Source: Paecilomyces variotii
Lineage: Eukaryota
Strand: one strand, 5' to 3'
Length of the DNA stretch: 64,000 nt
Assembly: GCA_004022145.1 (NCBI GenBank)
Contig: RCNU01000002.1
A program made the translations under genes and the position numbers. The notes beneath the pieces are model-generated. The model did not search any database, had not been told where the DNA came from, and was given only the letters and a program-made list of their open reading frames with translations. Of this stretch, positions 1 to 64,000 are shown piece after piece (positions within the stretch are counted from its first letter, which is position 1; each line of letters opens with the position of its first letter).

Positions 1-3000
1 TCAAAAACACATACCAGCGATGCAGAACCTTCGGGGTACTGCAAGAGGATCTTGCGAGAAGGTCAAGGGCTTCCTTGCCTTCTTTCTCACCACAAAGATC
101 ATTCTTAACGGAGCGTTGGAAGAACAGACAAACGGGTTCCAGGTGGCTTCCATCTTTCCTCTGCCGTCTTAATGGACGGTAGTAGGCGGATGATCGACGC
201 TTGGTTCCCGTACGAGGAATGAAGGCATCGCTTTTAGAGCCTTTCCATTTGGACTGGCTTTGCGGCTTCTGTCGGTGGAAGCGGTGCAAGAGAACATCTC
301 GGACATTTCGTCAACATTTTCGGGTCTTTTTACTTGCATAGTTAGGACCTTGTGTAATATCATCCAGAATATCATCTTGTTTGCTCGTCTCGGTAGTACA
401 GTACATTGATCTACACGCCTGTGGTAGTGCATTGATTCCTTCCGGGCTGCGGGCTGCAGCAGTTCTCTTTCGCCTCATCTTCAGAACATAGCCACGAGGA
501 CGTAGTCTACAAATGTTCAAGCAGGTATCCATCTCCAAGGCAGGGGACATTGTATCTCGTCTCACCGCTCGATTGAGAATTTGTCGTGTGCTCCGGAATT
601 GACTTTGACTATTATTATTGCATATGTATGCCTCGATACTATCCGTCCTTACCGACACTTCATGCACGAGTCAGCACGACAAACAGGTCAAGAATTTGTC
701 ATGGTTGTATCGACTGAGTCGGGACTCGATTCGTTTGTGTGGAAAGAAGAGAAACCCGCAATTCCCCGAGATGCGAACAGAGTTTCCCTTGGAGACGAAA
801 GTTGTTAGCTTCTTCTCGGTTTGTTGAGCCGCAAGGGATAGATTGGCGTCTCGGAGAAATGACGGCGCTGCACGATCAATAAAGCCGACTCCATTCATAG
901 CAATCGTGATCTCGCTGATTTCTAGAGCATTCGGGCCTTGCCTCAGGACGGATTGGATTGATTGGAAGACTGACCATTCCATAAGAGCAAGTTGCAGGAA
1001 ATCAGTCACATAGTACTATATCTACGTAGATCATCTCAAGTCGGACTGTGCTTGGACATCATGGTCGAAAAACAGACACTTCTTCCCTTTTTCAGCTGGT
1101 GGGCCAACGCCAATTGGATCGACGAAGCCATGATTCCTCTCGAACAGAAAAGCACATTGACACTGGACCCCTTGGCGATGTGGAGGGCCGGCGTCGGATT
1201 TGTTCTCGATAGTATGGCCTCGGCGTCGCTTATTCCTTGCAAACTATCGTGGAATAGTGCCGTGCCTGTCCAACTATGGTAGACGATCCCCAAAAAAAGA
1301 GAAGCTCATGGCAGTTATTTCCCCTGATTAACTTATCTTTAGAGGGTCAATCGGTCTAATCTACTACTGACGGGCTTTCTTTCGCAACCAATTTTGATCC
1401 GCACTGCGGTTCGACTGATCCGGCTGTAGATAATGCTAGACGGACAATCGAGGACCCTGAAAGCTGGACCAGCACGTTGTGGCCGATCTCTCGTTCTTCT
1501 CCGATTGTGCCTGTTGAGATTCGGCCTGGAAGTCTGCTTCCTTTCTGGCCACATGGACAATCGGCTCGGGAGATCCTATGCTGTACTCTCCCGTCCACGT
1601 TTTCTCATTTTTGTTCTCTGTGATCTCGTTTTCGCTTCGTGATATCACTGTGTCGCTCCCATTCCCTACACGGAACACTGATCGACGTTTCGGTGCCACG
1701 AAGCTCGGGAATAGTAGCAAAGCTGTCGATTGCCGAATCTGATTGTTTTCTCCTAAGCCGAGACGGGTGTTCTCGATTTTGAGCACGACTAGTTAATTGT
1801 GACTGACGTCCCAACAATGGAACGTGAAGACTGAAACTAACTTAGCTACTATCTATTGTTATTATTACACTGCCGCTATCCAACGCCGTTGCGATTCCCA
1901 CCGGACTGGATTACAGACAGACGTTTGCTTTCGGGCCTCATCTTCAGGACAACATGCAGACTTCCGCCCAAGGAATTCTAGAATACTCAGCTCGGAATAA
2001 GAATCATATACAAATTAGCTGCTTGTGTGCAGACGGCGACGCACTCAGTCGTACACGGGCCACTATGAAGTCTCCTTCGAGGAGATGATGGGGCCTATCT
2101 AGTGTGAGATCTCGAATTTCAGCCTCCACCCAGCCCAAGGTCGATCTTCTTGGATGCGGGAATCAGGCCCAAGCTTGAAATGACAGGCGATGGCCCAGAG
2201 TGACGGGCGGGATCTTCCATATAGACGCATCCAGTGGTCGGACAAGATGATGATAACCCGGCCGAACATCAAACCCTAGCGGCTTTTCTCGGGAGCGACC
2301 CGGAATGGGGAGGTCTTGGAGACTTTTGAATCATTATTGAGAACGGTCATTAAGCTCTGCCATCTAACTATCTATGTTGATGTGCTTGAAATAGATCCCT
2401 GGATGGAACGGGTGACAAGGATCCTTGTCCCTGCTTAGGGCAGCTCCAAGAGCCGGAGTGTCGGGGCTTAAGCCTAGCAGCGTTGGAAAAAGAAATGAAC
2501 TGCAGCCGTCCCCAAATGACTATATCAATAGCCCCTTGGTTCACTAACCTGGTTGTCGGGACGGCGGACGCCCCGTAGAAAAACCCCGTCCGGTATATGA
2601 TCTACCTGTGGCTGATCGAGAATACGTCTGCCGCAGCCAGTTATCCTCGATAGCTTGCAGTACCACTGGGAGCGCGCCCCTGTCTTACCTCGAGCACTGC
2701 AGGGAACCCCCGGAAGAGTTGTCACAATCGACCGCACTAGGGCTGCTGATAGTCCTTTGATCACGGCGACATCTCCCGCGCGGTGACATCTTGGGTCTCG
2801 TGCGGTATTCCGTGGCCTTCTACATGGTCCTGTTTCAAGTTGTGGACTCGTTCAGATTGACCATTTATCAACTAGTGACTGCTTCCTCAAATTCGGGCAG
2901 CCTCGCTTTTCAGTTGCTGTGAAACCGGGAAGAAAGGAATAATATGGACGTGCCCTGGATCAGCAGTATCACCTAGTTTCCACCCAGGTTTTTTCTAAAT

Positions 3001-4449
3001 ATTGACTTAGATACATAGAACGTTCCTGGTGGACTCCTCGGCACCGAGTTAGCGGAACCCAGGCTAGACTTCTCATTCAAACTCTGCAGTCGAAGCTTTT
3101 AGTTAGAACAGTTTAGTGACTGCAGGCTCACCCAATCGGCAGTGCACCGCAGCATAGTTGACCAGCGAAAAACAAAAGGGCGTAGACGCCAACCGCGCAA
3201 CCTCCTGGGACCAAACTGCTCTAGTCCGTACATCACATCTTCGGGACGGCATCCGCGAAAGAACCTTGGGTTCCTGGGTGGGCGTTTGGTGACGTCTGGA
3301 CCTGTGAAATGGGGTTCTTCGCTTTTACTCGGATCTCCTGTCAACTATGATCCAAACGATTCCACCCCCCTTTCGGAGACCTCCATGCTTTCCGCGGCCC
3401 GAACAAGTGAACTTCTGAAGTTTAGAACCGCCCAGAGCGCCGCGCAGCTGGATCCTCCTTCAAATGTTGGAAACCAGATCGGGGTCGCTTGCATCTGCCC
3501 CAGAAAGGCGCAAAGCTGGGGCGCGCACAATGCAGCTGTCCATACTGTTTGTGCAAAGATGAGGAATGCCCCCTCCCCAATCATCCTCTCTTCTGACCCA
3601 GATCCGCCTTGTCCCTTGCTACACCAGAGATCACTATCTGGTTCCATCCGAGTACACATGTCGGTTGTGATCCACACGGGAAGGGACGGCCTCCACTGAG
3701 CCACGGTTCAACCTCTTGTGCAATCCTGTCGATGTGCGGTGAGTAAACCCATCTTTGACCCGGTTACTTGCGTCTGACTTCATTCGGGATGAACCTTTTA
3801 AGAGGAGCTGTATGTCCACATGGAAGAATATCTCTCTGCTCCAGCACTACCAACCAACAATAATACTTTGATGTTGTGCGGATCATCAGTTCTTCAGACC
3901 CCTTGGAGAAGTTCTTTGTGATTGACTAGCATATCACTTTCTTTTGTTCACGAATTTGATTCGAGTGCCATTGCGAGTCGTCGCGGATATATTCTTATCA
4001 TTATCTCCAAGGTAATCTACAGTGATAAAGAATCTCGTTCGTTGAACTCGAGTGTTTGTTTTGTCTGACCCTTTTTTACGGCAGCAATTTCTTTCATTGT
4101 TCGCGGATTCGATACATTCATCTGCTATATCTGTCCGCTCAGATTCCTCCTCCTTTCTCTGTTTCTTTTCCGACCTCCAATCTATTCAGTCTATTCAGAT
4201 TTCTGCGCCTGCTGTCTTGCGTCTGCAGGCAACAGCTAAGCCTGCGTTAGCAGTAATTGGTCCCATCTCTCTGGAGACTCCGCCTGATCACCAATATACA
4301 GCGCTAGCCCACGCCCCTAGATTGATCGACAGAGTTCTGATATAGAGTCTCAAACGCGCGCCAATAGTGGCCCCCAAGGAGTGGATTCATTGGACAGACC
4401 GATTCAACTCTAAGGTAGAGAAAAACAAAACAGAGATCAATCGCCCGCC

Positions 4450-4617
4450 ATGGCAAACCACTGCTCCGGACACATCTTCGCAATCGTGCAGGCAACAAAC
4501 GGAAACATCCTGACCTGGCGATGCTCTGATTGCAACTCCGGACCCTTCGTGGCAATATGGCGTTGCAAGCTCTGCGGTCATAACCGCTGCAATGCTTGCT
4601 ACACCGCTAAAGCTTAG
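4450..4617 (+). CDS. 55-aa Cys-rich microprotein, zinc-finger-like (missed by the ORF track)
   Basis: Manual translation MANHCSGHIFAIVQATNGNILTWRCSDCNSGPFVAIWRCKLCGHNRCNACYTAKA*. Three CxxC pairs, two preceded by W-R. ATG in optimal Kozak context (CCGCCATGG). No other ATG in the ~575 nt upstream. Confidence 0.7.
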   Translation: MANHCSGHIFAIVQATNGNILTWRCSDCNSGPFVAIWRCKLCGHNRCNACYTAKA

Positions 4618-6261
4618 CTTGATGGAGTGTAGCCTTTCCTGTAAGTGCAATCCTGCCTTTCTTGGCCTGTGCGAGTCCCCGCAGCATGGCTCAATTAGTG
4701 TTATGCATACCAGCCGCGATACCACGAGGTACGCTGAGGTTGATGAAGATGGCTAATCAAGGTCTCAGAATAGATTGTTCTGGTGCAGCATCTGGATTGG
4801 CCGCTCGCCGAACGATGTATCTTTTCGCTGCAAGGTATCGGCGTGTACCTGCAGCAGATCGCGCACTACGCTATTCCGACTATTCTGATATCTTATCGAC
4901 ACGCACATATAGACTTCTTTTGCCACGCACCCGCTCCTTGTTTACTGCGACACCGACTCGCCGGGCGACTGGCAGTTTAATGTTTCCAAAGAATCTCTTT
5001 GATGAATTTTACGATAGACGTGCAGCCTCGAGGTCCACCGGATTACCTGCGTTGCACAACACATGATATGGCCATGTCCGCCTTATATTCATTCTCCACC
5101 AATGATTGCTTTTACGGTCATCCACCCTGACAGTTGTACCGCATGAAAGACGTTCTCTCGACTCCTATCCGTCTACACGCTTCTCCTTCTATATGGCGCC
5201 TCGTTGAATCTCGCTGTCATTGTATCCATTGCATTGTTGGGGTGCATCAGAAACGCCGATTGTCGACACCTGATGCCTCGCAGTTGCAGTTGAACGAGCC
5301 CTGTGTACCACTCCCTGTCCCTTGGCATCATTCAATGCGGTTGCGCGGTGACGAGACAGAGTCTTTGCTCTCTGTGACTAGTTTCTGCAACAGGAAAAGT
5401 TGTCCCGGTTCCCCTTTCGTGGGACTTCTTGTCTTACCTTCGACTTTTTACGATATTCATTGTCTTGATTTGGCATCCTCGTGATCTCTAGGCGATTTTT
5501 GTCTGTCCATCAAAGGTGGGGTATTTATGTGGGTGCACTACCATGGAGCGGTTACATTCATGTGTTCTTCGATTTCGGCGTTACTATTCTATCTAATCTC
5601 TGCGTTAAGCGTGTCGATATTTTTGCTGCGCTGGATCATATTTTCGGGGTTCCGGTTTTCGGTTTCTTTCTCTTCTTTTTCAAACTCGGCTTCAAAGCTA
5701 CATGGGCAGGAAGCATGTGCTGGTGGGGAGTTCACCAGCCACGTCTGTTTCGGGTTACATTTGGTTATCTTCCGGGCGTTCATCTTCTGCACAGGACCAG
5801 TTCGCGATAGTCTCGGGGGGCGTTTGTTCCCCCAAAAGTACTGTACGAAGGCGCACTAGACAATGACAATAGAACTATTGCTCGACGAAAACTGGCTGTA
5901 TTCTTCTGTTTTACTGTACAAGAGTGAGGCTAAGCAAGTCATGGAAGTCTAGAAAGCCAGATTCTCTTCGTTGGTTGTTGGCTCTTTGATGCCCGAAGTG
6001 ATACTACATATTGATGGGAGCGGTAATGTGCAGCCACGGCCACGAGGTCCTCTGCAGGCTAGCAATCCAAAGTGATCAGATCCAATGGCCCTAAATATCA
6101 TTTCAGGGAAGAACCACGAGGGTAATAATAATAGTCAACACTACATCCACCATAGCCTATAACTATATCGACTCGCAACCCTGAACCTAAGCCCTAAGCC
6201 CTGACGCAGTTCCCGTTCGGGATGTTATAAAGAAGTGGCCCGTGCGTTCATCTGGCGCGCG

Positions 6262-6295
6262 ACGCGTTTGCGGAAACCAAGAGAGACCGACGCGT
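6262..6295. promoter_or_regulatory. Two MCB (MluI cell-cycle box, ACGCGT) elements upstream of sepB/CTF4
   Basis: ACGCGT at 6262-6267 and 6290-6295, about 180-210 nt before the ATG of a replisome gene; consistent with MBF-type G1/S control. Confidence 0.55.
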
Positions 6296-6474
6296 TCCAC
6301 CGCTGCGGAGATGCGAAGAGGGAGGTTGTTCTGGTTACCGGAAGTGTTGTTGAAAGACTACGACCTCTGCGATCTGGAGTCGATTCGTGGTTCGAGACAC
6401 TAATCGATTTTCCAGCCCACGCAATCAACTCATTCCTTTTTCTTCTCTTTCTTTGAACTGCTTCTGTCATCATC

Positions 6475-9439
6475 ATGAGTTCAGAAGCGGTTCGGCCTAG
6501 GGGCAGACCAGCCCGTGAGTTTCCCTACGTGATCATTGCTTGCTTTTCAGAAGGGAGGTTATGAGGATGACTTGGATTTTGCTGATGTGCTTTTTGCATT
6601 TCAATTGCAGATACGCCTGGAACGACAATTCTCACATACACACCGGATGGAAAACGGGTGATAACCGCTGGATCGAACTCTGCCATCCGAATCTATACCG
6701 TTGGGCAGGATGGAGAGCCAACAACAGTGGATGAAGGTGTGGAAGGGCATTTTGGAATTGCAGCTACTGTATGCATGCATATCTTTCTCTCTAATCCTAG
6801 CAACCAAACCATTGGAGAAACGCGATGCTTATACATATTTGCAAATTAGAATGACACGTTCGTCATGGGTGCGGAGGATGGGACAGTATGGCAGTATGAG
6901 CTGCAGTCAGGGAAAATGGAAAAGCTCCTGGTGCGATGCGCGCTTCCGATTAGAGATCTTGATATCTCAAGAGATGGTGAATGGGTTGCTGTCGCGAGCG
7001 AGTAAGCCGATCGATAGTGTTTTTTTTCCTGCTGTTTTTAAGATATGGGAAACTGATATGCAGTATAGCGAATTGACGGTTAAGATTGTCAATGTGGAGG
7101 ATATGACAAAGGTGAAATATTTGCGCGATCAGAGCAAGGGCTCGAAACATGTCTCTTTCGATCCTAGTGGACGCTATATCGCCGTCTCCTGCACGGATGG
7201 ATTACTCTACGTATATTCGCTAGCTTCAGAGGAGCCGGAGTTGGTGCGAAAACTGGATGGCGTGATTCGAAGACTTGAAGCAGAGGAAGAAGCTACTTCG
7301 AGCGCTGTTTGGCATCCTGATGGGACGGCTTTCGCGACGGCCCAAGCGACTAGGGATATTCTGGTTTTCTCGACGATCGAGTGGGACAAGCAGAAGACCT
7401 TTTCTGGGGGTCATAATGGCGAGGTGACGGCCCTGAGCTGGTCTCCGAATGGCGCCCTGCTGGCAACTGCGGGTGCAGATGGCCAGATTCTGCTTTGGGA
7501 AACGAAGACACAGAACATCCTACGACGTTACGACTTCGCCAATGTCATCAACCTAGCCTGGCACCCTACGGATAACTGCCTCTCTTTCACTACCTCCGAT
7601 GGTGAGCTGTTTATTCACGATGATTTTGTGCCTCGTGAGTACACGCCGCTCTTGGAGAAGCCTCTTCAATCTGCTCCTCTCATCTCCGCGCCTCTTGCCG
7701 AGACCTCCGGTAATGTCAGACGGCCAGTACCAAGCAGGCCGAAGGAAGGATTGGAGAATAGAGGGAGAGGGGGTACACCGGACTCTTTGGATGATATTCT
7801 TGGTCCTATGGATGAGGATGACGATTTCATTGAAGACGACGACGGGGCTGGGTATGCTGAGGGCATTAATGCGTATGGCAAGCGGACGAACGGCCACTTG
7901 GATGATCTCGACGGCCACTATGACAAGAAACAGTCTACAGGATTCTGGAAGCCCAAGACACATTCGCCGCTTCAACCAGGAAGCACTCCTTGGCGTGGAA
8001 ACAGGAGATATCTTTGTAAGAGACCTCATATTTGTACCCAGCAAACACGAACTGAACTTCTCCAGGCTTGAACCTCACTGGATTCGTGTGGACTGTCGAT
8101 CAGGAGACTCACAACACAGTCACTGTCGAATTCTATGACCGTGAACTGCACCGGAACTTTCATTTTACCGACCCTTATCTATATGACAAGGCTTGCTTGA
8201 GTATGACTGCTTATCTGAATCGTGTACGCGGCCTGCTGACAAGATCTTAGACGAAAATGGCACGCTCTTCTCCAGTCCTGCCACGGACGGGAACCCGGCT
8301 ACGATCTTCTACCGCCCGCATGAGACGTGGACAACCCGGACAGATTGGCGCACCCAGCTACCGGAAGGGGAAGAGGTTAGAGGTGAGTATATGTGACCAT
8401 GTCGTATAGGATAGTTGTTGACGGTACCTAGCGTTGGCCCTGAGTGACAACTATATTGTGGCGGTCACTACAAAAGACTACGTCCGTGTATATACCCTGT
8501 TTGGTACGCCCTACAGGATCTATAGGCAAAAGAGTCCTGCTGTCACATGTGCTGCGTGGCGGGACTATGTCATGACGGTGGGCAACGGGCCTGTAGGAGC
8601 CTACGGCCACGCAACCTTGAAATACTCGGTCGAAAATGTGAAGCGAGATGAGATCCATCAGAATGAGGACGTGGTTGCCTTGCCGGAAGGAGCAGAGCTG
8701 CGGAGTGTTTTCTTTTCCGACAATGGAGTGAGTAGCCACCGGTCAGAAGTCCTGCTTGATGCATACTAATTCGTTGTAGGACCCCTGTATATACGACTCC
8801 GATGGCGTTCTGCTCATTCTCCAGCACTGGCGCATGCAGGGCCAAGCCCGTTGGGTCCCCCTCCTTGACACGAAACAGCTAGAACGTCTGGCTGGTGGGC
8901 GCAAGGAGGAGACCTACTGGCCCGTTGCGGTGGCTCAAGATAAGTTCCACTGTATCATCTTGAAGGGTGGAGAGAAGTATCCATACTTCCCGCGACCTTT
9001 GCTCAGTGAATTCGACTTCCAAATCCCCATTTCTACGGCTCCACGCAAGGATAACGAGAACGAGGAAGAGGCAGCGGCCCGTAACGACGGCTCTCGCTTC
9101 GAAGAGGCCTTTGTCAGGCAAACACTCTTCCTCACCCTCTTCCAAGACCTTCTCTCGTCTACGAATGCTACTCCTAGCCAGCGCACCGAAATGGCACGGA
9201 AGGAACTTGAAGTCGACAAGGTCCTTCTGCAGATGCTGGCTGTCGAATGCCGCGAGGGTGAAGAGCGCGGCATGAAGGCCCTCGAGCTTGTCAGTCTCAT
9301 GAAAGACCGCAGCGGTAAGATGCTCGAGGCGGCCAGTAAGGTGGCTCAGAGATACGGACGGACCGTATTGGAGGATAAGATCCGCGAGATCGCCGAGCGA
9401 CGAATCATGGGAGAGGATGAGGATGATGAACTTGCCTGA
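6475..9439 (+). CDS. sepB: Replisome hub protein SepB/Ctf4/Mcl1 (WD40 plus SepB domain), multi-exon
   Basis: Spliced N-terminus MSSEAVRPRGRPAHTPGTTILTYTPDGKRVITAGSNSAIRIY; WD40 repeats (GHNGEVTALSWSPNGALLATAGADGQILLWE); SepB-domain motifs LQPGSTPW..RRYLCLNLTGFVW, VEFYDRELHRNFHFTD, YWPVAV, YPYFPRPLL; canonical GT-AG introns. Confidence 0.95.
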
Positions 9440-11281
9440 CTTGAACCTGTCTGATGATTGTATGTACTCTATATGCGGACTTCCTTTCTTGTTTTCTGGA
9501 ACACGGGCGTCTTGGAATGCTTAGGATCGACACCAATGAACATAATGCACTATCGAACCCATCTTACATGAACCCCTTTTCACTATCGAGTCTCAGATTA
9601 CCATCCGAGATCCACTTGTTAGGCTTTGCGAGGACGCACCAGAAAGCCTCCGTGATCACAATAAATAACACTCCGATCGTTTCAGCTCAAACTTTACCCC
9701 CACGCACACGCATAGATCAACAACTACCCCATAAAGAATCCCTTGCCTTTCTCCAGATTAGACATCCTCCAAGATGCTGACTCTGCACCAGATAATAACA
9801 ATAGATAATAAGATATACTTCTAAATTACATTACTCACATGTGTACGAGTAACATACATAGTGTGTGTTATATCCACATGCATATTAGCATCAGCCAGCT
9901 ACTACTTCCCGAATCTTGCCTCTTCGTATCTGCACGATATATGCAGGACGGAAAGTAGATCTCAAGGAAAATAAACATACATGGTTAGAAAAAGGTAAAA
10001 GAATCATGTCCGATTGGATACTATAGACAGCTTTATTTGCCGAGTATTTCTGTAAGTATGGTTATATCAGCTAAAAAAGAAAACGAGAAAAACAGAAAAA
10101 AGGAAGAAAATAAAAGGGCGACTTCTGTTTCAGTTGATTCTGTTCTTTTTCTTTTTCTGTTTACTTTTTCTTTTCCTTGCTTTGCTTTTGGCGGTAGTAA
10201 CAGCGAAGTAAATGTAGTGAGAGATATTATCGGCGCTCACGGCTTCAAAGGAGGCAAGCTGCCAAACGCCACCATCACCCTATTATAAACGGTATAGAAC
10301 AAACAGCTTAAAGCCACCTATTTCCACCAATATATGATCAAAGAAGACACACCGGAATTGGGAAATGCTCAGGAATAGTAATAGAGGCAGTGCAGTGATA
10401 TACTATTCAGGATAGAGTCCTCGATAGACTTCGGTACCCTCTAGTTCTTCAAACGATCAAGCTTCTATTACCGGATTAAGTTCCATTCCAATACCTTTGT
10501 CTTCTTCAAAGTTATGACTAGAAGAGAAAACGCGATTTGCTGTATGTGCTTGCTTTATCTTATCAGATTTCTTCATGGGATCGGGAAAAAGCCGGTTCTG
10601 TGTTCGACAGACTAGAATACGAAACACATAGGGTATATAATACAGTGACTTGTGACTACTTTATTATGGTGAGAAGCTAGGATAATGAATGGTGCTTGTA
10701 TAGGTATGGGGAAATTTGTCTGTTATTGTCTCCGGAGAGCGTTTCCAGTTCGTTTTCTACTGTGTATACATCGATTAGAGAAATAGGTGGTGAGTGGTAG
10801 GTTGAGATGTTGAGATTAGTTCATGTTTATTCTATTGCTGGTAAAACTATCATTGGGTTATTATCCTGCTGCTAGCTGATTGTAATGACTTTCTATAGTT
10901 CGAGATAACGTTGATACGGAATTGGATTCCGGTGTCAGACATGCAACCTGCTCGGTTGTGACGATCAGTATTGAAAGAACAACATATCTCTGCCATCCGG
11001 GGACAAAATAAACCACAATAAAAGACATACTGACGGGTTAATGGCTGAAAAAAGTCCGTATGTTCGGAATGAATCGGTGGTTTCGATGGGGGCGGCTTGG
11101 CTCGGCGAACAAAACGTCATGAGAACTTCTAGGTACGGCGACATCTCCAGCTTCTACTTTTTTCTCCGCAAGCTTCTAGAACTCCGCTACTCCCAAAGGC
11201 TTCATCTATGCATCTATCGCGCTCCATCACCGTCCCTTGCGGCTCTGCGTTGGTCTGTAAGCATCATAGACCTTTCTCGTG

Positions 11282-12348
11282 ATGCCGAAACTTCGAGTCT
11301 GTCACTCTACTACGCCGCCTATCCAATGCGTCCTCCGTCTTTCTCCGCGTTCATCGCGTCCAGCGCGGTCCTCTCATCGTCTTCGTCCTCGAACCTACGT
11401 CTCAAACGCATCCCAGAATCTAGCACAGTGGCGCATCGGACCCCATGAGGAGCTATGGTTCACTCCGTCTTCACCACAGCTCTTCTCGCCAACCGGCGCT
11501 GGCGCATTCGATAGTCCAAATGGAGATGCGAATGGTGGCCACCGGCCCCCAGATGAACGGATAATCAAGCTTGGAAAGAGTAAGTGATGAGACTGTTCAA
11601 CTCGTCCCACCCGTGAGCACATCATATTGGTTTCCAAGATGCTGACCTCAACCAATTGCTAGCTCTACGGATTCTTTCCCCGCTACTACCGACAATGCTT
11701 GTAAACCCTCTTCCACCAGAGATCCTCTCCCCGCATGTCACCCTCCATCTTTTCCCGTCGACACACCCACATCTGCCAACAGTCAGGGGTCGAGTACTAT
11801 ATCGTGCAGCCTTGTGGACGGTACCGGTTGCCTGGAGTAGCGTACCGCTGGTCGGAAACGTCAAGCTGCAGATTCTAAGCGAGCGGATGGTTCGCGCAGG
11901 AACAGTGATCGATTCTCGGCCAAGCGGCGAAAACGACTGTGGCGATGAGCGGCTTGTTGTACGCTGGAGAACGGAGGCGAGAAATGAACATAATGAGCCA
12001 GTCAACTCTGCGCATCAGAGTAGTCGTCAGGCAGCCTCTACAGACGGGACAAACAAGGGTCTCAGCGTCCTCCTTGGAGGCGAAGCGCCCATATTCAAAT
12101 TGTCCAAGGAAGAGCAATTCACCGGACTCTTCATCTTCTCTTTTGATGAGGAAGGTCGAATCTCCAGCCATACCATCGAACATGCGGATGATGCTGATGG
12201 ATGGGATCGCACCGCGAAATTCGTCACGTTGACAGACTGGCTGCTTGGGAAAGCACGAGGTTCTATGGATCCGTCCGCAGGCCCTGGGTTGGCTATACAT
12301 GGTTGCAATAGTCTGGACTCTCTTCGTTCAGGACGGACGCACGCTTGA
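11282..12348 (+). CDS. Probable mitochondrial protein, Mug163/MMU163-like family; one intron (~11580-11662)
   Basis: Arg/Ser-rich N-terminus resembling a presequence; spliced PPDERIIKLGK-TLRILSPLLP..ILSPHVTLHLFPSTHPHLPTVRGRVLYRAALWT and FTGLFIFSFDEEGRISSHTIEHAD blocks; GTAAGT donor, CTGAC branch, TAG acceptor. Confidence 0.75.
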
Positions 12349-12862
12349 ATACTACGCACAACTGAACGTGGTCAACGCGGCGGTAGATGGCCTTGCCATT
12401 CAACTAAGGCTTAGAAGTCACTCCATCTTCCGGAGGAAGCCGCCAGTTCTATCATTTCCACGATGTGGACGGACGCGCTCTTTTCAACGCATACTAATCC
12501 GTATCCCTCATTCGTGGCGTGTTTCCGCTGTGCCAGACGACCATATTACTTTATCTCTCCTGTATGATATCCTGTGGATGTCTGATCTCGGTGCTCTGGA
12601 GCATTTGTATTGGCGGGTTCCTGCATATCATGATATCTGCATTGTAAGAATAGGCGTAGGCGTTCTTTTCGTGGTTCACTATCTATGTTATGAATATGCT
12701 CCGACTCCCATGTATCGCAATCTGATCTCTACTCTGAATATACCCACTATTCCATATCTTATCTTACTGCAATGTATTCTATGCTTTAAAATGATCCGAG
12801 GTTGACACTTATCGATCAAGTAGATTCTTTGAGCGTCTCTCTACAAAATGTAGATCTCACCA

Positions 12863-14212
12863 TCAAGGTCTTGGTGGTGGAATTGGACAGGGATTCGGAC
12901 CATTTCCCACAACGTAGTTTATCAACTGATCTTCCCGGACCGTCAGCCTACTACCAAAAGTAACGCTACTACTAAAAGTAACGTGCAACCAGGAATTATC
13001 CATCACGTCATCGAAGCAGCCGCTCTCAATCTGCATCTGTGTCTCCCGCATCGCATCCAATATCTCGCCCACATACCCAAGCATGAAGAGCGTTTTCTTC
13101 ACAGACACCGTTCGAAGCGTGGAAGAGTGTCTTCGCAGAAACACCGTGAAGTCGGGAACGGACACCCCAAAGCCCTGCACGGTCAGAACTCGCAAATTGG
13201 GGAAATACGCCTCTCTGTTGATAGGGACCATTGTGATTCTGATTCCGAAACCAGTAGCCTTGCCCCCGAAAGGGGAACCTGATTCAGAACAATCTTTGAA
13301 TCTCAGATTGAGCGACTCCAACTTCGTGCAGTATCTGTTCAAATCCCAAGCTTTCATGTCCATTCGAGGTTCGCCCCTATCATGCCAGTTATAGGGAGGA
13401 GGATGGGGACTGAACAGTGTGATATCAAGACGCTGGACATGCGGTAAAGAGCTGCGCAGATGAGATCCCCTCGCTAGAAGCATGTTGATCGCGTTGCAGT
13501 TCCCTGAATACGCCAGTATCGACAGCTCCTTGCACGGCATCAAGCATTGCAACGCGACTTTGATCGGCCATCCCCCAACCGCATATTGCGAGGGCGCTCT
13601 CTTGCTGAGCAGATAGAAAGGTAGCGCCCACGTCCCGTACTTATACAGCATTCCCGATTTCAATCTCAGCGAAAGCGGTATAGTTGCCATGTCCCATTCA
13701 CTCTGAATCGTGGAACACTTCTCGATAGTGAACCTCTGCAGGGCTTCCCGAAGCCGCTTGACATGCGAGTCCATATCCTTCGACAGCTGCGCCTTCAACG
13801 CAGATTGCGCCGCATACAACTGCGCATGCACATCCTTAAAGGTCCTGCATTGGACATGATCCAGCGGATACAGAGCCAGGCCGAAATGTAGCATGAACTC
13901 GAACTCGTTGGTCAACGAACCCTGGATTTCTCGAAGGTCCCAGATGATCTCGTGAACGAATGTGCGGAGTTTCTCGTCCTTCGAGATCCTGATGACGTTG
14001 TTGTAGGAATCGGTGCAGAAGGTGATGTACAACTTCCGGAAGAGATGTCTGGTTGTTAATTGTGCGTATTTTCTGTTCGTGAGCCGGAATTGTTTCAGGT
14101 ATAGTGGGCTCAGGGACTCGCAGATCATATCGATGACTTCGATGGGGAGGTCATTTAGATTAGATTTCATGGTCATCGATATCGGAATCGGGGGTTCTCT
14201 TTCATTTGGCAT
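12863..14212 (-). CDS. F-box domain protein with divergent LRR-like C-terminal region, intronless
   Basis: 449-aa ORF; N-terminal F-box motif LNDLPIEVIDMICESLSPLYLKQFRLTNRK; later LxxLxL repeats (FPNLRVLTV, STLRTVSV). Confidence 0.8.
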   Translation of the reverse strand: MPNEREPPIPISMTMKSNLNDLPIEVIDMICESLSPLYLKQFRLTNRKYAQLTTRHLFRKLYITFCTDSYNNVIRISKDEKLRTFVHEIIWDLREIQGSLTNEFEFMLHFGLALYPLDHVQCRTFKDVHAQLYAAQSALKAQLSKDMDSHVKRLREALQRFTIEKCSTIQSEWDMATIPLSLRLKSGMLYKYGTWALPFYLLSKRAPSQYAVGGWPIKVALQCLMPCKELSILAYSGNCNAINMLLARGSHLRSSLPHVQRLDITLFSPHPPPYNWHDRGEPRMDMKAWDLNRYCTKLESLNLRFKDCSESGSPFGGKATGFGIRITMVPINREAYFPNLRVLTVQGFGVSVPDFTVFLRRHSSTLRTVSVKKTLFMLGYVGEILDAMRETQMQIESGCFDDVMDNSWLHVTFSSSVTFGSRLTVREDQLINYVVGNGPNPCPIPPPRP

Positions 14213-14853
14213 CTTGTATGTGGATATGGACGAGCTCGAGTCGAATGATGAGATTGCTAGAAGTGATGAGACGAGATGAGAGGAGAAATTTCGATGAATT
14301 AGGACGCGTTGTGAGTGAAAAACATAGAATAGAGACGCGTGGTTAGGTTGTCAAAGAAAGCAGTGTCAGTAAAAAGCAGCAGTGGTGCTAGCATAACACA
14401 TCAACGAAAACAGTAGGTACGTCGTGTAGTCACGAGAAGCCCTTCAACTGCAGCAGTGCAAGTTATTACGGCCACGTAGCATTTGCTTTAAGTGAAAAAC
14501 CAGGGGAAATCAACCGTCATTAATGGCAAAGCTCGAAGGAAGTAAATATACTGATTAAGACAGTATTCACGTGCTCGAAGCCAACGAAGTGAGTGAGAGA
14601 AGAGTAACGAGTTCCCTTAATACGGAGTCCTGGAAAAAGACTTTAGAATCTATCTAGCTTTGATATAGTACTCTAGAAGCAAGACTTCAGATTAACCCTA
14701 GGGACATGTCTGACTCCAGGCAGACAAAGAGCATATAGATGATGGCGTTCATAATATTCGTATTATCAGATCAGCAGTAATAGGTGTATCAGTGGCCACA
14801 TCATATGCCCAGCTACCCTGAAATAGGTACCAGTTTACATTGAAGATCAAAAA

Positions 14854-16647
14854 CTAGGTATGCTTCCACCAGATCTTCTCTCCTTTGGCTGTCATGGCAT
14901 CTTCGGCTTCGATTCCCATCAAGTTCACCGAACCGTCAGAACTCAACTGGAACTCAACGCGGGTCGCGGTATTAAGTTCCCAGAAGTCGGCAATCTGGAC
15001 CCAAAACGTACCTGTGATATGATACAAGCCGAAGACTGTATCCTTAGTATATTCGTTGCTGTTGACGACCGAGCCGCAGAGATCCGGGGAGGTCTTGTTC
15101 AAAGTTGAAGGAATTGGAGCACTACGTTTGGGACAGTTGGTAGAAATATTAAGGTCTGGGTAGGCTGGGTGAGAATAGATACCCTCGTAGGCGGAGAGTT
15201 TAAGGGGATTCGGCAGTGGAGGGTCGGGAACTGTTGGGTAGAGTAGTGAAATAATGTTGTCCGGTAGGTGAGTTTGGTTGATCATCGCATCGGCTCTATG
15301 TGTTATATCAGCATATACCGCTGGTGAAAACTAGCAACATCCCTTGTAGATCAATTGCAACGGGTGAAAGATCGAGGTATACCTTGAACGCCAATCGAAC
15401 CGCTCTTGAACAGGTATACCCAATTCCTCATCAATAAGATGATAAGCAAGGATATCTGCCGCCGCAATGGTCCCAACCATGTAATTTCCCAATATAGCAA
15501 GCCCAAACTTGCGTGACGGCACGAGAACCACGGATGCCCCATAACCATATTGTGCTCCGTCATGGGAAACCAGCATCTGGCCACCGTAGGTCTGCAACAA
15601 CCATCCTAGGCCATACAGCTCGGGTGACTGAAATGGTTCAGCCACATTGGGGCGCACAATTGAATGGGCACCTAGAAGCATGGCGTAGTTTTCTTCTGAA
15701 ACAGGTGATCTGCGATGCAAGATAGCGGAGATCCATTTTGCATAGTCTGCCGCAGACGTAAGGATGTTTCCTGCTCCGCGGACTGTCTCCGAATAGACTC
15801 TGTTGGTGGGAATGATATTGCCATCAAAATCTACAGAGTACCCCTGAGATATATCCCTATGCGCAGCCTGTGCATGAGAGAGTGAGAGGTACGTCTCCGA
15901 CATGTTTAATGGTCCCCACAGATTCCGAGCCAGAAAAGAATATAGTGACTGGTTTGTCTTAGTCTCTATGAGGTGCGCCGCTGTGCTGTACATAAGGTTA
16001 CAGTATTGCCATTGTGTGCGCGGGGAAGCCGTGAGAGGGAGATATTTCATCGACTGGACGACTTCCTGGAGAGTGAGGTTTGCCTTCAAGACCCAGTCAT
16101 GGCGAGGAAGACCTGAACGGTGTGATAGCATATCGACAATGGTCGTGTGGGCCGTGGACCAGGTATCACTCAAACCAAAGTCTGCAGGAAGGAGAGAATG
16201 GATGGTAGTGTCCCATTGGATCTCTGGATAGTTTACATTGTCGTCAATGAGTAGTGAGATGGCAGCTGCCGTGTGAGCTTTTGAGGTGCTCCCAGCGAAG
16301 AAGAGAGTGTGTCCAGTCACTCGCTGTGAGGCTTCAATGTCTGACAGACCATAGCCCTTGGGCTGAATTAGCACCAATTTTACGTGTATGCGACATGTAG
16401 GATTTCATTTGGCGCAATGGTGCGAGATACGATAGAAACTTACTTTAGTAAAGATCTCATTATCTCGAACTACTGCAATTCCTACGCCAGGGATCTGGAA
16501 ATGCTCGAGTGCCCATTCAACCTTGTCGTCGAAGGCATCATTCAATGGTGTTTGCGATTGATCCTTTTCTGCTATAAGAGGTTGCTGAAGGGACGCTAGG
16601 CTAAGTGTGAGGATCTCAAGAGATATTAATAGCGAAAACAAGTACAT
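14854..16647 (-). CDS. Secreted beta-lactamase/penicillin-binding-protein family serine hydrolase (AmpC/peptidase S12-like), 3 exons
   Basis: Signal peptide MYLFSLLISLEILTLSLA; IPGVGIAVV; catalytic SxxK (FFAGSTSKAHT), LSHRSGLP, YxN (WQYCNLMY), HxG (SHDGAQYG); C-terminal AYEGIYSHPAY block typical of DUF3471. Confidence 0.9.
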
Positions 16648-17339
16648 ATTGGATTGAATGTCAAGGTGATTATGCTGGAAAATTAACAAGATTTTTTTGA
16701 TGTGATTATAATCTATTCTCAACTTGGATCTCTTTATCTCCAGCAGTCGGTCTTTTCAGGCAACCGCATTTAGCGCTGGTCCGGGACAAGGATCTATATG
16801 GAAGATTCGGCGATATCATATATCCGATAAATCTTCACTACTATTTAGAACCGAAGATGGAAGAAAACTCCTGATGATCATTGCTTCTCCTCATACCTGC
16901 TACAGATGGGCGCTTGTCTAACATAATATGTTTTCTGTCCGCAATATCAGAGCATGCTCACAAGCAATTAACGAAGGCTAAAGCAAAGAAACTTCAAGTA
17001 TCTCATATTTCTTTTTTCACGCTACTTATTGGGACGCGGGACGGCGAGAGAAGTCGACTCATTTGTAGTCCTCCTCCAACGTGGCAGAAACATGCACAGC
17101 TACACTGGACCAGCCAGTCAGCTGTCCGTTGAAACGGCATATCCAAACATATTCGAACATTAGACATAGGCAGTAGCGAAAAGCTACGTTCTTCAGACAT
17201 GACTATAATACATCAACTCTCTCAGCAAAGTTGATCCGATAAGAGACACCTGTGTTACCTATTTTTGCCATATTAGAAGCAGAGAACCACGTCGAAAATT
17301 TCCAACCACACTGTGAGAAGGGCAGCTATCCACTGATTT

Positions 17340-18755
17340 TCATGCCTTCGGTGCAGCCTTCGTAGGGGGAGATTTCAAAACCCCAAAGACGAGGGTACAG
17401 ACCGCCAACATGGCAATGCCACCAGTCGTGTATGCGACTTCTTTTCCGCCCCACCAAAACAGCGAGCAAAACAATATCGGACCAGCTGCTCTGCCGAACT
17501 GACCCCAGCTTCGGAGTCTTCCCAACACGATTCCGCGTTCGCCCTCTCCGGCCTCCAAGCTGCCCAAACTATTCAAGCCCGTCACGACGGTTGCGCTGGT
17601 GATAGCTAGAAGGCTGCCAGCTGCGTAGAGACCCGAAATCGTGGAGACTCGGGCAAGCAGAAAGAAGGAAACCGTACAAGCCAGAACACCGGCACGGATA
17701 GTGACGAGAGGCGGCAGGCGACGAACAACCGTGCCCTGGAGAAGAGAAGCGATGAGGCCCATAAGTGAGAGGAGACGACCATTGAGGGCGGAGGGACTGG
17801 ATTTATGTCCAGTGTACAGAGTCGCCGTGAGAAAAGGAAGTGAGAACTCCAGACCAGAGAAAGGAAGGAGAAATAGTAGATGAGTGATGTTCAGCAGTGT
17901 AGGATGATTGGTATATTGACGAGGACTAGGGGCGGTTTTCGTAGCTTTCTCATTCCCGTTGGACGTTCCATTGGAAGCAGATTGCACATTATTTCCCTTG
18001 TTCAACAGTCGCGGATGCGTCTCAGGGAGGCGTAGATATAGGTAGAGGGTCTCGAGAACGATCAGGAACAAGGAGAACCCGGCAGCAGTCGCAAACGGAT
18101 TGGCCGCCACGGTGGTGATATTCGATAGCGCAGCTCCCAGAGCCGGTCCAAATGTAAATGCGATGCTGAAGCAGGCGCCAACAATGGCCATTGTTGCGCC
18201 GCGCTGACTCTCATCACTGATATCCGTTGCGACCGCGTGAGCAATCTGCACATTCCCCTCACTCAACCCACCGACAATGCGACTGGCAAGGAAAGTTCGG
18301 AAGTCCGTAGCAGCAACCCAGAGAGCAACGCTCAGAATATTACCAGCCATCGACCACAACAGCGCCGTCCGTCTGCCGCGTCGATCGGATAAGCGGCCTA
18401 TGAATGGCGCAGCAATGGCCTGGAGAAGGGAGAACAAGGACCCCAGCGCACCACCAAGCAGGACAATGTCATAGCGAGAATCAATCGGTCTAGCGAAGGC
18501 ATTTTTGTACTCATTAAGGTAGTGGAAGATCCTATTAAGGAGAGATGTCGGAGAGGGGTCTCGACTGCGGTAGAATGCGAGTAGGGAGGGGAACAGAGGC
18601 AAAATGAAAGTAAACGATATCTGCGAAAGACAAGTTAGCGCTATACAAGATGAAAAAAAGGGAATCCAGAAGCTCACCAGGTCCAGAAGTAGCGATATGA
18701 ATAAAACCTTTAGAATGCTCCTGCGCTGGGCAGGAGAAACTGTTGTTGACGGCAT
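17340..18755 (-). CDS. MFS transporter, tetracycline-efflux/MFSD10-like; one 57-nt intron (18621-18677)
   Basis: MFS motif A GRLSDRRGRR; ASRIVGGLSEGNVQIA; FTFGPALGA; about 12 hydrophobic segments. Confidence 0.92.
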   Translation of the reverse strand: MPSTTVSPAQRRSILKVLFISLLLDLVSFWIPFFSSCIALTCLSQISFTFILPLFPSLLAFYRSRDPSPTSLLNRIFHYLNEYKNAFARPIDSRYDIVLLGGALGSLFSLLQAIAAPFIGRLSDRRGRRTALLWSMAGNILSVALWVAATDFRTFLASRIVGGLSEGNVQIAHAVATDISDESQRGATMAIVGACFSIAFTFGPALGAALSNITTVAANPFATAAGFSLFLIVLETLYLYLRLPETHPRLLNKGNNVQSASNGTSNGNEKATKTAPSPRQYTNHPTLLNITHLLFLLPFSGLEFSLPFLTATLYTGHKSSPSALNGRLLSLMGLIASLLQGTVVRRLPPLVTIRAGVLACTVSFFLLARVSTISGLYAAGSLLAITSATVVTGLNSLGSLEAGEGERGIVLGRLRSWGQFGRAAGPILFCSLFWWGGKEVAYTTGGIAMLAVCTLVFGVLKSPPTKAAPKA

Positions 18756-19919
18756 CGTCGCAAGCTGGTGACTCGGTGGCTCAAGAAGTATGCTGGAAGA
18801 AAAGAAAATAGAGAAGAAGAATCAACCCAAGGACATGTATCCAGCACGCCACGGGGAGAGAAAAGGAAACAATAGGTCAAATGTTAATACAGGACAGACA
18901 CCGATAATGAGAGAAGTTTCGCGAGAGGACAATGTTCGGATCCTCATTAGCAAGCATTTGATAGTTGATCTTCAAGCTGTTTCAGGCACGGACGGTGTTT
19001 CGTCACACCAGAACACGCTATTGTTTTAGCCGCGTTTCGACGAATTAACTAGACTACATATGATCTTGTCGTATAGCATAATTAATCGATCATGTCCAAA
19101 GCTCCCAACCAACTTGTCCATGGCGATTTCTCCACATCCAACCATGCCTCAATGATTGTTGGGATTGCTAGGATTCTTACAGCTGCTACGAAAGGCGCCG
19201 TCACATATAGCAATGGTGTGTCATAAGTATGGCAGCTACCAAAGCTTACAAGTCTTGGTACATTAATGGAAAATAGCTTCGTAGCATCCGAATCCGATCG
19301 TGATATTTCGTTCCTCATGAATGAACCGCTCACGCAATCCCATCCGCGCGGCCAACCGATAACTGCCTCCCTGCTGACATCAACCTCCGCTCTCAACCAT
19401 ACCGAAACCAGCAGAGCAGGCTGGAAAGCACGGAGGCAAAATGAAAATAAAATACATGAGTCCATAATAAAACTGCAAATGCGAGTAACATGAAGAGAAC
19501 ATGGGGCCTTGGCCGCTCACTAAAAAGAGGTAAAGGGGAATCTTTCTAGAGAAACACAAACGGAGAAAAGAGAAGAAGCGGGAAAAGACACTATGCACGC
19601 TCAGTAATCGCAGATGGTCATACACATCAAGTAGTAACTTTTTGAGTCTGAAAATCATAGGGAGTCGAAACCAGAAGGATTATATCCTCCCGAAGTTCGC
19701 CCAGAGACCTCATATGCAACTCATGTTTTACCTTTTTTGGGCCCGAAAGAACATGCTTCATAACCGACAACGCCGACAGAGGATGGACAAGAAGAGACAA
19801 GTCAGAGGAGGAGCAACACAGGTGGCCAGACGCGGGGCACGAGGACTGTAGGCGCGATCGGTATTCACTGCGACGATGGGAGTCAAGTTTTAGACCCGGA
19901 GGATGGTGATGTAAAGCGT

Positions 19920-21535
19920 CTACTGCGCAGCAATAGGGGCGGCAGATCCGTTAGAATTCTGTTGACCACCGAAGCCACCTCGTCCGCGTCCACCGCGGAA
20001 CTCGCCGCGGCCACGGCCTCTGCCCCTGAATTCACCTCGGCCACCGCGGCCACGGAATCCATCACCGCGTCCACGTCCACGTCCTCGACCACGTTGGCTG
20101 GGCTGTCTCTGGTGGTGAACAACCGGTTCGAAGCCATCGCCCTCTCCCTTGGCAGGGGCTGCGGTAGGCTTAGGGACGTCCTCAGCCCAGTTGTTAGAAC
20201 CGTGGACGGCCGCAGGAGTGTTCTGAATACCGGTATCGGTCTCAGTGGGATCGCGCGGCACTTCGACCCAGCCATCAGCGTTGGTTGAAGCTGCCAAAGA
20301 ATCAGAAGCTTGCGGGTCCCAGGAATGTGCCTGAGCATTGGCTCCATCTTCAGCGATAGTCTGAGGAGGAGCTGCGGACGTTGGCTCTGGCTGCGAAGCC
20401 GCAGAGTCCGCAAAGCCATTGGAGGTAGCACTCTGGACGGCCACAGAGCTGTCCTGGAGTTCAGTTGCGCCAGCATTGGCGAGAGTAGGATCGGAGGCCG
20501 CGGTAGTCTCGGCAGCTGGGGCCTCTTCAGTCCAGGCACCCTCCACGGGAGCCGGAGCATACTCCTCAGAAGCCTGCTTCACTTTGCCGTCTAGGTAGCC
20601 GCTGTCAGGATACAAGTGTAGACAATCTCGTGGGTCGGAGACACTTACAAGATACTTCTAGCGCTTCCCCTTCGACGCTAATGATATTCTCTTCCACACC
20701 TTCAATCAGCTTTAGCATTGAGTCGACCGCTTCGTCAGTGCCACCGTAGACCTGGAACAGGACACCCTCGAAGGCACGGCTCTCAGCAGAGGTCTCATCA
20801 CCAGCACGTCTCATGGCGGCAGCAGCACGCAAGAACTTGCTCAAGATCAGAAGTTGGTCTCTGAAGCTCTTTTTGTTGGACTCTGCTGCCTCAGCGAGAA
20901 CCTTCTCTCGCACTGCATCCAATTCTTCCTTATGTACCTTCTCCAGAGAACTCTTCTGATTGGCAAGACGTTCCTCATAGTGAGAGGCAAACTGCTTGTA
21001 CTGAGCGATCTGTTCCTCGAGCTGTGCAACGTTGGCTTGCAGGGCTGGTTTCTTCAGTGCCTGTGCCTTCTGGTCCTGGTTGATCTTCTTCTCCGCGACG
21101 AGCTCATCGAGCGACTTTCCGGGATTCTCTGCAATAATACTGTCGACTTTAGAGGTGGAGTTCTATGAGGAAGACAAGTCACGTTAGTGGGAAGCACAAT
21201 GGCCGCGTACGGTGTCGGTGACGTACCAGCTTCTTCACAGCGTTGCGCAAGCTCCTACGGAGAAAATAAGTCAGCATACTGTCCGACACAGTAAGGAATA
21301 CCCTTAAAGGAGGGTATACAAAGGACACTTACTTCTGGAGGTCTCTCATAACGGCGCTCTCAAACGAGTCAGTAGCTCCATTGACCGACTCCGTTGGAGT
21401 CGAAGGAGTGTCAGGAATCGAAGCTGGGGCTGCATTGGAAACATTGTTGGAACCGGAGCTCTTTGCGCGCTTCTTCTTAGCACCCTTAGGCTCTGCAGGC
21501 GCTGGGGGGTTGTTGGTAATGGTGACTGCAGACAT
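19920..21535 (-). CDS. Caprin-like RNA-binding protein with N-terminal helical domain and C-terminal RGG repeats, multi-exon
   Basis: Spliced KSLRNAVKKL..ELVAEKKINQDQKAQALKKPALQANVAQLEEQ (caprin-like NQDQ helix); acidic Pro/Ala linker; tail RGRGRGRGDGFRGRGGRGEFRGRGRGRGEFRGGRGRGG. Confidence 0.7.
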
Positions 21536-22767
21536 TGTGATGGAGGTGAGTCGGTTGATGTTGTTGGGGGATAATGGAGCGAAAAGAGAACACCAGTTCT
21601 GGGGGAGGTAGATAGGAAAAACGACGATATTAACTAGTTAGTGATAGGTAGACGCGTGTATGTAAGCACAGCTGTAGGGCTGCTGGTGTCTGAGCTATTA
21701 TTATGGAGAATTGGAGATGTGGAAAGAGAAGCGGGAGATGGTGACGAGTGAGGTTTGGGCGAAGTCGAGCGAACCGGGCGGAGAAAAAGAGCTGCCACTT
21801 AAATAGAGCTCCGCCTTGGTCGCGTGGTTTTCTTTGTAGAGCATTTGTGTACACTGGGTTTCCCCCAACGACTCGCCCAGTATTAATATCGAGTGGCAGC
21901 AGCCCTTTAAAAATCGTACTACTAATATACTAGTCATTCATGATTTTCATGGGACAATCACACAAATACGACCAACTTCTTGGCCGAGCTTGCATATGTT
22001 TGTTGGAGATGGCCTACCTCCTAATGCTGCCCTTATCGAAGATATTTCCCCATGGATATAGGTCTCGACATACAAGAGAACGTACACCCCCTGAAATAAA
22101 ATGTGCTGTCTTCCCAAAACCTGGGCTTTGCACTGGTTGGGCCGGCCTTAGATGGCCTTGGGCTTACAGACATCTAGTAGCAAGTAGAGATCAATCTTCC
22201 CATGCAATCGTTTCAGTATTCGCCCATACTAGTCAAGCATGGCTATCTACCGCGATACCTTCTGCCGTTTTTTTTTTTACATATTGTCGTTGCTAGGTCT
22301 GCTGCTAGAGATGAAGGTCATGACTGGATGACGAGTGCACAGATCCTGTCTGACAATATGGATAGGAGGGTAGCAGGCCAAGTATTGATTTCATGATTCC
22401 CAGACATGGATGCCTATGGACGGGTAACCTACTTCGTTGGCAGATTGATGATTTTTCACCTGTAATCTGACTCCTCGACTGGTGGGAATGGACCCGACGG
22501 AATAGAATTAATACCGATGGGAATGAGACATTGGCGAGCACCACCTATGTAGCTGGGCTGGAGCTGGAGCTGAAGAGTTCCCATTGGTATCGCGTTTATA
22601 TTTCACGTTGCTTCAACTAGTCAACGTTGGGGGTATCATATCATAGACTCGAGGCGTTGTGCAAAATCCCGAAACTCCTTTATCCCAGGTACCCCAGAAA
22701 GAGAAACAATGTAGTCCGGCCATAGCGCCATAACAAACAAGATATAAAACACGTGTCGAAAAATCGA

Positions 22768-23235
22768 TCAACCTTTGAACTTGCGTAGGGTCATCTGCAA
22801 ACCCCATCAGTCAGTCTCACCGTAAGGCAAAAGGCGTGGGGACGAGGCGCAACCATACCTCAGTGACCTTCCGCACACTCTTTGCAGAGATACCTTTCTC
22901 CCCGGCTCGACGTGAACGTATAGATGCTTCGCGCATGAGTCTGACGAATAAACTTGTCAATCTCGATCCAAGGAGAGGTAGAGCGCATCAGGCTAATCTG
23001 CCTGATGAGCAGCGATCGCACTCACTCTTGCATGAAGAGCATGTAGTCAAGGAAGATCTGAAGAAATGAGATTTATTAGCAACTTGGAGGGGAAAACACC
23101 AAAGACAATAGCTGTAAAAGAGCCATGGATAGTGCTTACCAAGATATCCGCGTTCTTGCTGAGGCTCCGATTCGAATGCGCTTTGACGATGCGCTTAACC
23201 GTGGCGCGGGGATAGAGCTTTTGCGTCGCAACCAT
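22768..23235 (-). CDS. Histone-fold centromere protein CENP-W-like, 4 exons
   Basis: Spliced MVATQKLYPRATVKRIVKAHSNRSLSKNADIL-IFLDYMLFMQE-LMREASIRSRRAGEKGISAKSVRKVTE-MTLRKFKG*; short histone fold with C-terminal LRKFKG typical of CENP-W. Confidence 0.8.
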
Positions 23236-23640
23236 TTTCGTCTTCAAGAGGTGATTATAGACTCGAAGGCCACCTTGAAGGATATTGCAGCGATCTCGTC
23301 TTCAGGTAATAAAAGTGGTTGATGAGTTGTTGGGAAGCTCTCCCGCAAGTCGAGTTCTCTGTTTACATTCGTTTGTTCCGCGGCTGGGGTGGGTCTCGGG
23401 AGCATTTAGCGTGGGCAGATACGCCATGCACTTAGGTACCTCTGTACTCTATATTCATGCCGAATTAATTGTCCATGAATACTCCCATGTATGTTACTAC
23501 TGGTCGACTTAATCGAGTTCAATGCGTCGATTGCCACGAATTATTCCAACGATTGACATCGCAAAAAGAAACAGTTTTTTATCTTCATTGATCTACAGGC
23601 AGTTTCAATAAAATTAAACAATACAATACCAGATCGTAGT

Positions 23641-25037
23641 CTATCGCCGGAACCACTTCCACAGACATAATGCTGCGAGGGAACCTGTTGCTGCTCTCCA
23701 AGCCAGAAATACCCATACTGCAGTTCGAAGGCGGCCGTAATAACCTTTCAACAAGATCCCCACCGCATGGGAAGAGCCATCCCCGGATGCCTTTGCAGAT
23801 TCACCATAATACCTGCCGACGCCCATCCCGCCAATTCCGACTTCGTTAGGATCGTGCTTGGGATCAGAACCCTCGTCTTGGGCAATAGGTAGTGCAGCAG
23901 TCTGGCTATCTACTGCTGTCAGGTTTCCCAAGCTACCGGATTGTGCCTCAAGAGCATTGCGTTTGCGTAGGCTATACGTCAATATGCTCACAATTAAGCG
24001 CAAATCTGGAGTGGTAAATGTGGGATATTTCCAGAGCTGGACCGCATTATGTGGAGGTAGCATGTCCAAAAAGTCTGCTAAAATACCGAGGGTGAGACCC
24101 CACAATAAGAGCGGCCGGCCTCTGTCAGCAGAATCGGCTTGATTACTCAAATACCAGGATTTCCAGCCGTCAATCAGTGACAGGCTTCCTTGACTGCTCT
24201 TGTCTTCCGGAATGAAGCCAGGGATTGAGCTACAATGTATACTCTCTGTAGGAACGAGTCTTATAGCAGAGAACTCCATAAGACCCATCATAGAACGGCA
24301 GACAAACCGCGTGATGAAACCGCCTCTGGTGAGCCAGCGTTCAGACAAGTCGACGCGCTCCATGGTGCGCAGAGAAGGCGACAATAGCGCTCTCAGCGAG
24401 ACCCAGTGAGAAGATGCTACTTCAGTCGGCTGCAGCCGGAGCATAGGTGAATCAGTCGATGTCTGAAGAAAGATAAAGGGACATAGGACCATTAACCTAT
24501 GGAACTAGTTAGCATAGCTACTGATTCAGCGGAATACGGAACGCACGGCACACTGCCCCATGATGTGGTAACCACTCTTTCGGGAAGGTTTCCCACGAAA
24601 ATGTAATTACTGGTGGTCAAGTCAAGGCCTATCTCCTCTGAAGCTTCCCTCACTGCCGCTGCCTGGTCATCTGCATCTTCGGGGTCTCTCTTGCCTCCAG
24701 GGAGAGCAACATGGCCGGTCCAGCGGTCACCTGCTCTTGAGGCACGTTTGATAAATAAGACTTCCGGATCACCATGTTGGACCCAAGATTGGGAGAAGAA
24801 GTCATCAAGTTGCTCTATGACTGAAAGAGATCGATCCTCTGCACCAGATAGAGAAGACTCAGGCCAATGATGATAATTGGGCCTCACTCTGAGTATCAGC
24901 GCTACAGATGCACGCTTCTCGCAACTGGGCGGGTTTGAGACGTAAGGATATGGATTTTGATGAAGATCGACCAAGACCTTATGGAGAGCTCCCGATAAGG
25001 AACTCGAAGATTGTTCTTCGGACGTGACTGGAGCCAT
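23641..25037 (-). CDS. Nudix hydrolase (CoA-pyrophosphatase-like subfamily) with C-terminal transmembrane helix, 2 exons
   Basis: EVLFIKRASRAGDRWTGHVALPGGKRDPEDADDQAAAVREASEEIGL (Nudix box); LLWGLTLGIL; hydrophobic C-terminus. Confidence 0.9.
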
Positions 25038-25369
25038 TGGAGAGGCTGCTATATGAAAGGAAATTCGCCAGGGAAAGTAAATTTTGAAAGCAAGGAATCT
25101 CGGGATTCTGATCTATGGAGTCCTCTATCGGTGATACACAAGGGAAGAATACTTAATGTCAAATCAATAATCTTGAAGTTCTGTTCACGGGGCCAGCGTT
25201 GGGAATTCCCAACTTGGAGAACCCCGGTTTTCGGAGATTGATTCTTCCGGTCCCGTGTGTAGCTTCTTGCCGTATCTGGACTAGCGTTGACCCCATGGGT
25301 TCCAGACCGAGTGAGCCTCAGTGAGGTCACCGTACTTGCCTCTGATTGGCCCAGTCACCAGCCCGTGTA

Positions 25370-25375
25370 CACGTG
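25370..25375. promoter_or_regulatory. E-box CACGTG, candidate Pho4/PalcA/NUC-1 site upstream of the VTC gene
   Basis: CACGTG about 200 nt before the VTC ATG; VTC genes are established PHO-regulon targets in fungi. Confidence 0.45.
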
Positions 25376-25575
25376 CCTGATCGGTGCCTTCTGGTTATCT
25401 CTCGTCCGTCCCTTCGAAATCTGCATATGAGGGCATGGATTTTGTGTAAACCATTGTCAATTGGCTCGCGGACCATGCCCTATTAGTTTCCACACGGACT
25501 GGTCCTGATATAACTAGTAATTGCTACTGCTATTCTTTCGCCTTGCCTGTATATCTCCTTGCTTGCCCCTCCAAG

Positions 25576-27992
25576 ATGCGTTTCGGCAAGACTCTCCAGA
25601 AGTCGGTTTATCCGCCGTGGAAAGGCAACTACATCGACTACCAGAAGCTGAAATCTCTCTTGAGAGAACATGAGGCGACCGACGATGATACGAGTGATGC
25701 AGAGAACACATGGACGGAACAGGATGAAGAAGCTTTCGTGCAGGAGCTGATCAATGTCCAGTTGGACAAAGTGAATGCATTCCAGGTTGAGACATCGAAG
25801 ACGCTGCGAGAGCGCACCTCAGCATGTGAATCGAAATTGGAGGCCCTCATACCGAAGGATGGAGAGCAGGAGGCCCAGCTGGATGAACAGAAGCGGAGAG
25901 AAGTCGCTGCAGAAGTCCTCTCCGAGCTGGATGGAATCGCCAAGGAAGTTAGCGAGCTGGAAAAGTATAGTCGCATCAACTTCACCGGCTTTTTGAAGGC
26001 TGCGAAGAAGCATGATCGAAAGAGAGGGGCCCGGTATCGTGTCAAGCCGCTGCTTCAAGTACGACTCTCTCAATTGCCATTCAACACCGAGGACTACTCT
26101 CCTTTGCTACGCAAGCTCTCCGTGATGTACTCGTTTGTGCGTGAGGTGCTCCAGGGTGCTGCTCCGAAGACCAACGATCCTCTGAGTGTGGAAGCCCGTG
26201 ATGTTTATACGTCGTACAAGTTCTGGGTTCATGCGGACAACATAACAGAGGTCAAGACATACATTCTCCGACGACTGCCCGTCTTGGTATATAACCCCAA
26301 GACTTCCAAGGAACTTAACGTTCCAGACGACCCGACAATCACTTCCTTGTACTTCGATAATCCCCAGTTTGAGCTGTATAATCAGAAGGTCGCCCGTGCT
26401 CCTGAGGCCGGCTCTTTGAGATTGCGTTGGATGGGTCCGCTCAATGACAACCCCGCTATTTTCCTCGAGAAGAAGATCGTCACGGAGGATGATGGCAGTC
26501 GAGAAGTCAGAGTACAGTTGAAGGAAAAGCACGTCCAAGAATTCCTGAGAGGCGAATACAAGTTCGACAAGAAGCTCCACAGAATGGAAGATCAAGCCAA
26601 TGAGCACGAACAGGCAGAATCTTTCAAGAAGGACATTGAGGAATTGCAATCCTTTATCAGAGAACATGACCTGCAACCTATGCTCCGGGCCAATTATACG
26701 CGAACGGCTTTCCAGATTCCCGGAGACAATAGGGTCAGGATCTCCTTGGATACTAATTTAGCACTGATCCGTGAGGATGCGCTAGACCCTGAACGGCCTT
26801 GTCGAGACCCGAATGACTGGCATCGGAGAGACATTGATGATTCTAACATGGAATATCCCTTCAGCTCGATCCGCACAGGGGAGATTGTTCGTTTCCCTCA
26901 TGCCTTGTTAGAGATCAAAGTCAAGGGAGATGGACGTGGTCGCGAGTGGGTGAATGATCTCATGGCCTCCCATCTTGTCAAGGAAGCACCAAGATTCTCC
27001 AAGTTCGTCCACGGAGTCGCTCAGCTGTTCGAAGACTATGTCAACAGTTTCCCGTTCTGGCTGGGAGAGTTGGAGAACGATATCCGCCGTGACCCGGAGG
27101 TTGCTTTCCAAGAAGAACAAGAAAGACTTGCTAAGCGTGCCGAAGAGGATATGGCAGTAGGGAGCTTCCTGGGAAGCGGAAACAGAGCGAGCCCTAGCTT
27201 CAGGCACATGGTTGGATCTCCAGTGTCTAGGTTTGGTGGAGCTGGTTCCCCGTCGCGCGCAGAACCCGCATCACGTCCGAAGCAGCCTCTGGAGATGCCT
27301 AGTCGTCATCGCGATGGATCCCCTGCTGTGAGTGAACAACCGGCACGCACACCTACACCGTCATCCCGACTCATGAATTATTTCCCTTCGTTCTCCATGT
27401 CGCGCTATGCTCGTGCCCGTCGCGAACGGGTTCAGCTGCCTCCGGGAGTACGACACCCAGGAACCTGGCTGAAGGATGCGGGTCCTGTTAAGGTCGAATC
27501 GAAGGTCTGGCTTGCCAACCAGCGTACCTTCATCAAGTGGCAGCATGTGAGCGTCCTTCTGGCGTCTCTGTCCTTGGGTCTGTATAATGCTGCGGGTGAG
27601 GACAACCACCTCGCTCGTACTATTGGTATTGTCTACACCTGCTTCGCCATTTTCGCCGGCGTCTGGGGATGGTACATGTATGAAAAGCGCGCGAGGCTTA
27701 TCCGCCAGCGAAGCGGGCGTGATTTCGACAACGTTTTCGGTCCGATCGTCGTGTGCATTGGCCTCGCTGCCGCTCTTGTGTTGAATTTTGCGTTCAAGGT
27801 ATGTCCAAGACGACTTGATGTTTACAACTCCAAACACAGTCAATCGCTAACATATCCCGTCAGTATACTGCTGCGATGCGCGAGATCAGAGCAGATACTG
27901 TTGCTTCGACTATTTCCGGGTCTATCAACGCCTCAATCTCCGCTCCCGTGGGACTTGTCAAGCAGGATAGTTCTCGTCTCCTGGCTGCATAA
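25576..27992 (+). CDS. vtc2: Vacuolar transporter chaperone (polyphosphate synthesis complex) accessory subunit Vtc2/Vtc3: SPX + VTC + DUF202; one 3' intron
   Basis: SPX start MRFGKTLQKSVYPPWKGNYIDYQKLK and INFTGFLKAAKKHD; VTC core YKFWVH, ITSLYFD, RANYTRTAFQIPGDNRVRISLD, FSKFVHG; TM domain VKVESKVWLANQRTFIKW. Confidence 0.9.
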
Positions 27993-28292
27993 TTAACTCC
28001 GATAGGCTGTCTTTTGTGTCCAACTCCTCTTTCCTCCATCTCTTTTCCTCGTTTTCCTTTTTTACCATCCTATCGAAACGAAAGTTGTATGATTGATTGT
28101 CTCCCTATTTGTACGAAGTATATTACCGTGATGAGATGGAACGTGACAAACGAAGAGATAAAGTCGCTCGGGAATCAACACTAGGAATCGTATCTCATAT
28201 CCTAAATTATCTTAATCTCGTATTCATAAGATTTGAAAACAAAATACCTTTGAAAAAAGCTCGTGGGCAATATGGAAAGTAACCCTATTAAT

Positions 28293-29588
28293 TCAATGCG
28301 ACAACCCGGTCCACTCCAACCTCCCCTCCGATAACAACGGCATGCGTTCCCGCTCATCCATATCCTCGACATTATGATCCATACTTTCTCGTCCTCGCCC
28401 AGGTTGTCGTACTGTGTGTTTTCTCGTCTCTTCTTGGATACTAGTCGCAAATGAAGAAAGACTTTGAGTCAGCAAATAAATCCAACTTCGAGAAAGGACA
28501 TACCACAGGAGAAATGCTAGAATTAGAAATATAAATATAAACATACCCAACAAAGAATCCCGCGAATAAACCCATGTATCCTGTTCCTAGAAATGCCATG
28601 ACCCATTCGATGATCCCTGCGATATACCAACATGTTTGTGCGGAGAGTATGATAAATGCCATACCGAGACCGAATTCGAGGATGACAAGAAATGCGGATG
28701 CGAGTGTGCTACGTTTTGGAGGTTATGTTAGTTCATAGTTCAGTTAAGTCAGATAGGTAGTTTCGGAAGACATACCAAAATCGTAACCACCTCCTCGTCC
28801 GCTTATCCTCCTCATCACCTTCCCATCTCGCTAGAAACGAAACCACTTCCTCTGCATACACGACCACCGTCCCCGCAGCTGTGAGGGCCAAGGCGGCGAA
28901 ACATATCTTTAGAAGAACGCTATGCGCCTGGTGATATCGGAAAGTGTCCATCACACCGAGAAGGATGAGACCCATTGCAGCGATAATGGCTGCTACGAGC
29001 GAGACGAGGGAGATGGCAGCGCGTGATTTGGTCAGGTTAGTCCCTGAAAGGTCGGCTTCTTCGTCCTCGTCGTCTTCTTCATGGGTTCGGTTATTGGTTG
29101 TTGGTGGATTGTTGGTGTTGTTGTTGGGCGGATAGATGGGAGGAGGGAAGTATTCGTATCGCACGACATGGACGGCAGCAACGGAGACGATGAAACAGAC
29201 TGCGGTGATGGATGTGCCGACGAGGAAGAGAGGTTTTAGTTCGAAGGATGCGATGTCGGATATGAATCTGTTGTTTTTTGTATTCGAATCATTGGTATGG
29301 AGCGCAAATCGTACGAATAAATAAACAAATAAAAAAATAGGAAATATGATTCTTGCTTCAAGTTCTCTCTGCTCAGCGTGGGTGAATATCTACTTACGCA
29401 ATATAAGGATTACTCTGACCCGGATATCGCGGTGCCCCCCTTGCAAGCCAGGTGATAAGCAGAGCAGACAGAGTCAGGAACCAGACCGCCCCGGCCATGA
29501 AAGGGAAGAGGAAGAGTCGATACGGCGGGATCTGGAGGATAATTATGCGCACAGTGGACCATACGGGTATAGGCACTGTCTCGTCCAT
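28293..29588 (-). CDS. Frag1/DRAM/Sfk1 family membrane protein, 4 exons
   Basis: LSALLITWLARGAPRYPGQSNPYIA-FISDIASFELKPLFLVG; LILLGVMDTFRYHQAHSVLL; AGIIEWVMAFLG. Last intron 28441-28546 gives the in-frame tail GIQEETRK..ERMPLL. Confidence 0.85.
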
Positions 29589-30481
29589 GCCGGTCTTCTT
29601 TTTGCGAGAGACGATGGTGTAGGAATTCGATAATTGCTTCCTTGCTGTGATATCACCGGATTTCTTTCTTTAATCAGCGCATGTGGACTGGATGTTCTTA
29701 GGTATCACGCCTATCAAATTAACTATGCATTAGGGGGATAATTAAAGATTAGATATGTAAATAACAAGAAATGGCAATGTAAAAAAGGTAGACAACATAT
29801 AAAAATCCAGATAATCACCCCCTTGGCGACGACAATCAACATAAAGAATCAGACGGAGAGCAAAATGATGAAAGCATCGACGTATTGCTGCTGTGTTTTA
29901 AGTATGTATATAGAAGAGCATCAGCTCGCGTGACGAGCAGTGCTGATCTCTGTTCTTCCCCGCTAATCATGCCTTTCCCCTTTTCTTTTTTGGTAGGCTA
30001 TGCGGTATTAACCGAGTTAATTTTGCCTCTTCATGGATCATAATAATACTACTTGTCGAGTCGGAGAAAAGATCAGCGCTAGGTTGATGATGTCATGGAT
30101 ACTAACTTACGAGATAGTTAGCTAGAGTATGGGTTTTTATCACAACTAGCTATGTACCCCTAGTAAGTAACGCTGATTTACTCAGACCTGAAAGGCCCAC
30201 TCGCTAAAAAAAATGAACATTGTCAGAAACCACTTCATGAAGATATTGATCAGATCGATCTAACTAATAATAATGTTGAATCTCACTTGATTAATCAGTC
30301 AAGCAGTAGAAACCAACGGAACCGCGGTCCCCACCTGGGATAGAACGAATCAAAGCAAATCGGGAATATGAATGATTGGTAATACAGCCCACATCGAGTT
30401 AACTAACTAGTTAGCTGGGTTCGTTGCTCTATATAATCACTCGACGATCCGATCTCTGCGTTGATTTGCTGGGAGATTAAT

Positions 30482-30498
30482 AAAAAAAAAAAAAAAAA
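30482..30498 (+). repeat. Poly(dA) tract, A17
   Basis: 17 consecutive A about 160 nt upstream of the DsbA-like ATG. Confidence 0.85.
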
Positions 30499-30654
30499 GA
30501 AAAAGACCATAAAGTAGTACATACCTATACGGCTGAGTTTGATTTGAAATATCAACTTCTATTGAAATCAGTTATTATTATTATTTCTCTGATACATTAC
30601 CGGATCCAACCATATACATATACTCATACCGTCACCGTGGCCTCCCGCGCAATC

Positions 30655-31390
30655 ATGACCAATTTCAAGATCCAAATCGTCTCCGACACAGTCTGTCCTG
30701 TAAGCATCCATTCCATTCCCATACCACTACTAATAGCTCTCTCATATCTAACAAACAATCCCAATCCAGTGGTGCTACGTCGGCCACCGTCGTCTATCCC
30801 GCGCCATAGCAACCCACAAACAATCCCACCCTAATGACACCTTCTCCATCACCTGGCACGCATTCTACCTTAACCCCGGATCCCCATTCTACCCAGGTGT
30901 CGACAAGAGACAACACTACGTCTCCAAATTCGGCGCTCAGACCGCAGATGCTATGTTCGCGCGTCTCACGGCCGTTGGAGCCGAGGAGGGTATAGCTTTC
31001 AAGTTTGGCGGAAGGACGGGGCGGACGAGGAATTCGCATCGTCTGATCGCATACGCCGGGAAGAAGTCGGACGGGAACAACGACGGCCTGCAGACGCGCG
31101 TTGTGGAGGCGCTGTTTAAGGCGTATTTTGAAGAGGAGAAGAATATCACGGATCGGGCGGTGCTGTTGGAAGCGGGAGTGAAGGCTGGCTTGCCTGAGGC
31201 GGAGGTCGAGAAGGTATTGGATTCGGATGAGTGCGGAGCGGAGGTCGATGCGGATGCTGAGAGAGCCAGAAGGAGGTTCATCAGTGGCGTGCCGCACTTT
31301 ACTATCCAGGAGAAATATGCTGTCGGTGGAGCCGAGAGTCCAGATGCATTCTTGGAGGTGTTCGATGCAGTGAAGCGCGACGAGAAGTAG
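30655..31390 (+). CDS. DsbA-like thioredoxin-fold protein (FrnE family), 2 exons
   Basis: MTNFKIQIVSDTVCP-WCYVGHRRL (CPWC active site split by the intron); TRNSHRLI; ISGVPHFTI cis-Pro loop; VGGAE. Confidence 0.92.
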
Positions 31391-32036
31391 ACGTGAAGTC
31401 TCCCTCCCACGTTGGACCATGCGCTTCCTACATTTGCTGTCTAGTGAGGAGCATAACTATATGCAATAGCACGTCTGGTATCGTTCTATCAAGATGACTT
31501 CTATTTGTTTGAGAGGCATTCTAATCTATCGTAGCGAATTACAAATAGAATCTTGGGGCACCCGAGTGCGTCCTGCTGGTGAGAAAGGCCGCCCTGGTAC
31601 CATTGTACTGTCATCCATGGTTTTCTGTGCACTGTTAAGAAAACGTTCGAAACGCCAGCAACTCATCCGGAAAAGCGAGACACTAGAACACCGGCAAATG
31701 CTAGACCATTCGAGCAATAACATCATCTCACAACATCGACTGCGTGACCCCTGGACAGGCATCACGCAGCGGGAAATAAGTGGTAATACAATCGAGGACC
31801 GGTGTCAAGAAAGTATTAACATCTCTCGCCGGAGAGATGGCAGAGTCAGACTGAGGTGGATTGAAGAGGCGACCCAAACTGATCAAGAGCACTGATGATA
31901 CCTCAAAAGGAGAAAGAAAAGAACCTTGTGATACGAGGCGATTTATCGCTGAGCTACCCGACCATACGAGACAGTCACGGAGTACAGCTTCAAAGATGGC
32001 TCGTGGCAGGAAATCTCAGGAAATTTCTTGCTGGCA

Positions 32037-34230
32037 TTAGAACGTCGCCTGCCGCAGCTGGAAGTCGGGCAAATAGTCAAACCAGTCGGTATCCGGGTTG
32101 TACTGGTAAGCTTTGAATTCAACACCGTATGGCTTCGGCTCCAGCATGTAGAGCACACCCAGGGGAACATCAAGATCAGCAACCTCATCCCGCTTGAGAC
32201 CCCGGAAGTAAGCCAAGAGCACCCTGGCCACAGATCGATGGCTCACAAGCAACACATGGTCGGTCATCCGCTCAACTTCGATGATGACGGCACGCAGCCG
32301 GTTGATAATGTCGAGATAACCCTCGCCACCCGGGCCAGGGTAACGGTAATGCAACTTGCCCTTCTTGCGATGGTCGTATTCTTCAGGGAATTGTTCACGA
32401 ATTTCATCGTATGTCATACCTTCCATGCGTCCAGCGTGGAGCTCATCAAGCATCTTCATCTGCTTGATATCGTACTCCTCATCATTGAAGTACTGTATGG
32501 TTTGGACAGAGCGTTTCATCATAGATGCCCAGACGCAGAAGTTGCGTGGGCGGGTCTGAGGTGCCCAGGAAGGATTCGGCGGAGTGCTGTCACCCGGGCG
32601 AGGAGGGAAATGTTTCGCGAGCGCTTTCTGTCTTTGATGGATTTCCCACTGCCGACGCTGGTGATCAATGAACTTAGCCAGAGCTTTGGCATATCGGTGT
32701 CCGTTCTCGCTCAAGTCAGAGTCTCCACCGATGCGACCCAACTGGTCGTCAATGCTCTCCCCATGTCTCGTGATCCAGATCTGCCGTGGCGAGAGGTTAA
32801 AGTTGAGGAGATAGTACACGACTTGAGAGGACAAGAAGCCATTTGTCTGGTGCGTAACCATCTTCCTTCCGACGTCAATCATTTGGATGTACGCCATGTT
32901 ATGCCTCTCTTCGTAGTCCCCAAGAGGAACATACGATTTCTCATACAAGGCAACGCGTCTCTTGAAGTCTTCCAGCGACTTGACAGGGTCGTGACCCTTG
33001 TAGTCGGGTCCAGAAAGCTTCAGGCGCATGTTTGCCTCAAGCAGATCGGGGTCGACACAGCGACTCTCCAGGAAGAGGACATTCAGTTCGGGACCTGCCC
33101 GTTTCCTGATGTGATCCACAATCAACCTACGTCGTTCCAGCGTGCTGTTGGTGGCATCTAGAATACCAACGCTACCACCCCGCTCGAGCATGTATTCGAG
33201 CAGTTCGTCGAGTGTCTGCAGAGCAACCTGTTCCCGAAGCTGCACTGCGCGTTGATTCGTAGGGTCAAAGAAATTGGAAGACTGGTCTATTGCCTCCACC
33301 GCCTCGGGCGAGGACGGTGCAATGTTTTCGCCATCCTCATTCGACTGATGAGGAGAGGGTGACGATTCCGAGCTGCTGTCTGAAGTCTCCTCGCCGTTCA
33401 CGAGTATCTTAGCCGGGGGGATGACAGGAGCAGGGAGCTTCTCGCTGTCATGTTCGGGGACCGGGTTGCCTGCACTGATGCTCATTCTCCGGACCGAGTC
33501 CACCAAGTCATTGTGGATGGTGCTCTTTCTCTTGTCGACGCCCTGAGCGAGCTTGTTGGGCGAAGGCGAGCCTGCCGCTGCAACGCGACGACGTTCGCCC
33601 ACGTTGAAGATCTCTGTATCATGTTGCAGCCAATTCAGATACCGCGCCAGTTTCTTCGTGATGTAGCTCTTGCCCCGAGCGGGCAGGCCGACCATGACGA
33701 TGACAAGCTTGGAACCGACATCGCGCTGCGATATCCTCCCATCCGGCGAGACTTTGGATTTGGTCAAACCTGGAATATCGAGAGTGGTGGCACGGGTCTT
33801 AGGTGTTTCAAAGCCGGCGGCCGAAAGACCCGGTTGTCTGCATCAAACCAGTCAGTCATGCTCGAACACATTTTAGCCATCACTCTAGACGATTGATCAA
33901 TGCCTTATCCCCCGCAAACCGGCGGAACGCGGGGGAAATGGGGTCAATCAGAAGTTTCAGAACGGACAAGGGGCGCACATACATCTGTGGAGATGGGGGT
34001 GCGGTAGGAGTCGGAGTGTCCGTTAGGGCCTTTCCGACTCCATCCTTAGAAGCCCTATGGGCGTCTGGATGCAGCGCTCTTCCCACCACTGACTTTGGAG
34101 GGAGAGAGTTTGCATCTTTCTCATGGCTGCCATTTGAGGTGCCGTTAGGAGATGGATTCTGGTTGTGGGAGTCTGGCGAGGCGGCGTTACTGATGATGGC
34201 CGACCGCGCGATACTGGAATGTTGGGCCAT
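32037..34230 (-). CDS. pfk26: 6-phosphofructo-2-kinase with C-terminal fructose-2,6-bisphosphatase-like domain; intron 33838-33982
   Basis: Spliced RATTLDIPGLTKSKVSPDG; Walker A GLPARGKS; ILDATNST; KLSGPDY; histidine-phosphatase motif RHGES; GGEGYLD. Confidence 0.93.
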
Positions 34231-35655
34231 CCCCGCAGCAGCCTAGCAGCAGGGATGCTGCGTGACAAATGGTGAAGATTATTTTAAGCTAACGAGAAAG
34301 AATTGCTGAAGATAGCACCAGCTTGGGATGGTATCAATACAATGCTCTCTGGATGGATTTCGAGCAGTTTGGTTGATGGTTAAAAAGAAATCTGTTTGCG
34401 GTGGACGGTGAACTGATGAGTCAAAAAGGTGGGCGGCTTTTCCACAGTTGCTTTGCTGGGAATGTCCGCCAGACGGGCTGGACGTTTCCGTCACTGCCGC
34501 GTCTGCTGCCTGTGGTAAATAGTTTCTTTTGCGATCTTAACCCCTGGCAGTGAGGCTGTCTGGATATTTCCAGCTGGCAAGACCCAATCACTTGTTCAAC
34601 GTGTTCCTGGCGATCAGAAGACTCTCACGTTGACCGTTCAATTGGCAGAACGAGCTCTGAGCTTTGCGACCGGGGCGAAGAGGATGCGCGTTGCGTTGCT
34701 ATCTTTGCGATCTTTGCGATGCCCGTGATGCCCTAACAATAATGACAGATGGAACAAAAATCATTAAAAATAGTTGACTGACAACTGATGAACTTGTCCG
34801 TTAATTATTATTATTATTTGCGGCGCTGTGCGATGAAGTCACAGTCACTCTCTGTCTCCGACCCCGCCACTGGCAGCTTGTCCCAGCGGGTGGACCGCGA
34901 TGGATCGTCTGCTTCCAGCGCCGAAGCGAGCAGAACTCCAGTGAGAGCAAGTAACGTCACAGATCACCCTCAACTTGGGCCTTGACTCTGACCACGAAAA
35001 TGAGGCTGAAAAGAGTGCCGATTCTCCCGGACGTAGGATGTGGTGCTGAGCGGATACTATTTGCAGTGTTGTAACGGCCTCGACGCCCTTTCCCCTTCGA
35101 TGCTGGGCAAGGGCTTGCTGTCGATGGATGATCTGATTGCTACCAGGCCCAAATAGAATAAATAGTAGATCATAGAGCACTCATGGCTTGTCCCATCTGG
35201 ATAAATTCAAGCAGCAACGCTAGAAATGCGTGGACTACAGTAAACGGAGTGATCTGAGAGCCGGCCCATCAATCCGTTTATATGGTATACGACTATGTCG
35301 GAGTACATCGGACCGGTTGCATCACGGACGCTTCACCTCTGTTGGATGTGGTTGAGAAACTCCAAGATTTTGCTTCTCAAGGGGGGTCTCATCCATTGCT
35401 CACCGCGACCGAACGGCGATTTTATGGTATGCCAATGTGTTCGTGTGACCTCCTCACTTGTTGCTCTGTTCGAGGTCCCCTTGGCGCTCAAGCACGGCGC
35501 ATTTCCCGCCTGTTATCCCAGCACGTTTCTCGCTCCGCCATTCCGCCCCTATCCAGGGGGATGGGAATCGGTCATGCCACGATACTTGGAGTATGGTAGA
35601 CAAACTGTGGCCGTATGACCTTGGGCGCCTCTTTGCAACCAACTCGAGTTTTTCA

Positions 35656-36133
35656 TTATGCCAATGTCGCCGTAAGCACGATGAGAGATATGTACGCCGC
35701 GATGCTCAGTGCTGTGAGTACCACTACCGCATTCCCACTGGTGCGGAACTTGTTGCGATGCAGGCCATCCTCTCCCACCTCGGAAAAGAACTGGCGGTTG
35801 CCCTGCTGGCGACGGAAGAGACCGATGCAGAGCACTCCAGTCCCGTAGACGGCGAAGAGCGCTCCGATGCTGTAGAATTCCGCGGTGAAAATCTTGAGAA
35901 TGATCAGGGCGAACGAGAACTGGGACAGTGCGGTGCGGATATATGCTCCCTCGAAGGTCCGTTGAGCAGCGCGCACTTCGACGATCTCGTCCGGGGTCAA
36001 GATCGCGGAGCGGGCGCGGTGCATGCGTAGACGATACCTGTCCGCAGCGCGACGCTAGAAAAGAACCTTAGTCAGTACCATCCCTGATGGCCAAGAAGGA
36101 TGGGCGGATGAAACAGAGACGGACCTCGAACAT
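35656..36133 (-). CDS. Small DUF202-family membrane protein; 9-nt first coding exon
   Basis: ATG TTC GAG|GTCCGT..CTGAC..TAG|RRAADRYRLRMHRARS; AAQRTFEGAYIRTALSQFSFALIILKIF; three TM helices; FRTSG motif. Confidence 0.8.
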
Positions 36134-37061
36134 TATTGTTGCGTGCCGCAATCACTTCGAGAAGAATAAGTAGCTGCCAATGCGTCGAGACTCAGGGTCC
36201 CGAAGCCAAGGACTCCAATTTTCGGCCTGGATGGATGCCAGAGAGAGAACCAGCTGTAGCATTGAATTGAAGCTGGCTCTGGATGGGACACAGGAGTGGT
36301 GCAGCTGGGAAGTACGGAGTAATCTAGAAGATGCAGCTAGCCAGATGCTAAGTTACTCCATATCGGCAATTGACGGTGGTTGCTAGACTAAGTAATAATG
36401 CCCATCGCGTGATTTGTTGCCGTTCGTTTCCCCGCATCGCTAGATAACTACTGTACCGATTCAAGACAGCTAGGGATGCTGGAAGAAACGTTCATAGATC
36501 TCACAGGAAGCAAAAAAAGGCGCTCGTGTAATAGCAAGAGAGACTAATAATCATAGATGCATAGTCCACTTTTGAAGTCTGCCTCTGCAGTACCACCCCA
36601 AACCACAACCACAACCACCACCACCACGTAAGTAGCTTCTCCCACTCTTAGAAGTCCGCATTGTCCGGGGAAGGAGAACACATTATTTTATTATTATTGG
36701 CATTATCGACTCACACTTCTCTCCGCCAGTCCTCTCCGCCCGATACGCCGGACCGTCCAGCTCAGGGTAAAGGAACGAGAAGCCGGCCCTCTCGATGGCG
36801 GAGAAATAAATTCCGTCGACCAACTGTCCGCGCCGGTTATTATAGAACCACGCTCAAACGCCGCCACTAAGTAGATCGGAGGCAAAGCCGGAGAGGAAGG
36901 GCTACATCGGGGTATACCCGACAGCTTGGAATTAATGATAACCCGACAAATAAGCCCACGCCTGCACGCTGTTTCTTCCTTTCTTTTCCCGCTGCGTTTC
37001 TCTTTTTCTGATTGATTTTCATTTCATTTGCTGTGACGAGTGACACTGGTTTATTTTCACA

Positions 37062-38848
37062 ATGGGGAAAGTATTCGACGCGGCCGAAGGTAGGACAGAT
37101 TACTTCTTAGCTCTGCTTCTCCGCATTCGTCACATCCAGGTACTAATATGGAAATACAGTCGCGAAGCACAACACTCCGGACAGCTGCTGGGTGGTGCTG
37201 TACGGGAAAGTCTACGATGTAAGGCATCCAATTCGCTTTCACGGAGCTGTTACCGTTGCAATATTTTCGTATATCACCTGCGCAACTGGAAGATGTAGCT
37301 TTACTAAATCGAGCGGCGACTTGTAGGTAACCGATTTCCTTTCCGAGCATCCTGGTGGCTCCAAAATCATCCTGAAGCTCGCTGGAAAGGATACCACAGA
37401 AGAATACGATCCCATTCATCCTCCAGGGACACTGGAAGAGAACCTCAAGCCAGAGGCCTGTCTCGGGACCATCGACCTTGAGACGCTACCCAAACCCAGT
37501 GCAGAGAAGACCGAACCGCAGGAGCAAAAGGAATCACTCCCGCCTGTACAGGCTATGCTCAACATGGATGAGATCGAGGAACTGGCAACGAAGAAGGTCA
37601 GCAGGAAGGCGTGGGCCTACTACTACTCCGCATCCGATGATAAGGTGTCGAAGTCGTTCAATACCCAGGTCTATCGGCAGATCTTGCTTCGACCGCGGGT
37701 GTTCATTGATTGCACAAATTGTGATCTGTCAACCTCACTCTTGGGTCACAAAGTCGGACTACCGATCTATGTGTCCCCTGCAGCGATGGCACGCCTGGCC
37801 CACCCCGCGGGTGAAGCTGGTATTGCAGAGGCATGTCGCAGCTTCGGTGCCGCGCAGGTCATCTCGAACAACGCGTCCATGGCCCCAGAGCAAATCGTCC
37901 AGGATGCTGCTCCAGATCAGGTGTTTGGGTGGCAACTCTACGTCCAGATTGACCGGAAGAAGAGTGAGGCTATGCTGGCACGGATCAACAAGCTCGATGC
38001 TATTAAGTTCATCGTGTTAACTCTGGATGCGCCAGTGCCGGGTAAGAGAGAAGATGACGAAAGGAGTAGCACTATTGGAGAATCGTTGCCAGTTCCTAGC
38101 GCTGTTAAGGAGGGTGCCCGTTCTGCTGACGGGACTCCGGACGTTTCCCAGGCCGTCGGTGGTGTTGGAAAGACGCTCTTCGCCGGTACTGATCCGTCGT
38201 TGACTTGGAATGAAACCCTTCCATGGCTGGCTAAACAGACTAAGAAGCCCATCATCCTGAAGGGTCTCCAGACACATGAGGATGCATACATCGCTTCTCA
38301 CTACGCCCCTCAGGTTAAGGGTATTATCCTGTCCAACCACGGCGGTCGAGCTCTGGATACCGCCCCGCCAGCAGTCCACACTCTGTTGGAAATCAGGAAA
38401 TACTGCCCACGGGTCTTCGACAAGATCGAAGTGTGGGTTGATGGCGGTATCAGACGTGGTACCGATGTTGTGAAAGCACTGTGTCTGGGCGCCCGAGGGG
38501 TAGGAATCGGCCGTCCCCCTCTCTGGGGTCTTGGAGCTGGAGGTGTCGAGGGTGTGAAGAGGACTCTGCAAAGTAAGTCTCCAGTTGAAGTTAAATGCCT
38601 AGGCGCGTGAAACTGACTGTACTCGCAGTCTTGTCGGATGAAACGGCGAGCTGTATGCGCCTCCTCGGGGTCCAGAGAGTCGAAGACTTGGGGCCCCAGT
38701 ATGTACGTATTAAGTTATATTCTCCTTCTTTGGTCCTGTCCGTACTGACTCAAATGAACAGATCAACACCCGTATTGTCGAGCAACAAATATTCGACGGT
38801 CCCTCTGGTCTCGATACAACACCATCGGTGCTGAAATCAAAGCTATAA
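37062..38848 (+). CDS. Flavocytochrome b2-like FMN-dependent alpha-hydroxy acid dehydrogenase (cytochrome b5 + FMN domains) ending in PTS1 -SKL
   Basis: Cytochrome b5 domain [67 protein letters not shown]; spliced C-terminus ..TPSVLKSKL*. Confidence 0.93.
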
Positions 38849-39214
38849 TTGTATCCATGATTTGGTAAAAGTGTGGATATTTCAAACCCGGAAAGAGCTT
38901 TCACATTCATCCATATTCCCTGAGCGAATATTACACAACTGCTGACGGATATTGTTCCCGTTTTCTTCTCTCCACCTTGCGTAACCAAGCTGTACTGTAT
39001 ACTCTGTTCATTAGACAGGCTTCACCTCATATGTAGTGTCTTGAGGACTCTTGCGGATGCCACTATAGACCGAATTTATACTGTCTCTGATATTGCTCTT
39101 TCAACAAACAATATCTACAAATTTGAGTCTATTTTCGGCATAGCTACGCCTTGCCACCCATCTTTTCATAGCTCATCTGGTCCAAAGAGAGCCGATTTCT
39201 GTCTCCTTGTCAGT

Positions 39215-39730
39215 ATATGCGGATCAAAGAACAGTTTCCACAAGACAAGTGACTCTAGATCCATGCCTGGGCTCATACCCCTCCTAATCTCAACTAGCAT
39301 TGTGAATTCCACAATGCACTAGTCCTGGGGGTCCACTTGGACCAGACCTGGATATCCACGTTCTTCTCATACACATCATACAGATACCCCAATATAAAAT
39401 CTCTCTCGGTCTTATCAAACCACTCTCCCAATGCTTTCTGCTGCTGCGGCGAGAGATCTTGAGTAGGAAAGAAGACCACACTTCTCTCCTCGATTAGTAG
39501 ACCCAACTGATCTTTCTGTGATCCGTCAGATCGTTGAATTGCAGACTCACGACCTCCGTCCTGATATGTTTCGTTAGATGAACCACCTCCTTCGCTGCTG
39601 ATAAGAGCGCTTTCTTCTCCTGATTGGCGTACAATTGATCACAGTTCCGCACGTTGTAGATGTCATCAAGATACAGTGATAAAAGCAAGAGTCACGGCAA
39701 CCATAATGAACTCGATCCCTGTTCTTGTAA
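39215..39730 (-). pseudogene. Degenerate TauD/TfdA-family (Jlp1-like) alpha-ketoglutarate-dependent sulfonate dioxygenase
   Basis: LYLDDIYNVRN..EKKALLSAAKEVVHLTKHIRTEVVSLQFNDLTD, frameshift near 39520, then QKDQLGLLIEERSVVFFPTQDLSPQQQKALGEWF fused directly to DKTERDFILGYLYDVYEKNVDIQVWSKWTPRTSALW, then NAS*D*EGYEPRHGSRVT with stops at 39290-39292 and 39284-39286. Confidence 0.85.
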
Positions 39731-40975
39731 AGTATATGAAGGGCGTGTTTGATCACATTATCTACAAGCATCATTATATCTTCGTCCTTCCTCCGCGCAT
39801 GGAATCTGAAACTCGATCTCTCGCACAGATCAGGTGCTGGTTATCAGTATGAAATAATATAATTTGTTTTGGTCAGGTAATCGATTCGATTCAGGGGCCA
39901 CTGTCAGCTAAATGCGAGCCAGGATATCATAATGCGGGGCATGAATGGCGTAATGTTATTGTCGGTCTTATATTCCTGATTAAATGCGCCTGGGTGACTT
40001 ACGGTTTCTAGCTTATTTCTATCAGTAGTAACCGAGTGGACGAATCGAGATAAACTACTGAAGATTGAGAGTCCGGCTGATGCACAGACCGTTAAGTATG
40101 GTCGAATTATTGAAGTGGTCTAGCTTGAGGCTAACTCTGTGAACACATTTATGCTCCATTCGATGTTTATTGCAACGATGGTGATTGGATATTGATATAT
40201 AGACAGGCCCGCGATATAGGAGGAAGCTGGTGGTTATCACCTAAATTCTATCTATCTAAAGCTTTGTTCAACGAATCCTTTCAGGACCTAAGAAGCAATC
40301 CAAATCATCTACGCTATCTCCATTGTACCACACATAATCTCAATCATCAACCATCCATGGCTAATGGAAACCCATCGCGGAAACTTATCTGCGTTTATAC
40401 ATGGCGATATCTGCGGGCTCTGTGACGTCTTAGCTCTAGATATGAACGGGTACACCTGCTTCAGCCAATGCTTATATGCTACGACATATTGATCCCTGTC
40501 TTGGTCCCTATAATGGACGCCATGCCCGCTGGGCGCGTGGTTGGTGTTTTGCATCGGCAGCACGCGAAAGCCGCCTCTGATGTCGACATCCGAAACGACA
40601 CAACTAACCCCGCGTATGAGGATGTCGACGAGCTTCTTGTCTAGGTACTAGGATCCACCTTTTGTAGCCTTGATGGTGGTCTAAGCTACATAATGGATAG
40701 ACCTATGGGGCATATGCGTCGGAATCTCCCCGGGAGACCGGGGTAGGTAAGAAAGAAGAGGTAGCCTTTTTCTTGTTCTATCAGGATAATGTGCTGTAGC
40801 TTAAACTTTGAGGGCTAGGAAACGCTGCCGTGTGAGATTTAAATCTGTCTAATATCGATTTATATCAGACGGAGAGCAGGGTTTCCAGTTTGTATCACCT
40901 AGCTGCTTCGTTTCAAGGCCGCATTCCCGGCTACTGGTGTATATCTTCATATCGGGCAAACCAACTCGAAAAAAC

Positions 40976-43199
40976 ATGGCGCCCCCGGATATTGTGACGG
41001 AAGAGAGAGCATCAGAGCAATACGACGATGTTATCATCAAAAAGGATCCGAAACGCAAGTGGGTGAGCTACATCTGGGACACGTTCGACAAGTCTCCGGA
41101 GGAGCGCAAATTGCTTTTCAAATTGGATACTGCCATTTTGACGTTCGCATCATTAGGTGAGTTTCGAACTGATTAGATTCTTCGTATTAGAACTGACTGG
41201 ATCTCGCTAGGTTATTTCATCAAGTACCTAGATCAGATTAACATCAATAATGCTTTCGTTTCGGGAATGTACGTCACTATAGATTCCCAGTTATGGACAC
41301 TTTATTAACGGTCGAACAGGAAGGAAGATCTAGGGCTATACGGTAACCAGCTAAACTATATGCAAACAACATGGACTATCGGATATGTCATCGGGGAGAT
41401 CCCTAGTAACATATTCCTCACACGAGTTAAACCGAGATACTGGATCCCTGCAATGGAGGTAGGATGTCGCCCGAAACTAATACTATGCCGGTTGGATCTT
41501 TAGCTCATATGTTCAGGTTATATGGTCTATCCTTACCTTTTCACAATCGAGATGCAATTCGGCCCACCAATTCTACATAATTCGGTTCTTCATCGGTAAG
41601 GATTCTGCAGCCACTATGTGCTGACGATAATTAACCTCCAGAAGGTCTCGCAGAAAGCACTTTCTACCCCGGAATGCAGTATATAATCGGATCATGGTAT
41701 CGAAAAGATGAACTGGCTAAAAGATCTTGCATCTTCCACACAAGCAGCGCAATTGGAAGTATGTTTTCCGGCTATCTAATGGCTGGCGTATATCATCTTG
41801 GTGGAAAAGGTGGCTTCAAAGGCTGGCAATGGTAAAATTTATCCGTCAACAGTCCCAAACAGTGCCAGTGGCTTACTATTACCGCGAAGGTTGTTTATTG
41901 TCGACGGCATCATATCGCTTCCAGTCGCCCTGAGCGGGTTCTTTGTCCTTCCGGATGTACCAGAGATCTCCAATCCTTGGTATCTGACCAAGAAGGTATG
42001 GAAGTCCGTCTAAATTTTAGTAATTTCTAGTATTATCCACACTCTGACATAACACTCGTAGGAAGTTGCACTTACACAGAAGAGGATGGAGTTGGAGGGT
42101 AGAAAACCGAGGCAACCCTACACAATGGCCAAGCTGAGGAAAATATTCTCGTCCTGGCATGTGTACCTTCTGACGATCGCATATATGTGGGTTCCATGCA
42201 TGGGACGGCTTCAGCTCGAGGGAGATATACATATCTAACTCTACCCAGATGTTTCAATAACGGCGCTGCAGGGTCGCAACCTGTTTTCCAACAGTGAGTA
42301 GTTATCCTGCCCTATATATGCGTGCAAGGCCCTGAGTAGAGAACAGGTATTTGAAAGCGTCCAAAGACCCGAAGTATTCCGTTGGACAGATCAATGCATA
42401 CCCGACCACCACTTCAGCTGTACAGGTGTTTAGTACCCTGGTATATGCTTGTAGGTTGAGCAATCCTGCGATAACCCCGGAAAATCCATCTTGACAAATT
42501 AATTAGGGACATCCGATACGATATTCAGAGGCGCTCGCTGGCCTCCCATCGTTTTTGGTGCTGTAAGTCCCGACTTATGCTTATCAGAGTTCCTCGTTGA
42601 CCTTTGTGCGTAGCTGGTGAATATCCTCTGCTACGTATCCCTTGCTGTGTGGGATATCCCTACAGGATGGAAATGGACATGCTTCATATTGGCCGGATGT
42701 GGTTATGGACTTAGCGGTCTACTCATGGCGTATGTCCCATCACTCCCCAAATAATGCAAGTATTATACGGTAGCTAATCAGCAATTGACCTAGTTGGAGC
42801 CACGAGATATGTGCCGACGACAACGAAGAGCGCGCCATCACGGTCGGATCCATGAACGAGTTAGCGTATGTGTTTCAGGCATGGCTGCCATTGATTGTGT
42901 GGCAGCAAGTCGACGCTCCGCAATATCGGAAGGGTTATATCACCGTTACAATACTCTCTGCGCTTCTTATTGTTTCAGTGTTCGCAATACGGCATTTACA
43001 TAAGAGGGAAATTGCCGACAAGTGAGTGTAGTCGATCAGCGCCTCCCGCGGTTCACTTTATTCGCATCACGAAAATATGCTAATTACTTATATATCGCTT
43101 TGCTGCAGGAGAGGACATATAGGAGAAGAGACACAGGAGGAAGATCCCTCCAGCCCTCCTCATTCTATACCAGTTCCCACGAAGGATTCGAGAGCGTGA
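40976..43199 (+). CDS. MFS transporter, allantoate permease (Dal5)/Liz1/Seo1 family; 12 introns
   Basis: [92 protein letters not shown]. The frame stays open through 12 GT-AG introns to TGA at 43197-43199. Confidence 0.92.
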
Positions 43200-44122
43200 A
43201 CCGAAGACCACAGGTTGTCAACGAACTTAACGTGTTCACTTGGTTGTGATATTATATCGTCCAGCAGCTGAATATGTCAAGAGCATACAAGAGCATATTG
43301 ATGTACAGATTCGAGTCCGCTCTTTGAAAGGATTCAAAGATTCTTTTGCCATATATACTATTGAAATCTATTGGAGCTACAGACCACTCTACTCAAAGGA
43401 TATATCTCCTATTGGTCATCCTACAAAAATATAAATGGATATTCAGTGATTGATCAACTAATGTGTTATTGTATTACGGTAGTATTACCGTAAATGGACG
43501 ACGGCGGCATCGATTATCTGTATTATCGCGTATTCCGCATCAACTTCAGCCTTGTTCGCGACTCCGCAAAAGCGGAATTCACCATTTACTGTCTGCGTGT
43601 AGTCGAACTCGATCAAGCTTGATTGAGACACTCCATGTGAAACAATATTCTAAATTCTATGCTATCAACCCGAATTCTCTACGACTCGCCATACGTCGTT
43701 TAATTACTTGTCCCGCTACTTCTGTCACCCCCGCTTGTCTACCCTGCACGATCGACCGACCAACATCTCGACTCCGATGACCTCCGCCACCCCTTCCCTG
43801 GGCCCTTACTCCTCGTCGCCTGCTTTCTTTCTACCTGCACTCAAATTCGACGCGACCGTTTAGATATTCTCTACGCCTACCGCGTCTCACCACGACGATT
43901 GGAACTCGTGTTCGGCTTCCAGCTCGGAAGCTGGGACCTTTGTCCCCTTTACTGAGCTACGCTCACCCACACAAAGCCGTATCATTCAAAGTTTCTGTGC
44001 CTTGTTTGACGGTATCCGCATCACGATCCTTTCCTGTGAGCCTTGACAGATTTCTCTGCAGTTGGATAAGCGCCAGACAACTGCAGACTTTCCATGCAAT
44101 CTTACCTGCGGCCGAAAACATC

Positions 44123-45538
44123 ATGAACCATACTACGCCTTCTCCCAGTCCGCCGCCAACACATTCCTCTCCGGCCCAAGGGACCCCCCACAGTGTTGCT
44201 GCAGGTGCAAAGCGGAAGCGAAGCTCTGGCAGTAAATTCTATGCCGTTAAACTTGGCTTTCAGCCCGGGGTGTACTATAACTGGAATGATTGCTTGGCGC
44301 AGGTGACGGGATACAAGGGAGCTGTCTGTGAGTCTGTCGCAAATTGATATCACTATTATTTTGATAAGCCGCTTTTTTTTCCCTTTCAATTGCGGGGTCT
44401 TTTATCCGGAATGATAAATGCTAATCGTTTTTCTCTTCCTACAGTCCAATCATTCCCTACTCTCGAAGAAGCCAATGCTTTCCTTACAGGTACCAGGCTG
44501 CCTGGTTCTCAGAACACAGCATCTTCAGGGGCCGACAACACACGGTTTTATGGCGTGCAACGAGGCCATAAACCCGGTGTCTATACGGATTGGGCCAAAG
44601 CCCAGGAGCAGATACGGGGATTTGTGCGGCCGAAATACAAGAAGTTTTCTACGCGGGTAGAAGCCGAGGAGTTTGTCCAAAGCGGACAGGAACAACCTTC
44701 GACATCGGTTAGCATTTCACAAGTAAAGGAATTGCCAGGATCGGCTGGCTTGACGTCTGATAATCCTAAGGATGACCTTGGCTTCGATTTGGAGCCGGGA
44801 ACTGGCCCTCTTCCGCCTGGTGCGGAGGACGGTTTTGATCCCAATGTGCTCTTTGACCCGACTACGGGCAGGATTGTATACAAAACGAAAGAACAGAAGA
44901 CTGCAACCAAGACGAGGCCGACGGGATCACCGCCCATGTTAAACATCTATACGGACGGAAGTTCTCTGCGGAATGGTTCAAAGATAGCATCGGCTGGAGT
45001 CGGTGTCTACTTCGGACCCGGGGATAAGAGGCATGCAACGCTCTTCCTGAGTTTTCTTTTGGTCCAGTCTTACTGACACACCTCCTTTCTCAGCAGAAAC
45101 GTCTCGGAGCCGTTGAAGGGCAACCGCCAAACCAACCAGCGAGCAGAGCTGTTTGCTATTCTGCGAGCTCTTGATATTGCACCTCGCCATCGAGATGTCA
45201 CCATCTTTACTGATAGTAGGTACGCTATTGACTGCGTCACTGTATGGTACATCAAGTGGCGGCGTAACAAATGGATGACGGCAGACCACAAGCCTGTTGA
45301 GAACAAGGACCTGGTCGAATCAATCCTGGTCAAGATCGAGGAGCGGAATGAATTGAAAGTTAAGACTCTATTTCAATGGGTGAAGGGACACAATCGTGAC
45401 CATGGAAACGAAGAGGCTGATCGACTTGCGGTCAATGGTGCTCGAAGAGGTGTTACAGAAAAGGCGGAAGCACTGGCAGTAGCCCAGAATATCGCTGATG
45501 AAGGGCTTGAAGAAGAGTTCCAGGACGATTTGAATTGA
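44123..45538 (+). CDS. rnh1: Ribonuclease H1 with two N-terminal hybrid-binding domains; 2 introns
   Basis: KFYAVKLGFQPGVYYNWNDC and RFYGVQRGHKPGVYTDW (HBDs); catalytic IYTDGS, TNQRAEL, FTDSRY, WVKGH..GNEEADRLA. Confidence 0.95.
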
Positions 45539-46586
45539 AGTTCACGTTCATTCGGTGTTCCTGTATCTCAGCTATATATGGCGTGGTTATGGATCGAGGT
45601 CGATATGGGCTGCGCTGCGGGAGTTTGGCAGGGCGGGACTCTGGCTGGCGAAAGACGGAGTAGGATAGGATTAGTTATTCACTGCGTGGGCCAGCAAAGC
45701 TCACCAACATGCTATCCTGATCTTCACGTCTCTCTTGGCGATTTATAAGTGTATATTTGATCACGGCTCACGTCATGAGGAGATAAGTACAGTACTTGGC
45801 CGTGGAATGTTTCCGGCAGCATGAACGAAACACGGATGAGCCGGCACTTTGCTAGGTATTCTTCTCTCGTACACTGGTAAAATAATGCAGTAGTTAGTCG
45901 GTTGTATCCTCGAAGGTCCCTTCAGCATGTTCCTGTCACGCCATCTTATCTCGGATCTTTTGGCCCACTAGAGCCCGACTTCTTGGCGGACAAATTATCT
46001 AGCGGACATTTTCTGTTCGCTCGCCGAAAACTGACTCACACCTGCTGTGTATCTCAGGCTTTTCGACTGTGCCTTTGCTCGTGGGACTCTTACAGGTAAA
46101 CCGGCTGGTTTATTGATCACGTCTTTGTCTACAAGGCAACGGGAACTTCAATCTATCGTCTCCAGCGACCGCATAAGGTTACGGGTTCAATCTGGCCACC
46201 GTCGCGAAACTAGGCCTCAGCAACTTTCATCGGATGAGCAGAGAGCAGCAGGTTGTAATGAGCGTTCACACTATGATTGAATAACACTTTCTGGTTTCCA
46301 CTACTGGTCTTTAAGCACTACTGTTCAGTGACACCCTCGTTGGGACACTTAGGCCTGTATCAATCTCTCCATTCCAAGAGGGTCCATACAGACTCTCCAG
46401 CAGACGGTTCGTCAAAACCGTAAGCATAATTTAGCACGAAGGGGAAGGGACCGTGTTCAGGAATCGAGCCTCGTTGGATAATTGCTTTTCAATATCCGTG
46501 GCTCGTTGAATTCCATCCATACGAAGCGCCTGCCCAGTCGGTGGATCATTCAAGCCAAGGACGACAAGAAGACGAAAGCAGCCAAG

Positions 46587-48477
46587 ATGCCTACCCTTGA
46601 CTTGGGCAATTTCAACATTGTCTGTGCCACCCTCGGAGGCTTCATCTCTCTCTTTGGCTTGGTCTCCTACCTTTGCAAGGAGAGATTCTATCTTTCGGAA
46701 GCATGTTAGTGCAGCCGTGCATTCTACTTCCATGGAGCCCTTTTTCCTGTGCTGACATCCCATCAAACAGTGATATCGCTTCTAGCTGGGATTATATTTT
46801 CTCCACATGCGGCTAATTTCATCAGACCGTCAGACTATTCTCTTGGCTCTGCTGAAAATCTGGAACTTATCACGCGGGACTTCACCAGACTTGTCTTGGG
46901 TGTCCAGTTGGTTCTTGCCGGAGTTCAGCTTCCGAGTCGCTATCTGCAGATAGAATGGAAGAGCCTCTCCCTCTTGCTAGGCCCCGGTATGGCGGCCATG
47001 TGGATATGTACCAGTCTCCTTGTCTGGGCAATGGTTCCACATACGGAATTCCTTCATGCCATGATCATCGGTGCCTGTGTGACGCCTACTGATCCAGTCT
47101 TGTCGAACTCCATCGTGAAGGGTAAATTCGCGGATAAGAACGTTCCACGGCCACTGCAGAGGATCATAATCGCAGAGTCTGGTGCCAACGATGGCTTGGG
47201 ATATCCATTCCTTTTCTTGGGGCTCTACCTCCTCAAATACGTAGGTATGGGCGGTGCAGGTACCACCGGGAATGGTGGCACAGCTATTGCAAAGTGGGTC
47301 TACGAGACTTGGTGTTACGAGATATTGCTGAGCGTTGCCTATGGCATCGCTGTTGGCTGGCTGGCTCGAGACCTACTACATTGGGCAGAGGAGAAGAAGT
47401 ATATCGACCGGGAGAGCTTCCTGGTATTCGCTATTGCTCTTGCAGTAAGTCCTGATCCTGTGAAGACAAGTCGTCGGCGTACTAAACACTACATCTAGCT
47501 CTTCATTGTTGGAACCTGCGGATTGATCGGGACAGATGACCTGCTGGCCTGCTTCATTGCCGGAAATGTCTTCACTCACGAGTGAGTCTACTCTCTCCCT
47601 GAACCTCAGCTGCCTTGGATTGCTGACCTTCAAAGCGACTGGTTCCGTCTAGAGACACTGGACGACTCCCTCCAGCCCACAGTAGATATGCTTCTCAACT
47701 TGGCCATTTTCATGTGGTTTGGAGCTGTGTGCCCATGGTCCTCTTTCGTCCATAACGATGTCATCCCGATATATAGGCTCATATTCCTGGGGATCCTGGT
47801 TCTGCTTCTTCGTCGATTGCCTGTCATTCTCGCAATGCATAAGGGAATCCACCAGATCGACCAGTTCTCTCAGGCAGCCTTCGTTGGATTCTTCGGGCCT
47901 ATGGGAGTCGGAGCTATTTTCTATCTCTGCGTTTGCCGAGAGTTCTTGACCGAGAATGTGCTCGTTGATGGCAAACCCCGCGAGGATGCGGTCAAAGTTG
48001 CTGAAGCAGTTAATATCGTGGTCTGGTTCCTGGTTATCTGTAGTATCGTACGTTCCCCGCACCAGTTATTCTCTCTTTTTTTCACCAACGTCAAAAGGTA
48101 TCCAAGCTCTGACTACTATCCAGATCGTGCACGGTATCTCCGTTCCGCTTGCCAAAGCTGGATATCATATCCCGCGTACCATCTCTAGCGCCCTGAGTAC
48201 AAGCACAACCTACGATCCGGAGCCTATCACTATTCCTGGCGTCCAGAACACCCACAGCACTGCTACACGAGGCCAAGATCCCACCGCTCTTGGTCGCAAC
48301 CGTCGAGAACGGATCCCACCACCTCCCTTCAGGATTGGCGGGTCAGTTATCAGACCGAGATCTCCAGCAAGTCAGATCCAGCCGGGTGTTGGCCAGACCG
48401 GTGAACCTGAAAGACCAGTTAGTTTGGTCTCTGATGATGGCCGACTCAAACCAGGAACACAATCTGCCAGTGACTAG
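46587..48477 (+). CDS. Plasma-membrane Na+(K+)/H+ antiporter, Nha1/Sod2 (CPA1) family, multi-exon
   Basis: LVSYLCKERFYLSEA; TPTDPVLSNSIVKGKFA; AESGANDGLGYPF; GTDDLLACF; FVGFFGPMGVGA; IVHGISVP. Confidence 0.93.
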
Positions 48478-49992
48478 TCTAAACCCTTTGCAAAGCTGTT
48501 GGCTCCCATTGTCTCGAGGATCCTGATGTCTCCTTGCAGTGGAGAGATCTGCTGGCGATATTTATCCCGGCTTTCCGCCAGCAGCAAATATCAAGACAGG
48601 CCCTTCGGGTTTAGACGTCGCGCTACTTATGAACTGGTGAGTATCCGCGGAGCTGGAGCTACCATATCAGACGTATGTACATACAACTTACCACGCGGAA
48701 GTTTTGAAACCATCCGTTCATATTACCATTGCGTTTTCAAGGCTTTACTTTAGAGAAACCATGCCAATTTCAACTGAGTATTACTCTGAAAATACCAAAC
48801 AATTTGATCTTGTCTGCATTATGTAAAAGTCAAAAGAGTAATTACTACTAGAAATCAGTTGGACCTTACAGTGGCGGAGGCAATTTGAAGAACAGCCATA
48901 GTAAAAGTAGATCATGAACTAATGCAATTAGAGATCTCAGAGAGGAATCGGAGTACAGACTGCCAGTTAAGCGTTCAAGCGTATAGTCAAGGACGTTGTT
49001 GAATTGTTCTTGAAGTAAAGTATTTTCTTCCCTTTATGCACCAACGCGCCAAGCACTATGGAAAGCATGGATGCGATCTAACTACAACTTCTGTTTTTAC
49101 CCAGGATACTCCATACGAATCCAGTCCGATACATATTGAATGGTTTTTATTTTCCGAAAACTTTTCTGTCATAAAACTCCGTACTTTTAGGTTCCATGCC
49201 ACGCTCATAATGACAATTCAACCCAAACATGGTTCCACCGCCGGTCCAACCTCATGACCTCTACCAGCAAACCGCCTATTCATCATCGAGATCTCACGTT
49301 CATAGCTTCATCCCCAACCAACATATGTCTATGAAATGAGCTCATGCAATCATTAACATTGGATCCACGCCACCCCTCAACACCAGCTGCATCAATGTGG
49401 AATCAAACAAAAAGGGAGTATGCGAGGGCGGACAAAGGAAAAGGGTATATACCAGGACCACCTCGACACTCTGGGACTGGGGACCGGGGGCTCGAAAGAA
49501 TGAAAGAGAAAGATGTCATTCAAAATAACATGTGAGAAGGAAAAGAGGAAGATGCAGGATGTGTGATTGTCGCCGCAATAAGGGCGTCATAAGAACCCAT
49601 GGTTAGCGGATTTGGCGGGAAGAAGGGCAGGAGAACGGATGCAGAGGACCAACGAGTCCTCATGACGGAAATGACACATCCTATGGGAGAAGCGAGACAT
49701 GATGTGGGCCGCTTAAGTCATGCCGTGGCCGACATTTCTCTCTCGTCTCCCACACCAACGTAAATAAAGGTTATAGGCAATGCGGACTAGTCCAGGGGAT
49801 GCTTGTCCTATGTACAGTGGTCACGCTCGAAGGACCTGCGACTACGGTGACAGGATCTCATGCTACAATCGCGTCCATAAGAATGGAGGATTCGAGTAGC
49901 AGCTGAGGATGTCAGCACCGTTGGCAGCGATAGTATCCGCGATACACGCAGACACGGTATGAAAGATAGGGTCGGCGCTCGCAAGGACCCTC

Positions 49993-52706
49993 TTAAGGGT
50001 TGCTGATTCGTTGATAGAACAGGAGATAAGCGACTTTGTTGTCACGGCTGCCATACCTCCCGATGGGCGTTCGGACACCTGAAGATGCTGGCGACGCAGT
50101 TCCGTTCGCGACTACAGCGGCAGCGGTTGATTTCTTGCTCGAATGACCGGACCCACTGCCGTTGACTTGGTTCCAACCCTTCTCGTTGTCGACGCTCTCG
50201 TCGTCTTGGTCGAACTGGTCGTATATATTTGCGTTCGGGATCTTGTCGCGCTTGTGCTGCTCAAGCGCAGCAGCAACAACCTTGGGATCCTCCTCACCAC
50301 CAGCCTCAGCGACGTCTTCGCTTCGGATGCGGCGAATAACAGTATCGTCTAAACGAATCCATTCACGGCCGTCCTGGCGGCGGACATCGACAGTGTAATG
50401 ACCACCGCTCGCATTTTTGCCGTGATGATAGATTACACCGATAAGTCGGTATTTCGGCAATCCTCCTTGCGCCGTTATAGCATTGCGCCGATGCGGAGGG
50501 AAGACCTCACGGGGAATTTCAAGATCGAGTGGATAGCCGATTTTCTTCCAGATCTTCTGAGTGCCCCTGGTAACGCTGTCATATTGGAAACGTTTGAGGT
50601 GCAAAATGAGGACGGGTGGCAGGGTTTCAATGAATATCTGCTTCGTTGCGGTTGCATTAGGTCCACGTGCAGAGCTAAAGTCGCCATGGATAGTTTCTGG
50701 CTTCGTCAAGCCTTTCAAAGCATCGACGATGTTGTTGACTTCAGGAGATCCGATGTCAAGTTGCAGAGGTTGATATGGTTCCAAGGTCACGGAATTCTTG
50801 TTCCCGGGGACTCTGAATTCTGACCTGATCTTTCCCCCAAAGATCTTCGTAATAGGCGATTCCAGGGCAATATGCCCTGAGGATCGAGTAACAGCAGCCT
50901 TTTGCTTGTGGCCAACTTCCAACCACCCGTCTGCTGACGGCTCTTCGAAAGTAGCAGTGGATTCGACGTCCGCGGACGCAGACACATCAGATCCAACTGC
51001 ACCGGCAGCCTTGGCAGCCTCAGTACATTCCTCATGGAGTTCCTCCAGGAGGAATCCCAAGAACTCCTGGGCATCTTGCTGATGACCACGGCGCATATCA
51101 CGGAAGCGAGGCAGCTGCCTAATCACCTCATAGACATATTCAGGGGAGAATGCATCGCCGTACTGCTCCAATTCGTTTTGTTTGAGTCGCAATTTCAACT
51201 GCTCAGTCGATCGTGCTGCGTCGATGACTCGGAACTCCCGCATAAACATAATCATAGCATCGATGAGAGGAACGTCGCTTTTGAAACTATGAGCAGCTCG
51301 TCGACCGACATGTTCCAGGAACTGATAGAACGGAATGCAAAAAACAAGAATCTGTAGGACCGAATTCATGTAACACATGTTTCCAGTATTTACAAGTCCC
51401 CTGGGCTCGAGGAATGCAATCTTATCGCTGTACTGATCGACATCGGCTCCTAGGTCCTTGAGGACCTCTGCAAGAGTCTGGCTTCTGGACACAGCCAGAC
51501 CACTGCCTTCAGTAGATGAAGGCGTAGGAACTCCTGCATTCCGCGAAGCGGATTTTGACTTCACAAGGTCAGCCCAAGATTTAGGAGCTGGAGGCTGAGA
51601 AGCAGGCTTTGCTGGCTCTTCGACGACATTAGTTGATCCCGTCGTAGTCGCTTCCGCAGAGGCGTCACGAGATGAGTCAGCACCATTCTCGTTGGCCGTC
51701 GTAGAGGGACGACCAGAACCATCCTTGCTCTGCTGTCGGTTCGTGGGTGATTGTGCGACAATAGGGACCACAGGGATGACGGGCACCGCAGGTCTGGAAG
51801 CACCGGAGCTTTTTACAGGTACTTGTGGTTGTGCCTGGTTCTGAGGGCGGCTGGTTGATTGAGGGACTGCAGACGAGGGAGTTGTGGGCTGAGTTGAGGC
51901 AGTCTCGGATGGGGCATGTGAGGTAGTAGGTGTCTGGGGCTCAGAAAGCAGGGGAGCTGAAGACTCTGGTGCCTTGACTGGTTGTTCGTTGGCCGTTTCC
52001 TGCGAGCTTGGGGTGTTCTTCACGGGAAGTTCCACGGACACAGACTGCAGGGTTCGACCCTTTCGGCGTCTGCGAGGGACTCTAGCAGGGAAAGGCGCAC
52101 TGGGAACAGAAAGCCAGGGAACCTAGATGACCTGTCAACAGATCGTTCTTATACTACTTAGAGTAGATAGGAGATACTCACGGGTGCACGAAAGGGCTCT
52201 CGAACAGCGGGGACTAGCTTAAGAGCATCTGAGGACTGCGAAGGCGTGGTTGGCGTTGGAACTGGATTGACCGTATGGCCGATAAGCGGGTTTTCGTGAG
52301 CAACCATCTGGCTGGGAGCGGGCACGGGCGGCGACGGGGACATGGTTGGTTGAAAAGGAGTCGAGGCAGCCGTCCTCGGTTGCAGAGGAAGCGAAGGAGG
52401 TGGAATATGGGCCGGTGCCATCACAGGCTGCGTATGAGGATACGAGGAGACGATCAACGGTGCATACGGAGGCTGGTATGGACGTGGAGGAGGCTGCATC
52501 TGCGGGTAAGAATACCAGTGCGGGTACTGTTGCGGCGCATACGCAGGAGGAAGATGACCGTTGAGATGAGGCGGATGATAGCCCATGTATGCTGGCGGAG
52601 AACGTATATTAGGAGGCCCAGTTGAGTAGGGAATCTCATGCTGCCGTCTTGGAGGAGGCATGGGCGGCTGCCCATGGGGCATGGCGGGCAGATGATGGTT
52701 CATCAT
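49993..52706 (-). CDS. ubp3: Ubiquitin-specific protease Ubp3 (USP10 orthologue); intron 52123-52181
   Basis: Pro/Gln-rich N-terminus; PKSWADL; Cys box PRGLVNTGNMCYMNSVLQ; QQDAQEFL; SVTLEPYQPLQLDI; His box YHHGKNASGGHYTVDV; AYLLFYQR. Confidence 0.9.
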
Positions 52707-53416
52707 GTCCAGGCACTTGGTGCGGTTGTCCTGACTGTTCAGCCACGCGTCGCCTCAATGGGAGCCATACAGATACGGTGGATCAGAGGCAGGACAGCAG
52801 ACCTTGCACTGGCCTATTCAGCCATTCTGAGCGCAAGGTCAGACGGGGAGGAGCAGATGAGGGAAGACGTTGGAGAAGGTTGAGTCGCAACGAGCTGAAA
52901 AAGGGATCGTTAGTTGGGCTGTTTGACCGCCAGGAGAGCCAGGAAGGGAGGAAGTCAACTAACCAGGACAGACAGGAGATCCCAGCCAAAGATATATCTC
53001 CGCCAGAACAGGGGAGATCCAACGATGCTGACCACGGCGACGGCGGAGGCTTGCGGGCGACGATGGAGATTCGCCAGCGAGTTTGCATGATGTTTTTGGG
53101 GAGGTCGCGGCACGTGCCTGAGGCTCTGGGCGCCAAGAGATGACATACATACTTGCGGTTCGCCCCTCGAGATCTCTCGCTTTCCCCCTCAACCCCTCGC
53201 CCCTCGGGGTATTCTATACGATCTATCTATCTATACTGTCTCTTGTCCTGCTCCTTTTATGACTCTCTATCGTTCCTTTCCATCAGGTCCTTTACCGTCC
53301 TTGGAGGGATCAGTCCCTCGGTTTGTCGCTCTCTAGAGTCCGTCATCCCCCGCCATTTGCGCTGACAAAACGGAGAGCGAGAGCAAGATAGCAAGGCAAC
53401 CAGACAGGTCTGAGAG

Positions 53417-55775
53417 ATGTCGTCCAATCTAGGGCAAAACCTGGGTCCTTCGAAAGCAATCAATATCCCCAGTCCATCCGCCTCAGCGACTTTCCATTCC
53501 AGCCATCCTCAGGTTGATAGCGGATCTCAGCGGCGTCCGGGAGGCTCAGGAAGCTTCGGCGCAGGGTCAACGTCGAGGAATACGCCGTCTCCAAGGAACA
53601 ATCAATCCCGAAAGACTCAACACAAACGTCAGAGGCGTCCACGTTTGGTGGATGAGGATGCATACGCGGAGTCTGTAAGTTGCCCCTGATTCATTCGTAC
53701 GGGCCTTCTGCAGTTTGCAATCCAACATTGGACGCTTTTGAACTGCCTCTTCATATCGTCGTAACACAATGCTAACTCTTACGTTTTCATTCGAGTAGAC
53801 CATAATGAGGTCCACTACGAGTCGCAAAGGACAGACGTCCATAACCCATCTGATGAACTTTGCTCTCCCTCCACGTCCCCAGTATCAGCCGCAACCCCAT
53901 CGCAACCACCGTCGATATCCAGCCTGGGGTCTTGGATCTGGGTACCATGCCGTGGATAAAGCCCGATATGTCCATGCCAATTACAGATTTATCGTCAATC
54001 CCACGCGCGATTACCATGCCCAGGCCTCCAATGCTGATGTTCACTTGGATTGGGACTCGGTTCTCCAAGTCTTGGTATCCTCTCAGACCCAGGCCGCCAG
54101 TTGTCCGATATGTCTAGAAATACCAGTGGCGCCACGGATGGCAAAGTGTGGCCATATATTCTGTCTTCCCTGTCTGATCCGATACATGCATTCGAGTGAT
54201 GACGAAAGCTCGCAATCAGCCAAGAAACAGCGGTGGAAGAAATGCCCGATATGTTACGACACCATATACATATCGGAGACGAGGCCGGTGAGATGGTTCT
54301 CCGGTCAGGAGGGCGATCTTCCTGTCGAAAACGGCGATGTGGTTATGAGGTTAATCAAGCGTGAGCCCGGCAGTACGCTGGCTCTTCCGCGCGACGGGGG
54401 CGAGAGTCTAGCTTCTGTTGACGATATACCTTGGTATCATGTCGCAGAAGTTGCAGACTATGCTAGGATTATGAAAGGAGGCGAAGACTATATGATGGCG
54501 CAGTATGATACCGAAATCGAGCAACTCAGAATTCAAGGGCAGGAAGATAATCTCCTCTTTGGTGACGATACGACCTGGACTCGGAAAGCTATTGGCAACA
54601 TCTACGAAGCTAAAGAGAAGATAAAAGGCATTGGCAATCCGCCAGACATGTCTCGAGTGCCAGTGGAGAAACGACCTCAAAAGGAGCCCATCAACTTCGA
54701 ACCCCCTCCGGACGGCGTTCCGGATATGTACACCTATGAGCACGCCACCAAGTCGGGCCAGGCATCGTCAGCCGAATCTGTCGTTGTTGCGGATACGGCA
54801 AGCACTTCCCCTACATCCGTCGAGACAGATAGACTTTCATCTGCAATGTCGAATCTGAAAGTTGACCCAGCATCTGAAGCCAGGTCTCAAGGAAATGCTT
54901 CTCACTCTGCTGTCACTCCTAGCGCGTCGCAACACGCCAAAGATACCAATCGTCCCCACCCTCCGGACCAGCCATTCTATTTCTACCAAGCCTTACCGCA
55001 TTACTACCTCTCCCCTCTCGATATTCGCATCTTAAAGGCTGCATTTGGTGATTTTTCGCTTTTCCCGGCCACCATCCTTCCTCGCGTAGAGCATATCTCG
55101 ACAGGTCATGTGGTGGACGACGAGCTGCGCAAGCGTGCCAAGTATCTGGGCCATCTTCCATACGGTTGCGAGGTAAATTTCCTAGAGTGTGACTGGAGGG
55201 ACCTAGTTAGTCCCGAAATACTTGACCGGTTCCGCGGAGAGACCGAGAAGAGGCGGAAGCGAAATCGAGAAAAGGAAGTCCGTGAGGAGAAAGAGCGGAT
55301 TCGTGCCGAGAAGGAAGAGGAGAAGAACTGGGCCATCGCTCGTCGAAAAGGATCCTCTGCCGGTGTAGGCCCGAGTGATCAGCCCATCTCCGATCGCGAC
55401 TTTCTGCCATTATCGAGTGCGGTAGGCGATCCGTCTTTGGGTGACTTGGGTCCTTTGTCAGCATCGCCCCCTTATACGTCCAACATGGAGTCACGCTTCA
55501 GCGCTTTAGCGTCGCCTTCGACCAGTCCGTCTGGCCCTCGGACGGTCTGGGGAACTGCAGCCGTGTCATCCACATCTCCACCCGACGCTGCTCCTCGAGG
55601 TCCTGCCCACGATGGCTGGTTGCAAGGATGGGAAGACCACTTGTTGGAGGAGCAGCAAGAGTTGTGGGCGCAAGCCGCTGCCGGCGGAGGCAGCGCCTCT
55701 GCCTCTTCCGGTAACAGGAAGAAGAAGAACAAGAAGATTACGTTGATGTCGACCAATATCCAGCGAGGTGCTTGA
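53417..55775 (+). CDS. mag2: RING E3 ubiquitin ligase Mag2 (RNF10 orthologue); one intron (~53675-53798)
   Basis: SITHLMNF; DKARYVHANYRFIV; DVHLDWDSVLQV; C3HC4 RING CPICL..RMAKCGHIFCLPC..WKKCPIC; FYFYQA..YYLSPLDIRILK; KYLGHLPYGCEVNFLECD; C-terminal KKKNKKITLMST. Confidence 0.88.
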
Positions 55776-56953
55776 ACTAGCGGGTCGATCTCCGTTTTCT
55801 CTTCCCCTTGGGATTTCTTTAGCGGTTTAAAGTGTTTCTCAGGACATCGATGAAATCCTGCCGGGATCATATCTTCTTTTATTTTTTTTTTCTTTCTCTC
55901 GCCCAGGGAATCCCCTCTCGCCTTGTCACCTTGGAGTAGAACTTAGTCTCCACGGTTCTTGAGGTTAACTTTCCATGCTTCAGCAATAGAAAATGCTATA
56001 CACTCTAGTCGAGATACTAGACACGGCACGACACGGCAAAAGCCCAGGATTATATGAGATGAAGGCCTGATGAATAAGCCCTGAAGTAAGACTAACAATA
56101 GCTTATGGACAATTTACAACTCGGTTAATAATTTAGATGTGGTGCTTGGAGAGATAGGAAGGGGTACCTATATAAAGAAGCCTCTCACACGGGGTTGGCA
56201 AGTTCTCTAAAGTGAATTATATCCGTGATCTGCGTTATCGCTCCGTCAGTCCACGGGTTCTTAGACGAGTACAAGCTGATACTTCATTGCAGTTGGAGTG
56301 AGAGGATTATTATGACTTTTTTATCTTGTGCACGCCGCTCTCTTGAGAGCAGTCTACATGGTTAACCACTATATAAAGAAATTTGAAAAAGAAATTATCA
56401 TACCACTTGTATTCAATCCCTTGGATCGGCACAATCCCTATTGTACGCCAAGTACATGGAAAGGTAAAGCCACGAATTTCCGCCCCGAAAGCACCGAGAT
56501 TATTCTGGTGCAGACATCAATTACTCTTGATTAGACTCTCCCGGCGACCGAGGAACCCGTGGCTTAAATTTCCCCGGTACTTATTCAACTTCAAAGCAAA
56601 CACTCGAAAAGGAAAATTCACAACAAGCACATTCAGTCTGGCTGTCGACGCGATATCCGTAATCGAGTTTGATTCTCGAGGAGGCCAAGAAGAACAGAAT
56701 ATAAATCCACCCAACGCATGACAAATAATGATCTGCATTGGCATAGTTATTTATTTATCTAAATGCGTTAAGGCAGATCTGGTGTGGCGCGGGTGCGGAG
56801 TGCTTTTAACTAGTCTCCAAGGCCAGGAACGCGCCCGCTAAGTAGTTAAGCTAAATCTGTACTGTACATGTAGCATCATCCTTTTCCTTTTTCTCCGTCC
56901 CTCCTTCTTCACCACGATTTGACAAGGCGACACACATGGGCCAGGCTGACAGG

Positions 56954-58933
56954 ATGAGAGTCACCCGTTCTCAGACGGGGAAGACCCCGAAGTAAGTGTA
57001 TTTGTCCTTCTTACACCGTTCGAAAGAGAAGAAAAAAGTGTCCCGCCGCGGTTGCAGCCCCCTGTCCATTATTGTCTGGGGAATTTATCTTGACTAACTC
57101 GCGACTTGCGTCTGATATAGGAAGGCTGAACGTCCTGGCTTCGTAGAAACGCCAGGCGCTCGACGTGTGACGCGCAGTCGGGCTTCAATGACCCCCGATC
57201 CCAGTGCAGACGACGCGTCCGACTCGACGGCGGAGACCCGTTCAGTAGCCAAATCCTCGTCGCGCCGCCGCACAACTGCGCAGGTGAAGAAGGAGGAAGA
57301 AGAAGAGGAGGAGGAGTCACTGGTTGAAGACAAGGTCGCCGTGGAGACCAATGGCAAAGCCAATGGGCATGCGAACGGACACGTTAAAAAGGAGGCCAAA
57401 ATCATTGACGGATGGGTAGAGGGCACGGATCCCAAGATCGACTATAGCGGACACTTCGAATTTGGAGGCTCCTGGGGTGTGCTCGCCATGATGATAGGTT
57501 TCCCTCTGCTCATGTACTACATGTGGATCGGTGCGACGTACTATGATGGGAAATTCCCTATCCGGGCTGAGGGCCAGAGCCTGCCTGACTTCTTTGCGCA
57601 TCTCGCTCACCTGGTCTACGAGGGCGCGTTCCCTTCACTGAAAGCTTGGGCGATCTACTGGGGATTCTTCATCTTCGAAATGATCTGCTACTTACAGCTG
57701 CCCGGAATCACCCTCATGGGCCGTCCGCTCCCGCACGAGGGCGGAAAGCAGCTGCCGTACTACTGCTCAGCTGTGTGGTCGTTTTACACCACTATCGTCG
57801 CTGCGCTCGCGCTGCATTTCACCGGTCTTTTCAAGTTGTACACCATCATCGACGAGTTTGGACCGCTGATGAGCGTGGCTATCATCTCCGGTTTCCTGGT
57901 CTCCTTCATTGCATATTTCTCCGCCCTCGCGCGTGGCCGACAGCACCGTATGACTGGATATCCGATCTATGACTTCTTCATGGGGGCGGAGTTGAACCCT
58001 CGCATGTTCGGCCTCCTCGACTTCAAGATGTTCTTCGAAGTCCGGTTGCCCTGGTATATCCTGCTCTTGGTTACTCTCGGTGCCGCGGCGCGTCAGTATG
58101 AGACTTACGGCTACGTTTCTGGCGAAGTTGGCTTCCTTCTCCTGGCGCACTACCTGTACGCCAATGCTTGCTCAAAAGGCGAGGAATGCATCATCTCGAC
58201 ATGGTAAGACTGGTTTCTTCTCTATCGGGTTGTTTAACAAAGTTACTGACCGGTCCTCAGGGATATGTACTATGAGAAATGGGGCTTCATGCTCATCTTC
58301 TGGAATCTGGCCGGTGTGCCCCTGAGCTACTGCCACTGCACAATCTACTTGGCCAACCACGATCCTGCCACCTACCGCTGGAACAGATTCGCGCTGGCAT
58401 TCCTGTACATTGCGTACCTGTTCGTCTACTGGATCTGGGATACAGCCAACAGCCAGAAGAACCGCTTCCGCCAGCAGGAGCGCGGTACCCTGGTTTTCCG
58501 CAAGACTTTCCCACAGCTGCCGTGGCAGACGGTGCAGAACCCCAAGACTATCAAGTGCCCTCAGGGTACGATCTTGGTCGATGGGTGGTGTAAGTGCATT
58601 CAATAACGATCTCTTTCCATATCCAAGATGCTGACATGATCAACGAAAAAGATGGCCTGGCCCGCAAGATCCACTACACTTGTGATCTCTACTTTGCCTT
58701 GAACTGGGGTCTTATCACCGGTTTCCAGAGCCCCTTCCCATGGTTCTACCCGGTCTTCTTCGCATGCATGATTAGCCACCGCGCTCTGCGTGATATCCAG
58801 AAATGCCGTGCCAAGTACGGCGATGCGTGGCTCGAGTACGAAAGACGCGTGCCATATCTCTTCATTCCTGTAAGTCTCATTCCTTTTTTTTTCGTAAGAT
58901 TTGTTCCCTAACCCACTCTAGTATGTTTTCTAG
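56954..58933 (+). CDS. erg4: Delta-24(24-1) sterol reductase (C-24(28) reductase), 5 exons; an in-frame ATG at 56936 is an alternative start
   Basis: [88 protein letters not shown]. Confidence 0.95.
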
Positions 58934-59658
58934 AGGAAACGACAGCCGCCTCTACATTCAAGCACTGGGCCGTGCCCTGCCATATTATAGCCAAGCGTAA
59001 AATACCGCACTGGCCGACTCAAAACGTATACATCCGATAATATTCAATTGCTCCCACACCTTGCATCTTCGGTTCTTCCATTGTCATTCTATGTACATTA
59101 TAAGAATGCTGAAATCGCACAACTTCCTGCTTTCCTGCTTTTGTTGGTGTCGTCTTCAATATATCCTCAATTAATCATTATGCATGTGGGTTGCCCCACC
59201 GTTCATCGTTTGTTTATCGAGATAATTTTCTCGGCCATTTTGGGATCTGGTGACCCCCTTTTTTTCTCTTTCTGTCACCATTATGGATAGTATACTATTT
59301 CCAGTATCTAAAACGAGAACAAATGAAAATGAAAATATGAAGTATGATAATTCGAAGCCTGGAATATGTATGCTACGCGACTAGACAAGGGACATGGAAA
59401 TATGTAACCTCATCCATCGGCAACGATACCAATACGAATCAAAGAGCAGATATTATCTGGATGCTTTCCGAAGAAAACCGCGAGAGTATATATCTGGCTA
59501 TAAATGGAACGTAGTTATACTAACTAGATCCTCACGCTTCCACAGTCAAAATTTCAACAGCAAAGACAGTTTATCTCCTCACGAATAAGTCCCCAAAAAT
59601 AAATCGAGACTACGAACTAAGTAACTAAAGAGAGATAATAATTGATTACAAAATCCAA

Positions 59659-62600
59659 TCACCAATAGAAAAAAAACACACAAACTACAACAAGTAACCA
59701 CGTAGCTCTCCCAGATTGAACGGTAAGACTTGCTCTTCCTTCAAATAGAGACGGTGTTGGAGTTGGGTTTGGAGGTGTCGCTATGGAAGATGAGGAGGAG
59801 TTTGAATTTATCATAGGATAACCTGTTCCAGTCCCGATTCCGGAGCCAGAGCCAGTCGCGGCGGTTGTGATGGCTGTTCTTGTGGTGTGGGTATTTGGTA
59901 TTGCTGGAATATTTGATGGTATGAGTTTGGTAGATGTCTGTATGGGAGTCGTTCTATTTGTCGGACGTGATGGTATGAGAGTTCCCGTGATGGCTGTCGT
60001 TGGGTTTATTTCTGGAGATTCTCCATTTGGTGTGATTGAAGAACTAGTGCTCGTTGGAGATGCAGCTTGTTGCTCATTTGAGCCCGTAAGGCCAGTTTCG
60101 ATAGGGGATGTCGTCGGCTGCTTTCCAGGGATTTCTCCATTGCTTGGTATAGCAGAGCTAGTTGCGGAGGTAGGAATTGCGTCGCTTCCTGTCAATCCTC
60201 CATTGAGTGAGGTTTCTGAACTGGGTCCAGTCGTGGATGTTGTGCCTGTTCTAGGTTCAGGGGTTTCTCCTGTACCTGCTCCTGGCGTTGCTGGGTGCTC
60301 TGTAGATGTTGATGTTGAGCTGGCCCCTTTCTCGGTCGTTGGATGTGCGGTAGACCATGCTTCGGTGGCTCGAGATCCGGTTCCAACTCCAACTCCAGGG
60401 CCAGTTTGAGAAGTAGAGGTTGAAATGGAAGTTTGGCTTGTCGATGTAACACTGCTCGTCTGTGTAGTAGATTGAGACGATATGGTATCGGATTGAGAGG
60501 CTAAGATGGATGATGAGGAATCGGGAGATGAAGAGGACGGAGGAGAAGATAGAGAGGTGGAAGTTGTTATTGAAGTCTGAGTTGAAATTCCATCTGTTTC
60601 TGCCGAGTGTGATGTAGATGTGGACTCTGTCGATGATATTGAAATTGTGGATGAAGAGACAGATGGTGATGGTTCTGAAGATGATGTTGTAGTAACTCTT
60701 ATACTAGATTCGATAGAAACTGTAGATACTCTAGTATTTGTGGTACTATACGTATCTTGCGCGGTAGTTGGTTCAACGCTAGTTTCTGTGGTTGCTGGCG
60801 TTGGAGAAGTTGTCATGCTAGGGGTGAGCGTACTTTCAGTCTTGCCTGTCTCCGTGCTAAGTGTGGTATCTTTCGACAACGAAGTAGCAGCCTCTGACTC
60901 CGTCGCAGCTGGTGGAGAATTCCCAGACTGAGGTGTGGGTTGAGATGGCACATTTCCACAGAAATCAAGGAATTGCTGGAACTGCGGCAGGATACCACCA
61001 ATGGTAATAATAGCATCCCAGTGAGACTCGACACAAGAGTCACACATATCCAGCTGTATCTTAAACTCAGACCCGTTTTGGCATAACATAGGCGTTTTCC
61101 CCGTCTGTTGTGCTTCAACCATACAGTTATTGCACTGGTCGAAACATAATCCCGGGATTATGGAGGTGCTATATTGCCTCTTCTTTTGTCCGCGCCTTCG
61201 TTCCTCCTGTCCGTTCTCGAGACTGTATCCATTTGGGAAGGCGAAAACGCCATAGTCAAGACCAAACTCGGTAGGGTTCAGGTTGAAGTATCCTGGTGAC
61301 ACAATGTATTTTTCTGTCTTGTTGGAAACAGGGTACTGAGGCGCATGGAGGGGAGGGACAGGTATGCATTCCTCCGGACTGCAATAGTAGGTATCTGCCG
61401 GAGGACCAGCTTCGAAGTTGCAGTTGCCGTCGGCGGCTGATTTCTTGGGATGGCAAAGGTATCCTGGTGGACAACCCCACGTGTAGTCTGTTGGAAGAGG
61501 GGTTGGTGCCGTGTATGTTGGGTTGGTGATGCGGCTTGGACAGATAGACAAAGTATTTGACGATGGAACTGCAACCGTGGTTAATCGAGGGTATGCTTTT
61601 AATTGGGAACTGACAGTCTTCACTTACCAAAAATAGTCGATGGTGTGGGAGTAACCACACGCACAGTAGTTTTAGCAGTGGCTGTTAGACGGCCGGCAGA
61701 CGATGTAGGTACAGCTAAAGCGGCGCTGGCCGAGACAGGTGTTGTCCTTTCGGATTGAATTATTCTGCTTGAGGGCACAATGCTGACGGAGCTTGGTGAT
61801 ATTACCGGTTTAGGTGCTTCAGATGCAACAACAGTGGTAGTGCTCTCTATATGACTGAGAGTGCTATAAGGCAACGTAATCGTAGTTGTGCCTTCTACCG
61901 ACGAAGTCGAATATCGCAGGACCGTTGCCGTTTTGGTCGTCCTGGCGGTCACTGTAGTTGCTTCACCGGATAAAGTGGTACTAAATTTAACAGTTGTAGT
62001 TAAAAGGGAAGTCTGAAAGGTGGCCGGTATGGTTTCAATTGCAGATGTAGGAACGAGTGAAGTAATGGCACTCGGAGAAGTGGCTCTAGTTGGACTTGGA
62101 TGGACGGTAGGATAACGGGATGTCGATAGAGAGGGTATGACGGACATCGATGTCTTCTCAGATGGAGAGATGACAGAATGTGAAGAACTCGATGCTGGAG
62201 AAGTATGAGGTATACTGCTCACAGACTCCGTATGCCAGTAAGAAGTAGAAGTCGTTTCCTGATAAATTCTATAGTCAGAGCCAACTAATCCAGCCAGGCT
62301 ACGTGAGATGGATCGCTTCCTACCGTCGATAGTTCAGAAGAGATTGGCAAAGTTGTTGCAGTCTAATATATACCTAATTATTAGCTACAGTACCTCTAGA
62401 ATGAGGCCCTTCTGGAATCGGGAATTGACAAGGGCATCACTTACCGACCAACTGCTGGTATAGGAGTGTGTGCTTGTACTAGCAGATTCAGTACAACTAC
62501 AAGGCGCTGTAAATGTGTCCGTCTCCCAAATTGTTGTCACAGATTCTTCTCCCGTCTCATACAAAATATTTTCAAACAATAAATCATCTAACTGCGAAAC

Positions 62601-62660
62601 TGTGTATTGTGCGCACACAACTGGCACAAGGAAAAGGCCCAGAAACAAAATGTGCCGCAT
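59659..62660 (-). CDS. Large secreted Ser/Thr-rich, probably GPI-anchored cell-surface glycoprotein with two Cys-rich modules, 4 exons
   Basis: Signal peptide MRHILFLGLFLVPVVCA; 39-nt internal exon TATTLPISSELST restores the frame; Cys modules WGCPPGYLC..CNFE..YYCSPEEC and CFDQCNNC..LC..CDSC..FC; long S/T tracts; hydrophobic C-terminus after FEGRA. Confidence 0.85.
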
Positions 62661-64000
62661 CCTTGTGATGGATGATCAAAGAATACCGCTCAACTCAATT
62701 CGAATACTTTTAAACGAGTGGCACTGAGCGGTGAGCAAACGAATGTAGGACTCAAGATGAAAGATCAATGTCTAAGAAACCGAAAGGAGAATCTTGATAG
62801 ATTAGGGAGACACAAAATCTACTCAGGCTGATCAGGTTGGCATGTTTTTATTCCAGTATTGGAACTATAAAAAGAAACCGAATGCGAAAAGTGCAATTAC
62901 TCTGAAGCAAACATAATCAACTTGAGAATCTTAGCAAGGCCATCCATGCTGATGATCTGCCCAAGTATCTCCTGGTGGAGTTGTGAGCACGCAGGTGGCC
63001 CGTTCATATCAAAATTTGTATTTGATTATTTTTTCCAACACACAACTGAAGACGACCGTTTACCTCTACCTGAATCATCCGGCATTCCATAGTGCTACTA
63101 TTTCAGTAACTTGTGGCTTGCTAGCTAGTTATTTAGACGATCTACCGCGAGGATTATCTGCAGGAATTTTCCGTGCGATTCGAAGCATGGCTAGATTTCC
63201 TTGAACTCTGTATATGTACTTAGCTCTATATGGAGTAAGTATGGTGAATTGAGACGGGAAGATCAAACAAGTTGTGTTCCTTTCAGACTTCTGGAACTAA
63301 TATAATCCCTGTCGAGTCTAATTTCCCTTTTGCCTTGACGTGTTCCCGTGAGGCAGTGACCTATCGACGGCTTCAACGCTGATCCCTGTGCTGAAAGAAA
63401 CATTCGAGCCACTAACCATTATGGCAGCGCAACTCGATGGTACAGTACTTCCGTAGCACGACGAGATACCATTTTCGGATACACCACTCGAATAACACTA
63501 TTATAGCGTCAAGCGGTCAGTCGAGACCTTTACGATTAGCGAAGCGCACTGAAAATTGAAGACTCGAAGATAGAGTGATCACCATGCCAGGAGCGAGAGA
63601 GAGAAAAAAAAGCCATAAGGTGAAGTTACCTCTGTAGACAAAGACATCTGGCTCTAGATCCACACTACCAGCGCCTCGATCGCAAATTCAGGGGAGTTCC
63701 CTTTGACCAAAGGAACTCAGCAAGGGTCCATCATTACAATGGAGATCCACACAGGCCGTCCCGGCCAGGCTGGATGGATGGCCGCATCGAATATTGCGTA
63801 TGGCCAAAGCTAGCAATATCTTTGTACTACCACGGAACCTGGGATGTATACGTTGTATTCTCCTGCACGAGTCCTTGTATTTCCCGTGCCTAGCAGTACC
63901 TTTCCGAGACATGCACTCGAGTGAATGTACCGCAGAGTTCTCGCCACAGATGACAGGTCCACAGTGGCTCGGTCAGTATCTCTGATTTTGCCTATGACTC

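What the first reader, a model, noticed from the sequence alone, without database searches (positions are those of the whole stretch)
49993..55775. Ubp3 (USP10) and Mag2 (RNF10) head-to-head: a possible writer-eraser pair for 40S ubiquitination on one bidirectional promoter
Seen: the two genes diverge with only 710 nt between start codons (52706 minus, 53417 plus). Established: yeast Mag2 and human RNF10 mono-ubiquitinate the 40S protein uS3 in ribosome quality control and 18S decay, and human USP10 (the Ubp3 orthologue) removes ubiquitin from 40S proteins including uS3. Inference: antagonistic enzymes of one pathway may be physically linked and co-transcribed to hold their ratio fixed, i.e. 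a quality-control gene pair rather than a metabolic cluster. I do not know of this linkage being described.
Basis: partly seen in the sequence, partly recalled or inferred. Interest (0 to 1): 0.75.

Follow-up and report, generated by a model that had tools for sequence, protein, structure and literature searches.

The report
Conserved Ubp3–Mag2 head-to-head gene pair
Two fungal genes whose products add and remove the same ubiquitin mark on the small ribosomal subunit sit head-to-head on a short shared spacer, and this arrangement has been kept across at least four classes of filamentous ascomycetes, longer than either gene's other neighbours.

Summary
The window matches Paecilomyces variotii proteins at 99-100%. 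It holds an 884-aa USP deubiquitinase of the Ubp3/USP10 group (49993-52706, minus) and a 744-aa RING ligase of the Mag2/RNF10 family (53417-55775, plus). The start codons are 710 nt apart. Spliced RNA contigs from two studies confirm both introns.

In 80 metagenome loci anchored on Mag2 (48 lineages), Ubp3 lies upstream on the opposite strand in 24 of 25 lineages with enough flank: Eurotiomycetes, Lecanoromycetes-like, Leotiomycetes and Dothideomycetes. The Mag2-ERG4 adjacency holds in 13 of 28, and Ubp3's other neighbour in 1 of 16. On a Mag2 tree the pair breaks once and Mag2-ERG4 seven times. Four lineages carry ERG4 on the far side of Ubp3, as an inversion of the intact pair would give. 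In named genomes, locus tags are consecutive in 14 of 15 species. In S. pombe the genes are SPBP8B7.21 and .23, which is close but not head-to-head.

Co-transcription, a fixed enzyme ratio and selection for either remain untested. ERG4, and less often a dienelactone hydrolase gene, also recur in this neighbourhood, so constraint from a shared promoter alone is a serious rival. Four literature searches found no prior description. Sordariomycetes, early Pezizomycotina and Basidiomycota were not resolved.

The parts
49993..52122 (-). Ubp3/USP10-like gene, exon 2 with its stop codon (709 codons; UCH domain about 50305-51402)
   Evidence: ORF and translation. Pfam UCH 4.1e-46 at residues 241-606 of P0001. 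Best hits carry the names UBP3, 'ubiquitin carboxyl-terminal hydrolase 10' and 'probable ubiquitin carboxyl-terminal hydrolase 3'.
52123..52181 (-). Ubp3 intron, 59 nt
   Evidence: Joint skipping 59 nt with ends CT..AC (cut +2) in RNA contigs of X9 and X10 (table 5).
52182..52706 (-). Ubp3 exon 1 (175 codons, rich in Pro, Gln and Tyr), start codon at 52706
   Evidence: The same N-terminus is seen in Thermoascus P0126 and L001.
52707..53009 (-). Ubp3 5' leader with two short upstream ORFs: a 9-codon one at 52768-52739 and a 3-codon one at 52825-52814
   Evidence: Spliced RNA contigs run to 52998 (X10) and 53009 (X9). The 9-codon uORF is kept in 4 of 5 Eurotiales lineages and the 3-codon one in all 5.
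53010..53201 (.). Candidate shared core promoter, with CACGTG 53111-53116, ATGACAT 53140-53146 and GCCCCTC 53162-53168 (a second GCCCCTC at 53199-53205)
   Evidence: It lies between the ends of the RNA contigs of two studies, which is only a weak hint. The block is conserved in 5 Eurotiales lineages. CACGTG lies between the two genes in 14 of 26 lineages that have the pair.
53202..53416 (+). Mag2 5' leader (about 213 nt)
   Evidence: RNA contigs begin at 53202 (X9) and 53205 (X10). It holds upstream ATGs but no conserved peptide.
53417..53674 (+). Mag2/RNF10-like gene, exon 1 (86 codons)
   Evidence: 100% match to residues 1-86 of P0005.
53675..53798 (+). Mag2 intron, 124 nt
   Evidence: GT..AG joint in RNA contigs of X9 and X10 (table 5).
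53799..55775 (+). Mag2 exon 2 with its stop codon (658 codons; RING about 54102-54254)
   Evidence: Pfam zf-C3HC4 and related RING models at residues 102-152. Hits are named MAG2, Rnf10 and 'RING finger protein P8B7.23'.
57188..58908 (+). ERG4/ERG24 sterol reductase gene; the downstream neighbour used as control, not part of the pair
   Evidence: Pfam ERG4_ERG24 4.7e-73. Retained downstream of Mag2 in 13 of 28 lineages.

Best explanation
This is an old, conserved head-to-head gene pair. A Ubp3/USP10-type deubiquitinase gene and a Mag2/RNF10-type RING ligase gene are transcribed away from each other across a spacer of about 0.7-1.6 kb. In this genome the two mRNA 5' ends appear to lie only about 200 nt apart, around a conserved E-box-containing block. 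That is the anatomy of a shared bidirectional promoter. The pair has travelled as one unit through the radiation of the leotiomyceta (Eurotiomycetes, Lecanoromycetes-like fungi, Leotiomycetes, Dothideomycetes). The most likely reason it is kept has two parts. First, any breakpoint in the short shared regulatory region would damage both genes. Second, coupled transcription of the writer (Mag2) and the eraser (Ubp3) of the uS3/uS5 mono-ubiquitin mark on 40S subunits is useful, because it matches their supply when the demand for ribosome quality control changes. Shown here: gene identities, gene structure, orientation, retention across classes, and better retention than the flanking adjacencies. 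Taken from the literature: the antagonism of the two enzymes. Inferred: the shared promoter, co-expression, and selection on the enzyme ratio. Confidence that the pair is real and conserved is about 0.95. The 0.45 given below is for the functional co-regulation reading.
For: Identity of the genes. Pfam UCH 4.1e-46 and RING models. Named hits are UBP3/USP10 and MAG2/Rnf10/P8B7.23. S. pombe P8B7.23 (P0287) and Sugiyamaella Mag2p (P0304) match the window's Mag2 at E 4e-93 and 1e-68. A chordate USP10 cluster is the only cluster with a non-fungal commonest phylum among the rows shown for Ubp3; this is a lead only.

Gene structure and transcription. Both introns are spliced out in RNA contigs of two studies. 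Contig ends lie at 52998/53009 and 53202/53205.

Retention. Of 48 lineages from 80 Mag2-anchored metagenome loci, 25 have at least 4 kb upstream of Mag2, and 24 of these carry Ubp3 upstream on the opposite strand. By class the counts are Eurotiales 3/3, other Eurotiomycetes 3/3, Lecanoromycetes-like 7/8, Leotiomycetes 4/4 and Dothideomycetes 7/7. The Ubp3 matches are full-length and colinear at 530-1078 bits, against about 72 bits for other USP families.

Controls. ERG4 lies downstream of Mag2 in 13 of 28 lineages (Fisher p = 7e-5 against 24/25). The Na/H exchanger lies next to Ubp3 in 1 of 16. The fewest changes on the Mag2 tree are 1 for Ubp3-Mag2 and 7 for Mag2-ERG4. In 4 lineages ERG4 sits beyond the 3' end of Ubp3 on the minus strand, as expected if the intact two-gene block was inverted.

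Named genomes. Locus tags are consecutive in 14 of the 15 species that have ordinal tags from one assembly for both proteins.

Spacer. The ATG-to-ATG distance is 710-877 nt in the 8 lineages where both starts align. None of the 8 longest spacer ORFs tested has a Pfam family. The spacers share 8 7-mers in at least 6 of 8 lineages, against 0.22 in shuffles.

Biochemistry..
Against: No expression correlation could be measured, because contigs give no usable depth. The neighbourhood as a whole is unusually stable. ERG4 lies on one side or the other in 14 of the 22 lineages evaluable on both sides, and a dienelactone hydrolase gene recurs in 11 of 48 lineages. Retention here therefore does not need a functional link. 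The pair is split in one Lecanoromycetes-like lineage (L067/L070/L071). In Aspergillus hancockii the two proteins are recorded on contigs of different length with non-consecutive tags. In S. pombe the genes are .21 and .23, so they are not head-to-head. S. cerevisiae and human keep the pathway with unlinked genes (recalled). The conserved promoter block is confined to Eurotiales, and CACGTG is absent from all 6 Leotiomycetes spacers. The 80 loci are the 80 best of 261 matches, so the more distant lineages, including Sordariomycetes, were not sampled.
Confidence: 0.45

Rival explanations
1. Passive retention. The pair is kept only because a short spacer that holds both promoters leaves no room for a harmless breakpoint. 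The shared pathway of the two products is a coincidence, and no ratio control is involved.
For: The unrelated ERG4 gene stays beside Mag2 in 13 of 28 lineages and close by in 4 more. A dienelactone hydrolase gene recurs in 11 of 48 lineages. So this stretch keeps old neighbours regardless of function. The spacers are short, at 710-877 nt between ATGs where that can be measured. Head-to-head pairs are known to be better conserved than other pairs (PMC1487180, seen only as a search listing and abstract; the fungal study by Kensche et al. 2008 is recalled). The linkage is dispensable in S. cerevisiae and human (recalled).
Against: Of the roughly 5000 possible partners, the one found is the known antagonist acting on the same lysine mark. 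The two genes are also within two gene positions in S. pombe, where they are not head-to-head, so a shared promoter cannot be the reason there. The chance of that is about 8e-4 for one pre-specified pair (the gene number is recalled). Estimated spacers reach about 1.5 kb in Leotiomycetes without loss of the pair.
Confidence: 0.4
2. Functional coupling of another kind. Ubp3 and Mag2 form an E3-DUB partnership in which the deubiquitinase protects the ligase from auto-ubiquitination. Linkage would then serve co-supply of two partners, not balance of opposing activities on uS3.
For: Such partnerships exist in the same field: USP9X is described as a ZNF598-interacting protein linked to E3 ligase abundance (passage of PMC10878831). 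The same linkage data fit this reading.
Against: The published work read here describes antagonism on 40S proteins, not stabilisation.
Confidence: 0.08
3. Ordinary microsynteny or chance. The adjacency is only the slow decay of gene order among close relatives.
For: The window's closest metagenome relative (L001) shares all neighbouring genes with it.
Against: Outside L001 none of the window's other genes is found in the loci, yet Ubp3 is present in 24 of 25 evaluable lineages spread over four classes. Across classes, tblastx finds only Ubp3, Mag2, ERG4 and two further recurrent genes (one of them DLH).
Confidence: 0.03

Closest known systems
Human RNF10 / USP10 in initiation ribosome quality control (iRQC)
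   Same: The same two enzyme families. [quoted passage not shown]
   Different: The human genes are on different chromosomes (recalled). Nothing in the papers read here concerns gene order.
S. cerevisiae Mag2 and Ubp3 acting on Rps3/uS3
   Same: Mag2 is required for uS3 ubiquitination in 18S non-functional rRNA decay (passages). Ubp3p is described as a deubiquitinase of Rps3p whose K212 mono-ubiquitination it modulates (abstract and section headings of PMC5704183).
   Different: That paper pairs Ubp3 with Hel2, not Mag2. UBP3 is YER151C and MAG2 is on another chromosome (YLR427W, recalled), so the genes are unlinked in budding yeast.
S. pombe ubp3 (SPBP8B7.21) and SPBP8B7.23
   Same: These are orthologues of the two window genes. 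ubp3 = SPBP8B7.21 with homologue YER151C (table in PMC3032702). O94271 'Uncharacterized RING finger protein P8B7.23' belongs to the cluster of P0287, a hit of the window's Mag2 at E 4e-93. The two are only two systematic numbers apart.
   Different: They are not adjacent, since one gene lies between them. Neither name carries the 'c' suffix, so both should be on the same strand. That convention, and the identity of the gene in between, are recalled; searches for SPBP8B7.22 found nothing.
Conserved bidirectional (head-to-head) gene pairs, such as fungal histone H2A-H2B and H3-H4 or niiA-niaD
   Same: Divergent orientation, short shared spacer and retention over long evolutionary distances.
   Different: The classic examples encode subunits of one complex or successive steps of one pathway (recalled). 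Here the two products oppose each other on one substrate. Co-expression has not been shown for this pair.

Membership tests
USP/UBP deubiquitinases (Pfam UCH, PF00443) | UCH catalytic domain with Cys box and His box | tested here: met
   PF00443 at 4.1e-46 and 158 bits (cut-off 23.9), covering profile positions 1-246 of 254. The translation shows a Cys-box-like stretch near residue 248 and a His-box-like stretch near residue 576 of P0001. Naming these stretches as the boxes is recalled.
Ubp3/USP10 orthologue group | Closest characterised relatives are Ubp3 or USP10, not another USP | tested here: met
   Source names among the 120 best hits include UBP3, USP10 and the S. pombe Ubp3 name. Solved structures of other USP families reach only about 72 bits. 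The Atlas rows shown include one cluster whose commonest phylum is not fungal, a chordate 'USP10' cluster at 0.91; this is a lead only. All of this rests on annotation transfer.
Ubp3/USP10 orthologue group | Reciprocal best hit against the S. cerevisiae and human proteomes, and a single copy in this genome | not testable with these tools
   No whole genome is held for this window, and no reference Ubp3 or USP10 sequence was on hand.
Ubp3/USP10 orthologue group | N-terminal motif that binds Bre5/G3BP (NTF2 domain) | not tested
   Pfam finds nothing in the N-terminal 415 residues. I did not search for the motif.
RNF10/Mag2 RING ligases | C3HC4 RING finger | tested here: met
   zf-C3HC4 at 4e-07 (30.2 bits, cut-off 21) and zf-C3HC4_2 at 1.2e-07, at residues 102-152 of P0002. 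C102, C105, C149 and C152 are invariant in 43 family members.
RNF10/Mag2 RING ligases | Family-specific regions outside the RING (an N-terminal motif and a conserved C-terminal domain) shared with named Mag2/RNF10 proteins | tested here: met
   The alignment of 43 representatives keeps an N-terminal block ahead of the RING and a C-terminal block at about residues 395-466. Members include S. pombe P8B7.23, 'Mag2p' of Sugiyamaella and 'Rnf10'-named Aspergillus and Talaromyces proteins.
RNF10/Mag2 RING ligases | Mono-ubiquitinates uS3 (and uS5) on 40S subunits | not testable with these tools
   This needs biochemistry. It is inferred from the yeast and human literature.
Conserved bidirectional gene pair | Head-to-head orientation with a spacer of about 1 kb or less | tested here: met
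   710 nt between the ATGs in the window, and 712-877 nt in 7 further lineages. Estimated up to about 1.6 kb in some Leotiomycetes and Lecanoromycetes-like loci.
Conserved bidirectional gene pair | Transcription start sites close together in one promoter region | tested here: inconclusive
   RNA contigs of two studies end at 52998/53009 and begin at 53202/53205. Contigs cannot fix transcript ends, so this is a weak hint only.
Conserved bidirectional gene pair | Retention across distant taxa beyond that of the flanking pairs | tested here: met
   24 of 25 against 13 of 28 and 1 of 16; 1 change against 7 on the tree.
Conserved bidirectional gene pair | Correlated expression of the two genes | not testable with these tools
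   Only contigs were served, and their depth cannot rank genes.

The most novel reading that the evidence does not exclude
The Ubp3-Mag2 linkage goes back to the common ancestor of fission yeasts and filamentous ascomycetes. It is actively maintained because cells need the eraser and the writer of the 40S uS3/uS5 ubiquitin mark made in a locked ratio from one promoter. On top of this, the conserved upstream ORFs in the Ubp3 leader would make Ubp3 synthesis depend on how well 40S subunits scan and re-initiate, which is the process that Mag2/RNF10 monitors. Together these would form a self-adjusting ribosome quality-control module encoded in gene order.
Probability: 0.2. Interest if true: 0.8.

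Novelty: new member of a known kind. Interest (0 to 1): 0.55.

Why it matters
Ubiquitin marks on the 40S subunit decide whether a stalled ribosome is rescued or destroyed. How cells balance the ligase against the deubiquitinase is not settled. A gene order that keeps the two enzymes on one short spacer across several hundred million years (a recalled time scale) offers a natural experiment. If the linkage is selected, transcriptional coupling is one way the balance is set, and it can be tested simply by separating the genes or mutating the shared element in Aspergillus or Penicillium. It would also add a clear case of an opposing writer-eraser pair to the catalogue of conserved bidirectional gene pairs, which is dominated by subunits of one complex. 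If the linkage is passive, the locus is still a useful marker of very old microsynteny in Pezizomycotina.

Tried and rejected
Steps that led nowhere:

- The window's own genome is not held, so paralogue counts and reciprocal best hits were impossible.
- Searches of solved structures gave only generic USP and RING matches. No USP10 catalytic domain or RNF10/Mag2 entry was found.
A 15-sequence alignment worked.
- The 50%-identity representatives did not label the locus clades. Names came from cluster look-ups and a third homologue search.
- To reach Sordariomycetes and Basidiomycota I used gene numbers from papers. M. oryzae UBP3 is MGG_05996 and C. neoformans UBP3 is CNAG_06920. MGG_05995 is a translin-family protein and CNAG_06921 is the homeodomain gene HOB3. 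MGG_05997 and CNAG_06919 appear in no paper searched. This is inconclusive, and supplementary tables that I did not open may hold the answer.
- Searches for 'ring-15' with Neurospora and for SPBP8B7.22.20 and .24 gave nothing useful.
- Depth of the RNA contigs cannot be used for co-expression.
- X9 and X10 show lower depth between 53010 and 53201. On its own this is no evidence; I use it only together with the matching contig ends, as a weak hint.
- Runs X7 and X8 hold unspliced contigs across the whole stretch. They say nothing about transcription.
- ORFs inside the longer spacers were checked for a hidden third gene. None of the 8 has a Pfam family.
- No complex prediction was run, because the report does not claim that the two proteins bind.

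Full report
WHAT IS THERE

The stretch 49993-55775 holds two protein-coding genes that point away from each other.

The minus-strand gene starts at 52706. It has one 59-nt intron (52123-52181) and ends with the stop at 49993-49995, giving 884 residues. The plus-strand gene starts at 53417. It has one 124-nt intron (53675-53798) and ends at 55775, giving 744 residues. The two start codons are 710 nt apart.

Database proteins from Paecilomyces variotii match at 99-100%. The window therefore comes from that species or a very close relative, in Eurotiales.

RNA contigs of two runs from two studies (X9, X10) skip exactly the two predicted introns (table 5). Two other 'RNA' runs (X7, X8) carry unspliced contigs across everything, so they say nothing about transcription.

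One automatic gene model of another strain (P0125, 966 aa) starts the minus gene at 53088. That start lies outside the RNA contigs. The N-terminus I use is shared with Thermoascus (P0126) and with locus L001.

WHAT THE GENES ARE

The minus gene has a full UCH domain (PF00443, 4.1e-46). Its best named relatives are called UBP3, 'ubiquitin carboxyl-terminal hydrolase 10' and 'probable ubiquitin carboxyl-terminal hydrolase 3', which is the S. pombe Ubp3 name. Solved structures of other USP families match at only about 72 bits. Among the feature-search rows shown, the only cluster whose commonest phylum is not fungal is a chordate USP10 cluster, which is a lead and not proof.

The plus gene has a C3HC4 RING. 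It also has family-specific blocks before and after the RING that are conserved in 43 representatives. Members of that set include S. pombe 'RING finger protein P8B7.23' (E 4e-93 to the window protein), 'Mag2p' of Sugiyamaella (1e-68), and Aspergillus and Talaromyces proteins named MAG2 or Rnf10.

A strict reciprocal best-hit test was not possible, because the genome is not held. The orthology therefore rests on full-length similarity and on names given by the sources.

IS THE ADJACENCY CONSERVED?

Named genomes. The hit tables carry locus tags. For 15 species, both proteins carry ordinal tags from the same assembly, and in 14 of them the two tags are consecutive. These are Rasamsonia, Aspergillus melleus, seven Penicillium species, and the Onygenales Polytolypa, Helicocarpus, Emergomyces, Onygenales sp. 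PD_40 and Myotisia. The exception is A. hancockii, where the tags differ by 681 and the recorded contig lengths differ.

Metagenome loci. A scan of metagenome contigs with a Mag2 alignment gave 261 confirmed matches, of which the 80 best were returned with up to 10 kb of flank. I searched them with the window's Ubp3, Mag2, ERG4 and Na/H-exchanger proteins. I then grouped them into 48 lineages at 90% Mag2 identity.
- 25 lineages have at least 4 kb upstream of Mag2. In 24 of these, Ubp3 lies upstream on the opposite strand.
- The other 23 lineages have flanks too short to judge and were left out of that count. Two of them (L004, L044) still show the start of Ubp3.
- The Ubp3 matches are full-length and colinear, at 530-1078 bits.

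Class labels. Labels come from the nearest named Mag2 proteins, a FastTree phylogeny with named references and NCBI lineages.

| Group | Lineages with the pair |
|---|---|
| Eurotiales | 3 of 3 |
| Unnamed clade sister to Eurotiales plus Onygenales | 3 of 3 |
| Lecanoromycetes/Candelariomycetes-like | 7 of 8 |
| Leotiomycetes | 4 of 4 |
| Dothideomycetes | 7 of 7 |

The single loss is cluster L067/L070/L071. There Mag2 is flanked by an alpha/beta hydrolase, a pof12-type F-box gene and a SAE2/CtIP gene.

CONTROLS

- ERG4 follows Mag2 in 13 of 28 lineages that have at least 3 kb downstream.
- In the 22 lineages evaluable on both sides, Ubp3 is kept in 21 and ERG4 downstream in 10. Fisher p is 7e-5 for the full counts and 6e-4 for the paired set.
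- The Na/H exchanger that follows Ubp3 in the window is found in 1 of 16 evaluable lineages.
- None of the window's other genes between 30 and 64 kb is found in any locus except the closest relative, L001.
- On the Mag2 tree, the fewest changes are 1 for the Ubp3 adjacency (26 lineages with it, 1 without, counting short-flank positives) and 7 for the ERG4 adjacency (16 with, 15 without). Lineages are related, so the event counts are the fairer comparison.
- In four lineages (L020, L039, L059, L073) ERG4 lies beyond the 3' end of Ubp3 on the minus strand. That is the picture expected if the intact Ubp3-Mag2 block was inverted relative to ERG4.

A CAUTION FROM THE SAME DATA

Comparing loci of different classes by tblastx shows recurrent genes besides Ubp3, Mag2 and ERG4. 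One is a dienelactone hydrolase gene, present in 11 of 48 lineages on varying sides. A second recurs in L018, L059 and L080 and was not identified.

The neighbourhood as a whole is therefore an old and slowly decaying block. Unrelated genes persist in it. The Ubp3-Mag2 core is its most stable part, but stability here does not by itself prove a functional reason.

BEYOND THE SAMPLED CLASSES

S. pombe. ubp3 is SPBP8B7.21 (table in PMC3032702). The Mag2 relative is P8B7.23.
- Two given genes fall within two positions of each other by chance about 8 times in 10,000 (the gene number is recalled).
- Neither name carries the 'c' suffix, so the genes should lie on the same strand with one gene between them. 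The naming convention is recalled, and searches for the intervening gene found nothing. This is linkage, not a shared promoter.

Budding yeast and human. In S. cerevisiae UBP3 is YER151C and MAG2 is on another chromosome (recalled). The human genes are unlinked (recalled).

Not resolved. Sordariomycetes, Pezizomycetes, Orbiliomycetes and Basidiomycota remain open. The 80 loci are the closest of the 261 matches. The gene-number route through papers showed only that one neighbour of M. oryzae UBP3 (a translin-family gene) and one neighbour of C. neoformans UBP3 (HOB3) are not Mag2.

THE SPACER

Where both start codons align, the ATG-to-ATG distance is 710-877 nt in 8 lineages of three groups. 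Rough estimates reach about 1.5 kb in some Leotiomycetes. None of the 8 longest spacer ORFs has a Pfam family.

In the window, spliced RNA contigs of two studies end at 52998 and 53009 on the Ubp3 side and begin at 53202 and 53205 on the Mag2 side. Contigs cannot fix transcript ends, so this is a weak hint that the two 5' ends are about 200 nt apart.

Inside that gap lies a block that is conserved in order in five Eurotiales lineages: CACGTG, then ATGACAT or ATGTCAT, then GCCCCTC.
- Eight 7-mers are shared by at least 6 of 8 spacers, against 0.22 in shuffles.
- CACGTG lies between the genes in 14 of 26 lineages that have the pair. That includes all 5 Eurotiales and all 7 Dothideomycetes, but none of 6 Leotiomycetes. 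Its density is 0.53 per kb there, against 0.13 per kb elsewhere in the loci.
- Which factor binds the block is unknown. A Cbf1-type bHLH protein is a recalled guess.

MECHANISM AND RIVALS

The published biochemistry makes the two products opponents on one mark. The anatomy fits a shared bidirectional promoter. The most economical functional reading is coupled transcription of writer and eraser.

The main rival is passive retention: a short spacer that holds both promoters tolerates no breakpoint. It explains most of the data equally well, and the persistence of ERG4 supports it. It does not explain why the partner is the known antagonist, nor the S. pombe proximity.

A third possibility is an E3-DUB partnership in which Ubp3 stabilises Mag2. 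This was not tested.

I put the functional reading at 0.45, passive retention at 0.40, the partnership at 0.08 and chance at 0.03.

NOVELTY

Four full-text searches combining Ubp3, Mag2, RNF10 and USP10 with systematic names, gene order, synteny, bidirectional promoter and head-to-head found no paper that describes this linkage. Subscription journals and supplementary files are not covered.

Conserved head-to-head pairs are a known kind of feature. This one is a new and well-supported member of that kind, and its content (an opposing writer-eraser pair) is unusual. Interest is moderate, because the finding yields a cheap and sharp experiment and not an answer.

Noticed in passing
window 52739-52768 and 52814-52825 (minus strand): The Ubp3 5' leader holds two short upstream ORFs. 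The 9-codon one (MAPIEATRG in the window, 62 nt before the main ATG) is kept with near-identical peptide in 4 of 5 Eurotiales lineages, and has lost its stop in L005. The 3-codon one is kept in all 5. Both lie inside the RNA-supported leader. Upstream-ORF control of a ribosome quality-control deubiquitinase would be worth testing.
   Followed up: partly
window 53105-53170: A conserved promoter block (CACGTG, ATGACAT, GCCCCTC, in the same order) sits between the apparent mRNA 5' ends and is shared by five Eurotiales lineages. An E-box also recurs in all 7 Dothideomycetes spacers but in none of the 6 Leotiomycetes spacers.
   Followed up: partly
window 57188-58908; loci L020, L039, L059, L073: ERG4/ERG24 is an old third member of the neighbourhood. 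In four lineages it sits on the other side of the pair in the orientation expected from an inversion of the intact Ubp3-Mag2 block.
   Followed up: yes
L007:15850-16920, L060:14560-16080 and 9 other lineages: A dienelactone hydrolase (DLH) gene with many introns recurs near the pair in Eurotiales, Lecanoromycetes-like and Dothideomycetes loci, on varying sides. It is absent from the window. A second recurrent gene (L018:3012-3560, L059:18440-18993, L080:841-1393) was not identified.
   Followed up: partly
L067, L070, L071: This is the only sampled lineage in which Mag2 has lost Ubp3. Its neighbours there are an alpha/beta hydrolase, a pof12-type F-box beta-propeller, zf-CCHC and SWIRM genes upstream, and SAE2/CtIP and RTA1 genes downstream.
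   Followed up: partly
window 52783-53088 (minus strand): A database model from another P. variotii strain (P0125, 966 aa) extends Ubp3 by about 82 residues from an ATG at 53088 through predicted introns. RNA contigs and relatives do not support this extension.
   Followed up: yes
window 55877-56234: Downstream of the Mag2 stop, RNA contigs of X9 and X10 begin at 55877 with a loose run of T before them. The X10 contig ends at 56234 with a loose run of A. This may be the Mag2 3' UTR and poly(A) site, or a separate short transcript on one or the other strand.
   Followed up: no
window 43781-45076 (plus strand): Two consecutive ORFs each carry a ribonuclease H1 N-terminal (Cauli_VI) domain. The stretch is shared only with the closest relative, L001.
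   Followed up: no
hit tables: In Aspergillus hancockii the Mag2 and Ubp3 proteins have non-consecutive locus tags (006466 and 007147) and different recorded contig lengths. This is either a real split of the pair or a fragmented assembly.
   Followed up: no
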